Assembly (NCBI GenBank): GCA_965217865.1
Contig: CBDCJO010000002.1
Coordinates: 608,001 to 672,000, forward strand
Length of the DNA: 64,000 bases
Source of the DNA: Candidatus Latescibacterota bacterium
GTDB taxonomy: Bacteria > Latescibacterota > UBA2968 > SICM01
Direction of reading: 5' to 3'
Shown: positions 1 to 64,000 of the stretch, piece by piece
How positions within the stretch are numbered: position 1 is the first letter of the stretch
How the letters are laid out: each line of letters starts with the position of its first letter
Translations under genes and position numbers: made by a program
The notes under the pieces: generated by a model
Told to the model about the DNA's origin: nothing
What the model saw: only the letters and a program-made list of their open reading frames with translations
Databases searched by the model: none

Positions 1-1133
1 GACGTGATTGCGCCGCAGCATCGTCCGTTGATTGCGAATCTTGCCCGCCACGAACTGGCGGGCCAAGCGCAGGCAATACCAGGACTCGTCGGACAGACGG
101 AACTGCGCCTGCCGCAAGAAGACGTTCTTGGTGTTTAGCCCGGACGTAACACCGTAGAACCAGCCCCCCTGGGAGAAGTAGCAGACAGGGATCTCCGCCT
201 CACACAACGCCTGCACGGCCTGCGTGCTGATTTGGATACTGCCCATCAAGCTGACCTGGCAAATCGCGTTGATGCGCGCTTCCTGAACCACCTTGTCGCG
301 CTCTTTGATGCGGAGGACTCTACCGCTCTTGCCCACGCGCAGTCTCTGGAATTCAAATACAGAGGCTTCTGATCGGCGCGCGGCGCGACAAGGAGTCGGG
401 GCTCTCGGACCGCAGGGTTCGGGCTTCGCCGTCTCCCCTCGAACAAGTCGAGTTGTTCCACGCCCTCGGTTTCGGTGTGAGCTTGCAGACGCCAGGTTTC
501 ATCCGGCAGGCAGATGCCGACCAACGAACAACCGGGACACTTGGGCGAGTCGATGAGCGGCGGAGGTATTGCGGTCGCCGCCGCCGTCGCCCACGCCTTG
601 GCGATGGCTCGCTCGGCTTCGGCGATCGTCTCGTCGTCGAACGGGACACGCACCCGCTGCCGCGTCTTCCGGTAGAAAACAACGCCCTCGTCACAGCAAT
701 AGCCATTGGCGCGCAGCACGAGCGCCTGGACGGCCAGTTGGACGCGGTCGCTGGGCCAGGCTGCCACACCGTGCTCACCGTCCATCGGACGGCCGTGCTT
801 GTAGTCGACCGGCGTGGCCCGGCCCTCTGCGAATTCCGCCAGGTCGAGCTTGGCGATGACACCATGTTCTTCCGACGACAGCGTGATCGAGCGCGCCACG
901 ACGGGCGCTTCCGGTTCTTCACCCGGCCGGGGTGCCGACTGCGCTTCCCTGTCGACGTGCCTGTGCTGGGCGGCACCCTCGGCGGTGTGCTCGTTGTGTA
1001 CGAAGACACCTTCCACCTGCTCGAAGTAGAACAGCCGCGGGCAATAGACATACTCGTTGATCATGCGCGCGGAAAGATAGTCGGGCAATGGCCGACGGGA
1101 TGAGTGGAGTTCTTGCGCGGGGAGAGCGCTCAT
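1..1133 (-). CDS. cas4-cas1: Cas4-Cas1 fusion (type I-G adaptation), one-base frameshift near 345-350; runs off the window start
   Basis: From ATG 1133 (MSALPAQ): Cas4 motifs NEYVYCPRL, AKLD, PVDYKHG, QLAVQ and KCPGCSLVGICLP. After LYLNS the next frame reads RLRVGKSGRVLRIKERDKVVQEARINAICQVSLMGSIQISTQAVQALCEAEIPVCYFSQGGWFYG...AGKIRNQRTMLRRNH, a Cas1 N-terminus. Confidence 0.92.
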
Positions 1134-1150
1134 GACAACTTTTGCCTCCG

Positions 1151-1692
<542 letters not shown>

Positions 1693-1718
1693 ACGATGGG
1701 GCCTAAACCCCGTTCTCT

Positions 1719-2963
1719 CTATACGGTTAGAGGCAGCTTCAGTTCCAGTTGCGGCCAACGTAGGATATCCGAGTCGCAAAGGTCGAGGGCCGAGAGCGCT
1801 GATTCCCAAAACGACTCGAAAGACTCTTTCTTGACGGACAGCAAGCCGTGAGCCAGCAGCGAGTTATTCCGTTTTTGTAAATGGTCCTTGAGGCAATCGT
1901 AAATATGAGATTGCTTACCAGGCGCCTCGTCCGCGCTGAACTCCAAAATCCGGAACAGATTCCGGACACCGAGTTTATATGGGCCATCGTTAGGTTGTCC
2001 AAGCCTCTCAATAACGTCTTCACGACGAACAGCCGGAAAACATTCTATCGAGACCTTGCCCATTTCAGCGCCGAACGCCTGCTTTACGAGTTGCTGACCG
2101 CGCAGCTCGACGGCGCGGTATAGCCTGCTGATGGCGTCGTCATAGCGCGACTGTTTTGCGCGTCTGTCGGCGTTGGCAAGAAGTTCAAGCAGGGTTTCAT
2201 GCCCCGCAGTCTTATCGTTTTGTGCCACCTGATCCTTGACGGCCGTCCAATGCTCATCCAGAGATACCAGCCTCTCGTAGAGCGGATGGTCGAGCGAGAG
2301 TTCCAGTTTTTGCCGCCAACGGCGAAACTCATTGTGGGCTCCCTTAAAGTCAAACCGGTCGGCCAGCCCGAGAGCCTTGGCGAGCCCGGCGAACGCCTCC
2401 AAGCGCGCTCGCTGCGACTCGTCACTCTTTTGTGCGGCATTCTCAAGAATCGCGGCGGCGGAATCGGCGTAGAATTCCGCCAACAACCCGTTCGCACGCT
2501 CAAGTTCGCGCACGGCGTACGTAATCCACGGGTTTTGGCATCTGACGACACGTTCGGATCCGGTAATGACCGTGCCAAGATTGTTGGAGTCGCGGCTGGA
2601 GCCGCCCACATAAACAAAATTTTTGAAATGCTCGACAGCGGCAAGCGTGAGTGCGGCCGACATGGGTTTGGTGCCGCCGGTAATGTCTACATATACCTCC
2701 TCGGGGTCCAGCTTGCGCTCGCTGAGCCACCTCTCTATATCGGTCCGAATCTCCTGATAGCAGATCCCGATATCCTGGTGATCTGAGATCTCCGAATACC
2801 CGTATTGAGGAACATAATCCAGCCCGGGCAGGATCTCGTTTTCCACCTGAGACCTTGAATCACCGGAGACAACAAATAGAACATAAGCGGGCCGGGCTTC
2901 CAAAGCCTTGCGCACCGGTTCTGGTGAACCTCCAACACTGGCGATCGTTCCGCGTAGGCTCAT
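1719..2963 (-). CDS. CARF-HEPN cOA-activated ribonuclease (Csm6-like, TIGR02710-type)
   Basis: N-terminal SVGGSPEP and VDITGGTKPMSAAL CARF motifs; RYDDAISRLYRAVE; C-terminal HEPN motif RNNSLLAHG. Confidence 0.88.
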   Translation of the reverse strand: MSLRGTIASVGGSPEPVRKALEARPAYVLFVVSGDSRSQVENEILPGLDYVPQYGYSEISDHQDIGICYQEIRTDIERWLSERKLDPEEVYVDITGGTKPMSAALTLAAVEHFKNFVYVGGSSRDSNNLGTVITGSERVVRCQNPWITYAVRELERANGLLAEFYADSAAAILENAAQKSDESQRARLEAFAGLAKALGLADRFDFKGAHNEFRRWRQKLELSLDHPLYERLVSLDEHWTAVKDQVAQNDKTAGHETLLELLANADRRAKQSRYDDAISRLYRAVELRGQQLVKQAFGAEMGKVSIECFPAVRREDVIERLGQPNDGPYKLGVRNLFRILEFSADEAPGKQSHIYDCLKDHLQKRNNSLLAHGLLSVKKESFESFWESALSALDLCDSDILRWPQLELKLPLTV

Positions 2964-3910
2964 TGGTCGGTTTCCTTTCGCCAGATCATGGGGACGGCGA
3001 GCCCGAAGGCGGCTTGAACCGGGTGGATGCTCCGTGCGGCAAGCGATTGACGAGCACTCTTGCTGAGCAAGCGTTCCGGGCCAATAGGGGCGCCGTAGAA
3101 AGGTTTTGGAGGGAGATTCGTGCGGAAGCAGGCACCCGCCGCCAGCATGACCTGCGGACGTTTGAACACGGCGCTGGAGTGGAACTCCGGGGCCAGTTTT
3201 CCGTATTTGACAAAAAGTCGCCAGAAGCCTTCCGTCGGGTCATCGGCCGCCGGTTGGAAAGTCGAGAGTGAGATGAAGCCGTCGGCACCGGGAATATCAT
3301 TCAGTTCAGGACAGGGCGTCGGATTGCCGTCCAGTTCAAAGCCGCCATGGCCCACCGAGGCATCGGCGCCGTATCCGGTCCGCCCCAGCATTTCAAGAGC
3401 TTCCATCAAAATCCGCATGCCGCCAGCGGAAGCCCGAGCAAAAATGGTCAAGTCGCCGTCGGACTTGCTGAGACTCGAAAACGGAACTTCAAAAAGTTCA
3501 CCGCCGTCGCCCGTGGTATTGGAAGCGCGGGAGATGGAGTTGCGTAGCCGCACGTGATCACGGATAGAGATGCCGGGATATTCCAGCTTGGGTTTCCCTC
3601 CACCTTGGACCCAACAAAAATCGGCAGTAGTCATCCAGCGATATTTCTTGATGTCCTTGCGCTCCTCTGGAGGCCAATCCCACCACAACGGGAGGCTCGC
3701 CGGCGCTGGCAGCGAATCGCCGGGAAAAGCGTCCGAGATGACAAATAGCGGCTCGCGGGCGAGCCATGGATCCAGAAAATCCCGCCGGAGCGCGGTCGGA
3801 CCCCGAGAACGCGCCCATGCGCACGCCATAGCGCCAAGAAGCGAATCCGCCTGCCAGGGCGTGGTCCAAACCCCGAGGGGCTTCAGCTTCAGGCGGATCA
3901 ATGTGTCCAT
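2960..3910 (-). CDS. csm4: Type III-A RAMP Csm4 (Cas5 group)
   Basis: WQADSLLGAM, FVISDAFP, RNSISR, G-rich loop GYGADASVGHGGF, FKRPQVMLAAGACF; lies after csm3. Confidence 0.85.
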   Translation of the reverse strand: MDTLIRLKLKPLGVWTTPWQADSLLGAMACAWARSRGPTALRRDFLDPWLAREPLFVISDAFPGDSLPAPASLPLWWDWPPEERKDIKKYRWMTTADFCWVQGGGKPKLEYPGISIRDHVRLRNSISRASNTTGDGGELFEVPFSSLSKSDGDLTIFARASAGGMRILMEALEMLGRTGYGADASVGHGGFELDGNPTPCPELNDIPGADGFISLSTFQPAADDPTEGFWRLFVKYGKLAPEFHSSAVFKRPQVMLAAGACFRTNLPPKPFYGAPIGPERLLSKSARQSLAARSIHPVQAAFGLAVPMIWRKETDQ

Positions 3911-4548
3911 GGCTCCCCGTCCAATTTGAAATCGTCGAAACTCACCGCTCCCGAACCCCGACTCGTCCCACCTCCCAATCCCGTCATTTGCACCAGATTC
4001 AAGCCGTTGGCAACGACTGCTTGGAGAGCTTCATCGCCGTTACGCCCCCCGTACTCGAATCCGGCGTCGAGATCGAAGACTTGCAGAACAATCTACATCT
4101 TGAACTCCGTGCCCTCGACTACACGCTCGTTCGACCGCGGATGTTCGGCCGCGCCCGTTTGGCGGTTGATCACGTTTTCCGTCTTATTCTCAATGCGACC
4201 GCCCTGAAGAAGCCGTCCGTCGCGGACGATGATGCGGGAAGGACCGAGGTTGCTCTTGGGATTCATGTGCGCTCCAAATACCCGACAGACGGGGCACTCC
4301 GCATTTGCACATCCACAAGGTTTGTCCTTCTGGTTCTGGCCGCCGAATCGACCCAGCTTTTTCTCCAACTCGGCCCGCATCTTTCCCTTGAGCGACGAGC
4401 CTGGAATGTAGGGCTTGTGAGTTTCCGGGTTCTTGATCACCGGGTTGTCGGAGCCGCCAATGGCCAACTCGTCTTGCGAACCTCCGATATGAAGGCCGCT
4501 TTCGCAGCGAACAGTAAAGGTAATGGTGTGAATGGCTGTTCTTTGCAT
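3898..4548 (-). pseudogene. csm3: Type III-A Csm3 (Cas7 group) interrupted by an in-frame TAG at 4093-4095
   Basis: SGLHIGG, IGGSDNPVIKNP (catalytic Asp), PYIPGSSLKGKMR, CPVCRVFG, ENKTENVINR. After the TAG the same frame continues IVLQVFD...GLGGGTSRGSGAVSF to TGA at 3898. Confidence 0.9.
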
Positions 4549-4549
4549 G

Positions 4550-5080
4550 TCAGCGTCTCTCCTTCATGTATGCGGCCCCAAATCCGACCAGCGCCTCGAA
4601 ATGTGGTAGAAAGCCTTCCAGAAATGTCTTTTCAGGCTCTTCCGCGGCGACTACCCGTTTCACGTTCCTATTGATGAAATCTTGAAATTCTGGCGGAATC
4701 TTGCGCGCCTCGACCGCGTTCTGAGCATGGTAACAAAGTGCCTCGAAGCGGGCAGATACGCGAAGCCAACTTTCGCCGTCAACTTTCAATTGGCGTTCAA
4801 TCTCACGACAGTGATTGAAGAAACGGCGTAACTGGCCGGTAGTCAGTTTGGGATTAGACTGAGTTGCAAGCTGCTTGGCCAAATGATCAACGTTCTTCTT
4901 GGAGACGAAGTCGGGTTGAAGATAGCTTTGGCCCCGGTCATCAATCTTGAAGTACGAGTCCGGTAATTTCGGAAGGGCTTTCCCTGGTGGCCTGCTACGA
5001 TCATCGCGGCCACGGTCTCGTCGCTCTGATTGTGTAGATTGTAATCCCGCCCGTTTCATAGCATCTCGCATGTCAGCCAC
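4550..5080 (-). CDS. csm2: Type III-A small subunit Csm2 (Cas11)
   Basis: LTTGQLRRFFN...FLEGFLPHFEALVGF; GTG start overlaps the cas10 stop. Confidence 0.88.
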   Translation of the reverse strand: MADMRDAMKRAGLQSTQSERRDRGRDDRSRPPGKALPKLPDSYFKIDDRGQSYLQPDFVSKKNVDHLAKQLATQSNPKLTTGQLRRFFNHCREIERQLKVDGESWLRVSARFEALCYHAQNAVEARKIPPEFQDFINRNVKRVVAAEEPEKTFLEGFLPHFEALVGFGAAYMKERR

Positions 5081-6542
5081 GGCGTTCTTCCTTTCCCGAT
5101 CGTGTTGCCAGCAAGGCATAGCGCAGACTTGCCGCCGGTTCGGTTACGCGCCGATCGTTGCGCTCCAGATATTCGAGCACACGGTCCGCCCAGCGACGAA
5201 AGTCGGTGTGACGGCGGGGGCACATGCGCTCGATTTGATAAGCCCAGCGAGCCGCCCGCAGAGGCTCACTGTTCTCTGCGAGCCGGAGTAAACGATGCAG
5301 CAGTGCGCGAGGAGCCACGCCGGCTTCAACCCAGTCCGCAAGCCGCTTGCCATCGCCTACCACAGACTCATGTTGCTTCCAACTCCAATCCGTCCCCAGG
5401 GCGGCGCAGCGGTTCTTGCCCGGACGTTGCTTGGCCGACTCCAGGAGTTCCTCTGCGCGCTCGACGGCGTGACGAATCGGCACCCGGTAAGGGGTCAAGG
5501 CGACTCCGGCGCTGAAAGTCATTGGCACATACTCGCGGCCTGGCCCGGACTCAAACTCTCTTGCCAAAAACCCGGCAAAATCGAGCACGATGTTCCAAGG
5601 GCCAACTAGCAGCAGATCGTCCCCACCGGCATACAGCGTATAGATCAAAGGCCATGACTCTGCCAACAATTCCTGAATTGTCTGCCCGAAGAACTCATGC
5701 AGACTGTAACTGAAAGACCTCAGCCGCTGATACGACGGATCTTCTCCGGCTATCTGTCCAACCCGCACACCCATATCGTCCACATCGGCTTTCAGCACAG
5801 CCAAACGACGGTCGCCGCGGGATTGGTCCGCAATCTCCTGGAATGTCAGCGGTTCGCCGGAGTCGGAATGGCGCGGTATCCAGCGACTCACTCGAAAGGA
5901 TCCAGGAGTCCGGCTTTCCGATGCCTCAAAGGCGATGCCCAACGCTCGCGCCGAGCTGCCGCCGGGGCGCATCCATTTCCACTGTGTCAGCTTTTCACCG
6001 AGTTTGCGGGCCTCCAGACAGCTCTTACAATGGAGAACCTCCTTACCTTTATCCTGTACGCTCTGCTGCCCCGGAGATTGTCGGCAGACTTCACACGGTT
6101 CGTCAAGTGGAGGTTGACTCCAACCGTCCGGGTTCCAGCCGCTATTGTTTTGCAGCATGGAAGCTCCTATACGGCGCTTCTGAACTTCCAGATGATAGCG
6201 GGCGGCGTGGAGTGTCTCTGCCCAGTCCAGCGAGAACTGAACTTCTCCGCCGGATTCATCCCAAAGCTTGCGTTGCAAGCCGGAACGAATCTCCTCGATC
6301 AGAACGGGGTCAGTATCAGGTGGAATCCGCACCAGAAAACCACCCCCACCCCGGACCAGAACCTCATCATTGGCAATACTCAAACGTTCCTTTATCGTCC
6401 AAAGTGCGGCATGTTCGAAGAGTTCGAGCAGGAACGACCGGGATCGCAGGCGCTTCGCCTGCGCTTTGCCCGCGCTCTTCACTCGCAACACGAAGTGCTG
6501 GATTCCCGAGAGGTCACCGATCAAGTAGATTGCATCATTCAT
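5073..6542 (-). CDS. cas10: Compact Cas10/Csm1 without HD domain; Palm2 GGDD intact
   Basis: Begins directly at GDLSGIQHFV (Palm1); KRLRSRSF; Zn finger CEVC...CKSC; LKADVDDMG; YAGGDDLLLVGPW; TFSAGV; 489 aa. Confidence 0.92.
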   Translation of the reverse strand: MNDAIYLIGDLSGIQHFVLRVKSAGKAQAKRLRSRSFLLELFEHAALWTIKERLSIANDEVLVRGGGGFLVRIPPDTDPVLIEEIRSGLQRKLWDESGGEVQFSLDWAETLHAARYHLEVQKRRIGASMLQNNSGWNPDGWSQPPLDEPCEVCRQSPGQQSVQDKGKEVLHCKSCLEARKLGEKLTQWKWMRPGGSSARALGIAFEASESRTPGSFRVSRWIPRHSDSGEPLTFQEIADQSRGDRRLAVLKADVDDMGVRVGQIAGEDPSYQRLRSFSYSLHEFFGQTIQELLAESWPLIYTLYAGGDDLLLVGPWNIVLDFAGFLAREFESGPGREYVPMTFSAGVALTPYRVPIRHAVERAEELLESAKQRPGKNRCAALGTDWSWKQHESVVGDGKRLADWVEAGVAPRALLHRLLRLAENSEPLRAARWAYQIERMCPRRHTDFRRWADRVLEYLERNDRRVTEPAASLRYALLATRSGKEERRG

Positions 6543-6545
6543 GTG

Positions 6546-6758
6546 TCACGACTTACCTCTGCTCTCCATAGCGCGTCCGACCTGCATGGAGTCCTCAATG
6601 CCAGCGCCGGAGATACCGTCTGTGGACTCGTCACGGAGGTGCTGCCGAATGTAGGTTTGTTCTTCCTCGAATGTCATGTCTCTGACCTGCTCACAAAGTG
6701 CATCTCGGATTGAGCGCATCATGTGTACGGCGTCGAACCGCTTCTCAGTATTCTCCAT
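6546..6758 (-). CDS. Small protein coupled to the PIN gene, putative antitoxin
   Basis: 70 aa, KRFDAVHMMRSIRD...; start overlaps the PIN gene 3' end; stop lies 3 nt before the cas10 ATG. Confidence 0.55.
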   Translation of the reverse strand: MENTEKRFDAVHMMRSIRDALCEQVRDMTFEEEQTYIRQHLRDESTDGISGAGIEDSMQVGRAMESRGKS

Positions 6759-7209
6759 AGTCGATTACCTCCCTGGGCGTTCTGATTTCGAGTATTGGAT
6801 AGCCTTGGCGCAGATTCACTGAGTTGTACGCATGAATCCGTCGCAGGTTCACAACGTGCTTGAAGTTCCAGCTCACCATGACATCGACTCGGCTGGTTGT
6901 AGCGATAGCAATGTGTTGGGCATCTATCCTGTTTGCCGTGCCGATAACTCCCGAATCAACATACCGGTGTGCGAGTGCGGCAGCTTCTTCAGTCAATTCA
7001 ACATGCTCTCGATGTGTTTCTGGCACTTTCTTGAGTACTGCTCGCACGGCCGCTGGCGCTGACAGAAGCTCCAATGAGGTCAGGCTGGATAGCACAATCG
7101 TTGCCTCGCCACGCTTGAATGCATCCACCAACAGTTGTGACGCTTCCTCGAATTCGGCGTCGAGACAGCCTCCAATGACCGATGTGTCGGTGTAGATTCT
7201 TCGTTTCAT
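6745..7209 (-). CDS. PIN-domain (VapC-like) ribonuclease
   Basis: RIYTDTSVIGGCLD, SSLTSLEL, DAQHIAIA, VSWNFKH. Confidence 0.88.
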   Translation of the reverse strand: MKRRIYTDTSVIGGCLDAEFEEASQLLVDAFKRGEATIVLSSLTSLELLSAPAAVRAVLKKVPETHREHVELTEEAAALAHRYVDSGVIGTANRIDAQHIAIATTSRVDVMVSWNFKHVVNLRRIHAYNSVNLRQGYPILEIRTPREVIDYGEY

Positions 7210-7464
7210 CGTGGGTTCCGTTGCATCTGGCCACGGGAATCCAGTGTTCGATTTCAATCAACCGAATCAGTGCCCGTATAGCGCTCGATGATCGAGTCGC
7301 CGACCTCAGCGAGGCGGGCTGGTTCCGTAAGCTGCCTTAGCAGCCTGGATCGCCTTTCGGCCGTTTCAGCATCGTATTTCCGCGCGTTCGGGCTGAACAT
7401 TCCCCCGCAGTGATTGGACGCGGACAAACGATATGGTGAGTTGTCAAGTATCAAGCATGCAGTC

Positions 7465-9135
7465 TCACTGGCAACGAAACAAACCCAAGCCAAAATGCGA
7501 TGCATATCCAAGCGCTAACGGACCTCGAATCGGACGATCAAACTCGATCCGGATGGCGAAGCCACAGCGGATGGGAGGCTCCGGCCTATCCCGCCGCGCA
7601 AGCACAAAATGCCGCAGGCGGGACCAGCGCGGATTGTGGTCCTTCGGACTAGCTCCACTTGCTTCTTCCACCAAACGGATGAACCGAGACGGACACGGAT
7701 TCGGCGCGAGTTGATGCACCGACTTGGGCTCCGGTAGATTACGAGAACGTAACTCTGCACGCACCTGTTCAGTAAGGGAATTTTTCCCTTGAACCTTGAG
7801 GTAGCGTGGGGGGACGAAGGGCGTCAGTGTCTCCCAGACGCGCGCATTCCCGGCACCTAAAAGACGCCCCATCTGATCTCCAAGACTACCCGGCAGGCGT
7901 TCCAAATCGGCTAAGGAACCAGTTGCGGAAACGGCCAACCGCAATGGGTCGACGCCGCCTTTGGTAAAAGTTTTGCGTGCATCTCGGATAGCCGCTTGCG
8001 CATCGGCGTCGAGACCCATGCGCGCCCAGATGACGATATGATCGAGGTGACCGTCATCGTCGAGGTCCAGAGGAATGACGTGGGCATGTTTGTGAGCGCC
8101 TTTCAGGGGTCGGCTGTCTTTATCGCGACCAGTGAGTACCGAGGGAACCGCCCCCTTCTTCGCAGCGATGCTCACCAGAGCCTTGTGGAGCAATTCGCCT
8201 TGCGGTAGCGTCCTTGTCACCGGCGGCAACGCATGGTCATTGCGGCTGGCATTGGTCAGGGACAACAGCATGGCCTGGACCGGCTCGGCAGATTGCATTC
8301 TCCTCGTGGCTTTGGGCGCACCAACCTCAATGGCGTTGGTTCGCCGCCAATAGAAGACGCGTCGGCTGCCCGGCGGCTGGCTCCACCCATGCTGGCGCAG
8401 CCAGTTTGTGTCCTTCTGCAAGCAATCGAGTAGATCAACGGGGAAAGGGTCCGCGGCTCTTTTCCGGTCCTGCGGGCTCTTCTTCGACGGTTCTTTTCCG
8501 TCTGTAAGGGGCAAGCGGACCAATGCCTCTTCCAGACGCTCCAATCGCCAATTCTCGAAATCGCGAGCACCCACGGCCGCAAGCATCGCGACCTGCTCCC
8601 AGCCAAGTCCGGGTGATGCGCCCATCTGTTCGGGAAAACAGTTGCTTTCTGGCGCGACTTCGCCTTGCCCAATCACACGGCCCATGATCCAGCTTTCCGA
8701 ACGCCCCAGATAACCGAGACGCTCCACTAGGGAACCAAGGATGGCAGACTCCTCTTGACTCAGGTTCACGTCGTTCCACGTGACCGTTAACTCCTCATCT
8801 TCGACTCGTCCCCAGGTGTCGAAGACCAAAGTGGTTTTTTCAACCTTCTTTCCGTCCAGTACGGCAGTGGGCATGTAATGGCGGCTATGCGCACCCACGG
8901 CAGGCGGCAGGTGATAGCTCGGAAGTTCTGCGGCCAACTTCTCCACCAGACGGCGGGCGACGGATGGCAGGCGGTCGCCATTCCAAATCCCGGAGGTGTA
9001 GCTAACCGAGACCAGCGCACGGAGCAGACGCCATGGCGAGGGCGGCCACTCGATCAAGCCTTCGTTGACGTGATGACCCCAAGGAGTGGCGTGATACCGC
9101 CCAGCGGGAAAGTGAAATGCAAGGGTGACGGCCAT
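7465..9135 (-). CDS. csb2: Type I-G Csb2 (Cas5/Cas6 fusion)
   Basis: FPAGRYHATPWGHHVNEG, EWPPSPWRLLRAL, YLGRSESW, GAHKHAH, C-terminal GPLALGYASHFGLGLF. Confidence 0.93.
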   Translation of the reverse strand: MAVTLAFHFPAGRYHATPWGHHVNEGLIEWPPSPWRLLRALVSVSYTSGIWNGDRLPSVARRLVEKLAAELPSYHLPPAVGAHSRHYMPTAVLDGKKVEKTTLVFDTWGRVEDEELTVTWNDVNLSQEESAILGSLVERLGYLGRSESWIMGRVIGQGEVAPESNCFPEQMGASPGLGWEQVAMLAAVGARDFENWRLERLEEALVRLPLTDGKEPSKKSPQDRKRAADPFPVDLLDCLQKDTNWLRQHGWSQPPGSRRVFYWRRTNAIEVGAPKATRRMQSAEPVQAMLLSLTNASRNDHALPPVTRTLPQGELLHKALVSIAAKKGAVPSVLTGRDKDSRPLKGAHKHAHVIPLDLDDDGHLDHIVIWARMGLDADAQAAIRDARKTFTKGGVDPLRLAVSATGSLADLERLPGSLGDQMGRLLGAGNARVWETLTPFVPPRYLKVQGKNSLTEQVRAELRSRNLPEPKSVHQLAPNPCPSRFIRLVEEASGASPKDHNPRWSRLRHFVLARRDRPEPPIRCGFAIRIEFDRPIRGPLALGYASHFGLGLFRCQ

Positions 9136-9141
9136 GAAACC

Positions 9142-10146
9142 TTACTCGTTATCTGTATCTTCCGCATCATCAGCAGTAGCGTCGTCTTCTGCCTTGCCTT
9201 TCTTGAGTTCGTCTTCGAACTTGATCTCGCTCACCTTCATACGATCTTGGCAGGTGGCGACTGCTGACGTCAGATCTGCTTCCAAATCCACCAAAGTCGG
9301 CAAAGCCCATTGGGAAGGCATGAAGGCTTTGACATCCTCGTCCTTGAGTTGAAAATCGCAAGCGGTTCGCAGCCGAATCCCTTCATCGGTTAGAGCCCGT
9401 ATTTTATACAGCGCCAATAGGATCAGGAGGCGTTCCGCACTGTCGCCCAGTCCGTAACCACGGATTTGGGCCAAATCGAGATTGACATAGAGCGTGATCG
9501 ATTCCGCCGTGTATTCGTCTCGTGCGAACGGAACGTTTCCGAATCCTTTCTTCGTGTCGCCCTGGGGGTTGACGTGATCGTTCTTCACACCGCCGGAAGG
9601 AGCGACCTGTACATTGTCCGCTTCTATAAAAGCTGACAGAGCACGAGCGACTCGAAGGCGCCCACCCGCCAGTTGTTTCTTGGCCAGGAACACACCATGC
9701 AGTAGAGAATTGATATCGTACTTTAGAATCACGTCAGCTAGCTTCTGACGATCGATAGGGCCGGTCTCCATCACCCCCAACTCTTCTCTGAGCGAATTAA
9801 TAAAAGTATTATCACTGTTTTCCAGCAGGTACGGGCTATTCAGCCGGTGGGACTCCAGTATCGTGTCCGTCAGAAATCCGCCGTTACGAGTTACACACAC
9901 GTGCGAAAGACCTTCCAATTCCTCCTTGACGTCCTGTTTCGCCGAATCCCAGATGGTCATCTCCAAGTGGTTGGCCATGCTCTGCACCGACTCCACCAGC
10001 AAGCTTGCGCCGTCCTGAACTTGGAACGTCGCAGCGCCCAGGGACGGGAATCCAGTGGGTTGGAAGCGATGGCCTAAAATCGGCTCCAATGGGATCTTAA
10101 ACAGCAGGCGGTTGGTGTCCTTGAGCGACTTCAGATTGATGGACAT
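9142..10146 (-). CDS. csb1: Type I-G Csb1 (Cas7)
   Basis: From MSINLK: RFQPTGFP, LLVESVQSMANHLE, ESHRLNSPY, DINSLLHGVF, SGGVKND, GFGNVPF, RLRTACD. Confidence 0.93.
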   Translation of the reverse strand: MSINLKSLKDTNRLLFKIPLEPILGHRFQPTGFPSLGAATFQVQDGASLLVESVQSMANHLEMTIWDSAKQDVKEELEGLSHVCVTRNGGFLTDTILESHRLNSPYLLENSDNTFINSLREELGVMETGPIDRQKLADVILKYDINSLLHGVFLAKKQLAGGRLRVARALSAFIEADNVQVAPSGGVKNDHVNPQGDTKKGFGNVPFARDEYTAESITLYVNLDLAQIRGYGLGDSAERLLILLALYKIRALTDEGIRLRTACDFQLKDEDVKAFMPSQWALPTLVDLEADLTSAVATCQDRMKVSEIKFEDELKKGKAEDDATADDAEDTDNE

Positions 10147-10150
10147 GGTC

Positions 10151-12601
10151 TCACTCCTTGTTCGGATCGAGGCGGTCGAGAAATCGTCCAGCGGTTCGTT
10201 GCGTAATGGGAAAGGCCAGCCCTGCCACCCAGAGGCGGGCAGTTTCGGGAGACGTGGTACCGCCGCGCACGGTGCAACGGACACCAGCGGCATGCAGACG
10301 ACGCAAAGCAAGGGCGATGGCTGACGCGGCATTGCCCGCAGCAAGACGGCGGACAATCACCGGGTCGGCGCCGATATCGAGCTTGTTTCCGGAGCGGGTT
10401 TTGAGAGGCCAGGGAAGCATGCAGAGGCGAATCGCCATCCAGGCGTCGTCAGGCCAGTTCGACGTCTGGGGCAGTTCCATGGGGAGGCATTGCTCCGCCC
10501 AGGCCTTGCGGTCCAGAGCCATAAGGGCGCGCGCCATAGCCAATGTTCGATCCAGGTCCACGCCTCCTGATAGCAACGCGACGAGATCGGCGGTGCAGGC
10601 CGCGGCGCGAGGCCCAGCTTTGAGCGGCAGATGTCGATCGCCGCGTTGTGAAGCCTCAACTAAGCGCCGTTCGATCAAGGCGACGGCATCGTCAACCCCG
10701 CGGCGACCATGCATGACGACTTCAGGTTGCACATCCAGCCGTGTACCGGCTCCCGTGCCGGTCGTAGCGAAGCGCCACGGCTGCTTACGATCCAAGGACA
10801 GCCAATGCCGTCGGATCGGATCGATTGGCGTTCCCTTTTCACGGCGGAACCCGCGTGCCTGTAACGCGAAGGCGACCGCTAATCGAGCCTCGGGGGTTCC
10901 ATCATAGGTGGCGGCCACCCACTCAGGACGCAAGCGAGGCACAGGTTGAGCACCGTAGCCACTGCCATGGGCCATTATCTCTTCAACTTCCCCCAACTGT
11001 AGGATGACACGCTGCCAGGATTCGTGCTGGTAGGGATGTTGGGTCGCAGTGAAGAGAGCCTCGACGAGACGCCTCTCGACCGCAACAAGGCGAGCCGGCG
11101 CGTTCTGGTCGCGCGCCTCTCGGCGTATGTGACGTAGCCATGTATCAAGATCGTCAATGCAGGCCAAGTGTTCGGACTGCTGATCCGCAACATCGAATCG
11201 ACCCAACGGTACGGCGAGATTGGATTTACCGTTACGTTCGATGTAGCCGTATCGTTGAAACGCACTGATGCCTCGCGCTGTGCCCAGCCGCACAACGGCC
11301 CGCGCAAGGTCCAGAGGTTCGCGTACGGCCTTGGCGCCAACCTGTGCGCGTCCCTCTGCAAGCAAATGGCGTAGCTCCGTAAAGGTCGATGGGTGCGACC
11401 AAAGCGGCATCCACTGCTCGCCCCGGGCGCTCTCATCGTGGGCTGATGCACTGGCGTAGCCCGCGCTGCACGCATTGACGACAAACGGTGAGGCCGCACG
11501 CGATGAATCCAACGACCCGAAGCGGCGCGTTGCATGCGAAATGAATACAGTGGCGCCCTCAAGCATGAGCACAAAGTCCAACGGATTCACCATGCTGTTC
11601 CCCTCCGGGCCATTGCCGTTGTTCGCTCCTCCGGCAGTGCCAGGCAGGTATTGGCCGACAGGTCGCCCCGTCGGATAGTCAGAAATGAGCACACCCCAAA
11701 GCGAACCTTGAACCCAAGAAGTCGCAGTATGTCGGGGTTTGCCTTGGTCACTAGCAAGGTCGAAGACCTCAACGAGCCACTGCATAAAGTTGTTTGTGAA
11801 GTCAAGATTGCCGTCGTTGCCTCCGGTGCCAAGCAATGCCGGACTATTGAACTGATTGTTCGATTCTCTAAGCCGTCTTTTGTAGTTTTCCGATCCCTTC
11901 ATCCTGGAGAATAGCTCTTTTAGGCGTTGGTTTTCTTCCTTAAGCTGGTCCTTTTCTGCTCCTTTTGTCTTCAAATCCTTGATTGTTTTTTCGGCTATAT
12001 CTCTGGTATGCAAGAATTCTTTATAATCTTCGGCAGCCTTGATCTGTTCTTTTGCCTTCTTGAGTCGTTGTTCTGCTTTCTCCAAGTCACGTTTGTTCTC
12101 GGAATCTCTGATTTGATCTCTGTCTTTTTGGGCTTTACTTAGGTCAGAATGCAGCCGCTCGTAGTCTTCCAAATATCTGCGCCGATCTCTCTCCACGTCG
12201 TGCTCACCGGTCTTGGTCTCCGCCTTTATATCTCTGACTTTTTTATCAGCCCTTGATAGATCATCAAGCGCAGAACGGCTGGCTTTGATTGCATTGCGGA
12301 AGTTTTTGAATCGAACGGCCTTGGATTTCTCGATTTGAGATAGAGCTGAGCCCTTAGCGATGAAGAACCCGGATCCCTTGTTCCACGGCGACACAAGGGG
12401 CGTCGGTTGATACCGGTATAAGAAAAATCTCTCAAGCTCCTCGCGGGTTAAGGTGGTCGCTAGTTGAAAGTGATCCCCGTCCCACCAACCACGAGCGTTG
12501 GCGTCAACCTGTTCGGAAACCAAGCGCAGGATGCCAAGCGCCTTGAGGTAGTGTGCGAGTGGAGCCGGTGCACAGCCGTGGAGTCGATGGATGTGAATCA
12601 T
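10151..12601 (-). CDS. csx17: Type I-G Csx17 (Cas8g) with a charged coiled-coil insertion
   Basis: GCAPAPLAHYLKALGILRLV, PLVSPWNKGSGF, PALLGTGGNDGNLDF, NPLDFVLMLEG, ARGEQWMPLW, FQRYGYIERNG. Confidence 0.92.
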   Translation of the reverse strand: MIHIHRLHGCAPAPLAHYLKALGILRLVSEQVDANARGWWDGDHFQLATTLTREELERFFLYRYQPTPLVSPWNKGSGFFIAKGSALSQIEKSKAVRFKNFRNAIKASRSALDDLSRADKKVRDIKAETKTGEHDVERDRRRYLEDYERLHSDLSKAQKDRDQIRDSENKRDLEKAEQRLKKAKEQIKAAEDYKEFLHTRDIAEKTIKDLKTKGAEKDQLKEENQRLKELFSRMKGSENYKRRLRESNNQFNSPALLGTGGNDGNLDFTNNFMQWLVEVFDLASDQGKPRHTATSWVQGSLWGVLISDYPTGRPVGQYLPGTAGGANNGNGPEGNSMVNPLDFVLMLEGATVFISHATRRFGSLDSSRAASPFVVNACSAGYASASAHDESARGEQWMPLWSHPSTFTELRHLLAEGRAQVGAKAVREPLDLARAVVRLGTARGISAFQRYGYIERNGKSNLAVPLGRFDVADQQSEHLACIDDLDTWLRHIRREARDQNAPARLVAVERRLVEALFTATQHPYQHESWQRVILQLGEVEEIMAHGSGYGAQPVPRLRPEWVAATYDGTPEARLAVAFALQARGFRREKGTPIDPIRRHWLSLDRKQPWRFATTGTGAGTRLDVQPEVVMHGRRGVDDAVALIERRLVEASQRGDRHLPLKAGPRAAACTADLVALLSGGVDLDRTLAMARALMALDRKAWAEQCLPMELPQTSNWPDDAWMAIRLCMLPWPLKTRSGNKLDIGADPVIVRRLAAGNAASAIALALRRLHAAGVRCTVRGGTTSPETARLWVAGLAFPITQRTAGRFLDRLDPNKE

Positions 12602-12739
12602 AGTCAACTCTTTTGCTCGAAACGACGGCACCAAATTGCGGCGTGGAGTAGTGAATCGTGTCGGTCGTAGTTTCGTAGGGCGGTTAAGTAGCGCGGGGAT
12701 TCTTCTCCAGTCGATATAGCGAGATCTACGAGCGGCAGG

Positions 12740-15538
12740 TCAAGCCAGCACATTGGTCTCTTTCTCGAGTAAAGGATCAGCAACCGCTTGAGCCGAGGCC
12801 CGAAGGTCGGCGGCGCGCAGTATTGCTTCCAGCCAGGCAAGGGTAAATGGTCCAAAGCGTTCGACCAGATTCAGCACGCGTTCGGTCCAACTCTTGCCCG
12901 TGCGCGGGCTCAGGCCAGCCGCAGACGGTGAGAGGTCAAGCGCGGTAGCTGGCAGTTGGTGAAGCACTCCGTCAGAGGTTGCCAGCGGTAGCGTCGGCAA
13001 CATCTCACCTTCGCGAACGCCGCGGATGCGTAGCCGGGTATCGTCCGCCTTCTGGTCCGCAGGGCCGGAGTGCCATGTCATGCGAACCTTACCGTGATGG
13101 GCGCAGACGAGGTAGGCGACCAGATCGAACTCCTCACCGCTTAGATCGAGGATTTCCTGTTCGATGGTCGTGAGTTCAGCGGGCGCTGGGTCTACGCAAA
13201 CGGCATCTTCCCCCGGATTGAAAAAAGCGCTGTTTGTTTCACTTATGGCGCCCAACCACTCGCGCCAAGGACCGAGAAGAGCCTGATGTTCCGGATCGTG
13301 ACGTTGGAGCACGCCAAACAGGCCCAGTGTGCTGGCCAATTCGTGGCGGAAACCGCGCCGCTGGTCAGTAGAGTCGATGCGGTAATAGTTGCTCGCACTG
13401 CACGGCCACGCGATATCCGGCGCCTTGGCAATGTCGTCGCGTACGGGACGGTTTTCAGCCTTGATCGAGCCCTGAAAAGCGGGATGTGCCTTGCCGAGAT
13501 CATGCCAGCGTCCTGCCAAGTGCAACAGTTTGGCGAGGGCCGGGGGGACTTGGTCCGCGATGCGTTCGACTTCCCGTCCCACCTGCAGGCCGTGGCTGGC
13601 GATGGTTTGCCAGCCGTCGGTGAGACTCAGGGATTCGTCGTCTTCACTCGCGTCCGCATACTCGTCAGGTGGAAGTTCACGCACGCGCCGCTCGCCCGGG
13701 CACCAGCCGTCGCCATCGCGTTTCCAGCAAGGATGTCTGGCGTACTGAACTGCCTCGTCCACTGGTACGGGGTCAACTTGGCCCTTCGCGTGTGGGTCCC
13801 AGCCGCGACCTTCGTCGTACCCCCCCACGCGACTCTCCACCAGCACTGTCTGGCCGGGGTAGAGATCACGGCGCTTGACCTCACGCCATTCGCGGTTCAG
13901 CCAATCCCAGACCCAGGCATGCTTGTCAGGTTTCAGGTTCTCGGACTTCGGTCTGCATAGCCAGTCACGGGCTTTGAGAAAGGGCACGCTACAAAGCTCG
14001 CTACGAGTAGGTTTCATATCCGAGGATGGCTCACCACCATCGACGTCGGCCCAGAAGACCTGTACGTCGCGTTCATCGCCCGACCGGATAAAGCGGCTGA
14101 TATCGATGTCTGCCCCCGATAGATCTGGTGAGGTGTCGAACAGTTCGTTCAACTCGTGGCGCAGCAGCAGATGCGTGGGTTGATAGGGATAGAGGCGCGG
14201 CAGCAACTCAACGTTCTCTTCCTCGAAGCGCTCAAGATGGCTCGGCGCAACGTCGTGCAACAAGTTGCAGGCATCGCGCGCAACGGCAAGCTCGTCCATC
14301 GTATATGGCGACGCCTTCTTATCGGTGCCGTGCTCGAAATCGGCGACAATGACCTCACCTGCACCGCCCCATCGAGCGCAACGACCGAATCGTTGCACCA
14401 GGCTGGTCCATGGCGCAAGTTCGGTGACCAACAGTGATGCCGAGATGTCCACACCAGCTTCGACCACCTGAGTGGAAACGATGATGCGATTCGTCCCGGC
14501 GGTACAAGCTGCGCGATTGAGGAAATCGCCGCACCAAGCTAAGCGTTTGGTGGGGCGAAACCGGCTGTGTACCAAGCGAACATCTGTGTCAGCCAGCGCC
14601 TTTTCTGACTTGAGTGCTTTCCAAACGTCAACGGCCCGCTCGACCGTATTGAGCACGACCAGCGTTGGTTCTTCTTTCCCACGGCCGAGATGTCTGTGAC
14701 GCTGAGAAACGTATCGAGCGAGCGCCTTTGGATTCTTGAATGCGGCGACTTCGACGGGCTTCTGTACACCGTCCCATAGACGACCGGTCCTGTCCTTGGG
14801 TTCGATGCTGTGGGTTCTTTGCGCCAGTTCGGGGACCAAGTCGGCGGTGTCCGGGCTCGTCTCCAGCCAGTCACGCTGTAACGTGGCGCTCATCCACCAA
14901 GTGAAACAGGGGCGCAGCGACTTGCTGGCTTCCCGGTCTTCGGTCCGAAAAACCTGAATCTGTCCCGAGGTGGCAAGGCCCACATCCATCAACTGCACTT
15001 CATCCATCACCCAAAGGGCGTCCTGGTTCAGCAGACCGAATTCCATGGGCCAACGCGCCCGTGGGCTGGCGTAGCCCCGGTTCATGGCGCGCGACAGCAA
15101 CATGTCCTGCGTGCCGATCAATACGGCATCGCACTCGGGATAAAGATGCCACTGACCGGCGTCCACACCGCCCATGAGCAAATGGACGCCGATCTTTCCG
15201 TCATGCGCGCTCTTCTTATCCCACAGCACTCCGAGACGTTCGAGTACTGCCCGGGCTTCTTTCTCTGTCTGCTCGACAAGCACCCGCATAGGTAGGCACC
15301 AAATCAGGCGGCGAGGCCAATCGTCGTTTCGTTGCCGCACCCGATGCCATGTCCAGGCCGCGAACACGCCCAGCGTCTTTCCAAATCCGGTCGGGATGCG
15401 TATTAGCCGGTTACCGCAATCTTTGGAAGTTGCCAGTTTCGTTTGCCAAGTGAGCGGTTCCGTCTTGCCGCACAACTTGGTAAAGAACTTGGCGAAATCT
15501 GTCGCGTTCATCTCACTTACGACCATCGCTTCGCTCAT
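12740..15538 (-). CDS. cas3: Type I-G Cas3 helicase with C-terminal HD nuclease
   Basis: IPTGFGKT, MDEVQLM, MSAT, HSRFR, STQVVEAGVD, QRFGRCAR; C-terminal HDLGKAH, RHELAS, HHG, RAAD. Confidence 0.95.
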   Translation of the reverse strand: MSEAMVVSEMNATDFAKFFTKLCGKTEPLTWQTKLATSKDCGNRLIRIPTGFGKTLGVFAAWTWHRVRQRNDDWPRRLIWCLPMRVLVEQTEKEARAVLERLGVLWDKKSAHDGKIGVHLLMGGVDAGQWHLYPECDAVLIGTQDMLLSRAMNRGYASPRARWPMEFGLLNQDALWVMDEVQLMDVGLATSGQIQVFRTEDREASKSLRPCFTWWMSATLQRDWLETSPDTADLVPELAQRTHSIEPKDRTGRLWDGVQKPVEVAAFKNPKALARYVSQRHRHLGRGKEEPTLVVLNTVERAVDVWKALKSEKALADTDVRLVHSRFRPTKRLAWCGDFLNRAACTAGTNRIIVSTQVVEAGVDISASLLVTELAPWTSLVQRFGRCARWGGAGEVIVADFEHGTDKKASPYTMDELAVARDACNLLHDVAPSHLERFEEENVELLPRLYPYQPTHLLLRHELNELFDTSPDLSGADIDISRFIRSGDERDVQVFWADVDGGEPSSDMKPTRSELCSVPFLKARDWLCRPKSENLKPDKHAWVWDWLNREWREVKRRDLYPGQTVLVESRVGGYDEGRGWDPHAKGQVDPVPVDEAVQYARHPCWKRDGDGWCPGERRVRELPPDEYADASEDDESLSLTDGWQTIASHGLQVGREVERIADQVPPALAKLLHLAGRWHDLGKAHPAFQGSIKAENRPVRDDIAKAPDIAWPCSASNYYRIDSTDQRRGFRHELASTLGLFGVLQRHDPEHQALLGPWREWLGAISETNSAFFNPGEDAVCVDPAPAELTTIEQEILDLSGEEFDLVAYLVCAHHGKVRMTWHSGPADQKADDTRLRIRGVREGEMLPTLPLATSDGVLHQLPATALDLSPSAAGLSPRTGKSWTERVLNLVERFGPFTLAWLEAILRAADLRASAQAVADPLLEKETNVLA

Positions 15539-15707
15539 CCACGTGGCGGTCGGTCGACAATTATGTCTTGGACAAGGTGCGGTACTTCTTGCAGAGACGG
15601 CACTCGCGAGGCACCCAGAAGTTCAGTGATTGAGGTGGTGTTTGGCCAGCGGGAAGTGATCCGGCTACGGCATATGTATAATACACTTTTGCGAGGTATG
15701 CGTCAAG

Positions 15708-15914
15708 TTGCCCCGGCCGCTGACGGCAAGCGAGGACGCGGCGATCCACGCCAACAACGTCTTCGCCTTTGAACTGCTGCGCGAGGTGGCTGAAGAAACC
15801 GAACCGGGTAAGAATGTGTTCGTGTCTCCGCTGAGCGTGTCGATGGCGATTGGAATGACCCTGAACGGCGTCGCGGCAGATTCGACTGCCATGACGCTCA
15901 CGTTTAGCGGGTGA
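15708..15914 (+). pseudogene. Serpin N-terminal fragment
   Basis: ANNVFAFELLRE...NVFVSPLSVSMAIGMTLNG matches the serpin helix A / shutter motif; only about 68 aa remain. Confidence 0.75.
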
Positions 15915-15925
15915 GCTCCACGGCT

Positions 15926-16777
15926 TCAGAACACGTAGCGCAAGGATATCCGAAGTCCATGGCTCGACAGATTCGCTCTGGTTTCGGCAAGATCGATCTC
16001 CAGCGGGTCGCGACTTCCGTCGCGCCAGACAATCCGACCCTTGGTCTTGCCGGTTTCGACGATGCCGGAATCCGTGTAACGCCAAGCAAGACCAAGGATC
16101 ATCCTCTTCCGTAGCGATGTCGACACTCCCGCGGTCAGCATCCAGGCGAAATTAACCGTCGTCCCGCGCGGAACGACGGTCGTCGTCTTCAGGAACGCCA
16201 TCCGCGTTTCATCAATACCGATGCGGGACAGGCCGACGCCACCCCCGGTAAAGGGGCTGAAGGGACCGAGCCGGGGCAGGCCAGATTCGGCAAGGTCCAG
16301 GTAAGCGGCAAGCATGCCGGACAGGGAGGCCAAATTCGCCGAAACCGCCTGCCTGTCCGTGGCCTTGGGTTGCACAAAATTGGCGCGACCCTCGAATGAA
16401 AAGCCCGGATGATACTGAATCACAGCCTCCAGCCGCAGGGCAGGCACCACGACATAGCCAACCCCGAGATTGAAACCGGCCATTGGTCCGAAATCGCCGA
16501 GCGAGCTCAAAGGTGCGCCGTCCACGCCGGTCCCGCAGCCATAAAGCGCATTCGGAGAGGCGCTCGAACAATCCTTATCCTTGAATCGCGTTTTTCCCGA
16601 CCAGTCGAAAACAACTCCCGTCACCAAATAGAAATCTTCAGGCGACATAGTGGGCAGGCCCGCCTGCGCGAATGCCATGACCGGAATGACAGCCGCCATA
16701 ACAGCCGAGACGAGTGCCGTCCGGAGCCATAATGCACAAAAACCGATCATCGATTCGTGGCGTTTGGACGTTTTCAA
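15926..16777 (-). CDS. Outer-membrane beta-barrel protein (opacity/OmpA-like)
   Basis: Signal peptide (AFAQA), LRLEA, MLAAYLD, FSPFTGGGVGLS, FAWMLTAG, C-terminal LRYVF. Confidence 0.8.
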   Translation of the reverse strand: MKTSKRHESMIGFCALWLRTALVSAVMAAVIPVMAFAQAGLPTMSPEDFYLVTGVVFDWSGKTRFKDKDCSSASPNALYGCGTGVDGAPLSSLGDFGPMAGFNLGVGYVVVPALRLEAVIQYHPGFSFEGRANFVQPKATDRQAVSANLASLSGMLAAYLDLAESGLPRLGPFSPFTGGGVGLSRIGIDETRMAFLKTTTVVPRGTTVNFAWMLTAGVSTSLRKRMILGLAWRYTDSGIVETGKTKGRIVWRDGSRDPLEIDLAETRANLSSHGLRISLRYVF

Positions 16778-17296
16778 GATGTGTTATTCCCTTGTACATA
16801 TCCCATATTTACCAGCATATTGAGTTTTTTTGACATTCGGTTTTTTCCCCTTCATCGTGCAATGGAGTTCTGGAATGTCCGAGCTCGAACTCCAGGAAAT
16901 CACACGGCAGCCGGAGAACCCTCAAGTTCACCACTTCATCCATTTTGTTCCGGATACGCAGAAGCGTAAAACATGGCTGATCCGATGGTTCTGTCCGGAA
17001 AATCACACGGAAGCCGGAAAATCCTTCACCCCATTTTGTCCTTCCGTACATCAAAAATAGCCCTTTTTCGAAGTTTTTTCCGGCCTCCTTTTCGATTTCC
17101 ACAATAATTCAGTGTTCATCCCACCCATCCTCCTTCAAAACGTTGTATATAATACAATTTTGCAAGATATTCGTCAAGATTTCATCTAAAGAGATCAATG
17201 ATTTTTTTCCTGAATTTTTGCTTGCAACAAGAACCTCGCGGTTTCCGGTATGGGAGTGCAATTCACTTTTGTCCCCCCCCCTTGAAAGTATGACGC

Positions 17297-17881
17297 GCCG
17301 AGAAGGAAAGTACGAGCGCCCAAGATGACGAACTCGCCCACCGGGAATCGGAGAACATGCCGGAGTGGGCCGAGGGCAATGAAGCCGCCTATTGGGAGGC
17401 GGCGGACCAGCATGAGCGGGTCAACGGGCGGCTTTTCCGTGAAGTGGAATTTGCCTTGCCCAGAGAGTTGAACGAGGGCGATCAGGTTGAACTGGCGCGG
17501 GAATTCGCTGGCCGGTTGACCCGCAGCGGCGACGGAGAGCGGTTGCCTTACACGCTTGCCGTGCATCGTGGGAAGGGGGAGAACCCCCACGCCCACCTGA
17601 GGATCTCGGAGTGGGCCAATGATGGCATCGAGCGGGACGCGGCGCAGTGGTTCCGGCGTTACAACGGCAAGGCCCCGGAGAAAGGCGGCGCGCGCAAGAG
17701 CATGACAACGAGGCCGAAGGATTGGCTGGAGCAGACCCGCAAGGATTGGGCCGATCATGTGAACCAGGCGCTGGAGCGGGCGGGGAGCCGGGAGAGGATT
17801 ACCGGAGCGAGCCTGCAGCAGCAGTACCGGGACGCCCTGGAGGCCGGTGACGAGCGCGCGGCCGCTTCCGCTGTCCGGTGA
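17297..17881 (+). pseudogene. mobA: MobA/MobL (MOBQ) relaxase fragment
   Basis: REGKY (out of frame), then MPEWA..YWEAADQHERVNGRLFREVEFALPRELN, YTLAVH, NPHAHL, NDGIER, KGGARK. The N-terminal start is missing and the C-terminus is truncated. Confidence 0.85.
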
Positions 17882-18744
17882 TCTGCCGTAAGACCGGACC
17901 ACCGGGTTCGGCTTCCAGTGAATACGTACCGGAAGACCTTCCCAAACGTCGAACCAGGCTGTTAAACAAGGCCGACGGGAAAAACAGAGAATCAGAGAAT
18001 CCTGAGGAGACATCTCTGCTCAGCGGACGCAACCCCACGGTTGTGCTCGAACACCGGGGGAACGCTTCGAAACAGAGAATCGGCAGAGAGGGGAAGGAGG
18101 TGGCCCAAGTGTTTGTGAATACGGCAGAAACGACAAGACTCCGAAGGGTTGTCCCACGGGGTCTTGCGTTAACGGACGACCGCCGAAGTTGGCGGATTGG
18201 AATATGGCTCCCCATATGATCCTTTCCCCGGAACCATTCTCTGTTCGTCAGACGTAACATGCCGTATTGAAAGGATCTATCGTAATTGCGCCCGCACCGT
18301 CGAGGCGGAAACCATGTCAAGACGTCAAGATCGATTCCCGTTTTTCCAGTCATATCAGTCGTTTCTTCCACATTGGGACCGGCTCCCCAACTGCACCCTT
18401 TTCCTAGCCGCTCACCTTCACGCCAGAGAGAGAAACCTCTTATATTTGAGGGAGTTGTGGAACATGGACGCCTGGAGGGTGCGGGAATCAGTCGACTTTT
18501 TGTCACTGGCCTCAGGTCGGCGTGACGGCGAAGTCGGGGCGATTTCTGGAGTTTTTGGAGATCCTGAAAAGGCCGGGGCGAATCTCAATGTCTCGAACCT
18601 GGCCGTCATCCAACGGGCCGCGACCGCTTCTGATCACTTGGATCTGAAGCTTCCCTAGGTTGACAGCTTCCGGCCAAACGGCTATATTACTGTATTCCGG
18701 GGGAGGGGGAGAGGGGATTCGATCGAAATTTGAGGAACAACCCC

Positions 18745-19002
18745 ATGCAAAGTAGATTGCCCATGCACCGGAGCCCACGATGCGGTGCCAGGACGAGAAG
18801 CGGGATGCCGTGCCGGTCACCCGCGATGACGAACGGCCGTTGCCGGATGCACGGGGGAGCATCGCCCGGCGCACCGGTCGGTAACACGAACGCCTTCAAA
18901 CACGGTCTTTTCACCGCCGCGGCGACCGCCGAGCGGCGGGAAGTGGCTGCGCTCATTCGTGAGATGAAGAGTCTTGTCGAGCAGGTCGACGGTCAAGACT
19001 GA
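18745..19002 (+). CDS. HGGxSTG-type Zn-finger small protein (phage/satellite associated), copy 1
   Basis: RCGARTRSGMPCRSPAMTNGRCRMHGGASPGAP.GNTNAFKHG. Confidence 0.8.
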   Translation: MQSRLPMHRSPRCGARTRSGMPCRSPAMTNGRCRMHGGASPGAPVGNTNAFKHGLFTAAATAERREVAALIREMKSLVEQVDGQD

Positions 19003-19040
19003 CCAGCCGTGCAGCCTGTGCGGTTCCTTTTCGCCCCCCG

Positions 19041-19118
19041 AGACGCTGACCGGCGACGGACGGACGGTGCTGATCGTCGAAGGCGAAAAGTGCGCGGACG
19101 TGGCGGCCCGGGTTTTCA
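19041..19118 (+). pseudogene. Toprim primase fragment
   Basis: Reads ETLTGDGRTVLIVEGEKCADVAARVF (VEGEK.AD Toprim motif), with no intact ORF around it. Confidence 0.55.
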
Positions 19119-19491
19119 ACCGTATCTGACGCTGGCCTTGGCGGCGAAGGGGACCGGTGATCCTTCCCAACGAGTTGGAGAGAGTGATCGGCCCGGGTGA
19201 CCTTTACGGCGGCAGCGATCCGCAGCCTGGGCGCGCGGTCTACACTCCATTCCAGGTAGTATCGCATGGGCTCGAACCGACTTGTGGTTGACAGATATAT
19301 ATCCGTGCACTATATATCGAGGTCGGCTTCAAGTGCGAAGGCCGGGGGAGGACCCGCGTCATTTGCATCTCCGCCACACCAGCGAACCCCGCCCACCCGG
19401 AATACAACGGGGCACGACCGTTCACACCGTCCGCCCGTCCGAACCGCCGAGGCCGTCGCCGTGCTGTCGGCGATGGGTATCGAGAAAAGGG

Positions 19492-19565
19492 GCATTCACC
19501 CATGACCAAAAGGAAATCCGCCAAAGGAAAGGAGCATTCACCCATGACCAAAAGGAAATCCGCCA
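19492..19565 (+). repeat. Two copies of a 32-bp direct repeat (period 42) duplicating a gene start
   Basis: gcattcacccatgaccaaaaggaaatccgcca at 19492 and 19534. Confidence 0.9.
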
Positions 19566-20080
19566 GGGGAGATAAGGTCATGAAAGTCGTCGTAAACGAT
19601 CCGGACGACCGTAAAGGCGAGTTTAAGACCATCGGCGGCTCGCAGTCCGATCACTGGAACAACCTGCTCGGCAATCAGGCGGCGCAGTCCCTCTGGATCG
19701 GGAACTCCGAGACCGAGACCCACAGACAGCAGATCAGTGCCACCGCCGCCGCGCTGGCCAGCATCGGTCCGAGGGACGAGTTGGAGGGCATGATGGCGGC
19801 GCAGCTGATCGCCGCCCACAACGCCGCGATGGAGTGCTATCGCCGCGCCATGTTCGTCGACCAGACCTTCGTGGGGCGGCGCGAGAGCCTGAACCAGGCG
19901 AACAAGCTGTCCCGAACGTGGACGACCCTGCTGGAGGCCCTCGACAAGCATCGCGGCAAGGGGCAGCAGAAGGTGACGGTCGAGCATGTGTACGTCCACG
20001 CGGGTGGGCAGGCAGTGGTCGGCATGGTCGAAACACAGGGGAGGGATCGCACTAAATCGGAGGCACAATCCCCTGCATAG
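19502..20080 (+). CDS. Conserved hypothetical protein typically upstream of HGGxSTG genes in integrated elements
   Basis: ELEGMMAAQLIAAHNAAMECYRRA...ANKLSRT...RGKGQQKVTVEHV.VHAGGQAVVG. Confidence 0.7.
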   Translation: MTKRKSAKGKEHSPMTKRKSARGDKVMKVVVNDPDDRKGEFKTIGGSQSDHWNNLLGNQAAQSLWIGNSETETHRQQISATAAALASIGPRDELEGMMAAQLIAAHNAAMECYRRAMFVDQTFVGRRESLNQANKLSRTWTTLLEALDKHRGKGQQKVTVEHVYVHAGGQAVVGMVETQGRDRTKSEAQSPA

Positions 20081-20083
20081 CAC

Positions 20084-20341
20084 TTGCCCATGCACCGGAG
20101 CCCGCGTTGCGGCGCCTGGACGAGAAGCGGGATGCCGTGCCGGTCACCCGCGATGACGAACGGTCGTTGCCGGATGCACGGGGGAGCATCGCCCGGCGCA
20201 CCGGCCGGTAACACGAACGCCTTCAAACACGGTCTTTTCACCGCCGCGGCGATCGCCGAGCGGCGGGAAACGGCTGCGCTTATTCGTGAGATGGAGGGCC
20301 TTTCTGCCGCTGGGATACCTACCCTACCGGAGACCGTCTGA
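20084..20341 (+). CDS. HGGxSTG-type small protein, copy 2
   Basis: 20084-20293 is nearly identical to 18757-18966. Confidence 0.8.
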   Translation: MPMHRSPRCGAWTRSGMPCRSPAMTNGRCRMHGGASPGAPAGNTNAFKHGLFTAAAIAERRETAALIREMEGLSAAGIPTLPETV

Positions 20342-20446
20342 AAGTGTCGGAGAAGAGGTCAGGAGACGATCTGGCCCAGGATGGAGTGTCGAAAAAATAT
20401 CCTTGGTAGTAGTATATGACGGTTAGAGGGGCCACCCGGGAGTGAT

Positions 20447-21292
20447 ATGAATAATCCGGACGACGATCCGAAATATACGATGGGTCGCAGCTGGGAGGAG
20501 ACGGACCGGTTGATTCGGCAGTCGCGGCTGTATGAGGGTCTGACCCGGCGTTTTCTCAAGGAGGCGGGCCTGGTCAGCGGGATGAGGGTCCTCGATATCG
20601 GCAGTGGTGCCGGAGACGTGGCGCTGGCCGCAACTGAACTGGTTGGTCCGGCAGGTCAGGTTGTGGGCGTGGATGTCAACGGGAAGATTCTGGAAACGGC
20701 TCGAGTGCGGGTCGGAAAAGCGGGATGGACAAATGTCGAATTCGTGGCGGGGGACGCGCGAACCCTTGATCTGGGGGGCGACTTCGATGCCCTGGTGGGC
20801 CGGTTTGTCCTCATGTATATGTCCGACCCCTCAGAGGCTCTGAAACAATTCGCCGGGTGCCTTCGCCCGGGGGGCATCGTGGCTTTTCAGGAGATTGATT
20901 TCATGTTTCGACGCTCGTTTCATCCTCCGAATACCCCCCTTGCGAAAAAGCTGATCGGTTGGGCTATCGCAGTGTTTGAGTGTTCGGGTGTGCATACCGG
21001 TATGGGCTTCGACCTGTATCGTGCTTTCGTCGATGCCGGTCTGCCTGAACCTGTCCTGGAGGGCACGGTGCTGGGGGGCGGTTCAGCAGGGTGGCCCGGA
21101 TACGAATACATCGCTGACAGCGTTCAAAGCGTTCTTCCTCTTATGGAGGAGTATGGAATTGCAACCTCTGAAGAGGTGGATGTGAAGACGTTGCCGGAGC
21201 GGCTTCGGAAAGAAGTCGTTGCGGCGAAATCTCCGGTTTTATTGCCGATGAATATAACCGCATGGACACGGCTGACGATGGACAGCGCATGA
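20447..21292 (+). CDS. Class I SAM-dependent methyltransferase
   Basis: VLDIGSGAGDV, VVGVD, FDALVGRFVL, LRPGG. Confidence 0.9.
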   Translation: MNNPDDDPKYTMGRSWEETDRLIRQSRLYEGLTRRFLKEAGLVSGMRVLDIGSGAGDVALAATELVGPAGQVVGVDVNGKILETARVRVGKAGWTNVEFVAGDARTLDLGGDFDALVGRFVLMYMSDPSEALKQFAGCLRPGGIVAFQEIDFMFRRSFHPPNTPLAKKLIGWAIAVFECSGVHTGMGFDLYRAFVDAGLPEPVLEGTVLGGGSAGWPGYEYIADSVQSVLPLMEEYGIATSEEVDVKTLPERLRKEVVAAKSPVLLPMNITAWTRLTMDSA

Positions 21293-21419
21293 CCTATGAC
21301 ACGGGATGTTCCATGTTTTACATTTTATCAAATTATTCATTGTTTTATTAAGACTCTTTTAATATTTTGGGGCTGTCAACATTCGAAGATTCCCCGTATG
21401 TCGGGTAGCCTGCCGAACG

Positions 21420-21662
21420 GACCCTGGCACGTCTTGTCGAAGCAACGGAGCCCATGAGCACGGACCCTGCCGGGCTTCCGGCTTGCATTGAAGGGTAATC
21501 ATTGCCGGTTACTGGTCGGTTAGTTCCGGCAACTGACGCATCGTGTTCCGCTTCGAGGGGGTGCATGCCTACGACAATGAACTTGATCGATTACCACTAG
21601 TGAGGAGGACTCTGATATGCCGATGAAAACGCCACCCCATCCGGGCCTGTCCGTCCGTCACG
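21420..21662 (+). pseudogene. Decayed HigB toxin plus 5' fragment of HigA antitoxin
   Basis: Broken frames read TLARLVEATEP..LPGFRL..LKG..YWSVSSGN*RIVFRFEG..AYD..IDYH*, then MPMKTPPHPGLSVRH. Confidence 0.7.
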
Positions 21663-21718
21663 CTTTGGCTGATGCTCGAGAAGAACACCTTGCGTGACAC
21701 GCTCGCCGAGGTTCCCAA

Positions 21719-22140
21719 ATGAACGCTGCCGACGGCAGGACAGGAAGCAGCAGTGTGACCTCCAGCGCTGGAGACGATCCAGCGCTGGAGCATGTGCTGC
21801 TGACGGTGCTCGGGAAGAATCCGAAGTCGGCGCGTTACGCCCTTGGAGATCGGGAGGCTGAGGCCAAGCTCGCGCCCGTCGCCCTGTTCAACCTTCTGTG
21901 GCCAACAAAGCGCCCCGACCGTGTACTGGCCCTCTGCTGCACGCGTGAGGCGAAGCGGGATAGCTGGCCGCTGCTTTACGACGCTCTGGGTGACAGGTGC
22001 CAAGTGGTGTTGGTCGAGGTCTCCGGTGGCGATACTCAGGAGGATGTCAACGCCTACTTGGCGACAGTTGCCGACCACATTCCTCGGGATGTTGATCTGA
22101 CCGTGGACGTCACCCGCGGCTTCCGACATTTCTCGAAATT
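21719..22140 (+). pseudogene. Truncated Csx1/TM1812-type CARF protein
   Basis: VLLTVLG...ARYAL...LAPVAL...VLALCCTREA...LTVDVTRGFRHFS (DxTHG-like motif), then unrelated sequence. Confidence 0.7.
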
Positions 22141-22423
22141 GGATTCCAAACGGCACAATCGCTTTAAAAACAAACGACGAGAACATGCAAGATCAGTTTG
22201 CAGACCAGCGAGTCGACTACGGAAAGAAGATTGCTGAAATTAAGTCGGATATGGTTGAACTCAAGTGGATCGTGATCAAAACGGGAGTTGATCTATACGA
22301 AGAATCCCTTGAGGAATGGACCAAACACGTTTGGTTCATTATCACTTTGTCAAGTATATAATTACCAAATATTTCTGGGTAGTCAGCCAGCAGAAACGCG
22401 GTGGCTCGGGATAGGGCGCGCGC

Positions 22424-23830
22424 ATGACCTCGGAGGAATTCGCAGCCAAGAACTGGATCGACCGCCTCGCGCGGGCGCTTCGCAAACTGGACGAAGCACA
22501 GGAGCCTCACCTACAAGAATATTACAGACAGAATCCGCATACGCATGTCGTGTTCAAAGAACGGGGCGGCAATCCGCCAGCCTTTCCGCTGGACGATTTA
22601 CGCGACCTCTATGCCATGGCTTATCACAGCAACGTGTTCGGCGGAGAGGAGTATTACGAGCCCCTGTGCGCGGTGCTGGACCCCGTTCGGAGCATTATGC
22701 GGTCGCATCCCACGCTGGCGCGGGTCGCGAGTCCGATCATCGGCCGGGACGAATTCTGTATGGAAATCCTCAATATCGGCAACTCGACCTCCCCAGCGGA
22801 CCTGATCGCGGGACTGATGGCGCGTGCGGCAGAGCTGTCCGGCGACCGCTTCTGGACGGCGGCGGGCGAACTAAACGCGCTCCTCACTCCGGCCGCGGAA
22901 GGAGGACCGGCCGGTGTGACGGGAGAGCTGGATGTCGGATACGACGCGGTGCTGTTTTACGGCCTGACCCTGAAGGAAAGGATCGATGTCGTGGATGGCA
23001 TGGTGATCCTTCCTTTCAAACAGATGCGGGCGTTTGTGGACGAGAGCTTGGTGGAAGAGCTCGCCCCGCCGGGCGCCGGGTTCCACGACTGGCGATCGGT
23101 CGGGGCGGTGGTCAGACCGTTCCGGTGGAGACCCGCGTTCCGACGAAGCGGCTATGAAAGGGATCTGGGAGTGGAAAATCCGTGGCCTTTTTTCCGGGAG
23201 GCGCGGATCTTCCTGGAACTTCTTGCCGTGGCGCACGCGGCGCCGGTGCTGTGCCTTGCAACGTTGGCCCATTGCATCGACCGGTCCGCCGGTCGGCTCC
23301 TGGGTCTGGCGGATCATCACGGTAGCCTCCACCGTGGCCATACGGCGCAAAGTTCCGATGGGTTCGACGAGTGTCCAAAGCTAGAGCTGGAGAGGCTCGC
23401 CGAGGCGAGGAAAGCTTTCGAGAGCCGAGGGAGTGAGTGGTACGCCAGAGTGGCTCCGATCGTAGGTCGGCTTTCCGAAGCGCTCGCAAGGGACGGACGA
23501 TTCGCAGACGAAGTCAGGATCGTGGATGTCGCGATAGCGTTGGAAAGGATGTACGACCTGCCCCAGAGGAACATCTCCAGGAAATTGCGGAACAGGGTTT
23601 CCTCGTATCTGGGAACCGACGCGGAAAGCCGGGAAAGGGTTAAGGAGAGCGTCAAGGAGTTCTACGACGCACGGTCAAATATCGTTCACAGCGGGTTGGA
23701 CAATGTGTCTCCGCAGAGAAATCTCGAGGCGTTCGACAAGGGCTTCGACATCGCCAGAAGGACATTGTTCAAGCTGTTACACGAAGGCCCACCGGAGAAT
23801 TGGGACGAGTTGGTGATCGCGGGCAACTGA
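22424..23830 (+). CDS. HEPN-domain protein (ApeA-like C-terminus)
   Basis: IVDVAIALERMY...KLRNRVSSYLG...FYDARSNIVHSG (Rx4H). Confidence 0.8.
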   Translation: MTSEEFAAKNWIDRLARALRKLDEAQEPHLQEYYRQNPHTHVVFKERGGNPPAFPLDDLRDLYAMAYHSNVFGGEEYYEPLCAVLDPVRSIMRSHPTLARVASPIIGRDEFCMEILNIGNSTSPADLIAGLMARAAELSGDRFWTAAGELNALLTPAAEGGPAGVTGELDVGYDAVLFYGLTLKERIDVVDGMVILPFKQMRAFVDESLVEELAPPGAGFHDWRSVGAVVRPFRWRPAFRRSGYERDLGVENPWPFFREARIFLELLAVAHAAPVLCLATLAHCIDRSAGRLLGLADHHGSLHRGHTAQSSDGFDECPKLELERLAEARKAFESRGSEWYARVAPIVGRLSEALARDGRFADEVRIVDVAIALERMYDLPQRNISRKLRNRVSSYLGTDAESRERVKESVKEFYDARSNIVHSGLDNVSPQRNLEAFDKGFDIARRTLFKLLHEGPPENWDELVIAGN

Positions 23831-23877
23831 GCCGAAGCGGCCAGGTGCGATCGGCGAAGCCACGCACGTATCAGATC

Positions 23878-24786
23878 ATGCCGCACGCAGAGTACAAGGC
23901 GCTTGGGAGTATCGCGGAGCGCAATCAGGTCTACTGGCAGGAAATCCTCTACCGCGCGCACTTCGGGGCCTGCGCGGCGCTGATGCGGCTTCGCGAGTGG
24001 CTGCACGGAAGCGAGCGCGCAGTCGCAGATGAGAACGTGCTGATGCTGGCCTCGGGAATTCGTGGTTTCTTGGAGGCCGCGGCGGATACCTTTCAGTCCT
24101 TTTCAGATGTGCCGTCCAACCTGGCCGACTGCCACATGGTGGTGCGCAGGGCGATTAAAGGTAAGTTGTCCGAGCAGCCGGTTGTGGCACCAGAACTCGA
24201 AAGCATGCTCATTTATTTTGCGTATGCGCGGAAACTCAAGCCAGACGAAGGCCCGGCCCTGCACAGTGCCACGACGGCGAAGGATACGATATCAGCAATC
24301 GAAGAGTCAGTACCGGCGATTGGTAGCGTTTACGCGGCGCTCTGCGACTACGCGCACCCAGCCCGGTCGAGTGTGTTCCGTTTCGCCGGTGAGATAACGC
24401 AGCCGGACAAGGTCACGTTTGACCCGCATGTTGGGCCGGAGAAGACTCACGAGATTCTCACGCTATCTGGGGAGGTCGGTCGTATGGCGCTGATGCTCGG
24501 TGTGGTGCCGGTCGTAATGACACTGAAGGTGCTGAACGATTTCGCGTTTGTACCCGTGGCTACGCGTTGGGCGGATGGAGTCTCGCTGCCCTTCTCGGAT
24601 GTGTGGCGCGAACTGAAACGCCGCCTGCAAAGCCAAACGGCGACGCGGGTCGCGACGGGCGCAGAATCAGACAAGCTCTGGGCCGATACCATGGGGCAAT
24701 ACCGTCCCGTGGGGAAGGCGAAGCGCCGACGCAAGGACAACAAGCAAGAGCTTGCAAGAGGGACCGCAAGGGAGGATTCGTTCTGA
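23878..24786 (+). CDS. Hypothetical helical protein with HEPN-like (DUF5677-like) motifs
   Basis: IRGFLEAAAD...VYAALCDYAHP; start taken at ATG 23878 (MPHAEY). Confidence 0.55.
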   Translation: MPHAEYKALGSIAERNQVYWQEILYRAHFGACAALMRLREWLHGSERAVADENVLMLASGIRGFLEAAADTFQSFSDVPSNLADCHMVVRRAIKGKLSEQPVVAPELESMLIYFAYARKLKPDEGPALHSATTAKDTISAIEESVPAIGSVYAALCDYAHPARSSVFRFAGEITQPDKVTFDPHVGPEKTHEILTLSGEVGRMALMLGVVPVVMTLKVLNDFAFVPVATRWADGVSLPFSDVWRELKRRLQSQTATRVATGAESDKLWADTMGQYRPVGKAKRRRKDNKQELARGTAREDSF

Positions 24787-24868
24787 CACCTCTTCTTCAG
24801 ACCCTTTGTGGGCTTCCCTTGCGCTGAAAATCCTCTAGACGTCAGTCGTCACCCACTGTTTCAATTGG

Positions 24869-25718
24869 GAGCCCTTTGAACGACAACCCAAATACCAGGT
24901 CAAGACCTCCCAGAGACAGAAACGCGAGAACGTGAAAGCCCGGATCATCCGGGAGCGCGGCTTCAAAAACATCCGACTTGCCAGTGAACGTGTTGCCGGG
25001 GTTTCGTATCGTCCTGCTCGATGCAGGAAGACCTGTCGACTCGTGATCCTCGAAAAGAACCTGAGCGTCGAACGCGGCGAAAACGCCCTGTTCGATGACA
25101 AGCGCTATTTCTTCTACATTACCACCCGAAAAGATCTTACGGCCGCGGAAATCGTGAGGCTGGCCAATGGACGGTGCGATCAGGAAAACGTGATTGAACA
25201 ACTCAAGAACGGGGTCAACGCCATGCGGATGCCCGTCGACAACCTGATGAGCAACTGGGCTTACATGGTCATGACCGCCCTGGCGTGGAACCTCAAAGCC
25301 TGGTTCGCGTTGATGATCCGAAAGCGTGAGCGTCGCGATCAACTTCTGAGAATGAAGTTTCGCGCCTTCCTCCAGAATCTGATCTGGATCCCTTGCCAGA
25401 TCGTGACCCGGGGAAGACAGATCATCTATCGTGTCTTGGGCTACAACCGGTGGATGACTGACTTCTTCCCGGCCTGGAACAGAATCAGATGGCTCAAACC
25501 GGCCTGACTGCCATGTCAGCACCTGTCGTCGTAACATCACAGGGACAAGTCCGTCCACCCCGGCTAAAACACGTCCGCAAACTCAGTTAATTAGACAATC
25601 GCATGCCGAAACAATCACAAAAACAGCCCAGACATCATCTCCACCAAGTCACAAGTCTGAAATGCTCCGAAATCTTGTATAACACACCGCTCAACAAGCC
25701 TATTCGCTTATTTTAGGG
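24869..25718 (+). mobile_element. IS1380-family 3' fragment (transposase C-terminus to 25507, plus right end)
   Basis: YFFYIT, ANGRCDQENVIEQLKNG, SNWAYMVMTALAWNLKAW; putative terminus attcgcttattttaggg near 25718. Confidence 0.8.
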
Positions 25719-25800
25719 CTAGTGCGAAAATAGCAGCCGGGTCAACACTCGTGGGAGCTGTTCGGTACAGATCAGCCGTTGGAATTGGAGGAGATATCGG

Positions 25801-26391
25801 ATGCTGAAAAAAGGGTTTAGGCGCGTTATCAAATCCGGAGTCTTCGTATGGCCGTGGACCGAGTCGCATGGTCTGCTGGTTATTGGCGGAGCGCCTGGTG
25901 GGGGGGGCGGCGGCGGCGGCGCATTCTGTCTCAAAGACCTGAATCTTTACGGTGCGGGCGGTGGCGGGGGTGGTGGCGGCAGCGAGGAAACTAGCGTGAA
26001 GCGTGGAAAAACGACCTATCAGGCGGCGGGTGGTAATGGCGGCGACGGCGGCGATGGGGGTGGGCTTCACGAGGGCAAGCCTGTCGAAGGTAAGCACGGC
26101 AAGGGATGCCACTACGGCGATGGCGGCGATGGCGGACGTGGGGCGGTCGTGCCTCCGACCGACGGCCGCCTCGCGTCAAATGGCGGTAATGGCGGCAAGG
26201 GCTTTCCGGGAGAAACTCAGATTGTTGAACTTGCCGATCTGTCTGTCGGTGATCGTTTCGAGATCAAAATTGGTAGAGGCGGCGTCGGTGGCGACGGCGG
26301 CAAAGGCTACGAGAAAGGCGATGTAGGTGTCGCTGGAGCAGACGGATTTGTGCTTTTTGTTCCAGTGTTAGCGGAAGAGGGAGACAGATAA
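25801..26391 (+). CDS. Glycine-rich domain protein
   Basis: Poly-Gly tracts, GGDGG repeats, EIKIGRGG, GADGFVLF; stop overlaps the next start. Confidence 0.7.
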   Translation: MLKKGFRRVIKSGVFVWPWTESHGLLVIGGAPGGGGGGGGAFCLKDLNLYGAGGGGGGGGSEETSVKRGKTTYQAAGGNGGDGGDGGGLHEGKPVEGKHGKGCHYGDGGDGGRGAVVPPTDGRLASNGGNGGKGFPGETQIVELADLSVGDRFEIKIGRGGVGGDGGKGYEKGDVGVAGADGFVLFVPVLAEEGDR

Positions 26392-27005
26392 TGCTGTCTG
26401 GACGGGCAGAAGCCGGACACGCAAGCAAGCTAGACAGCCTGCCGGCGGCGATGGACTTGAAAGGCTTTGGCGTTCTAGGAGACGGATGCCTTCGGATTGA
26501 CGAAAGCTGTCACCTACCAAAAATGACATGGATTCCGAATCGGAATATCGAATTTACCTTCTTCAGTCAGGACGATGGTAAGGTCAAAGAGACGTTCCGA
26601 GCCTTGGAGCGGTTCAACGCTGAGGCGGTTGCGTTAGGTGGTGCAAGCGATAAGTTGGATGCCTACATGTCGCGTATGAAGATCTTGCAGAATGAGGCTA
26701 TGCATGACGGCTATGTACTGAATCTTTCCTCCGAAATCGATTTCCGGCAGTTTGTTCGGGCCGGGCCTGACATTCGGAAAGGCAACTTGGTGTTGATGGA
26801 TAACGGAAACCTGAGAGCGATCTGGAAGAATGAACAGGGATCGCGTCTAGGCTTGCAGTTCCTTGGCGGCAGAATGGTGCAGTATGTGATCTTCAAGCGG
26901 CGCAAGCATGGACAACCGATTTCGAGGGTCACTGGACGCGATTCCTTGGAAGGACTGGAACAGCAGATTGATGCCTTTGAACTGTATTCGTTGCTCTACG
27001 AATGA
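26391..27005 (+). CDS. Hypothetical protein
   Basis: 204-aa ORF with start/stop overlaps on both sides. Confidence 0.6.
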   Translation: MLSGRAEAGHASKLDSLPAAMDLKGFGVLGDGCLRIDESCHLPKMTWIPNRNIEFTFFSQDDGKVKETFRALERFNAEAVALGGASDKLDAYMSRMKILQNEAMHDGYVLNLSSEIDFRQFVRAGPDIRKGNLVLMDNGNLRAIWKNEQGSRLGLQFLGGRMVQYVIFKRRKHGQPISRVTGRDSLEGLEQQIDAFELYSLLYE

Positions 27006-27460
27006 AGCGGGACGATCTGCCTGCGGGCGACCAAATCGTCCGTTACGTCAAGCCGAGCATGATCCAAGAGGATGGGACCGCTGACGGTTCGGACTTCCGT
27101 TTACGCTCCGCCAGACCGGACGAAACAGGCCTGTCTGTCAATTGGCTCAAGGCCTTTGAACCGGGAAAGGTCCATCAACTGGGCGAAGTGCGACGTTTGT
27201 ACCGTCTGCACTTAAGGCCAAACGGGCGTTTTGCGGAGATGAATGTTGGCACTGTCATACGCGAGGTAGCCAAGGAGTTGGACACGCTGCGCATTATCCA
27301 CGATCCACTTGAAGCAACGGAAGGTTTCGATGCCAACCCTTCGCATGCAGAAATTATCGGTCTGCCGCCGGGAGATTCCGATCAAGCTGTATTGGTGGGC
27401 GATCTCATCGCGGAGTGCGTAATCGACATGCACCCGGCGATCGTCAGGCATGACGGATGA
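27002..27460 (+). CDS. Hypothetical protein, possible RES/ADP-ribosyltransferase-like fold
   Basis: IVRY...FRL...DETGLSVNWL...PSHAEIIGLP; ATGA overlap with the upstream gene. Confidence 0.55.
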   Translation: MKRDDLPAGDQIVRYVKPSMIQEDGTADGSDFRLRSARPDETGLSVNWLKAFEPGKVHQLGEVRRLYRLHLRPNGRFAEMNVGTVIREVAKELDTLRIIHDPLEATEGFDANPSHAEIIGLPPGDSDQAVLVGDLIAECVIDMHPAIVRHDG

Positions 27461-27499
27461 AATCTTGGCTCGATCGCAAGGCCTTCATTATGCTTGGCG

Positions 27500-27827
27500 T
27501 CAGCCATCGCGAAAGTCGTCAAACCCAGCTTCAACGTTGGCGAACGGCTTGTAGTCCTCGAGCGAGAAGCCATCGAGGTCCTGGAACAATTCAAAGACCA
27601 CCTTGCGAGCTTCGGTGGCATTTGACATTGCCGCCTCGAGCTCCTCCTTCGTGCGACGCAGCTCTGGATCGGAGAGTGCTTCCCGGTAAAGCGTGTCGTA
27701 GGTCAAACGCTCCGAAAGCTGCCCGAGGACTTGCAGCCGGAGATCCTCCGCGACGTAAAAAGTCGTAGACATCCACCTTTATTCCGATCTGGACGTTGAA
27801 ATAGAGCCGGGTGGGGACGTAACGCAC
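27500..27827 (-). pseudogene. Internal fragment of a larger gene, possibly an SNF2-type helicase
   Basis: Frameshifted piece VAEDLRLQVLGQLSERLTYDTLYREALSDPELRRTKEELEAAMSNA...VFELFQDLDGF. Confidence 0.4.
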
Positions 27828-28030
27828 GTGTACGTCTTTTTTCTCATTGCTACCTTCATTCTCGTTATTGCTGCAGTAAACTTCGTTAACCTAACCATGT
27901 CGATGGCCGGGAAAAGATCAAAAGAGATAGGAGTGCGCAAAACAGCCGGTGCACAAAGGCGACAACTCGCTCAACAGCTCATCGGAGAGTCAGTTGTATT
28001 GAGTCTATTTGCAGCATTGTTCGCCTTGGG
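27828..28030 (+). pseudogene. ABC transporter (FtsX-like) permease fragment
   Basis: IAAVNFVNL...KRSKEIGVRKTAGAQRRQLAQQLIGES. Confidence 0.8.
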
Positions 28031-29094
28031 GGACGGACTTTTTCATAGAACTCCTTCTGGTCAAAACCAAGATCCCTATGCAGGAAGTCGACAATTTTGG
28101 GCGTTGTTGCTTCCCCCACTCCGATTATAGGTATTTTCGACGACTCGACCAAGGAAATCGACGCGTATGGTACTTTCTTGTGCAAAGACAGGGCTGCCAG
28201 GTATCCAGCTGAACCGCCACCTATTACGCCAATGGAAAATCGATTGTCGACTCCCGCCTTGTAGCGTTTTTTAAGTGTAAACGCGTGACCATCTCTATAA
28301 GGAAAATGACTCTTAATGGCGACCGAAATGGATGCTTTTACAACCAGAGGGTTGTGTTCCTGAGTTGGCTGGCGCGAACAACGTGGGCAGTTCTCAATCG
28401 GTGAAATCAGATCACTACTTGCTCGCAGTGTCGTCGATTCCTCACGCGACAAGACCTCGATTTCGTCCACATACCGGGGGGATGGTCTATCTTCCTTTCC
28501 AAGGATGCGATGAACTTCCCGCGCCGTTCGCAGCGCGATTTGCTGTCTAAGAAGATCGTCTTGGGCGCTATTACCTAAAGTCGAGCATTGCCTTTGCCTG
28601 ATATTCGCCAATCCTTTTCTGTTCCAATGAGAAACACTGCAGCTAAAACAAGTAGATATTCCCGGTAGTACCGTAGGTCCCAAAACGGCTTTGCCCCTTG
28701 TTATACACACAAAGACACAAGGTACCGATGCTTCTACGCACGCCTCATCTACTTCGAAGAGCGTGAGATACTTGCAACCCTCAATGGCACATATTGCAGC
28801 ATCATATCCCTTCACAATAGTAACGAGGTTGGTCACCTCGACATCACCTGCAGACAACCCACGCCTATTTTCGTTCCCCGATTTTCCCTCACGTACCATG
28901 CGCTCACGGGCCTCACTAACACTCCTTTCTCCCTTCTTGCAGCCCGTGACGGAGGCTACGTTCCAATACACCGATCTAATACACTCTATTTTTTGAAGGC
29001 TGCGGCAGATGGTATCGCCTAGCTGCGAATTGCCAAGGAGAGCAACACGCACAAGCCCTAATGAGGCAGGCATAATTTCCTCTTCTTCAATCAT
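27979..29094 (-). pseudogene. E1/ThiF-like (TOMM cyclodehydratase C-type) domain fused to a flavin-dependent tryptophan-halogenase N-terminus, truncated
   Basis: VLGPTVLPGISTCFSC and ENCPRC, then IGVIGGGSAGYLAAL...LVESSKIPIIGVGEATTP; the frame degenerates where the opposite-strand ABC fragment begins. Confidence 0.75.
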
Positions 29095-29186
29095 TTCGTG
29101 GGGCCAACGTTGTTGTCTCGGATGTGCAGCCCTTACAAAACCTATTTGAGCGCAAGTCCCAGCGGGGATAGTAAGCCGTGACGTCT

Positions 29187-30119
29187 TCAGATATTCTGCA
29201 CGTGTGTAATTTCCAAATCGTAATTTTTGCGAAGTTCTTTCAAAAGAGTGGATTCGATAAACTTGCATTGCTCCTTCGGCGTATATCCACTATGCCGCGA
29301 GCGACATATGTCAATGATCTTAGGCTTGAGACTCTTTCGCTTAAGTTGGTGACCAAACCTTTCAATGGTTTTCCGAATTGAATTCCTATCATTAACGCGT
29401 TTGAGCTCACATTTGTAATGATATTTATAGCCGTCTATCAAGTAATAGTACTTGTCGCCAGACTGAACAACCTCAACCCTATTGCGTAATAGCCGTAGCC
29501 GCATGGGGTGATATATGTCGTTTACGAATTCATTGTACTCATCTTTCGTAATCTCAATGGTAACTGGCTCAATGAAAGGTGGATAATTAATGGCCGAGAA
29601 ATAATCAAGATCTATGTCAAGAACATGATCTCGCATGGCGGGAATTTGCTCGACTGTCCTAAGATGCACCCTCACTTCTCGAAGATCCTCGACATTGGTC
29701 TTCGGAGGATTTTTTTCAAAGAACAATCGTCTCCCCTTTCCCCCATGTGAGTACACATACCGGCTGTACGTCCTACGCTTAAACCGCGGACCTTCCCGCC
29801 TTACCCAATACAGCTTTCCAAAGATCCCCTGACAAAAGGCGGGAACAATAAAGGAAGCAATGTTTAGTTCTTTGTTTGTAAAACGTTTCAGGCTTTCTAG
29901 GCTCGCCGTTGCGTCCGGCAACGACTCGTTACATGATGGTCGATAATTGTCGGGGTGCTCATCAACATGTAATAGAGCGTTGCCTTCAGGCTTGATAAGC
30001 TCTTTCTGAAGCGCATAGTTCCAAACATAGAAGGCCTCGTTGTGCTCTTCTACGATGAAGGTTCTTACACGCCGCCTTCTAGTCCCATCTCTTGCCTCTT
30101 CTTCGGAGCTACCCATCAT
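29187..30119 (-). CDS. UPF0489 family protein (peptide-arginase/OspR-like)
   Basis: IVEEHNEAF, LLHVDEHPD, LNIASFIVPA, VLDIDLDYFS, ICRSRHSGYTP. Confidence 0.82.
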   Translation of the reverse strand: MMGSSEEEARDGTRRRRVRTFIVEEHNEAFYVWNYALQKELIKPEGNALLHVDEHPDNYRPSCNESLPDATASLESLKRFTNKELNIASFIVPAFCQGIFGKLYWVRREGPRFKRRTYSRYVYSHGGKGRRLFFEKNPPKTNVEDLREVRVHLRTVEQIPAMRDHVLDIDLDYFSAINYPPFIEPVTIEITKDEYNEFVNDIYHPMRLRLLRNRVEVVQSGDKYYYLIDGYKYHYKCELKRVNDRNSIRKTIERFGHQLKRKSLKPKIIDICRSRHSGYTPKEQCKFIESTLLKELRKNYDLEITHVQNI

Positions 30120-30159
30120 CTACACAGCACCTCAATGTTCCCTGTACGAGTAAACAGGG

Positions 30160-30259
30160 ACGACGTCGGAGCATCCCCTGGGACATATTACGCATTCTTT
30201 TGGTAGGCTACTTCGAAGGCCTGAAATCGGAACGGGCTATGCCATAGATCAACGGGCTG
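30160..30259 (+). mobile_element. Miniature relic of the IS1182/IS5-like element
   Basis: Encodes RRSIP..ILRILLVGYFEGLKSERAM (full IS: RMLLIGYFEGLDSERGI) and ends in tcaacgggctg+CTAG, matching the IS terminal repeat. Confidence 0.75.
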
Positions 30260-30514
30260 CTAGTCTCTAGCCGTCCGGTGCAGCAATTCTCTCTCAACAC
30301 ACTCACGAATGTGCCGGAAGCTACTGAAGAACTCCATACTCACTGCATCATCCAAATCCACTTCGAATTCGTCCTCGATTACCACGAGAAATTCCACAGC
30401 GCGCAATGAATCTCTGAGTATCTCTGAAAGCAACCCATCTTCCGTAATAGATTCCTCGACATCTGGGACCAATCCACGCGCTAACTCCGTTATTCGGGAC
30501 TCGATGTCTACCAT
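30260..30514 (-). CDS. Acyl carrier protein
   Basis: 84 aa, acidic; LRDSLRAVEFLVVIEDEFEV phosphopantetheine Ser motif. Confidence 0.85.
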   Translation of the reverse strand: MVDIESRITELARGLVPDVEESITEDGLLSEILRDSLRAVEFLVVIEDEFEVDLDDAVSMEFFSSFRHIRECVERELLHRTARD

Positions 30515-30549
30515 TTCAGTCTCTCATATACTTCTATAGCGCTGTCACC

Positions 30550-32466
30550 TTAAGAGAAGTAATCAAGAATGGCCTTCGCGATAACGGCTTCGGAGGTGGG
30601 ATCCATTACATCCACCACCGGCTTGCCAAGTTTTTCTTCTAGAGCGGATAGCCTCTCCTTCTTTTCTGCGGGAGACAACAAAACCTCACGGTCAAGCAAT
30701 CTTCTTTTGCCGTCAGATTTCACGACCCTTTCCCAGGGCGTCATGGCAAACAGTATCGTAGGTGCATTACAAATAATCCTCACTGCCTCGCTTACGTCTC
30801 GGATTGTGTCGACATCATCATTTCCATAGATCGTACAGATAATTGCGTCTGGCCTCACACCACATAGAAACTCAAGTGTACTCATTTCGTTGGTTCTGCT
30901 CGTTGTCGCTGAATGACGTAGAGGAATTGTCATTCCTTGCGTTCCGGTCAGAATGATTTCGGTCTCTTGAAATTGTTGCATCCCCTTGCATATGTTTGTT
31001 AAGAAATCACCCCACTGTTCTCGAGCCAGTGATACAGTACTCATGTAACCATAAGGAAACGAGAAAGTTGCGCCTAATAGGATACCGTACGGTTCCGTTG
31101 CCAGGTGTTGCACGGCGTACCCATGTTTTTCTAGTATTGATCTAATAATCACTTGAGTAGTAAACTTTCCCTGTTTATTTCCTGTGCCGACGACGGCCAG
31201 AACTGGGATTCTTACTTTCGGGAGAAATCGCAACGACGTCGTCAATTCGAAAGTATTCTCATCTATTCCTGGAAAATTCACATCCCCATGGTATGATTGC
31301 GTCTCTCTCGCATTATCAACATCGTTTAGTATTGTCTTGTCGAAAATTAGGAGATTCAGATTTCGGCGCAGTGCTTCCTTCAATAGTGACTCTCCGAACT
31401 TTATGTTACCTTCGAAAATATTACTCTTGAAATATCCAGTTAAAAGGGTATCCACAGCCTCGAGATTTACCTCTGACATGTTGCGCTTTGTTTGTACCAA
31501 TTCGCTATTCCCCTTGTCGCGCGCTCTATTGGTGGAAAAGGGATAGTCGATACATTCGGTAATTGGGCACTTACAATATTCGCGCAATGAAAAAATAGTT
31601 CTTGACTCCTTTTCGCTCAGGGGAAAAAGCCCTATTCGTCCTAGCTTTATGGTACGTAGGTAGTTGTAGAACAAGCGTTTGATTACAACACTCGTACGTT
31701 CAGGCCCAACATGCGGTAGCGTCGTCGTAACGGCCGAGCGCAGGTCATGCAGTGGTTTTGCCCTCTGATCGGCGCGCTCAACTAGACGTTCTGCGATTTC
31801 GTCTACGTTGCTCAAGTTGGAGTTGGTCATCAGCTGGGTGATAATCCCAGTCATGTGCGAACAAGCAAAACTTGATCCGGCCGAAACTCTATATTCGGAG
31901 TTTCTCCAGATTACTCTTTGAAGAGTACCTTTTGCTATGAACTGAATAGGAGAGCCGGGCAAATGTCCGTGGGACTTTTTGTTAGGGACGTACCCAGCGC
32001 AAACTCCAAAAACCTCTGGAAAATATGCCGGATATGATTCGACGTTTAGATCATTGTTGGCTGCTGCCACAATGATAACTTGCCTCGAACGCGCTTTTAG
32101 GCATATTTCCCTAATTGTATCACTGGGTTCCGATGTGGGCATCCCCAGGGATAAGTTGATCACTTTTACATCATTATCAAGGCACCACTCGATTGCGCTG
32201 CTCAATTGACTTTGTGTCGCCACCAGCTTTCTGTTGAATATCTTCACAACCTTAAAAATAACATGGGGTGCGTGCATCCAAATTATCCCTGCACATGCCG
32301 TCCCGTGCCCAATTTCATCGAAATGTTCAATGCAAGGGAGGACCTTACCATCGCTATCGATCTGCATCATTGGTTCACTGCACACTGCGCCTTTTAGTCT
32401 TTCATGTTTTAGATCGATCCCACTGTCCACGATTCCAACTATCATCAGGCCCAAATCCGGCTTCAA
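30550..32466 (-). CDS. S8 subtilase fused to a DUF1611-like P-loop domain
   Basis: IVDSGID, GHGTACAG, AAANN, GSSFAC triad; C-terminal AVVGTGNKQGKFTTQ, HLATEP, RPDAIIC. Confidence 0.85.
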   Translation of the reverse strand: MKPDLGLMIVGIVDSGIDLKHERLKGAVCSEPMMQIDSDGKVLPCIEHFDEIGHGTACAGIIWMHAPHVIFKVVKIFNRKLVATQSQLSSAIEWCLDNDVKVINLSLGMPTSEPSDTIREICLKARSRQVIIVAAANNDLNVESYPAYFPEVFGVCAGYVPNKKSHGHLPGSPIQFIAKGTLQRVIWRNSEYRVSAGSSFACSHMTGIITQLMTNSNLSNVDEIAERLVERADQRAKPLHDLRSAVTTTLPHVGPERTSVVIKRLFYNYLRTIKLGRIGLFPLSEKESRTIFSLREYCKCPITECIDYPFSTNRARDKGNSELVQTKRNMSEVNLEAVDTLLTGYFKSNIFEGNIKFGESLLKEALRRNLNLLIFDKTILNDVDNARETQSYHGDVNFPGIDENTFELTTSLRFLPKVRIPVLAVVGTGNKQGKFTTQVIIRSILEKHGYAVQHLATEPYGILLGATFSFPYGYMSTVSLAREQWGDFLTNICKGMQQFQETEIILTGTQGMTIPLRHSATTSRTNEMSTLEFLCGVRPDAIICTIYGNDDVDTIRDVSEAVRIICNAPTILFAMTPWERVVKSDGKRRLLDREVLLSPAEKKERLSALEEKLGKPVVDVMDPTSEAVIAKAILDYFS

Positions 32467-32512
32467 ATGACAAAGTTGTGTGCGTTAACCAACGAGTTGC
32501 TCTCTTGTTCGA

Positions 32513-33583
32513 TCAAGAATATTGAGGATCATGTTTCACCAGTTCCCCTCCTGTGTTGCCCGCAGAAAGATAATCCTCCCTGATCTGATCCCGAAGTCGA
32601 AACTTCCACTCTGGGCACAGTCCTGGTGGTTCTTCAATAGGGCAAGTTGTGTTACATACGGGGAAGAGTTTGCACTTGTTACATACCCGATTGGAAAACT
32701 TGTCCCACTCCACGAATTTATCTTTTTGCTCGTGGGATAATATGTATTCGTCGCTAAGATGGTGTGATCGGGTTGATGGATCATTTATATGCTCCCAACA
32801 TTGATGAATGTAGCCGTCAGGATTTATCGTTAGGCTATACGGAAGCGAAGCCGCACCACAGAGAAAAGACTTTGCCGGTTCTGGTAACCGCAACTCGGTG
32901 CTCGCGCGATTCTTTCTTCCGTGGTCCATCGCCCATCTGTTGTAACGGGCAACCAGGAGTCGTCTAAAGTCGCTTTTCACTTTAGCGAATTGTCGCTTGC
33001 TAAAAAACCCATCTGTCGAATACGAAACACACGAATTCGCGCGCGGGGGTCTTTTCCAAGCCAGGTTCACAATGACCTTGCCGGCTTGCTGAGGCCAGAT
33101 GCCTCTTTCCTCCAAGTCATCAAGGAGCATATCCAAGGAGTCAAAAACCCCCTTGTCGGTATTTATCCGAACAAGAAGGGTTATCCCTTTCGGTTTCAGG
33201 GCAATGTTGTCCATGATAAGATCGTAGTTTGTTTCATTTGAATTCTCACCGTACATAGGCAATATCGGACGTGACAGATTGTGGGCTTCTCGATGTCCGT
33301 CTAAGGTTACCTGTACATCATTAATTCGTTCGCGCTGAAGCAGGTCCCATGTACTCTTATCAAGATTGACCCCGTTGGTAATGATGTGCGCTCCATATTC
33401 CAGTGTGTGTGCATCAGCAAACGCGATCAGCCGTGGGGAAAGCTTCTCAATCACACTCGGCCGTAAGAGGGGTTCTCCCCCATACCAACATACTGACAGC
33501 TTGTATATCTCTTTTACGTACTTCTTCTCTCCAATGGCACGTTCTAGAAATTCAATCAGGTCATTTGCTGTCTGGTCTGACAT
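32513..33583 (-). pseudogene. Radical SAM/SPASM maturase lacking its N-terminal CxxxCxxC
   Basis: WYGGEPLL, ITNG, QVTLDG, VRIN, CGAA...INPDGYIHQCWE, CNKCKLFPVCNTTCP. No CX3CX2C; upstream sequence is a cupin fragment. Confidence 0.85.
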
Positions 33584-33887
33584 GAATTTTTAGCGGGCAT
33601 TTCATGACTTCGAAATTGAAGCCTTTCATGTCGTCTCGATAGAAAAAACGGCCTTTGATATCTGGTGGTCCATAAAGAAATTTCACTAACTGATCGTTAT
33701 CGAATCTTCTAAGGTATTCACATATTGATTTGTCTGAAGTAAGCGCCGCCTGGACTGCCAGCCAATGACTGACGAAACCTTTTAGCAATACTGGTTGGTT
33801 GGCCAGATTTTCGTTCTCGAAAATATTTCCGTCTACATTTTCCAGTTGCGGAATCTGTTGGGATACGTCTCTCATTGAGCCACTCAA
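33561..33887 (-). pseudogene. Cupin-8/JmjC-like N-terminal fragment
   Basis: QPVLLKGFVSHWLAVQAA...YLRRFD...PPDIKGRFFYRDDMKGFNF. Confidence 0.7.
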
Positions 33888-34049
33888 TTATATCAGCTTT
33901 TTCTGGCTTCGGGGTCTTATCGCAAGTTCAAGGCATTCCAAATGAAGTCTACACAACTCACTCTAGAATCTGTTCGATATATGATTACACGTAATTTCCG
34001 AGCCAATGTGCCGATTCCGAGTCGAGGACGGTGTGATTAAGAGCCACGC

Positions 34050-34966
34050 TTAGCGACGCCTGAGAACGCTGAACAATGCCTTTGGCTGATGCGACAACGT
34101 AGCCTCAAAACTCGTTTGAAGATTTTCAACTTCCTTATAGTATTCTCCGAATATCCGATAGATTGATTCCGCACTATGTCGAGTCGGTCCCCAACCAGAT
34201 GGCTCGAGCACACTGAATGTTTTCAAGAATAGAATCCCGCCGGACTTATGAATCGCAGCCAATATCTGAGCGAACTTCCGCTGGAGACTTACCTCCCGAA
34301 AACAGTGAAAACACCCACGGTCAAACGCATAGTCGAACTTGTGTTCGAAATCCTTCGCGCTCAGCTGAAGAATATTGGCAAGTTTGAACTGAACGTTCGG
34401 CACGGTCTCTTTAACTCTTTCTCTCGCCTGAAAAATGCAGTGTTCATTTGCATCAATGCCTTCAACGAAATATCCTAGGCACGCTAGTCGGGAGGCGATA
34501 TTGCCAAGTCCGCAACCAAATTCGACGAAACGACCCGGTTTCGGAGCCCATTTCGCCAAGGCTTCGCCCAACTCGTAGTCGATGTGTTCGGAATACCATG
34601 GAGAATCCTCCTGGTCAGCCGGCTCCCAATAAGCCCAAAGACCCTGCTCCGAATCAATAGGAACCCCGCCGGAGTATGGCAACACCCAACTAGGTCTTCG
34701 ATCTATTCCGTTCCCTTTTTTCCTTATTGCAGCTTCCGGCAGTACGGTACCGGCTAGCTGTGACTTCCTAAGGGCAATCTTTGGCCTTCGCCGCCTTATC
34801 TCTACTAAGTGGCCGTTTGGATCACTTATGCTCACTTTGAGCGTCCCGTTTTCACCGCTCCGCTTTGCCTTAATTCTCGACGACTCTAAATGCGCCAACA
34901 AACTGTCATATTCCGAATAGCGAAGTTCGAAACACAGCTTCGTTGTTTGCAGACCGTGAACCTGTA
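34050..34966 (-). CDS. VOC/glyoxalase remnant fused to a class I SAM methyltransferase; 5' end cut by the IS
   Basis: ISDPNGHLVEI (VOC motif), VEFGCGLG, FDYAFDRGCFH; frame stays open up to the IS CTAG. Confidence 0.7.
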
Positions 34967-34970
34967 CTAG

Positions 34971-36496
34971 CAGCCCGTTGAAGAACTACCTTTCAACGCA
35001 CATAAACGGAAAAGACGCCTGGAGTGCGGGTCAGATAAATCAAGGTAAGGAGATTGAGCAGGAGACGCTGATAAGAGGTTAAAAAGGTGACCGAGGGCAG
35101 CAAACGTGATTGTAGGACGAGCAGTAGACGCTGCAAGGCCTTGGCCAGGTCCTGGAGGGCCTTCGGAGTACCTACGCCCATCACTTTGCGCATGAGCAGA
35201 GCCAGGTTGCAGCCCCCGATGTGGATCAGCAAACGCTTGAGGATATTGCCGCGGTCTCTCAAGTGCAACCTGCGCATGCCACCGGTATCATATGTGTGAG
35301 CGATGGTTCTTTCCACCCGTTCTGCACGACTTCGGCGCAAGGCCTTGCCGCGATCTCCCTTGATCCGGCGTCGATTCGCATATACCGCGGCCTGCTCATC
35401 TCGTCGGCCGTTCCACTTGCGGCGTCCCCGATCCGGTTCTGAAATGTAACTCCGGATGCCGCCTTGCTTCAGACTGGTCAATACATCGTTGCTATGATAT
35501 CCTTTGTCCGCAACCACCTCCCGTATACGCTGTCTGTGCAAACGTTTGGCAGCTTTTTCGTCCTTCGCGACCTGCTTGAGATTGAGCTGCGCCTCGAGCA
35601 GCGTCCAGGGCAACGACTCGGTATCTCCTTCATCTGCTCCCGACAACGCCACTGCCACAATGGCATTGGTGTCCAGATCCACCGCGTGCTCCACCTTGTG
35701 CGCCATGTGCGTGCGACCGTCCTTCATCTTAGCGATCTTGGCATCCGGGTCGTGCGGGTGCTCCCAGTCCTGGTTCGATCCCTTCTTCGGTCGCTTCTTA
35801 TCGATCTTGGACAAGTCCTCGCGGGTAGGCGTTTCAATGCCCGAGGCCTTGGCCAGATTCTCAAGGAATGCCTGGTAGCCTTCACCCGTGTCACGGCGTA
35901 CAATGCTGCGCATCGCGGCGTTGGCCTCCAGTGTCGTAGCATCCACGCCCAACGTCTTCCCCTTCACCAGACCCGCTTTGCACAAGACCCTCAGGATCCA
36001 CTTGAAAACCGCTTCGTGAACTTCCAAGGGAAGCCGATGCCGGATGCGAGACAGGCTGGAATGATCCGGGGTCTGTTCGTCAAGGGCATACCCCAAAAAC
36101 CGGCGCAACGTCAGCGAGTCAGATACACGCCATTCGATCCCACGTTCCGAATCAAGTCCCTCGAAATACCCAATCAAAAGCATCCGAAAATAAACCCCGG
36201 GCGGAATGCCCTTGCGACCCATATGAGGAGCGTAATACCGCTGGCAAAGCCCCTCGACGAACTCGTCGAAGCCGTTCGCCCCCAATACCTGATTCAGCTT
36301 CTCGTAGAACGGATGACCCGGAGATTTCACCAAAGTGTTCGATGCGATGAACAGGTTTTCCTGTCTCTGTCGTCCTCGTTTTCCCATTGCCATTTGCTCG
36401 TCCTCCCTTCTCAGTTTGAACCTGATATATCATAGGACCAAACCACAAGGAAAGACAATAGTCATCTTGGCATAAACGCACTTTTTCAACAGGCTG
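34971..36496 (-). mobile_element. IS1182/IS5-like DDE insertion sequence, copy 1 (transposase 34993-36393)
   Basis: TIRs cagcccgttgaagaa / tttttcaacaggctg, flanked by CTAG on both sides; GVDATT, VADKGY, VERTIAH. Confidence 0.92.
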
Positions 36497-36648
36497 CTAG
36501 CCCCTTCCCTAAAGGAAGGGGAATATCGCCTTTAATTTAGAAAATAATTAAAAATATAATCTCCCCTCTCCTGGCTCTTCAGAGCCAAGTTCCCGGTCTG
36601 GAGACCGGTCCCACAACTTGTGGCCACGTAAGGCCATGGGGTCCCGGG

Positions 36649-39291
36649 CTATTTTCCCTCAAGACCTTCAAGCCATCCGAGGACGGGCTGTATGCATCGA
36701 AGGATGACGCTCGGCATCAAAGGTCGTCCCTGGACCGCGAAGTTCTCAGGGGTGGCGGGAATTCGGTTGCCGTCCGCGTCGTAGGCGGTAAGATCCTTCG
36801 CATCGATGAGGCCTTCCATGCCGAGGCCCGCCCAACCGAGTCCGTATTCCGGGCCGAGAATCCCCCGTTCGATGGCATCGATCATTCGACGGCACATCGC
36901 GAGGATCTCGGTGTCCTGGATCAGCTGGTAGGCCAGGGGGCAGACCATGACCAGCTGGGCTGTTGCGATCATGTTCGAAAGCGGTTCGAGGCCGTACTGG
37001 GTACTGGGGACGCCGGGAGCGCTGAATGAGCGTCCGTCCACGCTCTCGTCCTTAAAAAGATCCTGTTCCCGCATCAGGTTAAAACACCGGACAAAGGCCG
37101 TTCCCCACTTTTCATCCTGGTCGATATAGTAGAGCCGGGACAGCCCCTCGAGTGCAAGGGTGTTGAAAAATCCGTGAAAGGACTGGGTCGCGTCGTTGTC
37201 AGGACCGTCCCGCCTGGCCCGCTCCCTGACGGTCTTTCCGAAATTCATAAAGTGACCCTCCGGCATCTGATCGTCCAGGAGTTCCTGGCCGAGCTGCCTG
37301 GCACGCTCCAGCAGCCGAGGGTCCTCAAGCAGCTCGTAGTACGTGGCCATCTGCATGAGGTAGAGCGATATCGTCCGCAGGTCGACATCGGTGAACTTTC
37401 GATTTTTGTGGGTTTCGACGCAAACCTCGATGATGCCCCCCAGCGCCTCCAGGATTGAGGGATCGCCGGTCAGCAGGTAGAAATCGATCAGGCCTTCACA
37501 CCAGAAGTGATCCGTGGCGGAACCGTCGTCGCCCCGGAAGCAATGCCCCGCAGCGTGGGTATGGACTCCGTAAAAGGGATAGTGCTGGACATCGATGTCC
37601 AGGAAGTGGCGGGCCATGTTGACCGCATAGTCGAAAGAGGCCTTGTCCCGAGTGGATAGGAAATGCAGGAAGAGACCGTGGAGCGGCTCCTCTTCGTTGT
37701 TGTTCCAGTAGTCTATCCGCGAATGCTGTCGTCGCTTCCAGTGCTTTTCGTCGGCGTCCTTGGGGAAACCGGGGGAAAAGTGCATGTAGATCAGGTCCCC
37801 GGCATCCCACTTGCCGAGGATATTAAAGGCCGGCTCGTTGCTCCGAATCCATCCGGCGGCACGGTCCGCAGCGGTCGGGGAGGTATTCGAGTCGGCCCGG
37901 TCAGGCGGGAAGACGTCGCGGTAGCGGCTGCTGACCTGCAGGGACTCGTGATCGATTGTGGCCTGATTGATTTCCAGGGAACCGTCCCGGGCTCTTCGAT
38001 GGCATTGGGATTCGGAAAGATCATCGGCGAGGTCCAGCCAGAACGTTGCACCCTTCTGAATACCCTGGACCGTCTCGAGGCATTGACGATCTTTGTCGAA
38101 GAAGGCCCAGTAGGGACGGGCGATAAGGCTGTCATAGATGGTGTGCCGATGTCTCAGTTCGGGGCGCTCCACTGAGTCGGGATGCGGCGGGAGGACGTTC
38201 ATGGCCGCTATGCGTTCATTGGCGTCTTCGGGCCAAAGGCCCAGTTCGAGCCGGTCTTCCGACACCCGGATCTCGTTCGGATATTCCCTTTGGAAGTCCC
38301 GCATGAATACTGAGACGCGTGCGTCGTCGAAGCGGGCCTGCATCCAGCCAGGGGCCACGGAACCGCTGGCTGTTCCATAGCCGATGGTGGTGGCCTGCCC
38401 GGTCTGTTCCAGGCGATGCGCCAGATAGGTTACCTCGTCGGCCTGGAGGATTCGGCAGGCCGTTCCGGGGATCAACCGAACCGTTTGATATCCCCTCTCG
38501 AGACCATAGGTCACACGCCGGGTTTGTCCTTCGAACGGGAGGACAAAACGGATATCCTTGAGCCAGTGCGCGATTTTATCATCGGCGTGGCGCCAACCGA
38601 CCTCGAATCTCAGGAGGGTGGAGTCGCAGTAGCACTCGAGTTTCACGATGTATTCGAGTCCCGTGGCGTACGTGTCGTGGCCCGTTATCCCTTCGATGTA
38701 CACAAGGGCACGCACCGGACCGGTTTCGTGAACGTGAATCCTGCGCCGTCCTCGCTCAGCGACGCGCGGGGTCACATAGCCGAAGGTTTCAAGAACCCGC
38801 GACGAGGTGAAGAGGCGTCCATCGTCGGTCGTCGTGCGGATTCCCTGTTCGGGGCTCCCGCGGAGGATCCGCCGGGCTCCAGCGTTCGTTTTTGCAGATA
38901 TGGACTCGATCATGTAAGGATAGTATGGACCCAGATGCGACTGGTCTTCTTCCGTTGGGATGCGAATCAGAAGTTTGCCCGTGTCGATGAGGTGATGGTC
39001 ATCGACGATGCTGTGGGATACAGGGGTCATTGACGTCGGGAGTGCGGGCTCCAGCGTCATAGTCAGGGGGCCTTCCGCTGAACGGACGTCCAGCAAATAG
39101 ATCGCCCATTTCACGCTACCGTCGGACCAGGAGACAAGAGCGCGGCCCTGACTCAAGACGACGCGCCCGTTCCTGTCCCGGAAGACACACTGGTTCGGAG
39201 CGGTGAGATTCCCGCGTTCGAACGGAACGCTGACCCGGGCAGGTGTGAGTGCCGAAAGGTCTTCAGGCAGATCAATGCGGCAACTTTTCAT
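36649..39291 (-). CDS. Large carbohydrate-active-like protein (exo-rhamnogalacturonan-lyase / alpha-alpha toroid type)
   Basis: VSVPFERG, WSDGSVKW, ETGPVR, GKWDAGD, WNNNE, ARHFLDID, HFWCEGLIDFYLLTGD. Confidence 0.6.
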   Translation of the reverse strand: MKSCRIDLPEDLSALTPARVSVPFERGNLTAPNQCVFRDRNGRVVLSQGRALVSWSDGSVKWAIYLLDVRSAEGPLTMTLEPALPTSMTPVSHSIVDDHHLIDTGKLLIRIPTEEDQSHLGPYYPYMIESISAKTNAGARRILRGSPEQGIRTTTDDGRLFTSSRVLETFGYVTPRVAERGRRRIHVHETGPVRALVYIEGITGHDTYATGLEYIVKLECYCDSTLLRFEVGWRHADDKIAHWLKDIRFVLPFEGQTRRVTYGLERGYQTVRLIPGTACRILQADEVTYLAHRLEQTGQATTIGYGTASGSVAPGWMQARFDDARVSVFMRDFQREYPNEIRVSEDRLELGLWPEDANERIAAMNVLPPHPDSVERPELRHRHTIYDSLIARPYWAFFDKDRQCLETVQGIQKGATFWLDLADDLSESQCHRRARDGSLEINQATIDHESLQVSSRYRDVFPPDRADSNTSPTAADRAAGWIRSNEPAFNILGKWDAGDLIYMHFSPGFPKDADEKHWKRRQHSRIDYWNNNEEEPLHGLFLHFLSTRDKASFDYAVNMARHFLDIDVQHYPFYGVHTHAAGHCFRGDDGSATDHFWCEGLIDFYLLTGDPSILEALGGIIEVCVETHKNRKFTDVDLRTISLYLMQMATYYELLEDPRLLERARQLGQELLDDQMPEGHFMNFGKTVRERARRDGPDNDATQSFHGFFNTLALEGLSRLYYIDQDEKWGTAFVRCFNLMREQDLFKDESVDGRSFSAPGVPSTQYGLEPLSNMIATAQLVMVCPLAYQLIQDTEILAMCRRMIDAIERGILGPEYGLGWAGLGMEGLIDAKDLTAYDADGNRIPATPENFAVQGRPLMPSVILRCIQPVLGWLEGLEGK

Positions 39292-39645
39292 GTCGACCTC
39301 CTAGTGGAAATTCAAAGTGCAAAATGGAAAGTGCAAAAGGGGATTGGGGTCCGGGTGTTTCAGGCCCCTTCCTCCCGGTAGATATCCTGAACCATATCCA
39401 TGAACCAGGAAGGCCTCCTGATGATCACCGATATGAGGATCAGACAGAGAATCGGGATCGGGATCGCGGCGTCCCGGTCCCACAACTTGTGGCCACATAG
39501 GCAAGGGTGTTTCATTGCGGCTGGGTGAAGTGACGTCATGGAAATATGACAATTCAATCGCACTTCCCCTCTCCCGGCACCCGGGAGAGGGGTGCCGAGC
39601 TTGCGAGGCGGGGTGAGGGAGCACCACGATCAAAAAAGTGCAAAA

Positions 39646-40716
39646 CTAAACCGAGACCATCTTCAAACAGACTGGAGCAGGCACTTCCGCGATGTTGCCG
39701 GTCGGTGTTAGACTTCCGGACGCGTGGTCCATTCTGAATGTGACGATCGTGTTGGTTACCTGATTTGCGGCCAGGAGGATGGTCCCGGTCGGATCGATCG
39801 CGAAATTGCGCGGCTGCTTTCCCTGCGTGGGTTCGTGGCCGACAAGCCCGAGTCGCCCGGTTTCTGCGTCGATTTCAAAGATCGCGATGCTGTCGTGACC
39901 CCGGTTCGAGCCGTAGACAAATTTCCCGGAGGGGGAGACGTGGATATCGGCACACGTGCTCTGGCCTTCAAAATCCGCGGGCAGGGTGGACAGGGTCTCG
40001 ATCTCCTCGAGAGAACCGTTTTGCGGGTCGTAGTTAAAAGCCGTCATTGACGAGTCGATCTCGTTGATCACGAAAGCGAATTTTCCGTCCGGATGAAAGG
40101 CGAAATGGCGGGGTCCGGCACCGGGCCGGATGCTCGCCCAGGGGGGGTCGTTGGGTATCAATTTTCCGGCCTTCAGATCGAGCCGGTATATCATAACTTT
40201 ATCGATTCCCAGATCGGGCGAAAAGGCGTATCGGTTTGACGAGTCCAGGAAGACGGAGTGTGTATGCGGCGCTTTCTGGCGTCGGGGATGGACGCTGGTA
40301 CCAGTGTGCTGAACCACGTCAGTGGCTTCCCCCAAGCCGCCGTCCTCCCGTATCGGAAGGACGCAGAGGCTTCCCCCCCCGTAGTTGGCCACGAATACGA
40401 ACTTTCCGGTGGCGTCGACGCTCAGGTGGCAGGGGTGGGCTCCTTTCGAGGACTGCTGATTGATGAACGTCAGGTTTCCGGTACCGGGGTCGATTGAGAA
40501 TGCGCTTACGCCTCCTCCCGGTTCTCCGGCGACTTCCTCAACTTCGTTGACGGAATAGAGAAAACGCGCCTGCGGATGGATCGCCAAAAATCCTGGGTTA
40601 TTCGGTACGCTGACCGAACTTTCGAACTCCAGAGCCCCGGAAGAGGGATCGAATTGGTAGAGGTATATCCCTTCGCTGTCACCGTCCGTATAGGTTCCGA
40701 TGTAGAGGCGGATCAT
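39646..40716 (-). CDS. pgl: 6-phosphogluconolactonase-family beta-propeller lactonase
   Basis: YIGTYT, VANYGGG, HTHS, PDLGID, GAGPRH, SNRGHDS, PRNF. Confidence 0.9.
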   Translation of the reverse strand: MIRLYIGTYTDGDSEGIYLYQFDPSSGALEFESSVSVPNNPGFLAIHPQARFLYSVNEVEEVAGEPGGGVSAFSIDPGTGNLTFINQQSSKGAHPCHLSVDATGKFVFVANYGGGSLCVLPIREDGGLGEATDVVQHTGTSVHPRRQKAPHTHSVFLDSSNRYAFSPDLGIDKVMIYRLDLKAGKLIPNDPPWASIRPGAGPRHFAFHPDGKFAFVINEIDSSMTAFNYDPQNGSLEEIETLSTLPADFEGQSTCADIHVSPSGKFVYGSNRGHDSIAIFEIDAETGRLGLVGHEPTQGKQPRNFAIDPTGTILLAANQVTNTIVTFRMDHASGSLTPTGNIAEVPAPVCLKMVSV

Positions 40717-41031
40717 TAGTACCTCCTTGGAAAGACCGTGAAACGGCAGTAGCAGTAACAGTGGCAGCAGCAGGAAAGAATCGTGGATCGTGATTCGTGA
40801 TTCGGAAGAGCAAATGACGTGGACTAGCAAAGTTCTGGAAATCCCGAAACGGGAAGGGGTTTTCAGAATTCCATTCGGTCACGGTTTGGCGGTTTTCAAG
40901 GCGAATTGGATAAGTTTTAATGATAAACGGATTTGATTTGGGACAGCCGTTATCGGTTTCGGTTAACCGATTACGGCCCGCGAGGCCGCGGGACTGAGTC
41001 GAAGGTCACCGGTGCGCCCAAAAGCAAAGGT

Positions 41032-42205
41032 TCAGGTTTTTCGGAACAGTTTCACGGCTTTGTAGTCCATTCTGACGTCGAACCCGACCCGAAAGGCCTC
41101 GACATAGGGGCTCTGTGCCGCGTCCTGATCGTTGACGGTCTCTACGGTGATCGTGTGCAAAGCCTGAAATTCCCGTGTGAGCAGGTGGCGGAGGACGATC
41201 AGGTATTCCTGGATCCGGGGATCCTCGGGGGGTTCGTGGAATGTCAGGACCCTCCCGTATCGCTGGGATACGGCCACGATCTTCGTTCCCCTGTAGACCA
41301 GGTGGGTGCTCGGGATCCGGCTCGGGAGGATCCCTTTGAGGGCATCGATCTGAACACCGAGGAGCGATGCGGGATCCGTTGCATTCATCCAGTAGACGCT
41401 GTCTTCCGGGAGTTTGTCCCTTAGTTTTCGAAATGCCCTGGGGGAGATGAACTGCGGACCCGGGATGTCCCGGAAGAAAAAACCGGTGAGTACCTCTCCG
41501 GACAACTCCATGAGCCTGAGGGACCGGAAGACCTTGGACCACTGGAAGGCGGGTGCTTCTCTCCGGAGGAGTTCCCGAAAGAGGATCCCGTGGCGGTCGA
41601 GCAGGAGGCGCACCCGGTCCTTGTTCCGCTCCTCTTTTTCGATGAGGTCGTCGGTCTCGGGGGTTGTCTGCAGGAGGTGCCAGTTTCCGGTGAACGGCAT
41701 CGTGTTCTTCCATCGGGCGAATCCCGTGCGGCTTCTGAACCCGCCAGGTTTCCCGCGGTTCGTCGCCCCGAGGTCGGGCACCTGAAACCTGTTCAGAATC
41801 CCTTTTCGAAGCGCAGAGAAGGTGTCGTTGGTCACACGCCCGTGCCAGACGCCTTTCCAGAGGTTTTCCGCGAGTTGAGCGGAATTCAGGTTTGAGATTT
41901 TCATCAGGGTGGAAAAGTCGTATCGAGCGGAAGCGTCCGGGAAAAGGGCTTCCAGGTCGGAAGGGACGGGTTTTCGCGGTTCGGGCCCATCCGAATCCGA
42001 TTCGTTCCTGCGATCGACGGGTAGACGGTCGATCTCCTCGTCGAAAAGATCCAGGTCCGGCTCGAAGCAGAATGCCACTTTCTGAATCCCACGGCCGACC
42101 CACTTCAGGTTTCCCTCCTGGAACAGGTTGTCCAGCCAGGCCCGGTTGTAGTTTCTGAGCCTGGCCGGGAGGATCTCGGACTCCCACTGAGCGGCCGGGG
42201 CATCT
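41032..42205 (-). pseudogene. C-terminal fragment of an Lhr-like helicase
   Basis: QWESEILPARL, LWKGVWHGRVTNDTF, LLDRHGILFRE, MELSGEVLTGFF...GPQF, ATDPAS. No helicase motifs; abuts the upstream gene's stop. Confidence 0.75.
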
Positions 42206-42208
42206 ATA

Positions 42209-42922
42209 TCACAGACCGAGGGTTATGATTCCGATCCCGCAGAGGCATAGGGTTCCGCCGGCCAGTGCGTGGCCGTAACGTTCCATCCGCAACAGAGGGA
42301 GGCGCTGAAGGCCGAATGTGGCCAGGAACACGATCCCAAGCATGGTCAGGAGGGTTACGGCTCCGAAAACGGCGGTCACCCAGACCACGACGATCAGGCT
42401 GTTCTGGGCAGCGGGGACCATCAGGATCGGTATCAGGGTCTTACAAGGGCCAAGGACGAAGACGGCGAAGAGGATCCAGGGGGTGATCTGGGATTTGCCA
42501 TTTGAGAGATCGTCGTGTCGATGTTCTGTGTGTGTCGCGTGGGGGTGCGTGTGGAGGGTACCGTCGGGATGCACGTGTTGATGCAGGTGGAACCGGTTCT
42601 TCAAGGCTTTCCTGAATCCCCACGCGGTGTAGACGGCCCCTGCGGCGATCAACACCCAGGCCGACAGCTCTCCCCGAACCGATTCCAGCATCTCCAACCG
42701 GAATATGGCGACGCCGAAGGCAATGCCGATCGCGCCGATCAGGACAGAGCTGAAGACGTGGCCGAGTCCGCAGAGGGCGGTGACGGCGAGGGTCTTGGCT
42801 CTGGACCAGCCCTCGGCCCTGCCCATCGCAAGGAACGGGAGATAGTGGTCGGGGCCCAGTAGGGTGTGGAAGAATCCGAGGGTGGCCGCAGTTGCGGTTA
42901 GAAAGTATATGGAATCGGGCAT
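42209..42922 (-). CDS. Nickel/cobalt transporter-like membrane protein (UreH/RcnA-type)
   Basis: HTLLGPDHYLPF, His-rich loop HLHQHVHPDGTLHTHPH, VLGPC, six hydrophobic segments. Confidence 0.8.
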   Translation of the reverse strand: MPDSIYFLTATAATLGFFHTLLGPDHYLPFLAMGRAEGWSRAKTLAVTALCGLGHVFSSVLIGAIGIAFGVAIFRLEMLESVRGELSAWVLIAAGAVYTAWGFRKALKNRFHLHQHVHPDGTLHTHPHATHTEHRHDDLSNGKSQITPWILFAVFVLGPCKTLIPILMVPAAQNSLIVVVWVTAVFGAVTLLTMLGIVFLATFGLQRLPLLRMERYGHALAGGTLCLCGIGIITLGL

Positions 42923-43089
42923 GAATATTATTGTATTAAAGACTCAGGTGAAAATTTGGGAGCGAACAGCAGGTAGATAAGGATTTTGGAGGGGGGAAGC
43001 AAGAAGGAAATGCAGTAGCAGTGGCAGTAGCAGGAAAGGCAAAGAGAGAGATCGAGAGTCGGAGGTCTGTGGAAATTGAGGTGACGCCT

Positions 43090-43244
43090 CAGCGGGCCAA
43101 CGGCCCGTGATTCCTTGGCCCAGCCCAACGGGCTGGGTTTGAATGTGGGCGAATCCAGCGGGCCAACGGTCCGCGATTCCTTGGCCCAGCCCAACGGGCT
43201 GGGTTTGAATGTGGGCGAATCCAGCGGGCCAACGGTCCGCGATC
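43090..43244. repeat. Tandem 66-bp palindromic REP-like repeat, about 2.3 copies
   Basis: Units start at 43090, 43156 and 43222; each full unit contains the hairpin cccagcccaacgggctggg. Confidence 0.9.
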
Positions 43245-43314
43245 CGGATCAATCAGGATGGCAGACAGGGATTGGGAGATGTGAAATAATCGCGGGCTGA
43301 CCGAAACGAAACCC

Positions 43315-43340
43315 GTAGGGGCGGACCTGTGTGTCCGCCC
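43315..43340. repeat. GTAG-type REP palindrome
   Basis: gtaggggcggacctgtgtgtccgccc. Confidence 0.75.
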
Positions 43341-43842
43341 GTCGATAGGGCATCGGAAAGCCGGGGTTCGTGGATCGTGACTCGTGACTCGGAAAAACCC
43401 GAATCATATCGATTCAGGCCATTGACTGTTTGGTAGTTTGGTAAACTATTCGGATCGATCTACGAATCACGAATCACGAATCACGGATCCCGGTTTTGTA
43501 ATTCTGAACGCGCGTGCAGAATTGGAAATTCCCATATTCGCGAAAAAAATAGCTTAAAATAGGCATTTTTCTTCCTGCTAAAATATTTTTGCATCTACTT
43601 AAGTGGCCAGGTGCGGCCGCCGTCCCTCAAGTGGCTTCACGCTTCACGAGATACGTTTCACGTTCTTTATTGCACCGGCGTATCTATTTTTATATATTTC
43701 TAATTAGATATTTATCGAAATAGTTGTGTGGTGTTTATTAAGTTTGGGAATTAGCAGATTAAGGCTTGACTTTCAGTCCCTTTTTGGTTATATTAAGTGT
43801 AGTTAAAACAACCAACTTAACCAAAAAAAGGGAGAAAGGATA

Positions 43843-44724
43843 ATGAACTTGTTGACGGCGATTGAAAGGTTCCCGACTCAGGAATCATGCATTGAAAGCC
43901 TTGAGCGGGTGCGGTTCGGAAGTGACCCGTTTTGTCCGTTGTGCGGGGCGGTTGGGGAATGTGCCCGAAAGAAAGAGGGAACCATTGTCGGGCGTTGGAA
44001 CTGCCATGCCTGCAAGTCCAGCTTCAACGTTCTTTCGGGGACAATGTTTCAGGGTACGCATCTTCCGCTCCAGAAGTGGTTTATGGCAATCGCCTTGATC
44101 CTCAACGCCAAGAAGAGCCTGTCCAGCTGCCAGCTTGCCCGGGACCTGAACCTTAACCAACGATCGGCATGGTACATGCAACAGCGGATTCGCGCCGAGA
44201 TGGCGACGAGGCAGGGGAAGATATTGTTGCGCGGGATCGTCGAAGCCGACGAGACCTACGTCGGAGGCAAGCCCAGGAAACGCAACAATCGGAAAGGCGG
44301 CGGCAACGCTCCCAGGGGGCGCGGGACCCGCAAGACTCCGGTTATAGGAGCCGTGGAGCGTGGAGGGAAGGTAGTTGCCCGTGTGGCGGACGATCTGTCA
44401 GGCAGGGGAGTTCTGGACTTCATCAAGCAGGCGATAGAGCCCGAAGGGTCGGTGCTTGTCACGGACGAATTCGGGGCTTACAACGCAGTAAGGCAAATCA
44501 TGAGTCACGCCGTGATTCACCATGCCAGGCATTATGCGGACGGTGATATACACACGAACACGATTGAAGGCGTATGGTCCCTGCTAAAGAGAGCGTGGTA
44601 CGGTTCCCATCATCACTACACGAAGCGTTACACGCCGTTCTACGTGGCCGAGGCGTGTTACAAATACAACAACCGGAAGAACAAGCGGACGTTTGATACG
44701 TTCATGAAGGGTTGCTTCGCATAG
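43843..44724 (+). CDS. IS1595-family transposase
   Basis: Zn ribbon CPLC/CHAC; EADETYVGG, VTDE, HTNTIEGVWSLLKR, YKYNNR. Confidence 0.95.
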   Translation: MNLLTAIERFPTQESCIESLERVRFGSDPFCPLCGAVGECARKKEGTIVGRWNCHACKSSFNVLSGTMFQGTHLPLQKWFMAIALILNAKKSLSSCQLARDLNLNQRSAWYMQQRIRAEMATRQGKILLRGIVEADETYVGGKPRKRNNRKGGGNAPRGRGTRKTPVIGAVERGGKVVARVADDLSGRGVLDFIKQAIEPEGSVLVTDEFGAYNAVRQIMSHAVIHHARHYADGDIHTNTIEGVWSLLKRAWYGSHHHYTKRYTPFYVAEACYKYNNRKNKRTFDTFMKGCFA

Positions 44725-44744
44725 TCTTTTTTCGGGAGGTTAAA

Positions 44745-45035
44745 TTATGTGGATACGGAGTTTTTTTCGTCGCCTAACAGGTAGGCCTTCACCGCCTTCT
44801 TCAGCATCCGGGCAAGCTGAGCAGCAACTGGAGGAGATAGGGCAAGATCGATCCTCTCTTCCCCGCGAACACCCTCGATGGCTATCTCCAGAATTAAAAC
44901 TGATCGGGACGTGGCGTGGCGAACCCCCACGCCTGACACAAGAAGAGCTTGATTGGATAGCTTATTCGCGTCCTGACGGGAAACAACGGGAACCTTCTTC
45001 ATAGATCGACGCACTTGCTCATCTGTCAAAGACAT
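44745..45035 (-). CDS. Hypothetical IS passenger protein
   Basis: 96 aa with SD aaagga upstream; lies downstream of the MTase-HNH gene inside the IS. Confidence 0.55.
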   Translation of the reverse strand: MSLTDEQVRRSMKKVPVVSRQDANKLSNQALLVSGVGVRHATSRSVLILEIAIEGVRGEERIDLALSPPVAAQLARMLKKAVKAYLLGDEKNSVST

Positions 45036-45075
45036 AATTCCGTCCTTTCAGTGGGCCAGTTAGAAATCCTACACG

Positions 45076-46332
45076 TTACAGAATGCCATCCGCTTTCAAT
45101 TTGGAGATCAGATATTCATGGGTATTGCTTCCCTTGACACTATTACAGGCTCCGCAGAGCAGTTGCAGGTTTTCTGGATGGTTGGTTCCTCCTTTGATTT
45201 TGGGTACGATATGATCCACCACGAAGTTTCTGAAGTGAAATGTTGAACGGCATCCTTTGCACATTCCTTCCTGTTTGCCGAACAGGACATGCCTATGTGT
45301 ACGGTAGTTGGGAAGCTTGCCTACGTCCGTTCTTTTCGGGACGTCGGTTCGCTTGACAGGCGTGAAGTCGCTGAACAGGTCGAATTGCCGAATACGGACC
45401 TGGACTAGATCAACCGCCTTCTCCGATATGTCTATACCTACCCATTGGCGGTGCAGTTTCTCGGCAGCAACGCAGGCGGTGGCGCAGCCCGCGAATGGGT
45501 CCAGGACCACATCGCCTTCGTTCGACGAAGCCTTGATGATGCGTTCAAGCAACGCTAATGGCTTCTGGGTTGGGTAGCCGACACGCTCAGCATCCGAGTT
45601 GTTGATTTTCGGGATGTCCCAAACATCGTCAAGTGGAACGCCATAGGTCATAGCGTCATCAAGATAGCGCCGAACCCGTTCGCCACTGCCAGCATCAGAA
45701 AGGACATACTCCCTACCTCCTGAATCTAGGTGTACCTTTTGCTTGCGACGCGCCACGTACTCTTTTTTGTTGTTCCAGGGCCGTACTGGATAGTGAAACG
45801 TAGTATGAGAACTCATGCCGTAGAACAGGATCGTATCGTGGCGCTTCTCTAGGTGGCGCTTCATCCGCTTATTCCACCCGCTATAGTGCCAAACAATCTC
45901 ATTCCGAACGCTTCTTTGTCCGAACACCGCGTCCATGAGCAGCTTCAGGTAATGGCTCGCTGTCTGGTCACAATGTAGATAAATTGAGCCTGTGTCCTTC
46001 AACAATCGCTTCATTTCAAGCAGCCTTACGGCCATCATTATGAGATATGACTTCATGCCTTTCCCGTGCGCCAATCCTGCCGCATCTATAATCGAATATA
46101 AGGCCGGGTGTTTGTCGGCGATAATACCCATCCAAGCAACATCCAAGTCGGACAACGACCATGAATCCTTGAAAACCGCTCCTGCCGCTTCAGATCCAAT
46201 AGGCGCGGCGTAGGTGCGGTTGCTGTTGAACGGCGGATCAAGGTAGATCAGATCGACGCTTTCGGAATTCATACCACGCATGATGTCCAGGTTGTCACCC
46301 GTCCACATCGTGCGGTTCTTGAAGTTGGACAT
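45076..46332 (-). CDS. N6/N4 DNA methyltransferase (beta class) fused to a C-terminal HNH endonuclease
   Basis: GDNL, LIYLDPPF, GSIYLHCD, YPTQKP, VLDPFAGCAT, WVGIDIS; C-terminal CKGC...VDHIVPKIKGGTNHPENLQLLCGACNSVK. Confidence 0.92.
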   Translation of the reverse strand: MSNFKNRTMWTGDNLDIMRGMNSESVDLIYLDPPFNSNRTYAAPIGSEAAGAVFKDSWSLSDLDVAWMGIIADKHPALYSIIDAAGLAHGKGMKSYLIMMAVRLLEMKRLLKDTGSIYLHCDQTASHYLKLLMDAVFGQRSVRNEIVWHYSGWNKRMKRHLEKRHDTILFYGMSSHTTFHYPVRPWNNKKEYVARRKQKVHLDSGGREYVLSDAGSGERVRRYLDDAMTYGVPLDDVWDIPKINNSDAERVGYPTQKPLALLERIIKASSNEGDVVLDPFAGCATACVAAEKLHRQWVGIDISEKAVDLVQVRIRQFDLFSDFTPVKRTDVPKRTDVGKLPNYRTHRHVLFGKQEGMCKGCRSTFHFRNFVVDHIVPKIKGGTNHPENLQLLCGACNSVKGSNTHEYLISKLKADGIL

Positions 46333-46430
46333 GGTATGAAGTTACTCAGTTTGGTTTGTAAAGTCAAGCCTTAATCTGCTAATTGCGTTAAGTTTAGACT
46401 CTTATCCTTTTCAGATCAGAGGAGGCGTTC

Positions 46431-46502
46431 GTGGCACAGGAGGAATTTAATTTTCTGCTTCGTTTTTTCAAGGCCCTGGGGAACGAAAGCCGGCTTAAGA
46501 TT
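46431..46502 (+). pseudogene. ArsR-type HTH gene start interrupted by an IS1595
   Basis: SD gaggagg, then (V)AQEEFNFLLRFFKALGNESRLK, then the IS left end. Confidence 0.55.
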
Positions 46503-46950
46503 GGGAATTATATATTATTTTACCCTTGACATGCCGCCTGAAATTGCTTATATTTATATGTAAATAAAGGAGGTTATGTTATGGGAAAAGGGCCTGGAAA
46601 GTATTACAGGAAGGGGATTTCGTTATTGGACCTGACAAAACGTTTTCCGAACGACGGCATGGCGGAAGATTGGTTCGTTCGAATCCGTTGGCCTAATGGT
46701 GTTCGATGTCCGGCATGCAAGTCCAGCGACGTTCAATCACGTCCAAAAAGAAAGCCTCAACCTTACCGATGCCGGAAATGCCGCAAGGATTTCTCCATGA
46801 AAACGGGAACGTTGATGCAAGGATCAAATCTCGGGTATCAGAAATGGGCCATAGAAATTTATCTTTTTGCAACTGGAATGAAGGGTACGTCAAGCATGAA
46901 GTTGCATCGGGATCTCGGAATAACACAGAAAAGCGCATGGTACCTGGCTG
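46503..46950 (+). mobile_element. Second, truncated IS1595-family element (left end plus transposase N-terminus from 46581)
   Basis: Begins gggaatta; promoter TTGACA-17-TATATT; RWPNGVRCPAC, YRCRKC, SSMKLHRDLGITQKSAW; no DDE domain. Confidence 0.85.
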
Positions 46951-47351
46951 TTTTCGTTCCGGCGCTTATCATCAACAGAACCGTTCCTGCGACAAGCATA
47001 AGCCATCCCCATTCAAGATTGATAAACAACCAGATGAAAAGACCGATTGATGTTCCACTAGTTATCCATAATGTAACCAGAAAGATTGAAATAACAGCCA
47101 GGATTAGGACGACACCCCATCTTCTTCACCATTAATCGATCCAAGCAATTCAAGTAAATGTTGTTTCGACATTCTCATATTTCTCCCCTCCGCATGACCA
47201 ATGAACTCATTCAAAATAAGGAGATTGCGTGAACAAAATCGAAAATAAAGGAAACATCGGTCGAGGAAAGACTAAAACTGGACGAAAACTAACACCTAAA
47301 AACCTCGCCCATGCCATTATCAATACTCCACCCCCAAAAAAGCGACAGCGT

Positions 47352-47561
47352 TCATGACAGTTTGGGGGGTAAAGAGGCAGTAGGGCCTTGTGATGGAAAT
47401 ATCTCAAGCTCCAGGTGCTCGAAGAAAAACTTGGATTGCCAATAGATAAAGTATGGCAACAGAATACCAAACGTGCAAATCGTGAGAACTATCAACCCTA
47501 ATGACATGCAGAAGAATTCTCCAAAACTCCCCTTGAATACAACTCGACCAATGGAGTGCAT
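47352..47561 (-). CDS. Small membrane protein (DUF898/YjgN-like)
   Basis: FKGSFGEFF...LTICTFGILLPYF. Confidence 0.55.
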   Translation of the reverse strand: MHSIGRVVFKGSFGEFFCMSLGLIVLTICTFGILLPYFIYWQSKFFFEHLELEIFPSQGPTASLPPKLS

Positions 47562-47831
47562 ACTGGCATCCCTCCCTGTGGGGGTGACGTGACCTCCTTT
47601 GACACCCTAAGATGGGGATGCCGGGCCATGTCACCATCACGCAAGAGAAATGCGGGAAAGTTCTACCTATTCGCCTGGATACGGGGAATGACCCCATACC
47701 GGGTAAAAAACGGCTATTGTATTCAGCAGAGGACCCGACATGGCGGGCTCTTGCATATATGATGGTGACAAGGGTAAGATACTACAATGGATATGCGCTG
47801 CCAAGGGTAAAATAATATATAATTCCCTTTC

Positions 47832-48476
47832 CTATATATCCGAAAACAGATCCCCCAGGTGTGTCGCGTCACCCACACGACGTAAGACGGCATATTGCGG
47901 CGCACCGCCTTCGACCCGCCCCCTGGGCCAGAACTCGAACTCCGTGATGGATCCGTTGGGCATCGACTCGAACTCGTGCATCCATGGCATGTTATGGGGA
48001 ATTCCCACGGCCCACCTGATCGCCGCATCGATTGACCCCGCGTGAGAGACCACGGCCACCCGTTGTCCGGAATGCTTGTCGACAACCCCGTCATAGAAAT
48101 CTGCGATTCGTGCCGAGAACTCTTGGAGCGTCACACCGTCCACCCCTCCGTGTTCAGGCTTCCAGAACTGAAGATGGGGTTGTTCATGAAGCGTGTCGAG
48201 TGATGTCGTGCCGAGTTCAAACTCTTCAAGCCGGGAATCTGAGATCGGCTCGAGACCCAGCTTCTCGCAAATATACCCGGCCGTTTGCGCCGCTCGGGGG
48301 AGAGAACTCGTGTAGACCACATCGGGCGGAACATCCACAGCGAAGTGCGCTACGAGCGCCTCGGCCTGTCGACGGCCGAGCTCGCTGAGAGGCGTCATAA
48401 GCCCAATTTCTGAACTGCCCGGCGACCGGGCCTGGCCGTGCCGGATAAGAATCAATATGGTTGACGAAAATTTCAT
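47832..48476 (-). CDS. Histidine phosphatase family protein
   Basis: LIRHGQ, SSLPRAAQTA, RLEEF, VSHAG. Confidence 0.9.
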   Translation of the reverse strand: MKFSSTILILIRHGQARSPGSSEIGLMTPLSELGRRQAEALVAHFAVDVPPDVVYTSSLPRAAQTAGYICEKLGLEPISDSRLEEFELGTTSLDTLHEQPHLQFWKPEHGGVDGVTLQEFSARIADFYDGVVDKHSGQRVAVVSHAGSIDAAIRWAVGIPHNMPWMHEFESMPNGSITEFEFWPRGRVEGGAPQYAVLRRVGDATHLGDLFSDI

Positions 48477-48509
48477 TGCCCCAATATAATGCTTCGTGTC
48501 GTTTACCTG

Positions 48510-49097
48510 TCAAGATTTGATCTCGAACCTGAATCCTCTATCCCATTCCGGTGTCGATTTATTGTATACGATCCTGAAAAGATCAGGAGTCCGTATCGCC
48601 TCCCACTCGTTAAATCCGAACGTAGGATCCAGATGATTCAGGAACAGACCGATAGCGTTTCCGTGAGAACAAGCTAAACCATTCTTTCCCGGGTTTGACT
48701 GGACAAACCTGAGGATGCATTGCTTCATCCGTTCCTGACAGACCCTCCCCGTCTCGCAATTCGGCAGGGCGAAATCGAAATCCGACCAGGCCTTCTTTAA
48801 AGTCTCACACCAGTTATCCAGGTAGAGTTCCGTGAGCTTTCTCTCCCCTAACTCGGGTTCGACAACAATCTGAAGACCCGATCGCTCACAAAAAGGCCGG
48901 ACCGTATCGATTGCCCGGGGATATGGGCTTGAGATCACCCGATCGATCCTGAGTACGGAAAGCTGGTCCTTCAGGGTCGAGGCCTGAACCTTTCCCTCAG
49001 ATGATAGGGGCCATTCTGGTTCAGGGACATCCGGACTAGGTGAGCTTCTGGCGTGGCGAAGCAGGTAAACAACAGTGATGTCCTCGTTTATTCCCAA
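48510..49097 (-). CDS. Histidine phosphatase family protein
   Basis: LLRHA, SSPYPRAIDTV, LGER, SHGN. Confidence 0.88.
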   Translation of the reverse strand: MGINEDITVVYLLRHARSSPSPDVPEPEWPLSSEGKVQASTLKDQLSVLRIDRVISSPYPRAIDTVRPFCERSGLQIVVEPELGERKLTELYLDNWCETLKKAWSDFDFALPNCETGRVCQERMKQCILRFVQSNPGKNGLACSHGNAIGLFLNHLDPTFGFNEWEAIRTPDLFRIVYNKSTPEWDRGFRFEIKS

Positions 49098-49120
49098 ATG
49101 GCAATCCTTTTCGCCTGATG

Positions 49121-50167
49121 CTAATTATCCTCGACCGCATTTTCGACAATGAAGAATTTCCTTTGCTCACAATCGATTCGAGCTGTGATCCCATATGGCA
49201 AAATAAACATTGGATCTGTGTGCCCAAAATCCATCTGCGTCACGATCGGAAGATGATCCAGACCTTCCTCCTCCACAATAACCTTCTGAACTGCATCATC
49301 ATACTTGGGAAATTCACTGTGCGGTATTTGACCTCCTGGTCTTCCAATGATGATACCCGAAAGCCGATTCAGGATTCCCTGAGCAGCGTATACCCGCAGA
49401 GCCCTGATCACGCTTTCGGGCGGTGCTCCCTCCTCCGAGGTTTCGAGAAACAAGATGGCTCCATCCCACTGACTGTGATCAGGCCAGACCGAGGTTCCTC
49501 GAAGCCATTCCATAACCTCCAGGCATCCACCGACCAGATGACCCTCGAAAACGCCGTCGCCCTGCAAGAAATTCCAACCTTCACTCGAATTTAGTCGTCT
49601 TTTTCGGCCCTGGTTTTCGGGATTTTCCCACTTCAGATGTTCAACAGTCCAACCGTCCCGGTTGCTTGGGACCTCACCTATTGGCTTAGGTGAAAACAAA
49701 GTTTGTCTCACTGACTTGACCATGTACGGAAACATCCCCGTGTTTTCGGCGAATCCGGACATAATCGACGGTCCGTAAAAGGAAATAAGACCAGCCTTGA
49801 AGCAGGCCAAATGGGTAACAGTCGTGTCCGAGTACCCGAGAAAAATCTTCGGATTCTCTCTGAAAATATTTAAATCAAGGTGCTTCAGGGTCCGGATGGA
49901 ATCATCCCCCCCTATTGTGGAGATGACAGCCTTGATAGTCGAGTCCGAAAAGGCCTCCATGAGATCGTCAGCGCGTGCCTTAGGGTTCTTGGCAAGCCAA
50001 TCCGGATCCCTCAAAGTGTGAGGCATCTCGACTATTTCAACCGCAAATTCTTCCTGGAGTTGGCGCTTTCCGGCTTCGTACCTGTGTGGGCACGCACCCG
50101 GACCACCCCACGAAAGGGTTACCGTCGCAACCCTGTCTCCTTGATTAAGTTTCGGTGCTTTCAACAT
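49121..50167 (-). CDS. S66 LD-carboxypeptidase / MccF-like peptidase
   Basis: STIGGDDS, FLGYSDTT, GGCLE, FLETSE, DFGHTDP. Confidence 0.92.
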   Translation of the reverse strand: MLKAPKLNQGDRVATVTLSWGGPGACPHRYEAGKRQLQEEFAVEIVEMPHTLRDPDWLAKNPKARADDLMEAFSDSTIKAVISTIGGDDSIRTLKHLDLNIFRENPKIFLGYSDTTVTHLACFKAGLISFYGPSIMSGFAENTGMFPYMVKSVRQTLFSPKPIGEVPSNRDGWTVEHLKWENPENQGRKRRLNSSEGWNFLQGDGVFEGHLVGGCLEVMEWLRGTSVWPDHSQWDGAILFLETSEEGAPPESVIRALRVYAAQGILNRLSGIIIGRPGGQIPHSEFPKYDDAVQKVIVEEEGLDHLPIVTQMDFGHTDPMFILPYGITARIDCEQRKFFIVENAVEDN

Positions 50168-50211
50168 TGCAGTTCTTGCAAGATATCTCTTTTAATAGGA
50201 TTTCGTGGGCT

Positions 50212-51183
50212 TCAATTAAATTTGCCACCCCACAATGCTTCACAAAATGCCTTAGGATTCTGAACCGGATGACGGTTAAGAAAGTCGGCGAGCGTTCCAA
50301 ATTCGTGTAACAGACAGAAAGTCGTGATGCTCTCCATGGTGGGTTTATCCAAGGCCAGGCCATATGATTCGAGAAAGACCCGGGTCAATTTTGGTTCGCC
50401 AAACGTCAGGTCTGCGATTGGGGCTAAGAAATCGTAGTGCGGATGTCCAATCTTCGCATCCCCGAAATCAATCAGCCCATTGATAACCCAGGAATCCGTT
50501 CCCTCAGTCAGCAGAACATGCTCATCGGTGATGTCCGCGTGCAACAGGACCGAAGCATCATCGAGAGGCATGTGATGAGAAAGCCGATCCCGGATCCAGG
50601 ATTTCCAAGGCTCTTCGACAACGTGGTGGTCATCGGCGCGACGAACCCGTTGACGGAAAAAATTTGCCCAATCGTTTCTGAGACCGGAATCAGGGTCTTG
50701 TGTGTGAAGGGTTCGAATCAGGACACCCAGCTGGCGAAGGAGATCGGTTTTTTGTGCAAACTGCAAATTGCCCCAGACCTTGCCTATCGGGTTACCATCC
50801 AGCTCACTCAGCACCAGGTAGTTCCAATTGTCGACCCGCCCATCGGCGAGTATTCTGGGTACGGGCAGGTTTGATGCGGATAAGAGCGACGCACGTTCTG
50901 CACGATAATCTTCCGGCCACAGATTGCAAAAAACTTTGATGATGGCACCATCAACCCGAAAGACAATGTTTGAGCCCTCCAATTCACGTTGAAGTGTTCC
51001 AGCATCAAGATTGTGACGCCTGCAAATCTCTTTCACACCGGGGGTGAACAGAGAGTCATCCCTGGAGACACTACTGAATTCTTCTTCGGTTGTGATATCT
51101 TTGAATAGCAAGATGACCCTCGAATGAAACGTCTCGCGCGTGTAATGTAGTGCGCTCGGGGTAAGAAAGTCTTCTTTGACCAA
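50212..51183 (-). CDS. Aminoglycoside phosphotransferase / choline kinase family protein
   Basis: GSNIVF, IIKVF, LLHADITDEHVL, IDFGDA. Confidence 0.85.
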   Translation of the reverse strand: MVKEDFLTPSALHYTRETFHSRVILLFKDITTEEEFSSVSRDDSLFTPGVKEICRRHNLDAGTLQRELEGSNIVFRVDGAIIKVFCNLWPEDYRAERASLLSASNLPVPRILADGRVDNWNYLVLSELDGNPIGKVWGNLQFAQKTDLLRQLGVLIRTLHTQDPDSGLRNDWANFFRQRVRRADDHHVVEEPWKSWIRDRLSHHMPLDDASVLLHADITDEHVLLTEGTDSWVINGLIDFGDAKIGHPHYDFLAPIADLTFGEPKLTRVFLESYGLALDKPTMESITTFCLLHEFGTLADFLNRHPVQNPKAFCEALWGGKFN

Positions 51184-51213
51184 AAAAATACAGTCAGAGC
51201 GACTCCCTTTCTT

Positions 51214-51492
51214 TCAGTGCCCGCCACTAAGCCACACCATAGCGGTCAGCTTTTTTAGCCTCCTTATGTATGCTTTGTTCGGGTTTTTTTGAGCCGATGG
51301 GTTCTTCATGACATTGAATATCTGCTCCGACAGAACCGAACCGATTGCGTGAATCGCTTCGTGTCGATCAAGACCTTCACGGAGGAGTCTTTCAAGCGTG
51401 ACCTGTTGGACTCGCTCTTGCTCATCCAGAGCCAGCCACTCATCTGGATCAGGGACCTGAAGCGGATCATAGAATTCCATTCTTATCCTCAC
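51214..51492 (-). CDS. Hypothetical protein (DUF1841-like)
   Basis: WLALDEQER...GLDRHEAIHAIGSVL. Confidence 0.5.
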   Translation of the reverse strand: MRIRMEFYDPLQVPDPDEWLALDEQERVQQVTLERLLREGLDRHEAIHAIGSVLSEQIFNVMKNPSAQKNPNKAYIRRLKKLTAMVWLSGGH

Positions 51493-51832
51493 CTTCTTTG
51501 TGTAGAATGCATATGCCCATACTCAAGATGGCACACCGCACTACCTGCCTTAGGTTGCCGAAGTCGCCAGAACCGGGGAGTGCACGTGTTGGTTGCCGTC
51601 GGACAAAGAAAGGTATATATCCTCTTCTGCTTTCCCCTAGTGTCGTGTCCCAGAAGTTCCTTACAAAAGAAAGCCTCCAAAAACGTAGCGGTGGCTGTCA
51701 TTTTGATCGAGAGCGAGCGAAGAACGCACCAACTGTCTGATAGTTCGGGACATAGAGATCCTTCGCTCCGTTCAGGGTTTACAGACCGCTATCCGAGAAA
51801 TTATTGAAGGAATTTCCGGGACACGACACTAG

Positions 51833-53359
51833 CAGCCCGTTGAAGAACTACCTTTCAACACACATAAACGGAAAAGACGCCTGGAGTGCGGGTCGGATAA
51901 ATCAAGGTAAGGAGATTGAGCAGGAGACGCTGATAAGAGGTTAAAAAGGTGACCGAGGGCAGCAAAGCGTGATTGTAGGACGAGCAGTAGACGCTGCAAG
52001 GCCTTGGCCAGGTCCTGGAGGGCCTTCGGAGTACCTACGCCCATCACTTTGCGCATGAGCAGAGCCAGGTTGCAGCCCCCGATGTGGATCAGCAAACGCT
52101 TGAGGATATTGCCGCGGTCTCTCAAGTGCAACCTGCGCATGCCACCGGTATCATATGTGTGAGCGATGGTTCTTTCCACCCGTTCTGCACGACTTCGGCG
52201 CAAGGCCTTGCCGCGATCTCCCTTGATCCGGCGTCGATTCGCATATACCGCGGCCTGCTCATCTCGTCGGCCGTTCCACTTGCGGCGTCCCCGATCCGGT
52301 TCTGAAATGTAACTCCGGATGCCGCCTTGCTTCAGACTGGTCAATACATCGTTGCTATGATATCCTTTGTCCGCAACCACCTCCCGTATACGCTGTCTGT
52401 GCAAACGTTTGGCAGCTTTTTCGTCCTTCGCGACCTGCTTGAGATTGAGCGGCGCCTCGAGCAGCGTCCAGGACAACGACTCGGTATCTCCTTCATCTGC
52501 TCCCGACAACGCCACTGCCACAATGGCATTGGTGTCCAGATCCACCGCGTGCTCCACCTTGTGCGCCATGTGCGTGCGACCGTCCTTCATCTTAGCGATC
52601 TTGGCATCCGGGTCGTGCGGGTGCTCCCAGTCCTGGTTCGATCCCTTCTTCGGTCGCTTCTTATCGATCTTGGACAAGTCCTCGCGGGTAGGCGTTTCAA
52701 TGCCCGAGGCCTTGGCCAGATTCTCAAGGAATGCCTGGTAGCCTTCACCCGTGTCACGGCGTACAATGCTGCGCATCGCGGCGTTGGCCTCCAGTGTCGT
52801 AGCATCCACGCCCAACGTCTTCCCCTTCACCAGACCCGCTTTGCACAAGACCCTCAGGATCCACTTGAAAACCGCTTCGTGAACTTCCAAGGGAAGCCGA
52901 TGCCGGATGCGAGACAGGCTGGAATGATCCGGGGTCTGTTCGTCAAGGGCATACCCCAAAAACCGGCGCAACGTCAGCGAGTCAGATACACGCCATTCGA
53001 TCCCACGTTCCGAATCAAGTCCCTCGAAATACCCAATCAAAAGCATCCGAAAATAAACCCCGGGCGGAATGCCCTTGCGACCCATATGAGGAGCGTAATA
53101 CCGCTGGCAAAGCCCTTCGACGAACTCGTCGAACCCGTTCGCCTCCAATACCTGATTCAGCTTCTCGTAGAACGGATGACCCGGAGATTTCACCAAAGTG
53201 TTCGATGCGATGAACAGGTTTTCCTGTCTCTGTCGTCCTCGTTTTCCCATTGCCATTTGCTCGTCCTCCCTTCTCAGTTTGAACCTGATATATCATAGGA
53301 CCAAACCACAAGGAAAGACAACAGTCATCTTGGCATAAACGCACTTTTTCAACAGGCTG
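51833..53359 (-). mobile_element. IS1182/IS5-like insertion sequence, copy 2 (transposase 51829-53256)
   Basis: Nearly identical to copy 1 with the same TIRs. One extra base near 51967 changes the C-terminus. Flanks are CTAG / CTAT. Confidence 0.92.
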
Positions 53360-53367
53360 CTATGGGT

Positions 53368-53952
53368 CTATTCAAGGAGGAGCTGCCGGCTGACTTCTAT
53401 TGGTAACTCATAATCGAGCGGCCCACAGAGGGTTTCAGCAAGCTCGCGATCAAGGTCGATCAATGAAACCGGCCAACCCCAATGGCTGACCATGGCACGC
53501 ACCCCCAATGAGAAATCGCGCATCGAGCCGAGCACGCTGCGACTGGCGGTCCGATCAAACCGGGCACAGCCCATCTCCTGGAGTTCCTCCGCAATTCGTG
53601 GGCACGAGACGTCAAAAGAACGCAGAAGGGCCTCGAGAGATGCCGCGAGCCGATCCGGCAATCCTGGCAAGTTCTTAGCGGGCACAACAACGCTCAGAAG
53701 AGATCGTTCACTTGTGCAAAGGACCAGCCGTGTGTGTCCGATGTTCAGACGGTTCGCGTACCAGTCTCCCAACCGTGTCGTCGGCTCCGGTGCGTTTCCC
53801 ATGTCGCTCGGGGCGAGAGACCCAAGCCTTTTCAGCAATGGCTGCGTACACCTGATGTTGTACATAGGAGATTGTGTTCCGGTTGACTTCCTTCCAAGAC
53901 TACGCGAGACCTCGGTGTGGCCACCCTCGATGTCCGAAGATCCAGCGTTCAT
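53368..53952 (-). CDS. Hypothetical protein (DUF6933-like)
   Basis: IRCTQPLLKRL...LGDWYAN...SLLSVVVP...TASRSVLGSM. Confidence 0.6.
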   Translation of the reverse strand: MNAGSSDIEGGHTEVSRSLGRKSTGTQSPMYNIRCTQPLLKRLGSLAPSDMGNAPEPTTRLGDWYANRLNIGHTRLVLCTSERSLLSVVVPAKNLPGLPDRLAASLEALLRSFDVSCPRIAEELQEMGCARFDRTASRSVLGSMRDFSLGVRAMVSHWGWPVSLIDLDRELAETLCGPLDYELPIEVSRQLLLE

Positions 53953-54702
53953 TCATTTGGTTTTTGTGCTACTGCAATTAATCTCTTAGAATCTACACCA
54001 TATTCTTCCCCATCCAGGCTTCCATACAACCTGAGGTTTTTGAAACCCGTTTGTTCCAAACGGTCCTTCAATTCTTGACCTGAATATATCGAATGCTCGA
54101 ATGCGAAAGTTCGAGTTTCACCGTCCTTTATGAGAATCCACTCGGTTTTGATTCGACCCCAATCCTTGACCACCTCACGGCGTTGAACCAGAATGGTCCC
54201 ATCTTCCTCGTCGCTTGAAGAAGTGGGTTGAAAAACCTTTGCGAGCCACTCCTTGCTAACCACGTCTATCAGGCACGAACCACCCGGTTTGATACTCCGA
54301 TAGATATTTCGTAAGACCCTGAGATTGTCATCTTCCTTTTCGAAATATCCGAATGATGTAAACATGTTTAGAACCAAATCATACGATGCGTCACGCACAA
54401 AATCTCTCATGTCCTTCTGAACCCATTCAACTTGCACGCCTTCAGCAATTGCCCTTTCTCGTGCCTTCTTCAAAAGAAATGGTGTTATGTCTACCGACGT
54501 AACCTTGATACCACGTTTGGCCAGTAATACAGAGTGTCTCCCGGGTCCACAACATAGATCCAGGATTGATTCCCCCTGAAAATCCACAAGCTGAAGGATG
54601 TTCTCAACCTGTTCCTCGGCCCGTTCAAACCTGTCCCCTGCTTGGGAACATATAAGGGTAGACAGTTGCCCAGAACTCTTCGTTTTCAAACCATTCGGTC
54701 AT
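53949..54702 (-). CDS. Class I SAM methyltransferase with a 5' frameshift
   Basis: MTEWFENEEFW start is out of frame with LDLCCGPGRHS...NMFTSFGYF...KPGG. Confidence 0.85.
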
Positions 54703-54746
54703 GAATTCTAAGATTGCATTTAACGGTCAACAAGCTCAACCAGCCC

Positions 54747-55514
54747 TCAGGTTTTCCTGGTTCTTGGAGTTGGCTTCTGTGCCTTAAATATACCGGTAGC
54801 TTTGGTGATATGAATAACACCGTGCGCAACCAAAGGCTCCACTTCAGTAATTGCTAAAGAATCTTCATATCGATGTTGTTCAACGTTTGAAAACCACTGG
54901 GAGACCTCCGGCCAACCTGACTCAAGGCTGAATCCGACTTCAGGGACGCCATAAGCCTTTGGGGCCACCTGCTTCACCCATTCTCGAAGTTCCCGATTGC
55001 TTTCGATTCCATTTGTCGTTGCATAGAAATACCCGCCAGGTTTCAAAACCCTGCTAATCTCCGAAAAGGCTTTGGGCCTATCCGGCACATGATAGAGCAT
55101 GTGGTTAGCAATCACAGCATCAAAGGTCTCATCTCCAATTGGAATCGACCGAACATCACCTGCTTCAAACCTGAACACACGAGGATTATACCTTAGGTTC
55201 TTCCGAGCCTCCCGTACCATCCCCGGAGAGAGATCCGCCAGAGTTATGTCCCATCCTTCAGGGATACGGTCGATGTTATTAACCCATAAAAGGCCAGGGC
55301 CACAACCTACATCGAGGATGCGGCCTTGTGATGGGAGATTGAGTCGATCGAACACCCAACGAGGCCATCCATATTTGTTTGTGCTGAACCGCTCGTGAAG
55401 GTCGATTCGCGCGTGCAAATTTGACGAATTCTTATATTGATCGGATACGAACGTTGGATCTGATAATCTATGCACTCGCTCCTCCAGAACCTCAATGGTC
55501 ATCGATGTCAACAA
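54747..55514 (-). CDS. Class I SAM methyltransferase
   Basis: ILDVGCGPG, DLSPGM, ANHMLYHVPD, VLKPGG. Confidence 0.9.
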   Translation of the reverse strand: MLTSMTIEVLEERVHRLSDPTFVSDQYKNSSNLHARIDLHERFSTNKYGWPRWVFDRLNLPSQGRILDVGCGPGLLWVNNIDRIPEGWDITLADLSPGMVREARKNLRYNPRVFRFEAGDVRSIPIGDETFDAVIANHMLYHVPDRPKAFSEISRVLKPGGYFYATTNGIESNRELREWVKQVAPKAYGVPEVGFSLESGWPEVSQWFSNVEQHRYEDSLAITEVEPLVAHGVIHITKATGIFKAQKPTPRTRKT

Positions 55515-55550
55515 AAAAAGGAAGATAAGCTTGGCAGTTTTGGATGTGAG

Positions 55551-56066
55551 TCATACCGCATCCACTACCCCAACTTTGTCGGGAGACAGGAAAACTTCCT
55601 GTCCTTCACCTCGATGAGGAGGCATTTTACTAATACAAAGCATCAGAAAGAGAAGGCCTTTTCCATATGAAGAAAGCTCGTAATGGTTCCTCTTTGAGGT
55701 TTCAAGAAGATACGAGGTTAGAGCGAGTTCTTTCAGGTGGTGCTGTAACTGGCCTGGTTTCATGCCTGTCTTTTCTTTGAGATCTGAGAAAGTGTGGTGG
55801 CCTTCATATATGGCCTTCATTAAATGAACGCGTTGTTCATTGGAAAATGCGGTTGCAATACGTGCAACCTCAAATTCTGAACAATCGAGGTTCTTTATCG
55901 AAGATCCGTTCAGTGAAGAACCTTCAAACCAGAAGGTTGTGTCCGATTTCGTTTTGGGTAAGATTAATTGATATGAGACCCATCCTTCCCCTTCTCCAAG
56001 GTGTTTACAGAGTTTTCGATACACTCGATCCAAAGATTTCATGTCTTCTTGAAATTTTTCGGACAT
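55551..56066 (-). CDS. ArsR/winged-HTH regulator
   Basis: AFSNEQRVHLM...GQLQHHLKEL...RNHYEL. Confidence 0.8.
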   Translation of the reverse strand: MSEKFQEDMKSLDRVYRKLCKHLGEGEGWVSYQLILPKTKSDTTFWFEGSSLNGSSIKNLDCSEFEVARIATAFSNEQRVHLMKAIYEGHHTFSDLKEKTGMKPGQLQHHLKELALTSYLLETSKRNHYELSSYGKGLLFLMLCISKMPPHRGEGQEVFLSPDKVGVVDAV

Positions 56067-56173
56067 TCCGCCACCTCCGATTTGAATAAAACATAACGAT
56101 ATATTGGAATACCCATATTCTAGTAAGTTTGTAGATCCTTGTCAAGCCAATATGTTTATGCTTTTCGCAAATC

Positions 56174-56782
56174 TTACTCGGATCGGGTCAAGGATGGGAT
56201 CTTATATACCACCAGATCCAAAGTCTTACTGTCAGGCCTTTCGGTAGTGCCTTTCTTGAAAACCTCCCCCCCGAGAGCTTCAGGAATTCTTATACTGGCC
56301 TGATTTCTACGATCTACCGGATAGATGAGATATTCATAATCCAGGTTTTCGTCAGCCCACCTTTTCAAACCAAAGATGGCTTCCTTCCCGTAGCCATTAC
56401 CGTGTGAACGAGACTTGATCCATATTCCAAGCTCGGGAGTCTTCGGCTTTCCTTGACCGTGGAGTCCGCAGCAACCCAGGAACTCTTCTGAGTCCCGGTT
56501 TAAGATTACAAATTGTAGATTGTCACCTTTTCTCATACTCTTTAGGGAATCTTCGATGAACTCTAAAGTCTCATCAATACTTTTACTGGGGCTCGGACCC
56601 ATATATCGTGTGACTTCAGCCGTAAATTCCTTGAACATGCCTTCCGCGAATTCGGGAGAGGTTGGCAGTAGCTTGAGTCTACTCGTCTTAATTTCGACGT
56701 GCAAACAATCAATACGTTTTCCTTGCCTCGAAATGAATGGTTTACCCTGCGGTTCGGCCGCATCGCTCATCGTAGGCCTCAA
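56174..56782 (-). CDS. GNAT (RimJ/RimL) acetyltransferase
   Basis: TSRLKL, FLGCCGL, ELGIWI, HGNGYGKEA, NQASIRIPE. Confidence 0.9.
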   Translation of the reverse strand: MRPTMSDAAEPQGKPFISRQGKRIDCLHVEIKTSRLKLLPTSPEFAEGMFKEFTAEVTRYMGPSPSKSIDETLEFIEDSLKSMRKGDNLQFVILNRDSEEFLGCCGLHGQGKPKTPELGIWIKSRSHGNGYGKEAIFGLKRWADENLDYEYLIYPVDRRNQASIRIPEALGGEVFKKGTTERPDSKTLDLVVYKIPSLTRSE

Positions 56783-56805
56783 GTTTGGCGCTGCAAAGCG
56801 TCATT

Positions 56806-57348
56806 TCATGTTTGTTCGGAGAATGGAATGTTTAACGATCTGAGTTCGGATATTACAGCGTCCAGGTCATCAACATATACCAGTTCAATATTCCACCTGG
56901 CAATTGCTTCCGACATTGTGATTGTTTCCTTATGAATTGCAGTCTTCGGCGATCGCGCAATATACTCATTGCTTGGGACGTATTCAAACCCCTCTTCATT
57001 GAACGTGAACACCGTGGGTGAAAAGGACTCAACAGAGATTCTATTGTTTCCCTCTGTAATAATCAGCGCTTTTTTACCGCAATCTATGTCTAGAGATGTC
57101 GAGCGAAGAAGATCAATATGTTCTGCGGTTAACCAGATCCTGATTCGTCGAACCTTCGGAAGAAGGTGAATGTTTATTTCATTGAAGCCGCCAACATATA
57201 AAACTTCATCGCACACGTACCCTTCCTTTTGTCTTGGTGAGCTGCTTTTCCAATCCTCTGTGCGCCAAAATCTCTTTGGCGTGAATGTCATATCCTGATC
57301 TGGATGGCTAACTTTATAGAGCATGGGACGCGTCAACTTGATAGGCAA
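56806..57348 (-). CDS. Hypothetical protein
   Basis: 180-aa ORF co-oriented with its neighbours. Confidence 0.5.
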   Translation of the reverse strand: MPIKLTRPMLYKVSHPDQDMTFTPKRFWRTEDWKSSSPRQKEGYVCDEVLYVGGFNEINIHLLPKVRRIRIWLTAEHIDLLRSTSLDIDCGKKALIITEGNNRISVESFSPTVFTFNEEGFEYVPSNEYIARSPKTAIHKETITMSEAIARWNIELVYVDDLDAVISELRSLNIPFSEQT

Positions 57349-57516
57349 TTATCCTCTTCTCTTCGGCCGCTTGGGGGGAAGAGACACCACGGGATGACCG
57401 TACTCCTCCTCTTTCTTCTTTAGATCTGCACAAATGGCCTTCAGGTTGTAATTCAAGCCAGCCGCGTGGGCCTCACGGATTCGCCAAATCTCGTCGACAA
57501 TTGGATCGAACTTCAT
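57349..57516 (-). CDS. Small antitoxin-like protein following a PIN C-terminal remnant
   Basis: MKFDPIVDEIWRIREAHAAGLNYNLKAICADL; preceded by ...PVACSPEEIGG. Confidence 0.55.
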   Translation of the reverse strand: MKFDPIVDEIWRIREAHAAGLNYNLKAICADLKKKEEEYGHPVVSLPPKRPKRRG

Positions 57517-57704
57517 AATTGGCCTCCAATCTCCTCAGGAGAACAGGCAACTGGGTCATCCATGGACAACAAGTCGTTTTTATCCATAGGGTTATGGAAG
57601 GCCAGTAAGGTGGGTTCCTTTAATCCTTGGAAAACAAACGCAAAGCCGTTATTTTTTTAATGATCCAGGCGGTAGAACCTCAGCCAACAGACTAAAAGAC
57701 TGGC

Positions 57705-57935
57705 ATGGCAAATGTCGATAAGCTTCTAACTCGAATACTGAAGAGAATTTCTGATGCAAATATTCAATTTCGAGACTTGTGCCAGTTGCTTAGACAATTG
57801 GGATTTGAAGAACGCATTCGGGGTAGCCATCATCTTTTCCGAAAGCAGGGGATTGAAGAGAAAATCAATATCCAACGCGATGGCAATAAGGCGAAAGTCT
57901 ACCAACCCCGTTCAGGGAGCAGCACGAAAAATTAA
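57705..57935 (+). CDS. hicA: HicA-family toxin (possibly truncated; no hicB seen)
   Basis: LGFEERIRGSHHLF...INIQ...KAKVYQ. Confidence 0.8.
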   Translation: MANVDKLLTRILKRISDANIQFRDLCQLLRQLGFEERIRGSHHLFRKQGIEEKINIQRDGNKAKVYQPRSGSSTKN

Positions 57936-57991
57936 TTCGGGATAGTGGGACACCGGGATAGAACAGCGTATTAAAAACTAGGTTCCTCAGG

Positions 57992-58020
57992 AAGCCGCAT
58001 CTATTCAGATGCGGCTTTTT
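57992..58020 (+). terminator. Rho-independent terminator
   Basis: aagccgcatct-attc-agatgcggctt followed by a T-run. Confidence 0.8.
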
Positions 58021-58155
58021 CTATACGATAAATCTAAGAATGGCTTTGATCTTTAAAAAATATTGCTCGCTTTGTGCTGGTAGCCGTCCAGAATAGCGAT
58101 AACCGTCCATGATTTGATGCTGCAATAGGCTTATATTTTATACGGGGGCGCTTCC

Positions 58156-59125
58156 TTGTGTGCTGTCAATGGATTGGTCTCACACCAGGTTAATCGCCTT
58201 ACTACCTATGGGCGGGTAGGCGAAGCGCCCCTGGATCAATTTTCAATGGAAGAAACAAAAATGGACACAGAAGATCACAAATTACCTGTCTCTGAGGACG
58301 TCCAACAACTCGAAGTTGAAGAGGTCCCGACACCGGGTGGAAAAGGCCCAATTCAAATCGACGAAAGGAATCTTAGGGTTTCGGGTAATGTATCCAGTGG
58401 CGCGGTTATTCGAGGCCAGGGCGGAGTGTCCATACGCGGGAAAGTTTCAGGGAGTTCGAGGCAGCGGTGCCTGATTGAAGTTGGAGGAGATATCATTGTT
58501 GGGGATGATGTGGAGTTTGCACGGATCAGGTGCCGCTCTTTGAAAGTTGAAGGAAACCTGGACAACGCAGAGGTTTTGTCAGACAGAGAGTTGGAACTTG
58601 AAGGCGATTTAGGGGATGTTGAAGTTCAGGTAGGAATGTGGGGCCAGGAATCCAATCAACTCAACGGCCTATCGAAGAAAATATCGCATTTGGAGTCAGA
58701 GGTGAATGGTTTTGAAGGTCGAATACGTATGGCAAGCCGGCGATTCTTTCGGGACTATAAGAAAAAGAGATAATTTACTTGCCAGTATCAAGGAAATAGA
58801 AATGTTACAGGAACATCTATTCGACATGATAAAGGCTCCGACTCCCTGGGGGGTAATTGTCAAAGGTAAGATTAAGCCTAAGACGATAATTCGTCTAATA
58901 CAGTTTGGTCTGAAGGAAGGAGAAGAGGGAGGTGAGAAGGATAGTCCAAAGTTGGAGCGCCGCACAGCACAGCTCAGAGTTGGATCCCCGGATGAGGACG
59001 TGCTGAGTTTGAACCTGTTGTCTACAGAAGGTGCGTCGTCCGTTAAGGATAAAGTAACTCAAGCAGAGCTCTCTGCTGTTCGCGTATCTCTACACGATGG
59101 CCTGCCTGTATGGAATCCTATATAG
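58156..59125 (+). pseudogene. FapA/DUF342-like beta-solenoid protein split into two frames
   Basis: LRVSGNV, VSIRGKV, IEVGGDIIV, LKVEGNL repeats, then a coiled coil; frame change near 58765. Confidence 0.55.
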
Positions 59126-59229
59126 AAAGGGGGTGCTCCTGGGTGGGCTGTCACGTCCAGCCACAAACCCACTATGGACTAGCGGAGCACCTCCTGAACA
59201 CAGATCTGTTTTTTTAGAGGAACCATAAA

Positions 59230-59604
59230 GTGAACAATAAACCCAAACGCATCCTGGTTCTTGACGACGAGCAAGCTATCCTGGAGGTGCTCGCCAAATA
59301 TCTCCGGAAGCAGAACTTCGAACCCTTCATAACCTCAAGTTGGACAGAGGCCATTGAGCAGATTTCGAACAATCCCCCGGACTTAATCCTGCTTGACATC
59401 AAAATGCCGACTATTCAGGGGGATACAGTATTGGAATATATCCGTCAATATAGTAAAACACTGCCGGTAATAATCATTTCAGGTTTTCTTGACCCAGAGA
59501 AGATGACAGCGCTACGTGAGTTGGGAGCAAATGGTTTCGTGCCTAAGCCTTTCGACCTTGATAAGCTCCATTCGATAATCAAAATGGCCATAAAGGATTC
59601 ATAG
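59230..59604 (+). CDS. Single-domain response regulator (receiver)
   Basis: ILVLDDE, PDLILLDIKMP, IIISG, KPF. Confidence 0.93.
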   Translation: MNNKPKRILVLDDEQAILEVLAKYLRKQNFEPFITSSWTEAIEQISNNPPDLILLDIKMPTIQGDTVLEYIRQYSKTLPVIIISGFLDPEKMTALRELGANGFVPKPFDLDKLHSIIKMAIKDS

Positions 59605-59763
59605 TTAGGTCTATCGAGTATACGGGGGTAGCCAGTATATGAGAGGGACCGGGCTTTTCGGTCCCTTATCTTATTTTCACCAGATCCCGACAAAACCCCA
59701 GATCCTTCTAACTGCCAAGATCGTGCTTGACATCAAGGCATCAAATTGCTTATGTTTTGATGT

Positions 59764-60012
59764 ATGAGAACGACGCTGACAATTGACGAGGACGTGGCCA
59801 TACAGATCGAGCGAATTCGCCGGTCCGAGGAAGTCAGCCTAAAGGAGATCGTCAACCGGCTCTTCAGGCTAGGCCTGAAGGGCTTGAGCGAACCGCCTCC
59901 CAGGCGAAAGGCGGTTCGCACCCGATCCGTTCGGTTAGGCCGCTGCCTGATCGGCAGTGTAGATGATGTGGCGGAGGCCTTAGCCGTGGCAGAAGGCGAA
60001 GGCTATCGTTGA
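59764..60012 (+). CDS. vapB: VapB-type RHH antitoxin
   Basis: MRTTLTIDEDV...; overlaps vapC. Confidence 0.85.
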   Translation: MRTTLTIDEDVAIQIERIRRSEEVSLKEIVNRLFRLGLKGLSEPPPRRKAVRTRSVRLGRCLIGSVDDVAEALAVAEGEGYR

Positions 60013-60437
60013 GGCTCGTCGATGCCAACCTGCTGGTGTACGCCCACGTGGATGGCTCGGCTCAGCATAAGCCAGCGCACGCTTGGCTGGATCGCATGCT
60101 GAACGGCCTTGAGCCCCTGGGACTCCCGTGGGAAAGTCTGCTCGGGTTCGTTCGCCTCGTATCCAACCCTCGCGTATTTGAGCGACCTGAGCCCATAACG
60201 GACGCCTGGAAGCAAGTCGACATGTGGTTGGACGCCTCCTCGGGTTGGATTCCCCTACCAACGAATCAACACCGGGAGATCCTGGCAGATCTGCTCATCA
60301 CCGAGGGCCTCAGGGCGAACCACGTTCCTGATGCGCATCTCGCTGCACTGGCGATCGAGCACGGCTTGGTGCTCTGCTCCACAGATGACGATTTCTCCCG
60401 CTTCGCCGACTTACGCTGGGAGAATCCTCTTCGGTAA
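60009..60437 (+). CDS. vapC: VapC PIN toxin
   Basis: LVDANLLVYA, VPDAHLAALAIEHG, STDDDFSRF, WENPL. Confidence 0.92.
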   Translation: MRLVDANLLVYAHVDGSAQHKPAHAWLDRMLNGLEPLGLPWESLLGFVRLVSNPRVFERPEPITDAWKQVDMWLDASSGWIPLPTNQHREILADLLITEGLRANHVPDAHLAALAIEHGLVLCSTDDDFSRFADLRWENPLR

Positions 60438-60506
60438 GGAAGCCTCGGAACCCTGGATGTGGTGCCAAGGATCGATATTTCACTCTAATAGAAAAGGGTC
60501 GTGAGA

Positions 60507-61055
60507 CTAAAAACTCACGACCTTTATCATTTGACGAGTTTTATTCTGCTCCCGGACTATCAGCCTGTCAAGCATCCAAGCACCTGCGAATAGAGCGCTG
60601 TGAACCAGGTCCGGGCGACGGTTGAGCGCAACGAAGCTAATGAGGCCACCCATGCTATGCCCCACAACCTGGATCTTGGCTCCCTCGTACTGTTGGCTCA
60701 GTGTCTCCAGAAACACAACAAACTTGTCACCAGTCTCGAGATTGTCTCGACGCCAGTCGTAGGCGAAGGAATGAACCGGCCGTCCGGATCCCACCGCCCA
60801 ATCCAGAAAAGAGGCGTAGATGTCCTGCCCGGCCACCGTGCGCAATGGTGTTGTCGGGACAAGCTCATCGAAGTGCTGAACATCTCCTTCCCAATGAATT
60901 GGCAAACTCAAATCAGGAGAGCTGAGTCCCAGTGCCTGCCACCAGGTGATCCAGCGCCACCGACCTTTCGAGTCGGATAATGCGCTCCCTTTGAAACCAT
61001 GGATGAAGACTAGGGGAAGAAGTGGCTTCCCTGTCCTGATTTTTCTCGCTTCCAT
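60507..61055 (-). pseudogene. Truncated LCAT/lipase alpha-beta hydrolase
   Basis: VFIHGFKGS, FAYDWRR, VGHSMGG; lacks the catalytic C-terminus. Confidence 0.7.
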
Positions 61056-61132
61056 AAACCTTGTGGTCCTGGTAATCGTCCGGGATTACTTATCCCTATA
61101 TGCCAGCTGTTCAACAGGTCAAATAGGCGACA

Positions 61133-62165
61133 TCATGCCGAGTGTTCGCTACTCAGGCCGACCACTCGGGCCTTGTCGGCCAGCCGCAACGCCCTCCGCA
61201 CCATCAGTCCTTTGAGTCGGGTAAACGGCTTCCAAGCTAGGATTAGTAACTGGCCAAGGTCTACCGGGTGTCTTGTGAGCAACTCGGGGCCGTTCTTGGT
61301 AACCAGCACCGTATCGGAGTGTCGGACACCGCCGATGTCACGCAAGTAGATGCCTGGTTCGACGCTAATCACCATATTTTCGGCCAACCGGTCCTCACGC
61401 CTTCCGCTATCCAGGGCGCTTCATGGTTGCCGAGTCCGAATCCGTGCCCGGTGCGGTGCAATCGCTGGTCTTCGCCGTTGTATCCTTCCTTCCGTAAATA
61501 ATCGTTCACCACGGAGTCAAGGTCGCTGCACGGCAAACCTGGTCGAATTATGCCGAACGCGATGCGGCGGGCCTCCATCATGGCCGCAAAGGTCTTGCGA
61601 GCCTCGGTTGATGGCGCTGCGGTGAAATATGATCGTTCGCACTCTGCAGCGTACCCGTTAACCCGGGTAAGCACCATCGCGACATGCGGCCCTTCACCGA
61701 GCCGGTCATTGAGGTCCGGGACCGAGTGCGGGCATTGCACTGCGAGGCGCGGCCCATGTCGCCATCACTACTTTGGTAGTCAACGCCTCCCAGTCATGGA
61801 CTTCGCGGATGATTCGGGAGGTCACCTCCCGGGTTTCGGCGAAACCCTCCGCAACAGTCGCCCCGAAATAGGATGCTGCCAGCAACGCTCCACCCCGAAG
61901 TCGGCGTATTGAGCGGCCCGCCGGATCATCTTGATCTCGGCTTCGGACTTAACCAGGCGCAGTCTTTCGACAAGCGGTTCTACCCGGAGCGAATAGTCGT
62001 GAAGCTGAAGGGCGATCTCTTGCCGGAGTCCTGGCTCAACACCGATCTCTTGAATGTTGCCGATATGATCCCTTAAGCGACCCGGCCAGTCTCGACCTGC
62101 GGGGGCGGGGTAATCCCAATAGGTATGGATATTCTCCACCGGGATATTGTGAGCCTTTTTCATAT
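61133..62165 (-). pseudogene. M24 Xaa-Pro peptidase, multiply frameshifted
   Basis: LRLVKSEAEI, GYAAECERS, HRTGHGFGLGNHEAP and SVEPGIY...RHSDTV are spread over several frames. Confidence 0.85.
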
Positions 62166-62176
62166 GCTCGTGTCGC

Positions 62177-62359
62177 TCATCGCGGGGACCACGGGCACCC
62201 CCAAGCCAATTGGAAGAGATCCGCACCAGCAGCACGTGCTGCATCGCAGAAGCGATCTCGTGCGGTGACATAATCTGAAGAGAAGGTATCTGACGCCATA
62301 AGGTTGTTTTTCCCTTGGGTGACAGTGAGGATAACTATGAATAGCACCGCGATTTTCAT
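62177..62359 (-). pseudogene. DUF2817/M14-like N-terminal fragment
   Basis: FSSDYVTARDRFCDAARAAGA. Confidence 0.5.
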
Positions 62360-62375
62360 GGGTCACCTCCGCAAC

Positions 62376-62388
62376 TTAACAGCGTTAA
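62376..62388. promoter_or_regulatory. Putative TetR operator 2
   Basis: ttaac-agc-gttaa palindrome just upstream of the 62359 start. Confidence 0.6.
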
Positions 62389-62433
62389 CTGTCCAGGCAA
62401 AAAAAAGACTGCCTTTGTCAAATGTCTAAAAAT

Positions 62434-63039
62434 CTATACCTTCAAACCTTCGATCATCGTATCGATCACCTGGTTGACCAGTTTGTCTCTCTCAACCCAG
62501 GGAAAATCGGGAAACGTGATGATCAAGGACGTGACACCGTGGACCGCTGACCACACCGCTTGACCGGTGGTTTCGACATCCACCTGGCGGAATTTCTCCT
62601 GTCGAATACATTCTCTGACCACCGCGTGCAGGTAGTCAAACATCATTGTGGCGGGGGAGCCTTCTGGCAGGCCTAAGCCCTTCTGGTACTGGGGACGGAG
62701 GATAAACGTCAGTTTGTAATCCTCCGGATATTTAAGGCCAAATTCGGCATATGCCCGTGCGCATTTTCGCAGGGCCTCGACTGGGTCGCTCAGATCTTGA
62801 AAGAGCGTCTCAAGCGTGTTTAGCAAGTTTCTGTGCGTTTCGTCGCAGACAGAAGCCAGGAGTTCTGCTTTGTTTTTGAAATAAAGGTAGATCGTCGTCG
62901 GAGAGTACTCGATCTTATCCGCAACCTTTCGCATGGAGACGTTCTCGTAGCCTTCATTTACGAAAAGTTCTCGTGCCTCATCGATGATTAGCTGGCGCAG
63001 CTTTCCTTTGTCCCTGGCTCTGCGTTCTTGAACACCCAT
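62434..63039 (-). CDS. TetR/AcrR regulator (WHG-type C-terminus)
   Basis: ARELFVNEGYENVSMRKVADKIEYSPTTIYLYFKNK; WSAVHG. Confidence 0.95.
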   Translation of the reverse strand: MGVQERRARDKGKLRQLIIDEARELFVNEGYENVSMRKVADKIEYSPTTIYLYFKNKAELLASVCDETHRNLLNTLETLFQDLSDPVEALRKCARAYAEFGLKYPEDYKLTFILRPQYQKGLGLPEGSPATMMFDYLHAVVRECIRQEKFRQVDVETTGQAVWSAVHGVTSLIITFPDFPWVERDKLVNQVIDTMIEGLKV

Positions 63040-63072
63040 ATATCCTTGCTTTCAATTTGTGTCGTTAATTTA

Positions 63073-63114
63073 CTTAACGATGTTAAGCATACCACACGTT
63101 TCGCCTTTTGTCAA
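63073..63114 (-). promoter_or_regulatory. Sigma70 promoter of tetR with adjacent operator
   Basis: TTGACA-17-TATGCT on the minus strand, overlapping the palindrome cttaac-gat-gttaag at 63073-63087. Confidence 0.7.
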
Positions 63115-63291
63115 GAGTATTTTTCATTTCTGGGTCATGTTCTTCTAATCCTGCTATGTTGTGTTACATCAGTATTTTTTCTAAATCAATTATCACTACA
63201 TAATTAGGCTCATGCGTGCTACGCTTTGTAAAATAACTCACTTCACGCTCATCCCTTGAACCCTGCGTCTTTGTGCGCCCCGTCGAAAGAA

Positions 63292-63696
63292 TCACCCTGA
63301 AGATCCGACCGTGGGCGTCCACCGCCCCTCGACTCGATAAGCTTCTTCTTCGCCCGGCCACGGCGGCATCGTGACGCCGACCGCTGCAAGCGGCTCGTTT
63401 TCCAAGCACCGAAACTGGAAATGCGTCCCCACCGGAATCGTGATGCAGACACCCGGATCCACGCTCACGATCTCTTCCCGTTCATCCTGCTTACGCCACA
63501 TCTCCCCATGCCCTTTCAGGAAGAACCAGATCTCTTCCACCGTCCGATGGGCGACCGCAGCCGATGTACGGTCGGGCCCGAGCTCGAAATGGGCGAGGCT
63601 GCCGCCGTCGAGCTGAAGCAGGATACGGACGTCCGATCCATCCAGCGCAACCACATCCCGTTCTACGGGAAGGCGTTTGGTGTCAAATTCATCCAC
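63292..63696 (-). CDS. Cupin domain protein
   Basis: AHRTVEEIWFFLKGHGEMW...IPVGTHFQF. Confidence 0.88.
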   Translation of the reverse strand: MDEFDTKRLPVERDVVALDGSDVRILLQLDGGSLAHFELGPDRTSAAVAHRTVEEIWFFLKGHGEMWRKQDEREEIVSVDPGVCITIPVGTHFQFRCLENEPLAAVGVTMPPWPGEEEAYRVEGRWTPTVGSSG

Positions 63697-63755
63697 CCGT
63701 CGATTCCTTTCTCTGCTTGGGCCGAATCAAATCGATATGGGGGGACCGGAAACAG

Positions 63756-63796
63756 AAAAGGCCTGTAGATCCTGTTGAGGCGGCTACAGGCCTTTT
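63756..63796. terminator. Intrinsic terminator hairpin
   Basis: aaaaggcctgtag...ctacaggcctttt. Confidence 0.7.
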
Positions 63797-63845
63797 CGTT
63801 TTTGGTTAAGATTCCTTTGCCGCGTCTCCCGACGACGCAACTTGG

Positions 63846-64000
63846 TTATTTCGGCTGGGGCACGATTCGGATATACGGCAGCGGTGACTTCCAGCCGTCT
63901 GGATATGTCTTTTCGGCCTCTTCGTTCGACACCGCCGGAAGGATGATCACGTCGTCGCCTTGCGTCCAGTTGACGGGGGTGGCCACTTTCTTCGTTGCGG
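63846..64000 (-). CDS. 1-Cys peroxiredoxin C-terminus (partial)
   Basis: KVATPVNWTQGDDVII...PYIRIVPQPK*. Confidence 0.85.
   Translation of the reverse strand, partial: ATKKVATPVNWTQGDDVIILPAVSNEEAEKTYPDGWKSPLPYIRIVPQPK

Follow-up and report, generated by a model that had tools for sequence, protein, structure and literature searches.

The window analysed here, a stretch of 64,000 nucleotides, carries a compact set of type III genes inside a type I-G operon (Table 1). Four of these genes, which we call the module, run in the order cas10, csm2, csm3 and csm4 and are followed by a TIGR02710 CARF-HEPN gene. The stop of csm4 overlaps the start of the CARF-HEPN gene at 2960-2963, in the usual place of csm5, as the earlier note had stated. 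Beyond cas4-cas1 lies an I-G array of 12 repeats (contig 606348-607174) with a 36-nt repeat and 35-37-nt spacers. The PIN gene and the 70-aa ORF between csb2 and cas10 are likely an inserted toxin-antitoxin pair; we reject them as a component of the system because other loci have other small genes or none at this position.

Table 1. Features of the type III module and its type I-G host operon (positions in the window)
Feature	Position	Strand	Basis and remarks
cas4-cas1 fusion, I-G type	1..1133	-	frameshifted near 340-355; extends left of the window
cas2	1151..1441	-	profile matches
CARF-6H-HEPN RNase, 414 aa	1719..2963	-	TIGR02710 / TtCsm6 family; RNNSLLAH motif; occupies usual csm5 slot
csm4 (Cas5), 316 aa	2960..3910	-	TIGR01903 E 4.8e-21; PADLOC Csm4 E 9e-53
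csm3 (sole Cas7)	3901..4548	-	TIGR02582; GGSDNP Asp motif intact; in-frame TAG 4095-4093
csm2 (Cas11)	4550..5119	-	PF03750, TIGR01870; overlaps cas10 3' end
cas10 (short Csm1, 489 aa)	5073..6542	-	Palm1, Zn finger, Palm2 with GGDD, D4; no HD domain
PIN-domain gene and 70-aa ORF	6546..7257	-	PF13470 weak match
csb2 (Cas5-Cas6 fusion), host type I-G operon	7465..9135	-	TIGR02165; co-occurrence
Type I-G cas7g, cas8g1, cas3g	9142..15538	-	TIGR02570, TIGR04113, TIGR02621

The cas10 ORF (6542-5073, minus strand) encodes a 489-aa product that begins at Palm1, with DLSGIQ from residue 10, CxxC pairs at 150 and 172, DVDD at 253 and YAGGDD at 304. It matches the TIGR02578 Cas10/Csm1 model with an E of 3.8e-75 (254 bits against a cut-off of 170), Pfam finds only Csm1_B and Palm2 in it and no HD, and its alignment with solved Csm1 chains begins only at their residue ~234-249. 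These results confirm the earlier description of a Cas10 that starts at Palm1 without an HD domain while keeping the Zn finger and GGDD. An AF2 model (pLDDT 88.8) gives TM scores of 0.74-0.78 to Csm1 cryo-EM chains among the top 10 matches, all of which are Csm1, and the Palm1/Palm2 motifs fit the active-site spacing of EiCsm1. Upstream of cas10 the frame is closed, the 70-aa ORF and the PIN gene lie in this stretch, and none of the three minus frames shows a fragment of HD. An HD domain split off as a separate upstream gene was found neither in the window nor in the related loci that were read. HD loss by itself is ordinary, because HD is recognisable in just 65% of III-A Cas10s (PMC11229360) and HD-less Cas10s with csm5 occur. 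With the Palm cyclase motifs (DLSGIQ, DVDD, GGDD) intact and a CARF sensor-effector gene linked to them, the features of type III signalling are present, and target-RNA-dependent cOA synthesis by the module is predicted from the conserved motifs.

The product of csm2 scores 33.9 bits against TIGR01870 (cut-off 30.6) and also matches PF03750; its true start may lie a few codons downstream of the annotated one. Both Csm3 (TIGR02582) and Csm4 (TIGR01903) exceed their cut-offs, and Csm3 does keep the catalytic Asp motif GGSDNP, as claimed. The csm5 model TIGR01899, which exceeds its threshold in four of the 14 control genomes, has no match in the 96%-complete source genome, and the RAMP model matches csm3 there and no second Cas7. 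The claim that Csm5 is missing is borne out by both models, and no csm5 was found at another place in this genome. Csm5 counts as a core subunit, with the roles of capping the filament and recruiting the nucleases that trim. When csm5 is deleted in S. epidermidis, the complex still assembles, with an untrimmed 71-nt crRNA (PMC6468305), and anti-phage immunity is unaffected when the system is overexpressed (PMC9762709). The module thus has the Csm1-family Cas10, Csm2 signature, Csm3 and Csm4 of III-A and lacks Csm5 and the Cas10 HD, and we conclude that it is a variant of III-A that is new in its combination of features.

The same combination is found well beyond this genome. The best 120 of 803 Cas10 homologs are 393-541 aa long; GGDD is present in 119, the Zn finger in all 120 and the HD motif in none. 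At 50% identity the top 66 representatives are all at most 579 aa, 59 of them near full length, and the clade spreads over at least 59 such clusters. It forms 25 rows with an SH-aLRT of 100 in a quick Cas10 tree and is supported at 99/97 for Csm4 and 99/99 for Csm3. In all 22 of the related genome loci that could be evaluated, csm4 is directly followed by the effector, a CARF gene, with no csm5. Only one of the 24 carrier genomes has a csm5 match over the cut-off, at a separate full-length III-A locus ~1 Mb off, and in a control of 168 host-phylum genomes all nine with an intact full-length Cas10 have an adjacent csm5. Pairwise dN/dS is 0.17-0.24 for cas10, 0.07-0.17 for csm3, 0.10-0.25 for csm4, 0.18-0.50 for csm2 and 0.21-0.27 for the effector. 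Cas10, Csm3 and Csm4 each form one supported clade under purifying selection. The clade of about 490-aa HD-less homologs without csm5 that the earlier note had envisaged is there in all three trees, and since the closest homologs have no HD motif and the loci have no csm5, neither a private deletion nor an assembly artefact accounts for the missing HD and csm5. Three HD-bearing loci without csm5 (L072, L089, L092), two of them with Cas6, are placed close to the clade by both the Csm3 tree and the Csm4 tree and form no supported group with it. The module recurs in many uncultured bacteria, mostly within a DNA-targeting CRISPR locus; no relative was found on viral contigs, and a plasmid collection yielded no close member, its best matches having 21-35% identity.

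The copy in the source genome is probably inactive because of a nonsense codon in csm3, a single in-frame TAG at a position that is Gln in the five closest homologs. It is very unlikely that the copy is active after all, whether through an assembly error at this TAG or through read-through of it. In favour of an active copy, the codon departs by a single C-to-T change, and the gene is otherwise conserved and subject to purifying selection, but short-read contigs from other samples agree with both the csm3 TAG and the cas4-cas1 frameshift, and those of runs X3 and X4 (two samples from a single study) cover 3919-4613 at 0 differences, which largely refutes an assembly error. TAG recoding or the use of pyrrolysine is likewise unsupported: no PylS exceeds the cut-off, no tRNA has a CUA anticodon, and TAG terminates 366 of 1765 long ORFs. 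The two lesions, together with a broken module core in 4 of the 22 evaluable loci (L019, L021, L023, L024) and in G333, could also suggest a decaying III-A lineage that is being lost, in which the absence of HD and Csm5 is lost function. We regard this as extremely improbable, given dN/dS far below 1 in all five genes (pairs with the source copy included), catalytic motifs almost invariant across the clade, and the breadth of the clade. In addition, 31 of 42 spacers at one locus, L034, score as antisense (p 0.003, post hoc), as for an RNA-targeting system.

The module has no cas6 of its own, and two models and tblastn find no stand-alone Cas6 in the source genome. Csb2, the Cas5-Cas6 fusion of the host operon, is encoded in 23 of 24 carrier genomes and, within the host phylum, in 7 of 7 genomes with a short Cas10 against 18 of 161 others, although the carriers are related and these counts are not independent. 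Four loci (L011, L021, L029, L069) have an isolated C-terminal, Cas6-like half of Csb2 directly before cas10; in G011 and G021 this half is the only Csb2 found in the genome, whereas in L069 it stands beside a full Csb2. In T. sulfidiphilus the C-terminal half alone cleaves the repeat, and Csb2 remains on the 3' hairpin with a KD of about 43 nM (bioRxiv 2022.08.08.503147). The co-occurrence and the lack of a stand-alone Cas6 make the csb2 product the likely crRNA-processing enzyme for the module, and the module likely borrows I-G crRNAs, a reading that the captured Csb2 halves also support. There are exceptions to the link: a canonical Cas6 is present in L034 and L042, a type I-E system neighbours L023, and L038 is next to a Cmr gene. 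The spacers were also scored for orientation with a classifier that is 70% accurate. For I-G arrays that adjoin the module, 370 of 700 spacers came out as antisense (p 0.14), no different from the proportion in arrays with I-G alone (45 of 89; Mann-Whitney p 0.93), where three unorientable arrays were excluded, L009 and L024 contributed no array, and 4 of 12 control regions were usable; the shared arrays thus show no footprint of RNA-targeting selection. No spacer matches the source genome outside its own array, and neither a promoter and terminator scan nor a repeat fold gave anything decisive.

We consider it probable that a four-gene III-A module with a CARF effector, placed in a I-G operon, borrows Csb2-cut crRNAs and would bind complementary RNA and make cA4 to switch on a Csm6-like RNase, the source copy itself being probably inactive. 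The C-terminal Cas6 half of Csb2 would cut the I-G pre-crRNA to leave an 8-nt 5' handle and would remain on the 3' hairpin, as demonstrated for another I-G system (bioRxiv 2022.08.08.503147). The handle AUUGAAGC, which resembles the AUUGAGAC/AUUGAAAC ends in clade members with type III-style repeats, would be bound by Csm4 and Cas10, with Csm3 and Csm2 polymerising along the 36-nt spacer. With no Csm5, the 3' end is probably untrimmed and the repeat hairpin would limit the filament, by analogy with the S. epidermidis csm5 deletion. Binding of target RNA would then trigger cOA synthesis by Palm1/Palm2, whose motifs are conserved, and Csm3 with its conserved Asp may cleave the target. The effector, whose family assignment is clear, is swappable among a Csm6-like HEPN RNase, a Cami1-like CARF-RelE and Csx1, and cA4 is its signal as predicted from these families. 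DNA destruction would fall to the I-G Cas3, and the module, with ~3.6 kb of core genes, would add PAM-independent, transcript-triggered dormancy to a DNA-targeting system. The compact four-subunit cOA sensor of the earlier note thus survives as a conserved clade of III-A modules that lack csm5, have an HD-less, cyclase-intact Cas10 of ~490-550 aa and carry a CARF effector. It does not survive as a self-contained one, since most loci, without a cas6, probably depend on a neighbouring system, usually type I-G, and "acting only through cOA" was an overstatement because target RNA cleavage is predicted too.

Where the crRNAs come from and what caps their 3' end allow several readings. One, which we put forward tentatively, is a dedicated type III plug-in, a cyclase complex of four subunits that shares one crRNA pool with I-G and in which the Csb2-bound 3' hairpin replaces capping by Csm5. 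It is also conceivable, if not likely, that the module is a generalist add-on taking crRNAs from any array with a compatible 8-nt handle, its I-G position being mostly co-transfer within defence islands. In type III, Cas6 is used in trans by most systems (PMC12669027), the source genome has other, orphan arrays, and six of the 24 loci show neither an array nor type I genes in the flanks that were read, besides one locus linked to I-E, one linked to III-B and those with their own Cas6. However, each of the six orphan carriers encodes Csb2 at some other place in its genome, the source genome lacks a stand-alone Cas6, and the 20 kb read in G011 contain no more than a Csb2 half, the only Csb2 in that genome, along with the module, cas4-cas1 and cas2 and an I-G-type array.

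A chimeric effector, in which the hairpin-bound Cas6 domain of Csb2 stays in the Csm complex as a 3' cap replacing Csm5, possibly with Cas7g in the backbone, seems to us unlikely. The persistence of T. sulfidiphilus Csb2 on the hairpin would suit it, as would the Csb2 C-terminal half or second Csb2 that adjoins cas10 despite a full I-G Csb2 (L069, L010), and the four isolated halves are not one clade in a quick tree, which suggests repeated capture. Yet L034, a clade member with an ordinary Cas6, is also without csm5, as are the HD-bearing relatives, so loss of Csm5 does not require Csb2. The C-terminal half alone, moreover, fails to support I-G Cascade assembly (bioRxiv 2022.08.08.503147). 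A complex prediction for Csm3 with this half (L011 proteins, without RNA) scores 0.00 against a mark of 0.32 and counts neither for nor against. Under the dedicated plug-in reading, a single array would serve both the PAM-dependent destruction of DNA and cA4 signalling set off by transcripts, and the Csb2 halves that stand alone would be a type I enzyme in the course of domestication as a type III subunit.

The clade is a natural, selected test of which III-A parts are dispensable, and its breadth without Csm5 opens a direct test of how the lengths of crRNA and filament are set. It also suggests that type I-G and type III routinely cooperate, with the cooperation encoded in the operon; we found no description of this in the literature. 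Intact relatives exist, among them L071 and L020. Such a member, if active, would generate cOA without DNase activity, with four protein types and ~1,200 residues, and could serve in RNA detection or knockdown. HD-dead and naturally HD-less complexes are already used for these purposes, so the practical gain is one of size only. HD loss, a borrowed Cas6 and a single-Cas7 type III (III-F) are each known, and no published description of their combination was found; the suggestion of an undescribed III-A variant holds up as a conserved clade. One large type III survey excluded Cas10s below 500 aa (PMC11229360), yet 90 of the best 120 homologs here are shorter than that, which suggests a survey gap.

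Canonical III-A systems (S. thermophilus, S. epidermidis, L. lactis, E. italicus, T. onnurineus, Serratia) have Cas10/Csm1, Csm2, Csm3 and Csm4 in the same order, the Cas10 fold is shared, and a CARF-HEPN effector is common to both. The module differs in a Cas10 without HD and ~240 residues shorter, in having no Csm5 and mostly no Cas6 of its own, and in its place in I-G operons, whose crRNA it is predicted to use. HD-less III-A systems with csm5 (Arcobacter cloacae pACLO, Fulvitalea axinellae pFA8 and L033) likewise have a Cas10 of 486-552 aa starting near Palm1 with GGDD intact, but keep csm5 and cas6; their place in the Cas10 tree is outside the module clade, so the two probably lost HD independently. 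The best solved relative of the 1719-2963 protein is TtCsm6 of Thermus thermophilus, a cA4-activated self-limiting RNase (E 1e-6, residues 66-376). Both have CARF, 6H and HEPN domains and the R-X6-H motif, but they are distant in sequence, and the activator and ring-nuclease activity are putative here.

Among reduced type III systems, III-F (VIII-2 of Vestergaard 2014), the "minimal type III", also has four effector genes, for a large and a small subunit, one Cas5 and one Cas7 (PMC3973734), and generally has HD without cyclase motifs or effectors (PMC11229360). The module shares the single Cas7, the only RAMP Cas7 match in the genome, but is otherwise its mirror image, with GGDD intact, HD absent and a CARF effector present, which rules out membership; its Cas7 matches Csm3 at E 1e-41 against 3e-5 for Cas7_IIIf. 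III-A2 is likewise a reduced branch of III-A for which cOA production is predicted, but it has no Cas11 and is linked to NucC (Makarova 2025), whereas the module has Csm2, which excludes it from III-A2, no Csm5, and CARF effectors. [quoted passage not shown] A parallel in crRNA use comes from Marinomonas, where a III-B effector reportedly uses guides processed by I-F (PMC5576922); here the partner is the type I-G Csb2, the coupling is operon-encoded, and the Cas6 half of Csb2 has been captured as a stand-alone gene.

The type I-G part of the window runs on the minus strand in the order cas3g, cas8g1, cas7g and csb2 (Csb2 being the Cas5-Cas6 fusion of type I-G), and after csb2 come a PIN gene and a 70-aa ORF and then cas10, csm2, csm3, csm4, a CARF-HEPN gene assigned to TIGR02710 directly 3′ of csm4, cas2 and a cas4-cas1 fusion. 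Immediately to the left of the window is an array of 12 repeats of I-G type. The Cas10 is 489 aa long, with Palm1 from residue 10, two CxxC pairs, DVDD and YAGGDD, and the alignment of solved Csm1 proteins to it begins only at their residue ~234–249. The motifs and this alignment bear out the earlier note, which described a Cas10 that starts at Palm1 and has no HD domain but keeps the Zn finger and GGDD. Its AlphaFold model (pLDDT 88.8) gave TM scores of 0.74–0.78 to Csm1 chains in the top 10 matches, and its motif spacing, compared without alignment, is that of the catalytic residues D256/S258/Q261 and Y580/D584 of EiCsm1 (PMC11734703). In model searches, the 96%-complete genome of the window contains one Cas10 and one type III Cas7, and the models used detected neither csm5 nor a stand-alone Cas6 in it. 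The region 5′ of cas10 carries small toxin-antitoxin-like gene pairs that differ from genome to genome. The same genome also holds several orphan arrays, fragmented cas1 genes and a second, decayed I-G operon on its contig C2 (140203-141025, 373316, 1972713, 2467575, 3275637-3276254; 509643-512682).

Positions of the small gene pairs upstream of cas10 and of the lesions in the window (L002, L005 and L019 are loci carrying relatives)
Feature	Locus	Position	Basis of toxin-antitoxin-like label
Small gene pair	window	6546-7257	PIN gene by domain scan
Small gene pair	L002	7276-7928	sequence appearance
Small gene pair	L005	6836-7748	sequence appearance
Small gene pair	L019	7260-7880	sequence appearance
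In-frame TAG in csm3	window	4095-4093	
cas4-cas1	window	1-1133	
Frameshift in cas4-cas1	window	near 340-355	

A short Cas10 without csm5 could be a private deletion, and this is ruled out by the closest homologs, which share the short HD-less form, and by the related genome loci, of which 22 of 22 evaluable ones are without csm5. The best 120 of 803 Cas10 homologs are 393–541 aa long (median 495) and 51–84% identical; GGDD is kept by 119 of them, and none has an HD motif. When 1.84 billion representatives were searched with a profile, the first full-length Cas10 ranked below 66 proteins of ≤579 aa, 59 of which are near full length. The genome loci come from Latescibacterota, Chloroflexota, Acidobacteriota, Verrucomicrobiota, Rhodothermota, Spirochaetota and Binatota MAGs, and metagenomes supplied more distant members. 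The Cas10 phylogeny that the earlier note proposed, looking for a clade of about 490-aa HD-less homologs lacking csm5, returned one such clade: in a quick, midpoint-rooted tree, 25 of 48 rows lie together on one side of a branch with SH-aLRT 100, and the same grouping appears in the Csm4 (99/97) and Csm3 (99/99) trees. The Cas10 tree omits near-copies (L003, L009, L071), short contigs (L013, L014) and broken loci (L019, L023, L024), and the csm5 status of L029 is borrowed from the overlapping L030. We conclude that the lineage is a real conserved variant of III-A that is small, cyclase-only at Cas10, Csm5-less and probably, in most loci, dependent on type I-G; its gene content, motifs, clade membership and selection are direct observations. 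Four members (L034:5521-17433, L038, L036 and L042) stand alone, with a CARF-only gene and an unannotated ~270-aa gene before cas10, and L034 further carries a Cas6 gene of its own, cas1 and cas2, a split reverse-transcriptase-like gene and an array.

Among the 24 genome loci that carry the clade, 22 reach past csm4, and in all 22 the next gene is a CARF effector (15 TtCsm6-like, 6 Cami1-like CARF-RelE and 1 Csx1). A csm5 model exceeded its cut-off in only one of the 24 carrier genomes, and the hit there belongs to a full-length III-A locus unrelated to the module. As a control, in 168 genomes of the host phylum, csm5 adjoins the intact full-length Cas10 in 9 of 9 cases and is absent from the short-Cas10 locus in 7 of 7, a count that excludes one genome whose Cas10 is frameshifted and lies at the end of a contig. 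HD loss by itself is not special, because short HD-less Cas10s outside the clade occur with csm5 and cas6 in Arcobacter, Fulvitalea and the compared locus L033, and only 65% of III-A Cas10s have a recognisable HD (PMC11229360). Csm5 loss extends beyond the HD-less clade: in three full-length, HD-bearing III-A loci (L072 in G217, L089 in G603 and L092 in G756) no csm5 separates csm4 from the gene after it, and none was found elsewhere in their genomes. One clade member from a Dehalococcoidia MAG (L023:9204-12257) adjoins a type I-E system and has a frameshifted cas10, a 527-aa protein made up of a triple Csm2 fusion, and an additional, degenerate csm3 copy (41% identical) that has lost its catalytic and Gly-rich loops; this copy could be a re-invented non-catalytic Csm5-like cap.

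The window copy itself is damaged. Its csm3 contains a single in-frame TAG at a position that is Gln in the closest homologs (encoded by CAG in L071), and its cas4-cas1 carries a frameshift. We compared four of nine listed public sequencing runs, of which X1 is possibly the source sample: short-read contigs of two samples match the window exactly across the TAG, and the frameshift is covered gap-free by contigs of X1, X3 and X5; adaptation at this locus is therefore probably lost too. The genome gives no sign of amber recoding, and a truncated Csm3 would miss its C-terminal strands and Gly-rich loop. The window copy is probably a pseudogene. The lesion is recent, since dN/dS for pairs including the window copy equals that among intact relatives. 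One X1 contig weakly joins 1759 to 6419 (depth 6.7, 29-letter side), which would remove almost the entire module; in a further carrier genome, G333, a comparable in-frame deletion has joined the beginning of cas10 to the end of the effector gene (L068:10777-11787).

As to the source of guide RNA, 13 of the 24 loci lie in I-G operons, in two cas10 is preceded by just the C-terminal half of Csb2, one lies by a type I-E system, six are orphans as far as their flanks were covered and two are on short contigs. Csb2 is present in 23 of the 24 carrier genomes and, within the host phylum, in 7 of 7 short-Cas10 genomes versus 18 of 161 others, although these genomes are related and the counts not independent. 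Isolated C-terminal halves also occur in L029 and L069, in the latter beside a full Csb2, and in all four isolated halves the C-terminal Gly-rich loop retains a His, assumed to match catalytic H503. In T. sulfidiphilus, the C-terminal half alone cleaves the repeat to leave an 8-nt handle and remains on the hairpin (bioRxiv 10.1101/2022.08.08.503147). The I-G repeats end in ATTGAAGC, which is close to ATTGAGAC and ATTGAAAC, the repeat ends in those clade members whose repeats are of type III style. Some I-G Csb2 proteins of ~790–820 aa (L001:1582-3939; L007:5536-8001) have a weak phosphoribosyltransferase-like insert between their Cas5 and Cas6 halves (Pfam E ~1e-3, below cut-off). The ordinary Cas6 of L034 and L042 argues against exclusive dependence on Csb2. 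Type III systems commonly use a Cas6 supplied in trans (PMC12669027). With a 70%-accurate classifier, antisense spacers made up 370 of 700 in module-linked arrays versus 45 of 89 in I-G-only arrays, which is no difference; the 31 of 42 antisense in L034 is a post hoc count with the same classifier. This balance fits DNA-based acquisition by Cas4-Cas1, with about half of the spacers usable by the module, and is not proof of crRNA sharing. The more far-reaching reading, in which the module shares the I-G crRNA pool and Csb2 in addition acts as the cap, is conceivable and in our judgement rather unlikely.

The most likely mechanism from Csb2 to CARF would have the I-G transcript cut by Csb2, the 5′ handle taken by Csm4 and Cas10, the spacer coated by Csm3 and Csm2 and the 3′ hairpin left untrimmed; target RNA would then elicit cA4 synthesis and be cut by Csm3, with the CARF effector arresting the cell and DNA left to Cas3. 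We infer crRNA loading, cOA synthesis and immunity for the module. That a Csm5-less complex may be feasible is supported by analogy with S. epidermidis, where the csm5 knockout still assembles with a 71-nt intermediate crRNA (PMC6468305, citing earlier work) and where, with the system overexpressed, anti-phage immunity was unimpaired by deletion of csm5 (PMC9762709). The effector families suggest cA4 as the signal: TtCsm6 is activated by cA4 and degrades it (PMC10897365), and Cami1 and Csx1 are listed among cA4 effectors (PMC11229360).

The proposal of a possibly undescribed III-A variant agrees with our literature searches, which found no paper describing a csm5-less, HD-less III-A variant in a coverage that mostly leaves out subscription journals. 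The term Csm5 does not occur in the main text and searchable supplements of the 2025 classification (PMC12669027), where the clade could appear unnamed in Extended Data figures or Zenodo files. Hoikkala 2024 filtered out Cas10s of <500 aa (PMC11229360), a filter that would exclude 90 of the 120 closest homologs (best 120 of 803). The variant is thus apparently undescribed, and each of its ingredients has precedent. The systems in PMC13737744 and PMC3150331 are canonical. By its signature genes the module is III-A, and at the operon level it lacks the canonical Csm5 and HD features. It differs from III-F, the known type III with a single Cas7 (PMC3973734), in which HD is generally present and the cyclase absent, and from III-A2, which is without Cas11 (Makarova 2025), whereas the module has Csm2.

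Follow-up and report, generated by a model that had tools for sequence, protein, structure and literature searches.

A putative one-gene restriction-modification enzyme carried as an exchangeable passenger on an IS1595-family transposon

An intact IS1595-family transposon of 2.6 kb, which has moved recently, occupies positions 43746-46387 of the window, the whole 64,000-nt stretch of DNA that was analysed and to which all coordinates refer. Its main cargo gene encodes a 418-aa protein that we read, at a probability of about 0.6, as a putative one-gene restriction-modification (RM) enzyme of type IIC-like organisation, a predicted dimer that travels on the transposon as an exchangeable passenger.

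The Transposon and Its Movement

The element and its parts outside the main cargo gene are the following.

43738..43745, no strand: left copy of the 8-bp target-site duplication (TTAAGTTT), of which a single copy is left in the empty-site join
43746..43773, plus strand: left terminal inverted repeat (TIR), 28 bp, inner 25 bp perfect
43766..43794, plus strand: predicted inward sigma70-type promoter of the transposase, a consensus match only (10/12)
43843..44724, plus strand: intact IS1595-family DDE transposase, 293 aa, from the ORF and profile matches
44745..45035, minus strand: 96-aa passenger ORF, with GAAAGGA upstream and two homologues at 73-74%
46339..46367, minus strand: predicted leaderless promoter of the cargo, read from the sequence
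46360..46387, minus strand: right TIR, pairing with the left one
46388..46395, no strand: right copy of the target-site duplication (TTAAGTTT)

The perfect 8-bp duplication and the TIRs with 25 identical bases claimed by the original prediction were both recovered: the same 8 bp flank the element on either side, and the inner parts of the TIRs (43749-43773 and 46360-46384) are complementary at 25/25 positions, the outermost three bases being unlike (GGG vs CGC). The ends presumably resemble those of the ISNwi1 group of the IS1595 family. The transposase scored 186 bits against NF033547 (cut-off 75), with PF12762 and PF12760 also above their cut-offs and an N-terminal Zn ribbon present, which bears out its earlier description as an intact IS1595 transposase. 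Going by the motifs of the family, D136/D208/E242 are a candidate catalytic triad, together with K249.

A second genomic copy of the element differs at 3 of 2642 bases (99.9% identity), its duplication matching in 7/8 bases, and five sibling elements in the same genome each have a perfect AT-rich 8-bp duplication of their own. In addition, contigs from two of four public runs join 43737 to 46388, a join in which the element and one copy of the duplication are gone; it comes from a single analysis of these contigs, one of its sides is only 22 letters long, and the empty site is absent from the genome assembly itself. Because of the near-identical second copy, the five siblings with their own duplications and the empty-site join, the observation of a mobile element goes beyond chance.

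As a transposon, the element belongs to a known type. Two passenger ORFs lie between its TIRs and a methylase-less derivative has three copies, as in a transporter IS (tIS), so the element was correctly described as an intact passenger carrier. MTnSag1 (tISSag10) and tISCpe8 are IS1595-family transporter IS with lincosamide-resistance genes in Firmicutes (PMC5704250). With them the present element shares the IS1595-family features of a DDE transposase, TIRs of about 25 bp and an 8-bp duplication of AT-rich targets, as well as the presence of several copies per genome and of a passenger gene unrelated to transposition; unlike in those elements, the passengers here are a methylase-HNH fusion and a variable small ORF, and the cargo of the siblings differs.

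The small 96-aa ORF is probably a real gene, as judged from sequence features and homologues, of which there are two besides itself. The original prediction counted it as cargo, which is correct for this copy (44745-45035), but, being a rare passenger that can be exchanged, it is not a constant part of the element. Searches against Pfam, NCBIfam and PADLOC gave no family for it, no homologues were found in JGI metagenomes, and its AlphaFold model, of low confidence (pLDDT 55), gave no fold match at E <= 0.001; similarity to DUF6295 (Atlas) reached 0.87, below the 0.9 threshold, and is a lead only.

Predicted promoters lie at both ends. That of the transposase has its -35 box (TTGACT) inside the left TIR, a 17-nt spacer and a -10 box (TATATT), and the region has five sigma70-type sites where shuffled sequence gives 2.6 +/- 1.7. 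On the cargo side, TTGACT inside the right TIR is followed by 17 nt, TAACTT, 6 nt and ATG without a Shine-Dalgarno sequence, an arrangement that falls below the promoter-scan threshold and whose spacing is identical in two sibling alleles; a leaderless cargo promoter in the right TIR is weakly suggested. As a family-wide trait it was rejected: in a survey with starts located for 74/80 loci, a leaderless-type hexamer was present in only 8/60 non-redundant upstream regions (2.6 expected), the remainder having Shine-Dalgarno-like sites or a position after an upstream stop.

A Beta-Class Methyltransferase Fused to an HNH Domain

The main cargo gene, convergent with the transposase ORF, has the following features, all on the minus strand.

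45076..46332: beta-class amino-methyltransferase with C-terminal Zn-binding HNH, 418 aa, from domain matches
46228..46239: catalytic motif IV, DPPF (residues 32-35), in 118/120 homologues, the remaining 2 being gapped
45583..45888: variable central region, predicted target-recognition domain (TRD; residues 149-250), from alignment variability
45478..45501: SAM-binding motif I, DPFAGCAT (residues 278-285), an FxGCA variant instead of FxGxG
45097..45261: HNH domain (residues 358-412), Zn ligands C358/C361/C393/C396

PF01555 covers residues 26-310 (E 3e-47) and the HNH families PF01844 and PF14279 match residues 358-412 (E 3e-12 and 2e-13). DPF-G-C-A-T is present in 120/120 homologues, the last Gly of motif I being replaced by Ala across the whole family. 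The order of DPPF, variable region and DPFAGCAT (IV-TRD-I) is that of the beta class, to which the best Foldseek matches of the structural model (pLDDT 85.9, pTM 0.86) also belong: M.RsrI, M.BceJIV, CcrM and M.MboIIA (E 3e-16 to 4e-13). The predicted HNH active site comprises D373-H374, N388 and N397, kept among 120 homologues in 120, 119, 118 and 119 cases, respectively. Methylase and nuclease domains thus share one polypeptide with an intact nuclease active site, as in type IIC enzymes, and the earlier description of a beta-class methyltransferase-HNH fusion as convergent cargo, with both active sites conserved, was confirmed. No ATPase domain was detected in the protein by domain search. 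An intein reading of the HNH was ruled out, the domain standing at the C-terminus without an extein.

A homodimer was predicted with a score of 0.79, vs 0.00 for the best of three controls, with at least 97% of contacts in agreement between runs and pLDDT of at least 81; the mark for this score is reached by 20/30 solved pairs and 1/23 single chains, and the pass may be an echo of solved beta-class dimers. The ends of the variable central region also fall in the predicted interface, in which zero HNH residues are listed. This position of the HNH is a counterpoint to the one-gene reading, in which two nicks would have to be coordinated.

Of the 150 top-ranking representatives of 50% clusters, 124 have the HNH in the same chain as the methylase and 11 have a short or absent tail after the methylase. 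All four active-site residues are kept in 113/123 complete HNH domains of this set, at least one being altered in the other 10, and the D-H/N/N set is retained at 79/80 related loci. To judge from codon comparisons, the HNH is under purifying selection at a dN/dS of about 0.2 (median 0.21 over 219 non-independent pairs from 55 genes), the methylase giving 0.13-0.14 in the same comparison of non-independent pairs. The nuclease can nevertheless be lost, since the HNH is cut off from an intact methylase in two of the four full-length alleles of this genome. A rule that lesions preferentially remove the nuclease fits these two alleles but was rejected: 10/80 outside loci have a broken gene (some possibly through assembly errors), and in 8 of these 10 the break lies inside the methylase. 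Sister fusions of the same methylase clade give matches to NA-iREase1, which Pfam describes as a restriction-endonuclease domain that is inactive, and a C-terminal nuclease fold therefore need not cut. Mrr-like and T5orf172 domains, the latter presumably of GIY-YIG type, also stand at the C-terminus in this clade, and a nuclease fold is therefore the common theme.

A Recognition Region Exchanged between Alleles

The original prediction had proposed asking whether the central region varies, and it does so strongly. Its median pairwise identity is 0.28, that of the remaining parts of the protein being 0.69, 0.77 and 0.59; identity is below 35% in 221/317 pairs with close flanks, and 30 clusters of recognition regions were obtained among the 116 proteins parsed out of 120. 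An apparent negative correlation between TRD and flank identity was set aside, since it probably arose from the ordering of the hits by their total score.

By these alignments, the region is exchanged between otherwise similar copies, within this genome too. Four full-length alleles are present: the window allele, a, b and c. DNA identity between the window allele and allele a is 28-30% at codons ~182-221 and 90-97% at codons ~282-381. The alleles are mosaic, the window allele being nearer to b at codons ~22-81 and nearer to a at ~282-381. Allele b has a TAG at codon 323 and allele c an IS inserted in the linker, the two lesions that sever the HNH. A derivative of 1804 bp, without the methylase and without the HNH active-site aspartate, occurs at three sites, each with its own perfect duplication; of the 12 close transposase copies in the genome, 5 are not accompanied by an intact methylase gene from this clade, and one sibling element carries a gene with an HsdR_N domain as cargo instead.

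Relatives and Carriers of the Gene

The element is no rarity but belongs to a family of very large size: the gene occurs in many phyla, with lineage names of sponge type, in a patchy distribution (8/30 related genomes searched). Nor is it tied to IS1595. An IS1595-type transposase is found within 2.5 kb at 28/80 related loci and none at 52/80, and at one locus (L001) the cargo is 81% identical and the transposase only 37% identical. The gene is also carried by IS1-like elements and by transposase-free TIR cassettes and is therefore a passenger. A phage-borne origin was rejected, with one distant viral locus (36%) and with a Mrr-type fusion as the best phage-collection match checked. No paper on a beta methylase-HNH fusion or on its carriage by IS1595 was found in a search that lay outside REBASE, ISfinder and most subscription papers.

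Comparison with Known Systems

The characterised single-chain RM enzymes described in PMC2731913 and PMC6158711 belong to the gamma class and begin with a PD-ExK nuclease, and on that basis the 418-aa architecture has no direct precedent among them. Enzymes of the MmeI family (PMC2731913) are 908-1184 aa long, with gamma-class motifs, the PD-ExK nuclease at the N-terminus and the TRD at the C-terminus, an MmeI-like type IIG/IIL plan not found here: the present protein is unlike it in its length of 418 aa, beta-class order, central TRD and C-terminal Zn-HNH. It is like the type IIC/IIL enzymes MmeI (PMC2731913) and DrdV (bioRxiv 10.1101/2021.01.06.425610), in joining methylase and nuclease in one chain without a partner gene and in having a fast-changing recognition region in a conserved frame.

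M.RsrI, M.BceJIV, CcrM, M.MboIIA and the type III Mod subunit of EcoP15I resemble it in fold, IV-TRD-I order and predicted homodimer; unlike them, it has a helical insert specific to the family (about residues 36-110), the FxGCA motif I and the fused HNH. A type III system was not indicated, no res or separate restriction gene being present in the element, where the neighbours are the transposase and the 96-aa ORF. McrA, TagI, VcaM4I and BrxU, as described in PMC12707154, are dimers with an N-terminal DNA-recognising part and a C-terminal D-H/N/N HNH, but they recognise DNA that carries modifications and lack a methylase; the N-terminal part here shows the motifs expected of a working methylase, and unmodified DNA is therefore its predicted target. 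The Mrr-like fusions (for example Streptomyces phage BarryBee gp51, WP_309185678.1) have a related beta methylase (~34-40% identity), a variable middle and a C-terminal nuclease fold; unlike the 418-aa protein, they end in Mrr_cat/NA-iREase1 and are annotated only as DNA methyltransferases. An IscB/TnpB-type system was not indicated either: no RuvC family matched, NF040563 is hit by the HNH alone, at 39 bits where the cut-off is 175, and the gene is flanked by 55 nt upstream and 41 nt downstream.

Proposed Mechanism and Alternative Explanations

Under the one-gene RM reading, which the original prediction had also offered, the methylase and recognition parts would hold two chains together as a homodimer. 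The exchangeable region of ~100 residues would select a short target sequence, which the methylase would mark on host DNA, probably at N6-adenine because of the DPPF motif. On unmarked incoming DNA, each HNH would nick one strand near the site; a double-strand break would therefore require two HNH domains, supplied by one dimer or, as with DrdV and MmeI, by the meeting of two sites. The transposase and the cargo gene would each be read inwards from -35 boxes in the terminal repeats, the cargo mRNA being leaderless, and such TIR-borne promoters could allow cargo expression in unrelated hosts and its damping once transposase binds the ends. The transposon would provide spread and multiple copies that trade recognition regions, from which the host would gain new restriction specificity.

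The protein could effectively be an orphan methyltransferase that marks its motif for protection against other restriction enzymes or for a change in expression, with the HNH serving only in DNA binding, sensing or folding. The uncoupled HNH of alleles b and c beside an intact methylase, the 11/150 representatives with little or no tail and the match of sister C-terminal domains to an 'inactive' family are consistent with this, but it is unlikely in view of the D-H/N/N residues kept in distant HNH domains (113/123) and at the related loci (79/80), the low HNH dN/dS, and a general-base histidine whose retention would be unexpected in a purely structural domain. A selfish, site-specific nickase with self-protection, whose nicks promote recombination or gene conversion and thereby spread the gene and shuffle recognition regions with little value for defence, is also unlikely, by a shade more. 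A single HNH per chain outside the predicted interface, mosaic alleles within one genome, the 52/80 relatives without a detected IS and weak HNH scores against IscB and Cas9d models all fit such a nickase; ordinary recombination among repeated IS copies would also give mosaicism, however, the short flanks leave no space for a guide RNA, and other restriction-type genes occur among the sibling cargo.

RM systems are able to act as selfish addiction modules, according to PMC12707154, and the original prediction had offered an addiction module as one option. In such a module methylation would lapse after loss of the element and residual nuclease would kill the cell, so that the transposon is kept. 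Both activities appear intact by their motifs, but two activities on one chain would presumably dilute together, the empty site appears in 2/4 public runs, and the claim is opposed by the methylase-less 1804-bp derivative at three sites and by frequent broken alleles (10/80 outside genes, some possibly assembly errors); an addiction role is quite improbable because derivatives without the gene still transposed. Least of all can a transposition helper be expected, with the methylase or HNH acting on the element ends, the target or the donor site like TnpB/IscB in other IS families. The gene is indeed enclosed by the TIRs, the right one holding its predicted promoter, and recurs on IS1595 backbones at 28/80 loci; against this stand the 81% identical cargo beside a transposase of only 37% identity at L001, the carriage by IS1-like elements, the 5/12 close transposase copies without an intact gene of the clade, and a variable recognition region at odds with a fixed target.

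Possible Significance

A broader version of the one-gene RM reading is possible, at rather less than even odds: a compact new RM architecture of about half the MmeI-type size, with a beta methylase dimer, its own HNH and a plug-in recognition module of ~100 residues, carried from phylum to phylum by IS1595 and IS1-like transposons with TIR promoters as a community-wide specificity library. If active, the 418-aa beta-class methylase-HNH would be a different one-chain way of separating self from non-self and would offer at least 30 natural recognition modules for specificity engineering; the broader version, if true, would give a compact scaffold for reprogrammable methylases and nucleases. RM genes in sponge microbiomes reach 2.48-5.08 vs 0.18 copies per megabase (PMC5099237); the family is a testable vehicle for this enrichment, and the new architecture, if real, could explain part of the excess. 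To this picture the present copy contributes the empty site, a genome that holds four alleles, and predicted promoters in the ends. Standard pipelines would tally such genes as plain methylases, the PADLOC label of the 418-aa protein being MTase_II.

Structure and Recent Mobility of the Element

The element at window 43746-46387 and its genes are as follows:

43746-46387: IS1595-family element, flanked on both sides by TTAAGTTT, an 8-bp target duplication
Within it, + strand: intact IS1595-family transposase of 293 aa (NF033547, 186 bits; cut-off 75)
Within it, - strand, convergent to the transposase: 418-aa methylase-HNH protein (N6_N4_Mtase 26-310; HNH 358-412)
Within it, - strand, convergent to the transposase: 96-aa ORF, given no assignment by family searches

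The original prediction had described the identical duplications, the inverted repeats, the intact transposase and the convergent methylase-HNH fusion with its accompanying ORF, and all were recovered; the ends comprise 25 complementary bases without mismatch, the outermost three bases being unlike. The element is real and intact, belongs to a known kind and has moved recently, and it has the 25-bp repeats, 8-bp duplication and AT-rich target that passages of PMC5704250 report for the IS1595 transporter elements MTnSag1 and tISCpe8. A second copy in the source genome (G000:C2:1809778-1812419) shows 3 base differences and a duplication matching at 7/8 positions. In contigs from 2/4 public runs (two studies), 43737 abuts 46388, and this join omits 2650 bases, corresponding to the element plus one duplication. 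The single comparison gives good support for a recent and polymorphic insertion, limited by a flank of just 22 letters, a likeness threshold of 90% and the best of the four runs, which may be the source sample.

The motif TTGACT is present within both inverted repeats, followed at the left end by TATATT at 17 nt and accompanied at the right end by TAACTT, located 6 nt upstream of the ATG, with no Shine-Dalgarno sequence. The same right-end spacing is seen in alleles a and b, two other versions of the methylase-HNH gene in the source genome. These signals suggest that the cargo mRNA may be leaderless, possibly controlled by end-bound transposase; the right-end promoter fell below the threshold of the promoter scan, and a similar signal was present in 8/60 upstream regions of outside loci.

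A second, defective IS1595-family element lies 115 bp to the right (46503-47827), with 28-bp perfect terminal repeats, a transposase that stops early (~122 codons) and no matching duplication in its flanks; a second copy, 100% identical, lies at G000:C2:676364-677691, with partial ones at other places. GC-rich, hairpin-like tandem repeats (REP-like) with ~20-50 genome-wide matches occupy 43000-43250.

Sibling Elements in the Source Genome

The source genome contains 12 full-length transposases of 89-100% identity, two of them in the copies of the window element. Allele a is carried by two 2915-bp elements with perfect duplications, in which a 176-aa ORF replaces the 96-aa ORF, and allele b by two elements with seemingly exchanged flanks and a TAG in the linker at codon 323. 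In three further elements, identical to one another, 1804 bp long and individually bounded by perfect duplications, the methylase is gone and the methylase-HNH gene is reduced to its final 45 codons. Another sibling (L086:213-1349), with left-type ends at both sides, encodes a 379-aa HsdR_N-domain protein instead of the methylase-HNH, after one of the 12 transposases comes a 541-aa methylase from the same clade whose C-terminus differs, and one sibling bears small ORFs only. In the count of IS1595 copies by cargo that the original prediction had proposed, the window cargo is on 2/12 and alleles a and b on four more, and the others differ. These contents show that sibling elements vary in cargo, that the methylase gene is dispensable in cis for transposition, and that the 96-aa ORF, confined in this genome to the two copies of the window element and with two homologues outside, sits in a variable slot.

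Allele c, the fourth, adjoins a transposase of just 36% identity, and the linker of this allele is interrupted by a ~1.55-kb IS. The inserted IS is 1557 bp long, encodes an rve integrase core and is represented by >30 near-identical full copies across the genome; the copy at L088:2364-3751 (G000:C2:313810-315366) splits the linker two codons from the allele-b stop position. The passenger slot of an allele-b element (L083) is occupied by a near-identical relative of the DUF772/DDE_Tnp_1 transposase gene at window 51829-53256, which we take to be IS1182-like.

Distribution and Vehicles of the Methylase-HNH Gene

All 7999 scored homologue candidates (7999/7999) beat E 0.001, and the best 120 shared 55-100% identity, nearly all being MTase-HNH. 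The domain-architecture search proposed earlier found both domains in one chain in 124 of the best 150 representatives (50% clustering); 11 had a short or absent tail, a few terminated in Mrr-like or T5orf172 domains, and several seem frameshifted. GTDB genomes contained 305 matching stretches, the best 80 belonging to Acidobacteriota, Chloroflexota, Poribacteria, Proteobacteria, Binatia and others, and the family was detected in 8/30 related genomes searched and was rare among viral contigs. Several of the best 80 bear names suggestive of sponge symbionts, such as Spongiihabitans and Poriferihabitaceae; the enrichment of restriction-modification in sponge metagenomes, reported in part of PMC5099237, may be connected to this family.

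An IS1595-like transposase or fragment was located at most 2.5 kb away in 28 of the best 80 loci (some being same-genome copies) and near the gene in 6/31 metagenome loci, many of them short, and the gene was enclosed by inverted repeats and a perfect 8-bp duplication in 14 of the best 80. Among these 14 are two IS1-like vehicles with GGTAGTGG ends (L021:2287-5526 and L042:3676-6631), whose transposases matched NF033558 at E 1e-15 and 1e-17, under the curated cut-off. Two more of the 14, 1.5-kb loci (L034:3814-5294 and L040:3857-5395) with IS1595-like ends, perfect 8-bp duplications and no transposase inside contain hardly anything else and are probable non-autonomous mobile cassettes. At locus L001 the cargo is 81% identical and the transposase 37%. 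Because IS1595, IS1-like, transposase-free and unlinked loci all occur, together with the mismatch at L001, the gene switches vehicles and often has none, which weakens the tie to IS1595 in the original prediction.

L021 also encodes a SocA-like antitoxin ORF, and by eye a 108-aa ORF of L042 looks like the passenger ORF (L084:443-766) found in the 1804-bp element, a hint of a common pool of passengers. In a related genome, a relative lies in an 864-aa open frame, ~2x the usual length (L095, G012:C1:2192767-2196333).

Domain Structure and Variable Central Region

The AlphaFold model of the 418-aa protein, built on an alignment of 98 of the best 120 homologues, is confident (pLDDT 85.9, pTM 0.86), and its closest solved folds are beta-class methylases. 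Among these best 120, DPPF, PTQKP and DPF-G-CAT are almost invariant, as are four Zn cysteines and D373, H374, N388 and N397. Modelling supports a putative homodimer, which scored 0.79 against 0.00 for the best control (agreement at least 97%, pLDDT at least 81) and so passed a mark that 20/30 solved pairs and 1/23 single chains reach; the pass may stem from known beta-class dimers, and the predicted interface spans residues 76-237, without any HNH residue. A 650-aa homologue (P0169) combines methylase-HNH with ankyrin repeats and has an altered HNH site.

The variability anticipated for the central region was evident at residues 149-250, with a median identity of 0.28, lengths of 80-178 and 30 clusters (116/120 proteins parsed), this stretch being unrelated in 221/317 pairs having close flanks. 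Between the window allele and allele a, DNA identity drops to ~30% in this stretch and reaches 90-97% further downstream; the three compared alleles form a mosaic. Residues 149-250 behave like an exchangeable module. In beta-class methylases, DNA recognition sits at this central position, and residues 149-250 are therefore the predicted DNA-recognition region.

Proposed Function

We consider it probable (about 0.6) that this gene by itself encodes an ATP-independent restriction-modification enzyme, which as a dimer would bind a short DNA site, methylate it in host DNA and, on unmarked DNA, cut with its two HNH domains. Part of a study of DrdV (bioRxiv 10.1101/2021.01.06.425610) describes how such bifunctional enzymes can separate slow one-site methylation from fast several-site cleavage, and a similar separation may apply here. 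That the protein is instead an orphan methylase whose HNH does not cut is rather unlikely: the HNH has a median dN/dS of 0.21, compared with 0.13-0.14 in the two halves of the methylase (55 genes; gene pairs non-independent), and D-H/N/N is retained in 79/79 HNH-bearing loci among the best 80, with all four HNH residues kept in 113/123 complete domains of more distant representatives. A self-protected nickase spreading itself is likewise an unlikely reading. An addiction module is improbable; 10 of the best 80 genes are broken, with 8/10 lesions inside the methylase. A helper of transposition, a role the gene's place within mobile elements would allow, is highly improbable beside siblings that duplicate their targets without it.

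The cargo agrees with the one-chain definition of type IIC enzymes in part of PMC12707154. The IIG/IIL enzymes of passages in PMC2731913 and PMC6158711 belong to the gamma class and have their PD-ExK nuclease at the N-terminus, an architecture that the cargo does not share; nor does it have that of type III, because Res is absent. No description of this beta-class methylase-HNH fusion was found in the literature covered, with REBASE, ISfinder, most subscription papers and supplements outside its scope; two HNH passages of PMC10305163 deal with separate adjacent genes rather than a fusion. The cargo is apparently an uncharacterised variant of single-chain restriction-modification enzymes, in a family that merits bench tests and of which the window copy is one among many. 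A cultured, tractable member of a sister architecture is gp51 of Streptomyces phage BarryBee (L101:2465-4120), which adjoins an integrase and joins a related methylase to an Mrr-like/NA-iREase1 domain.
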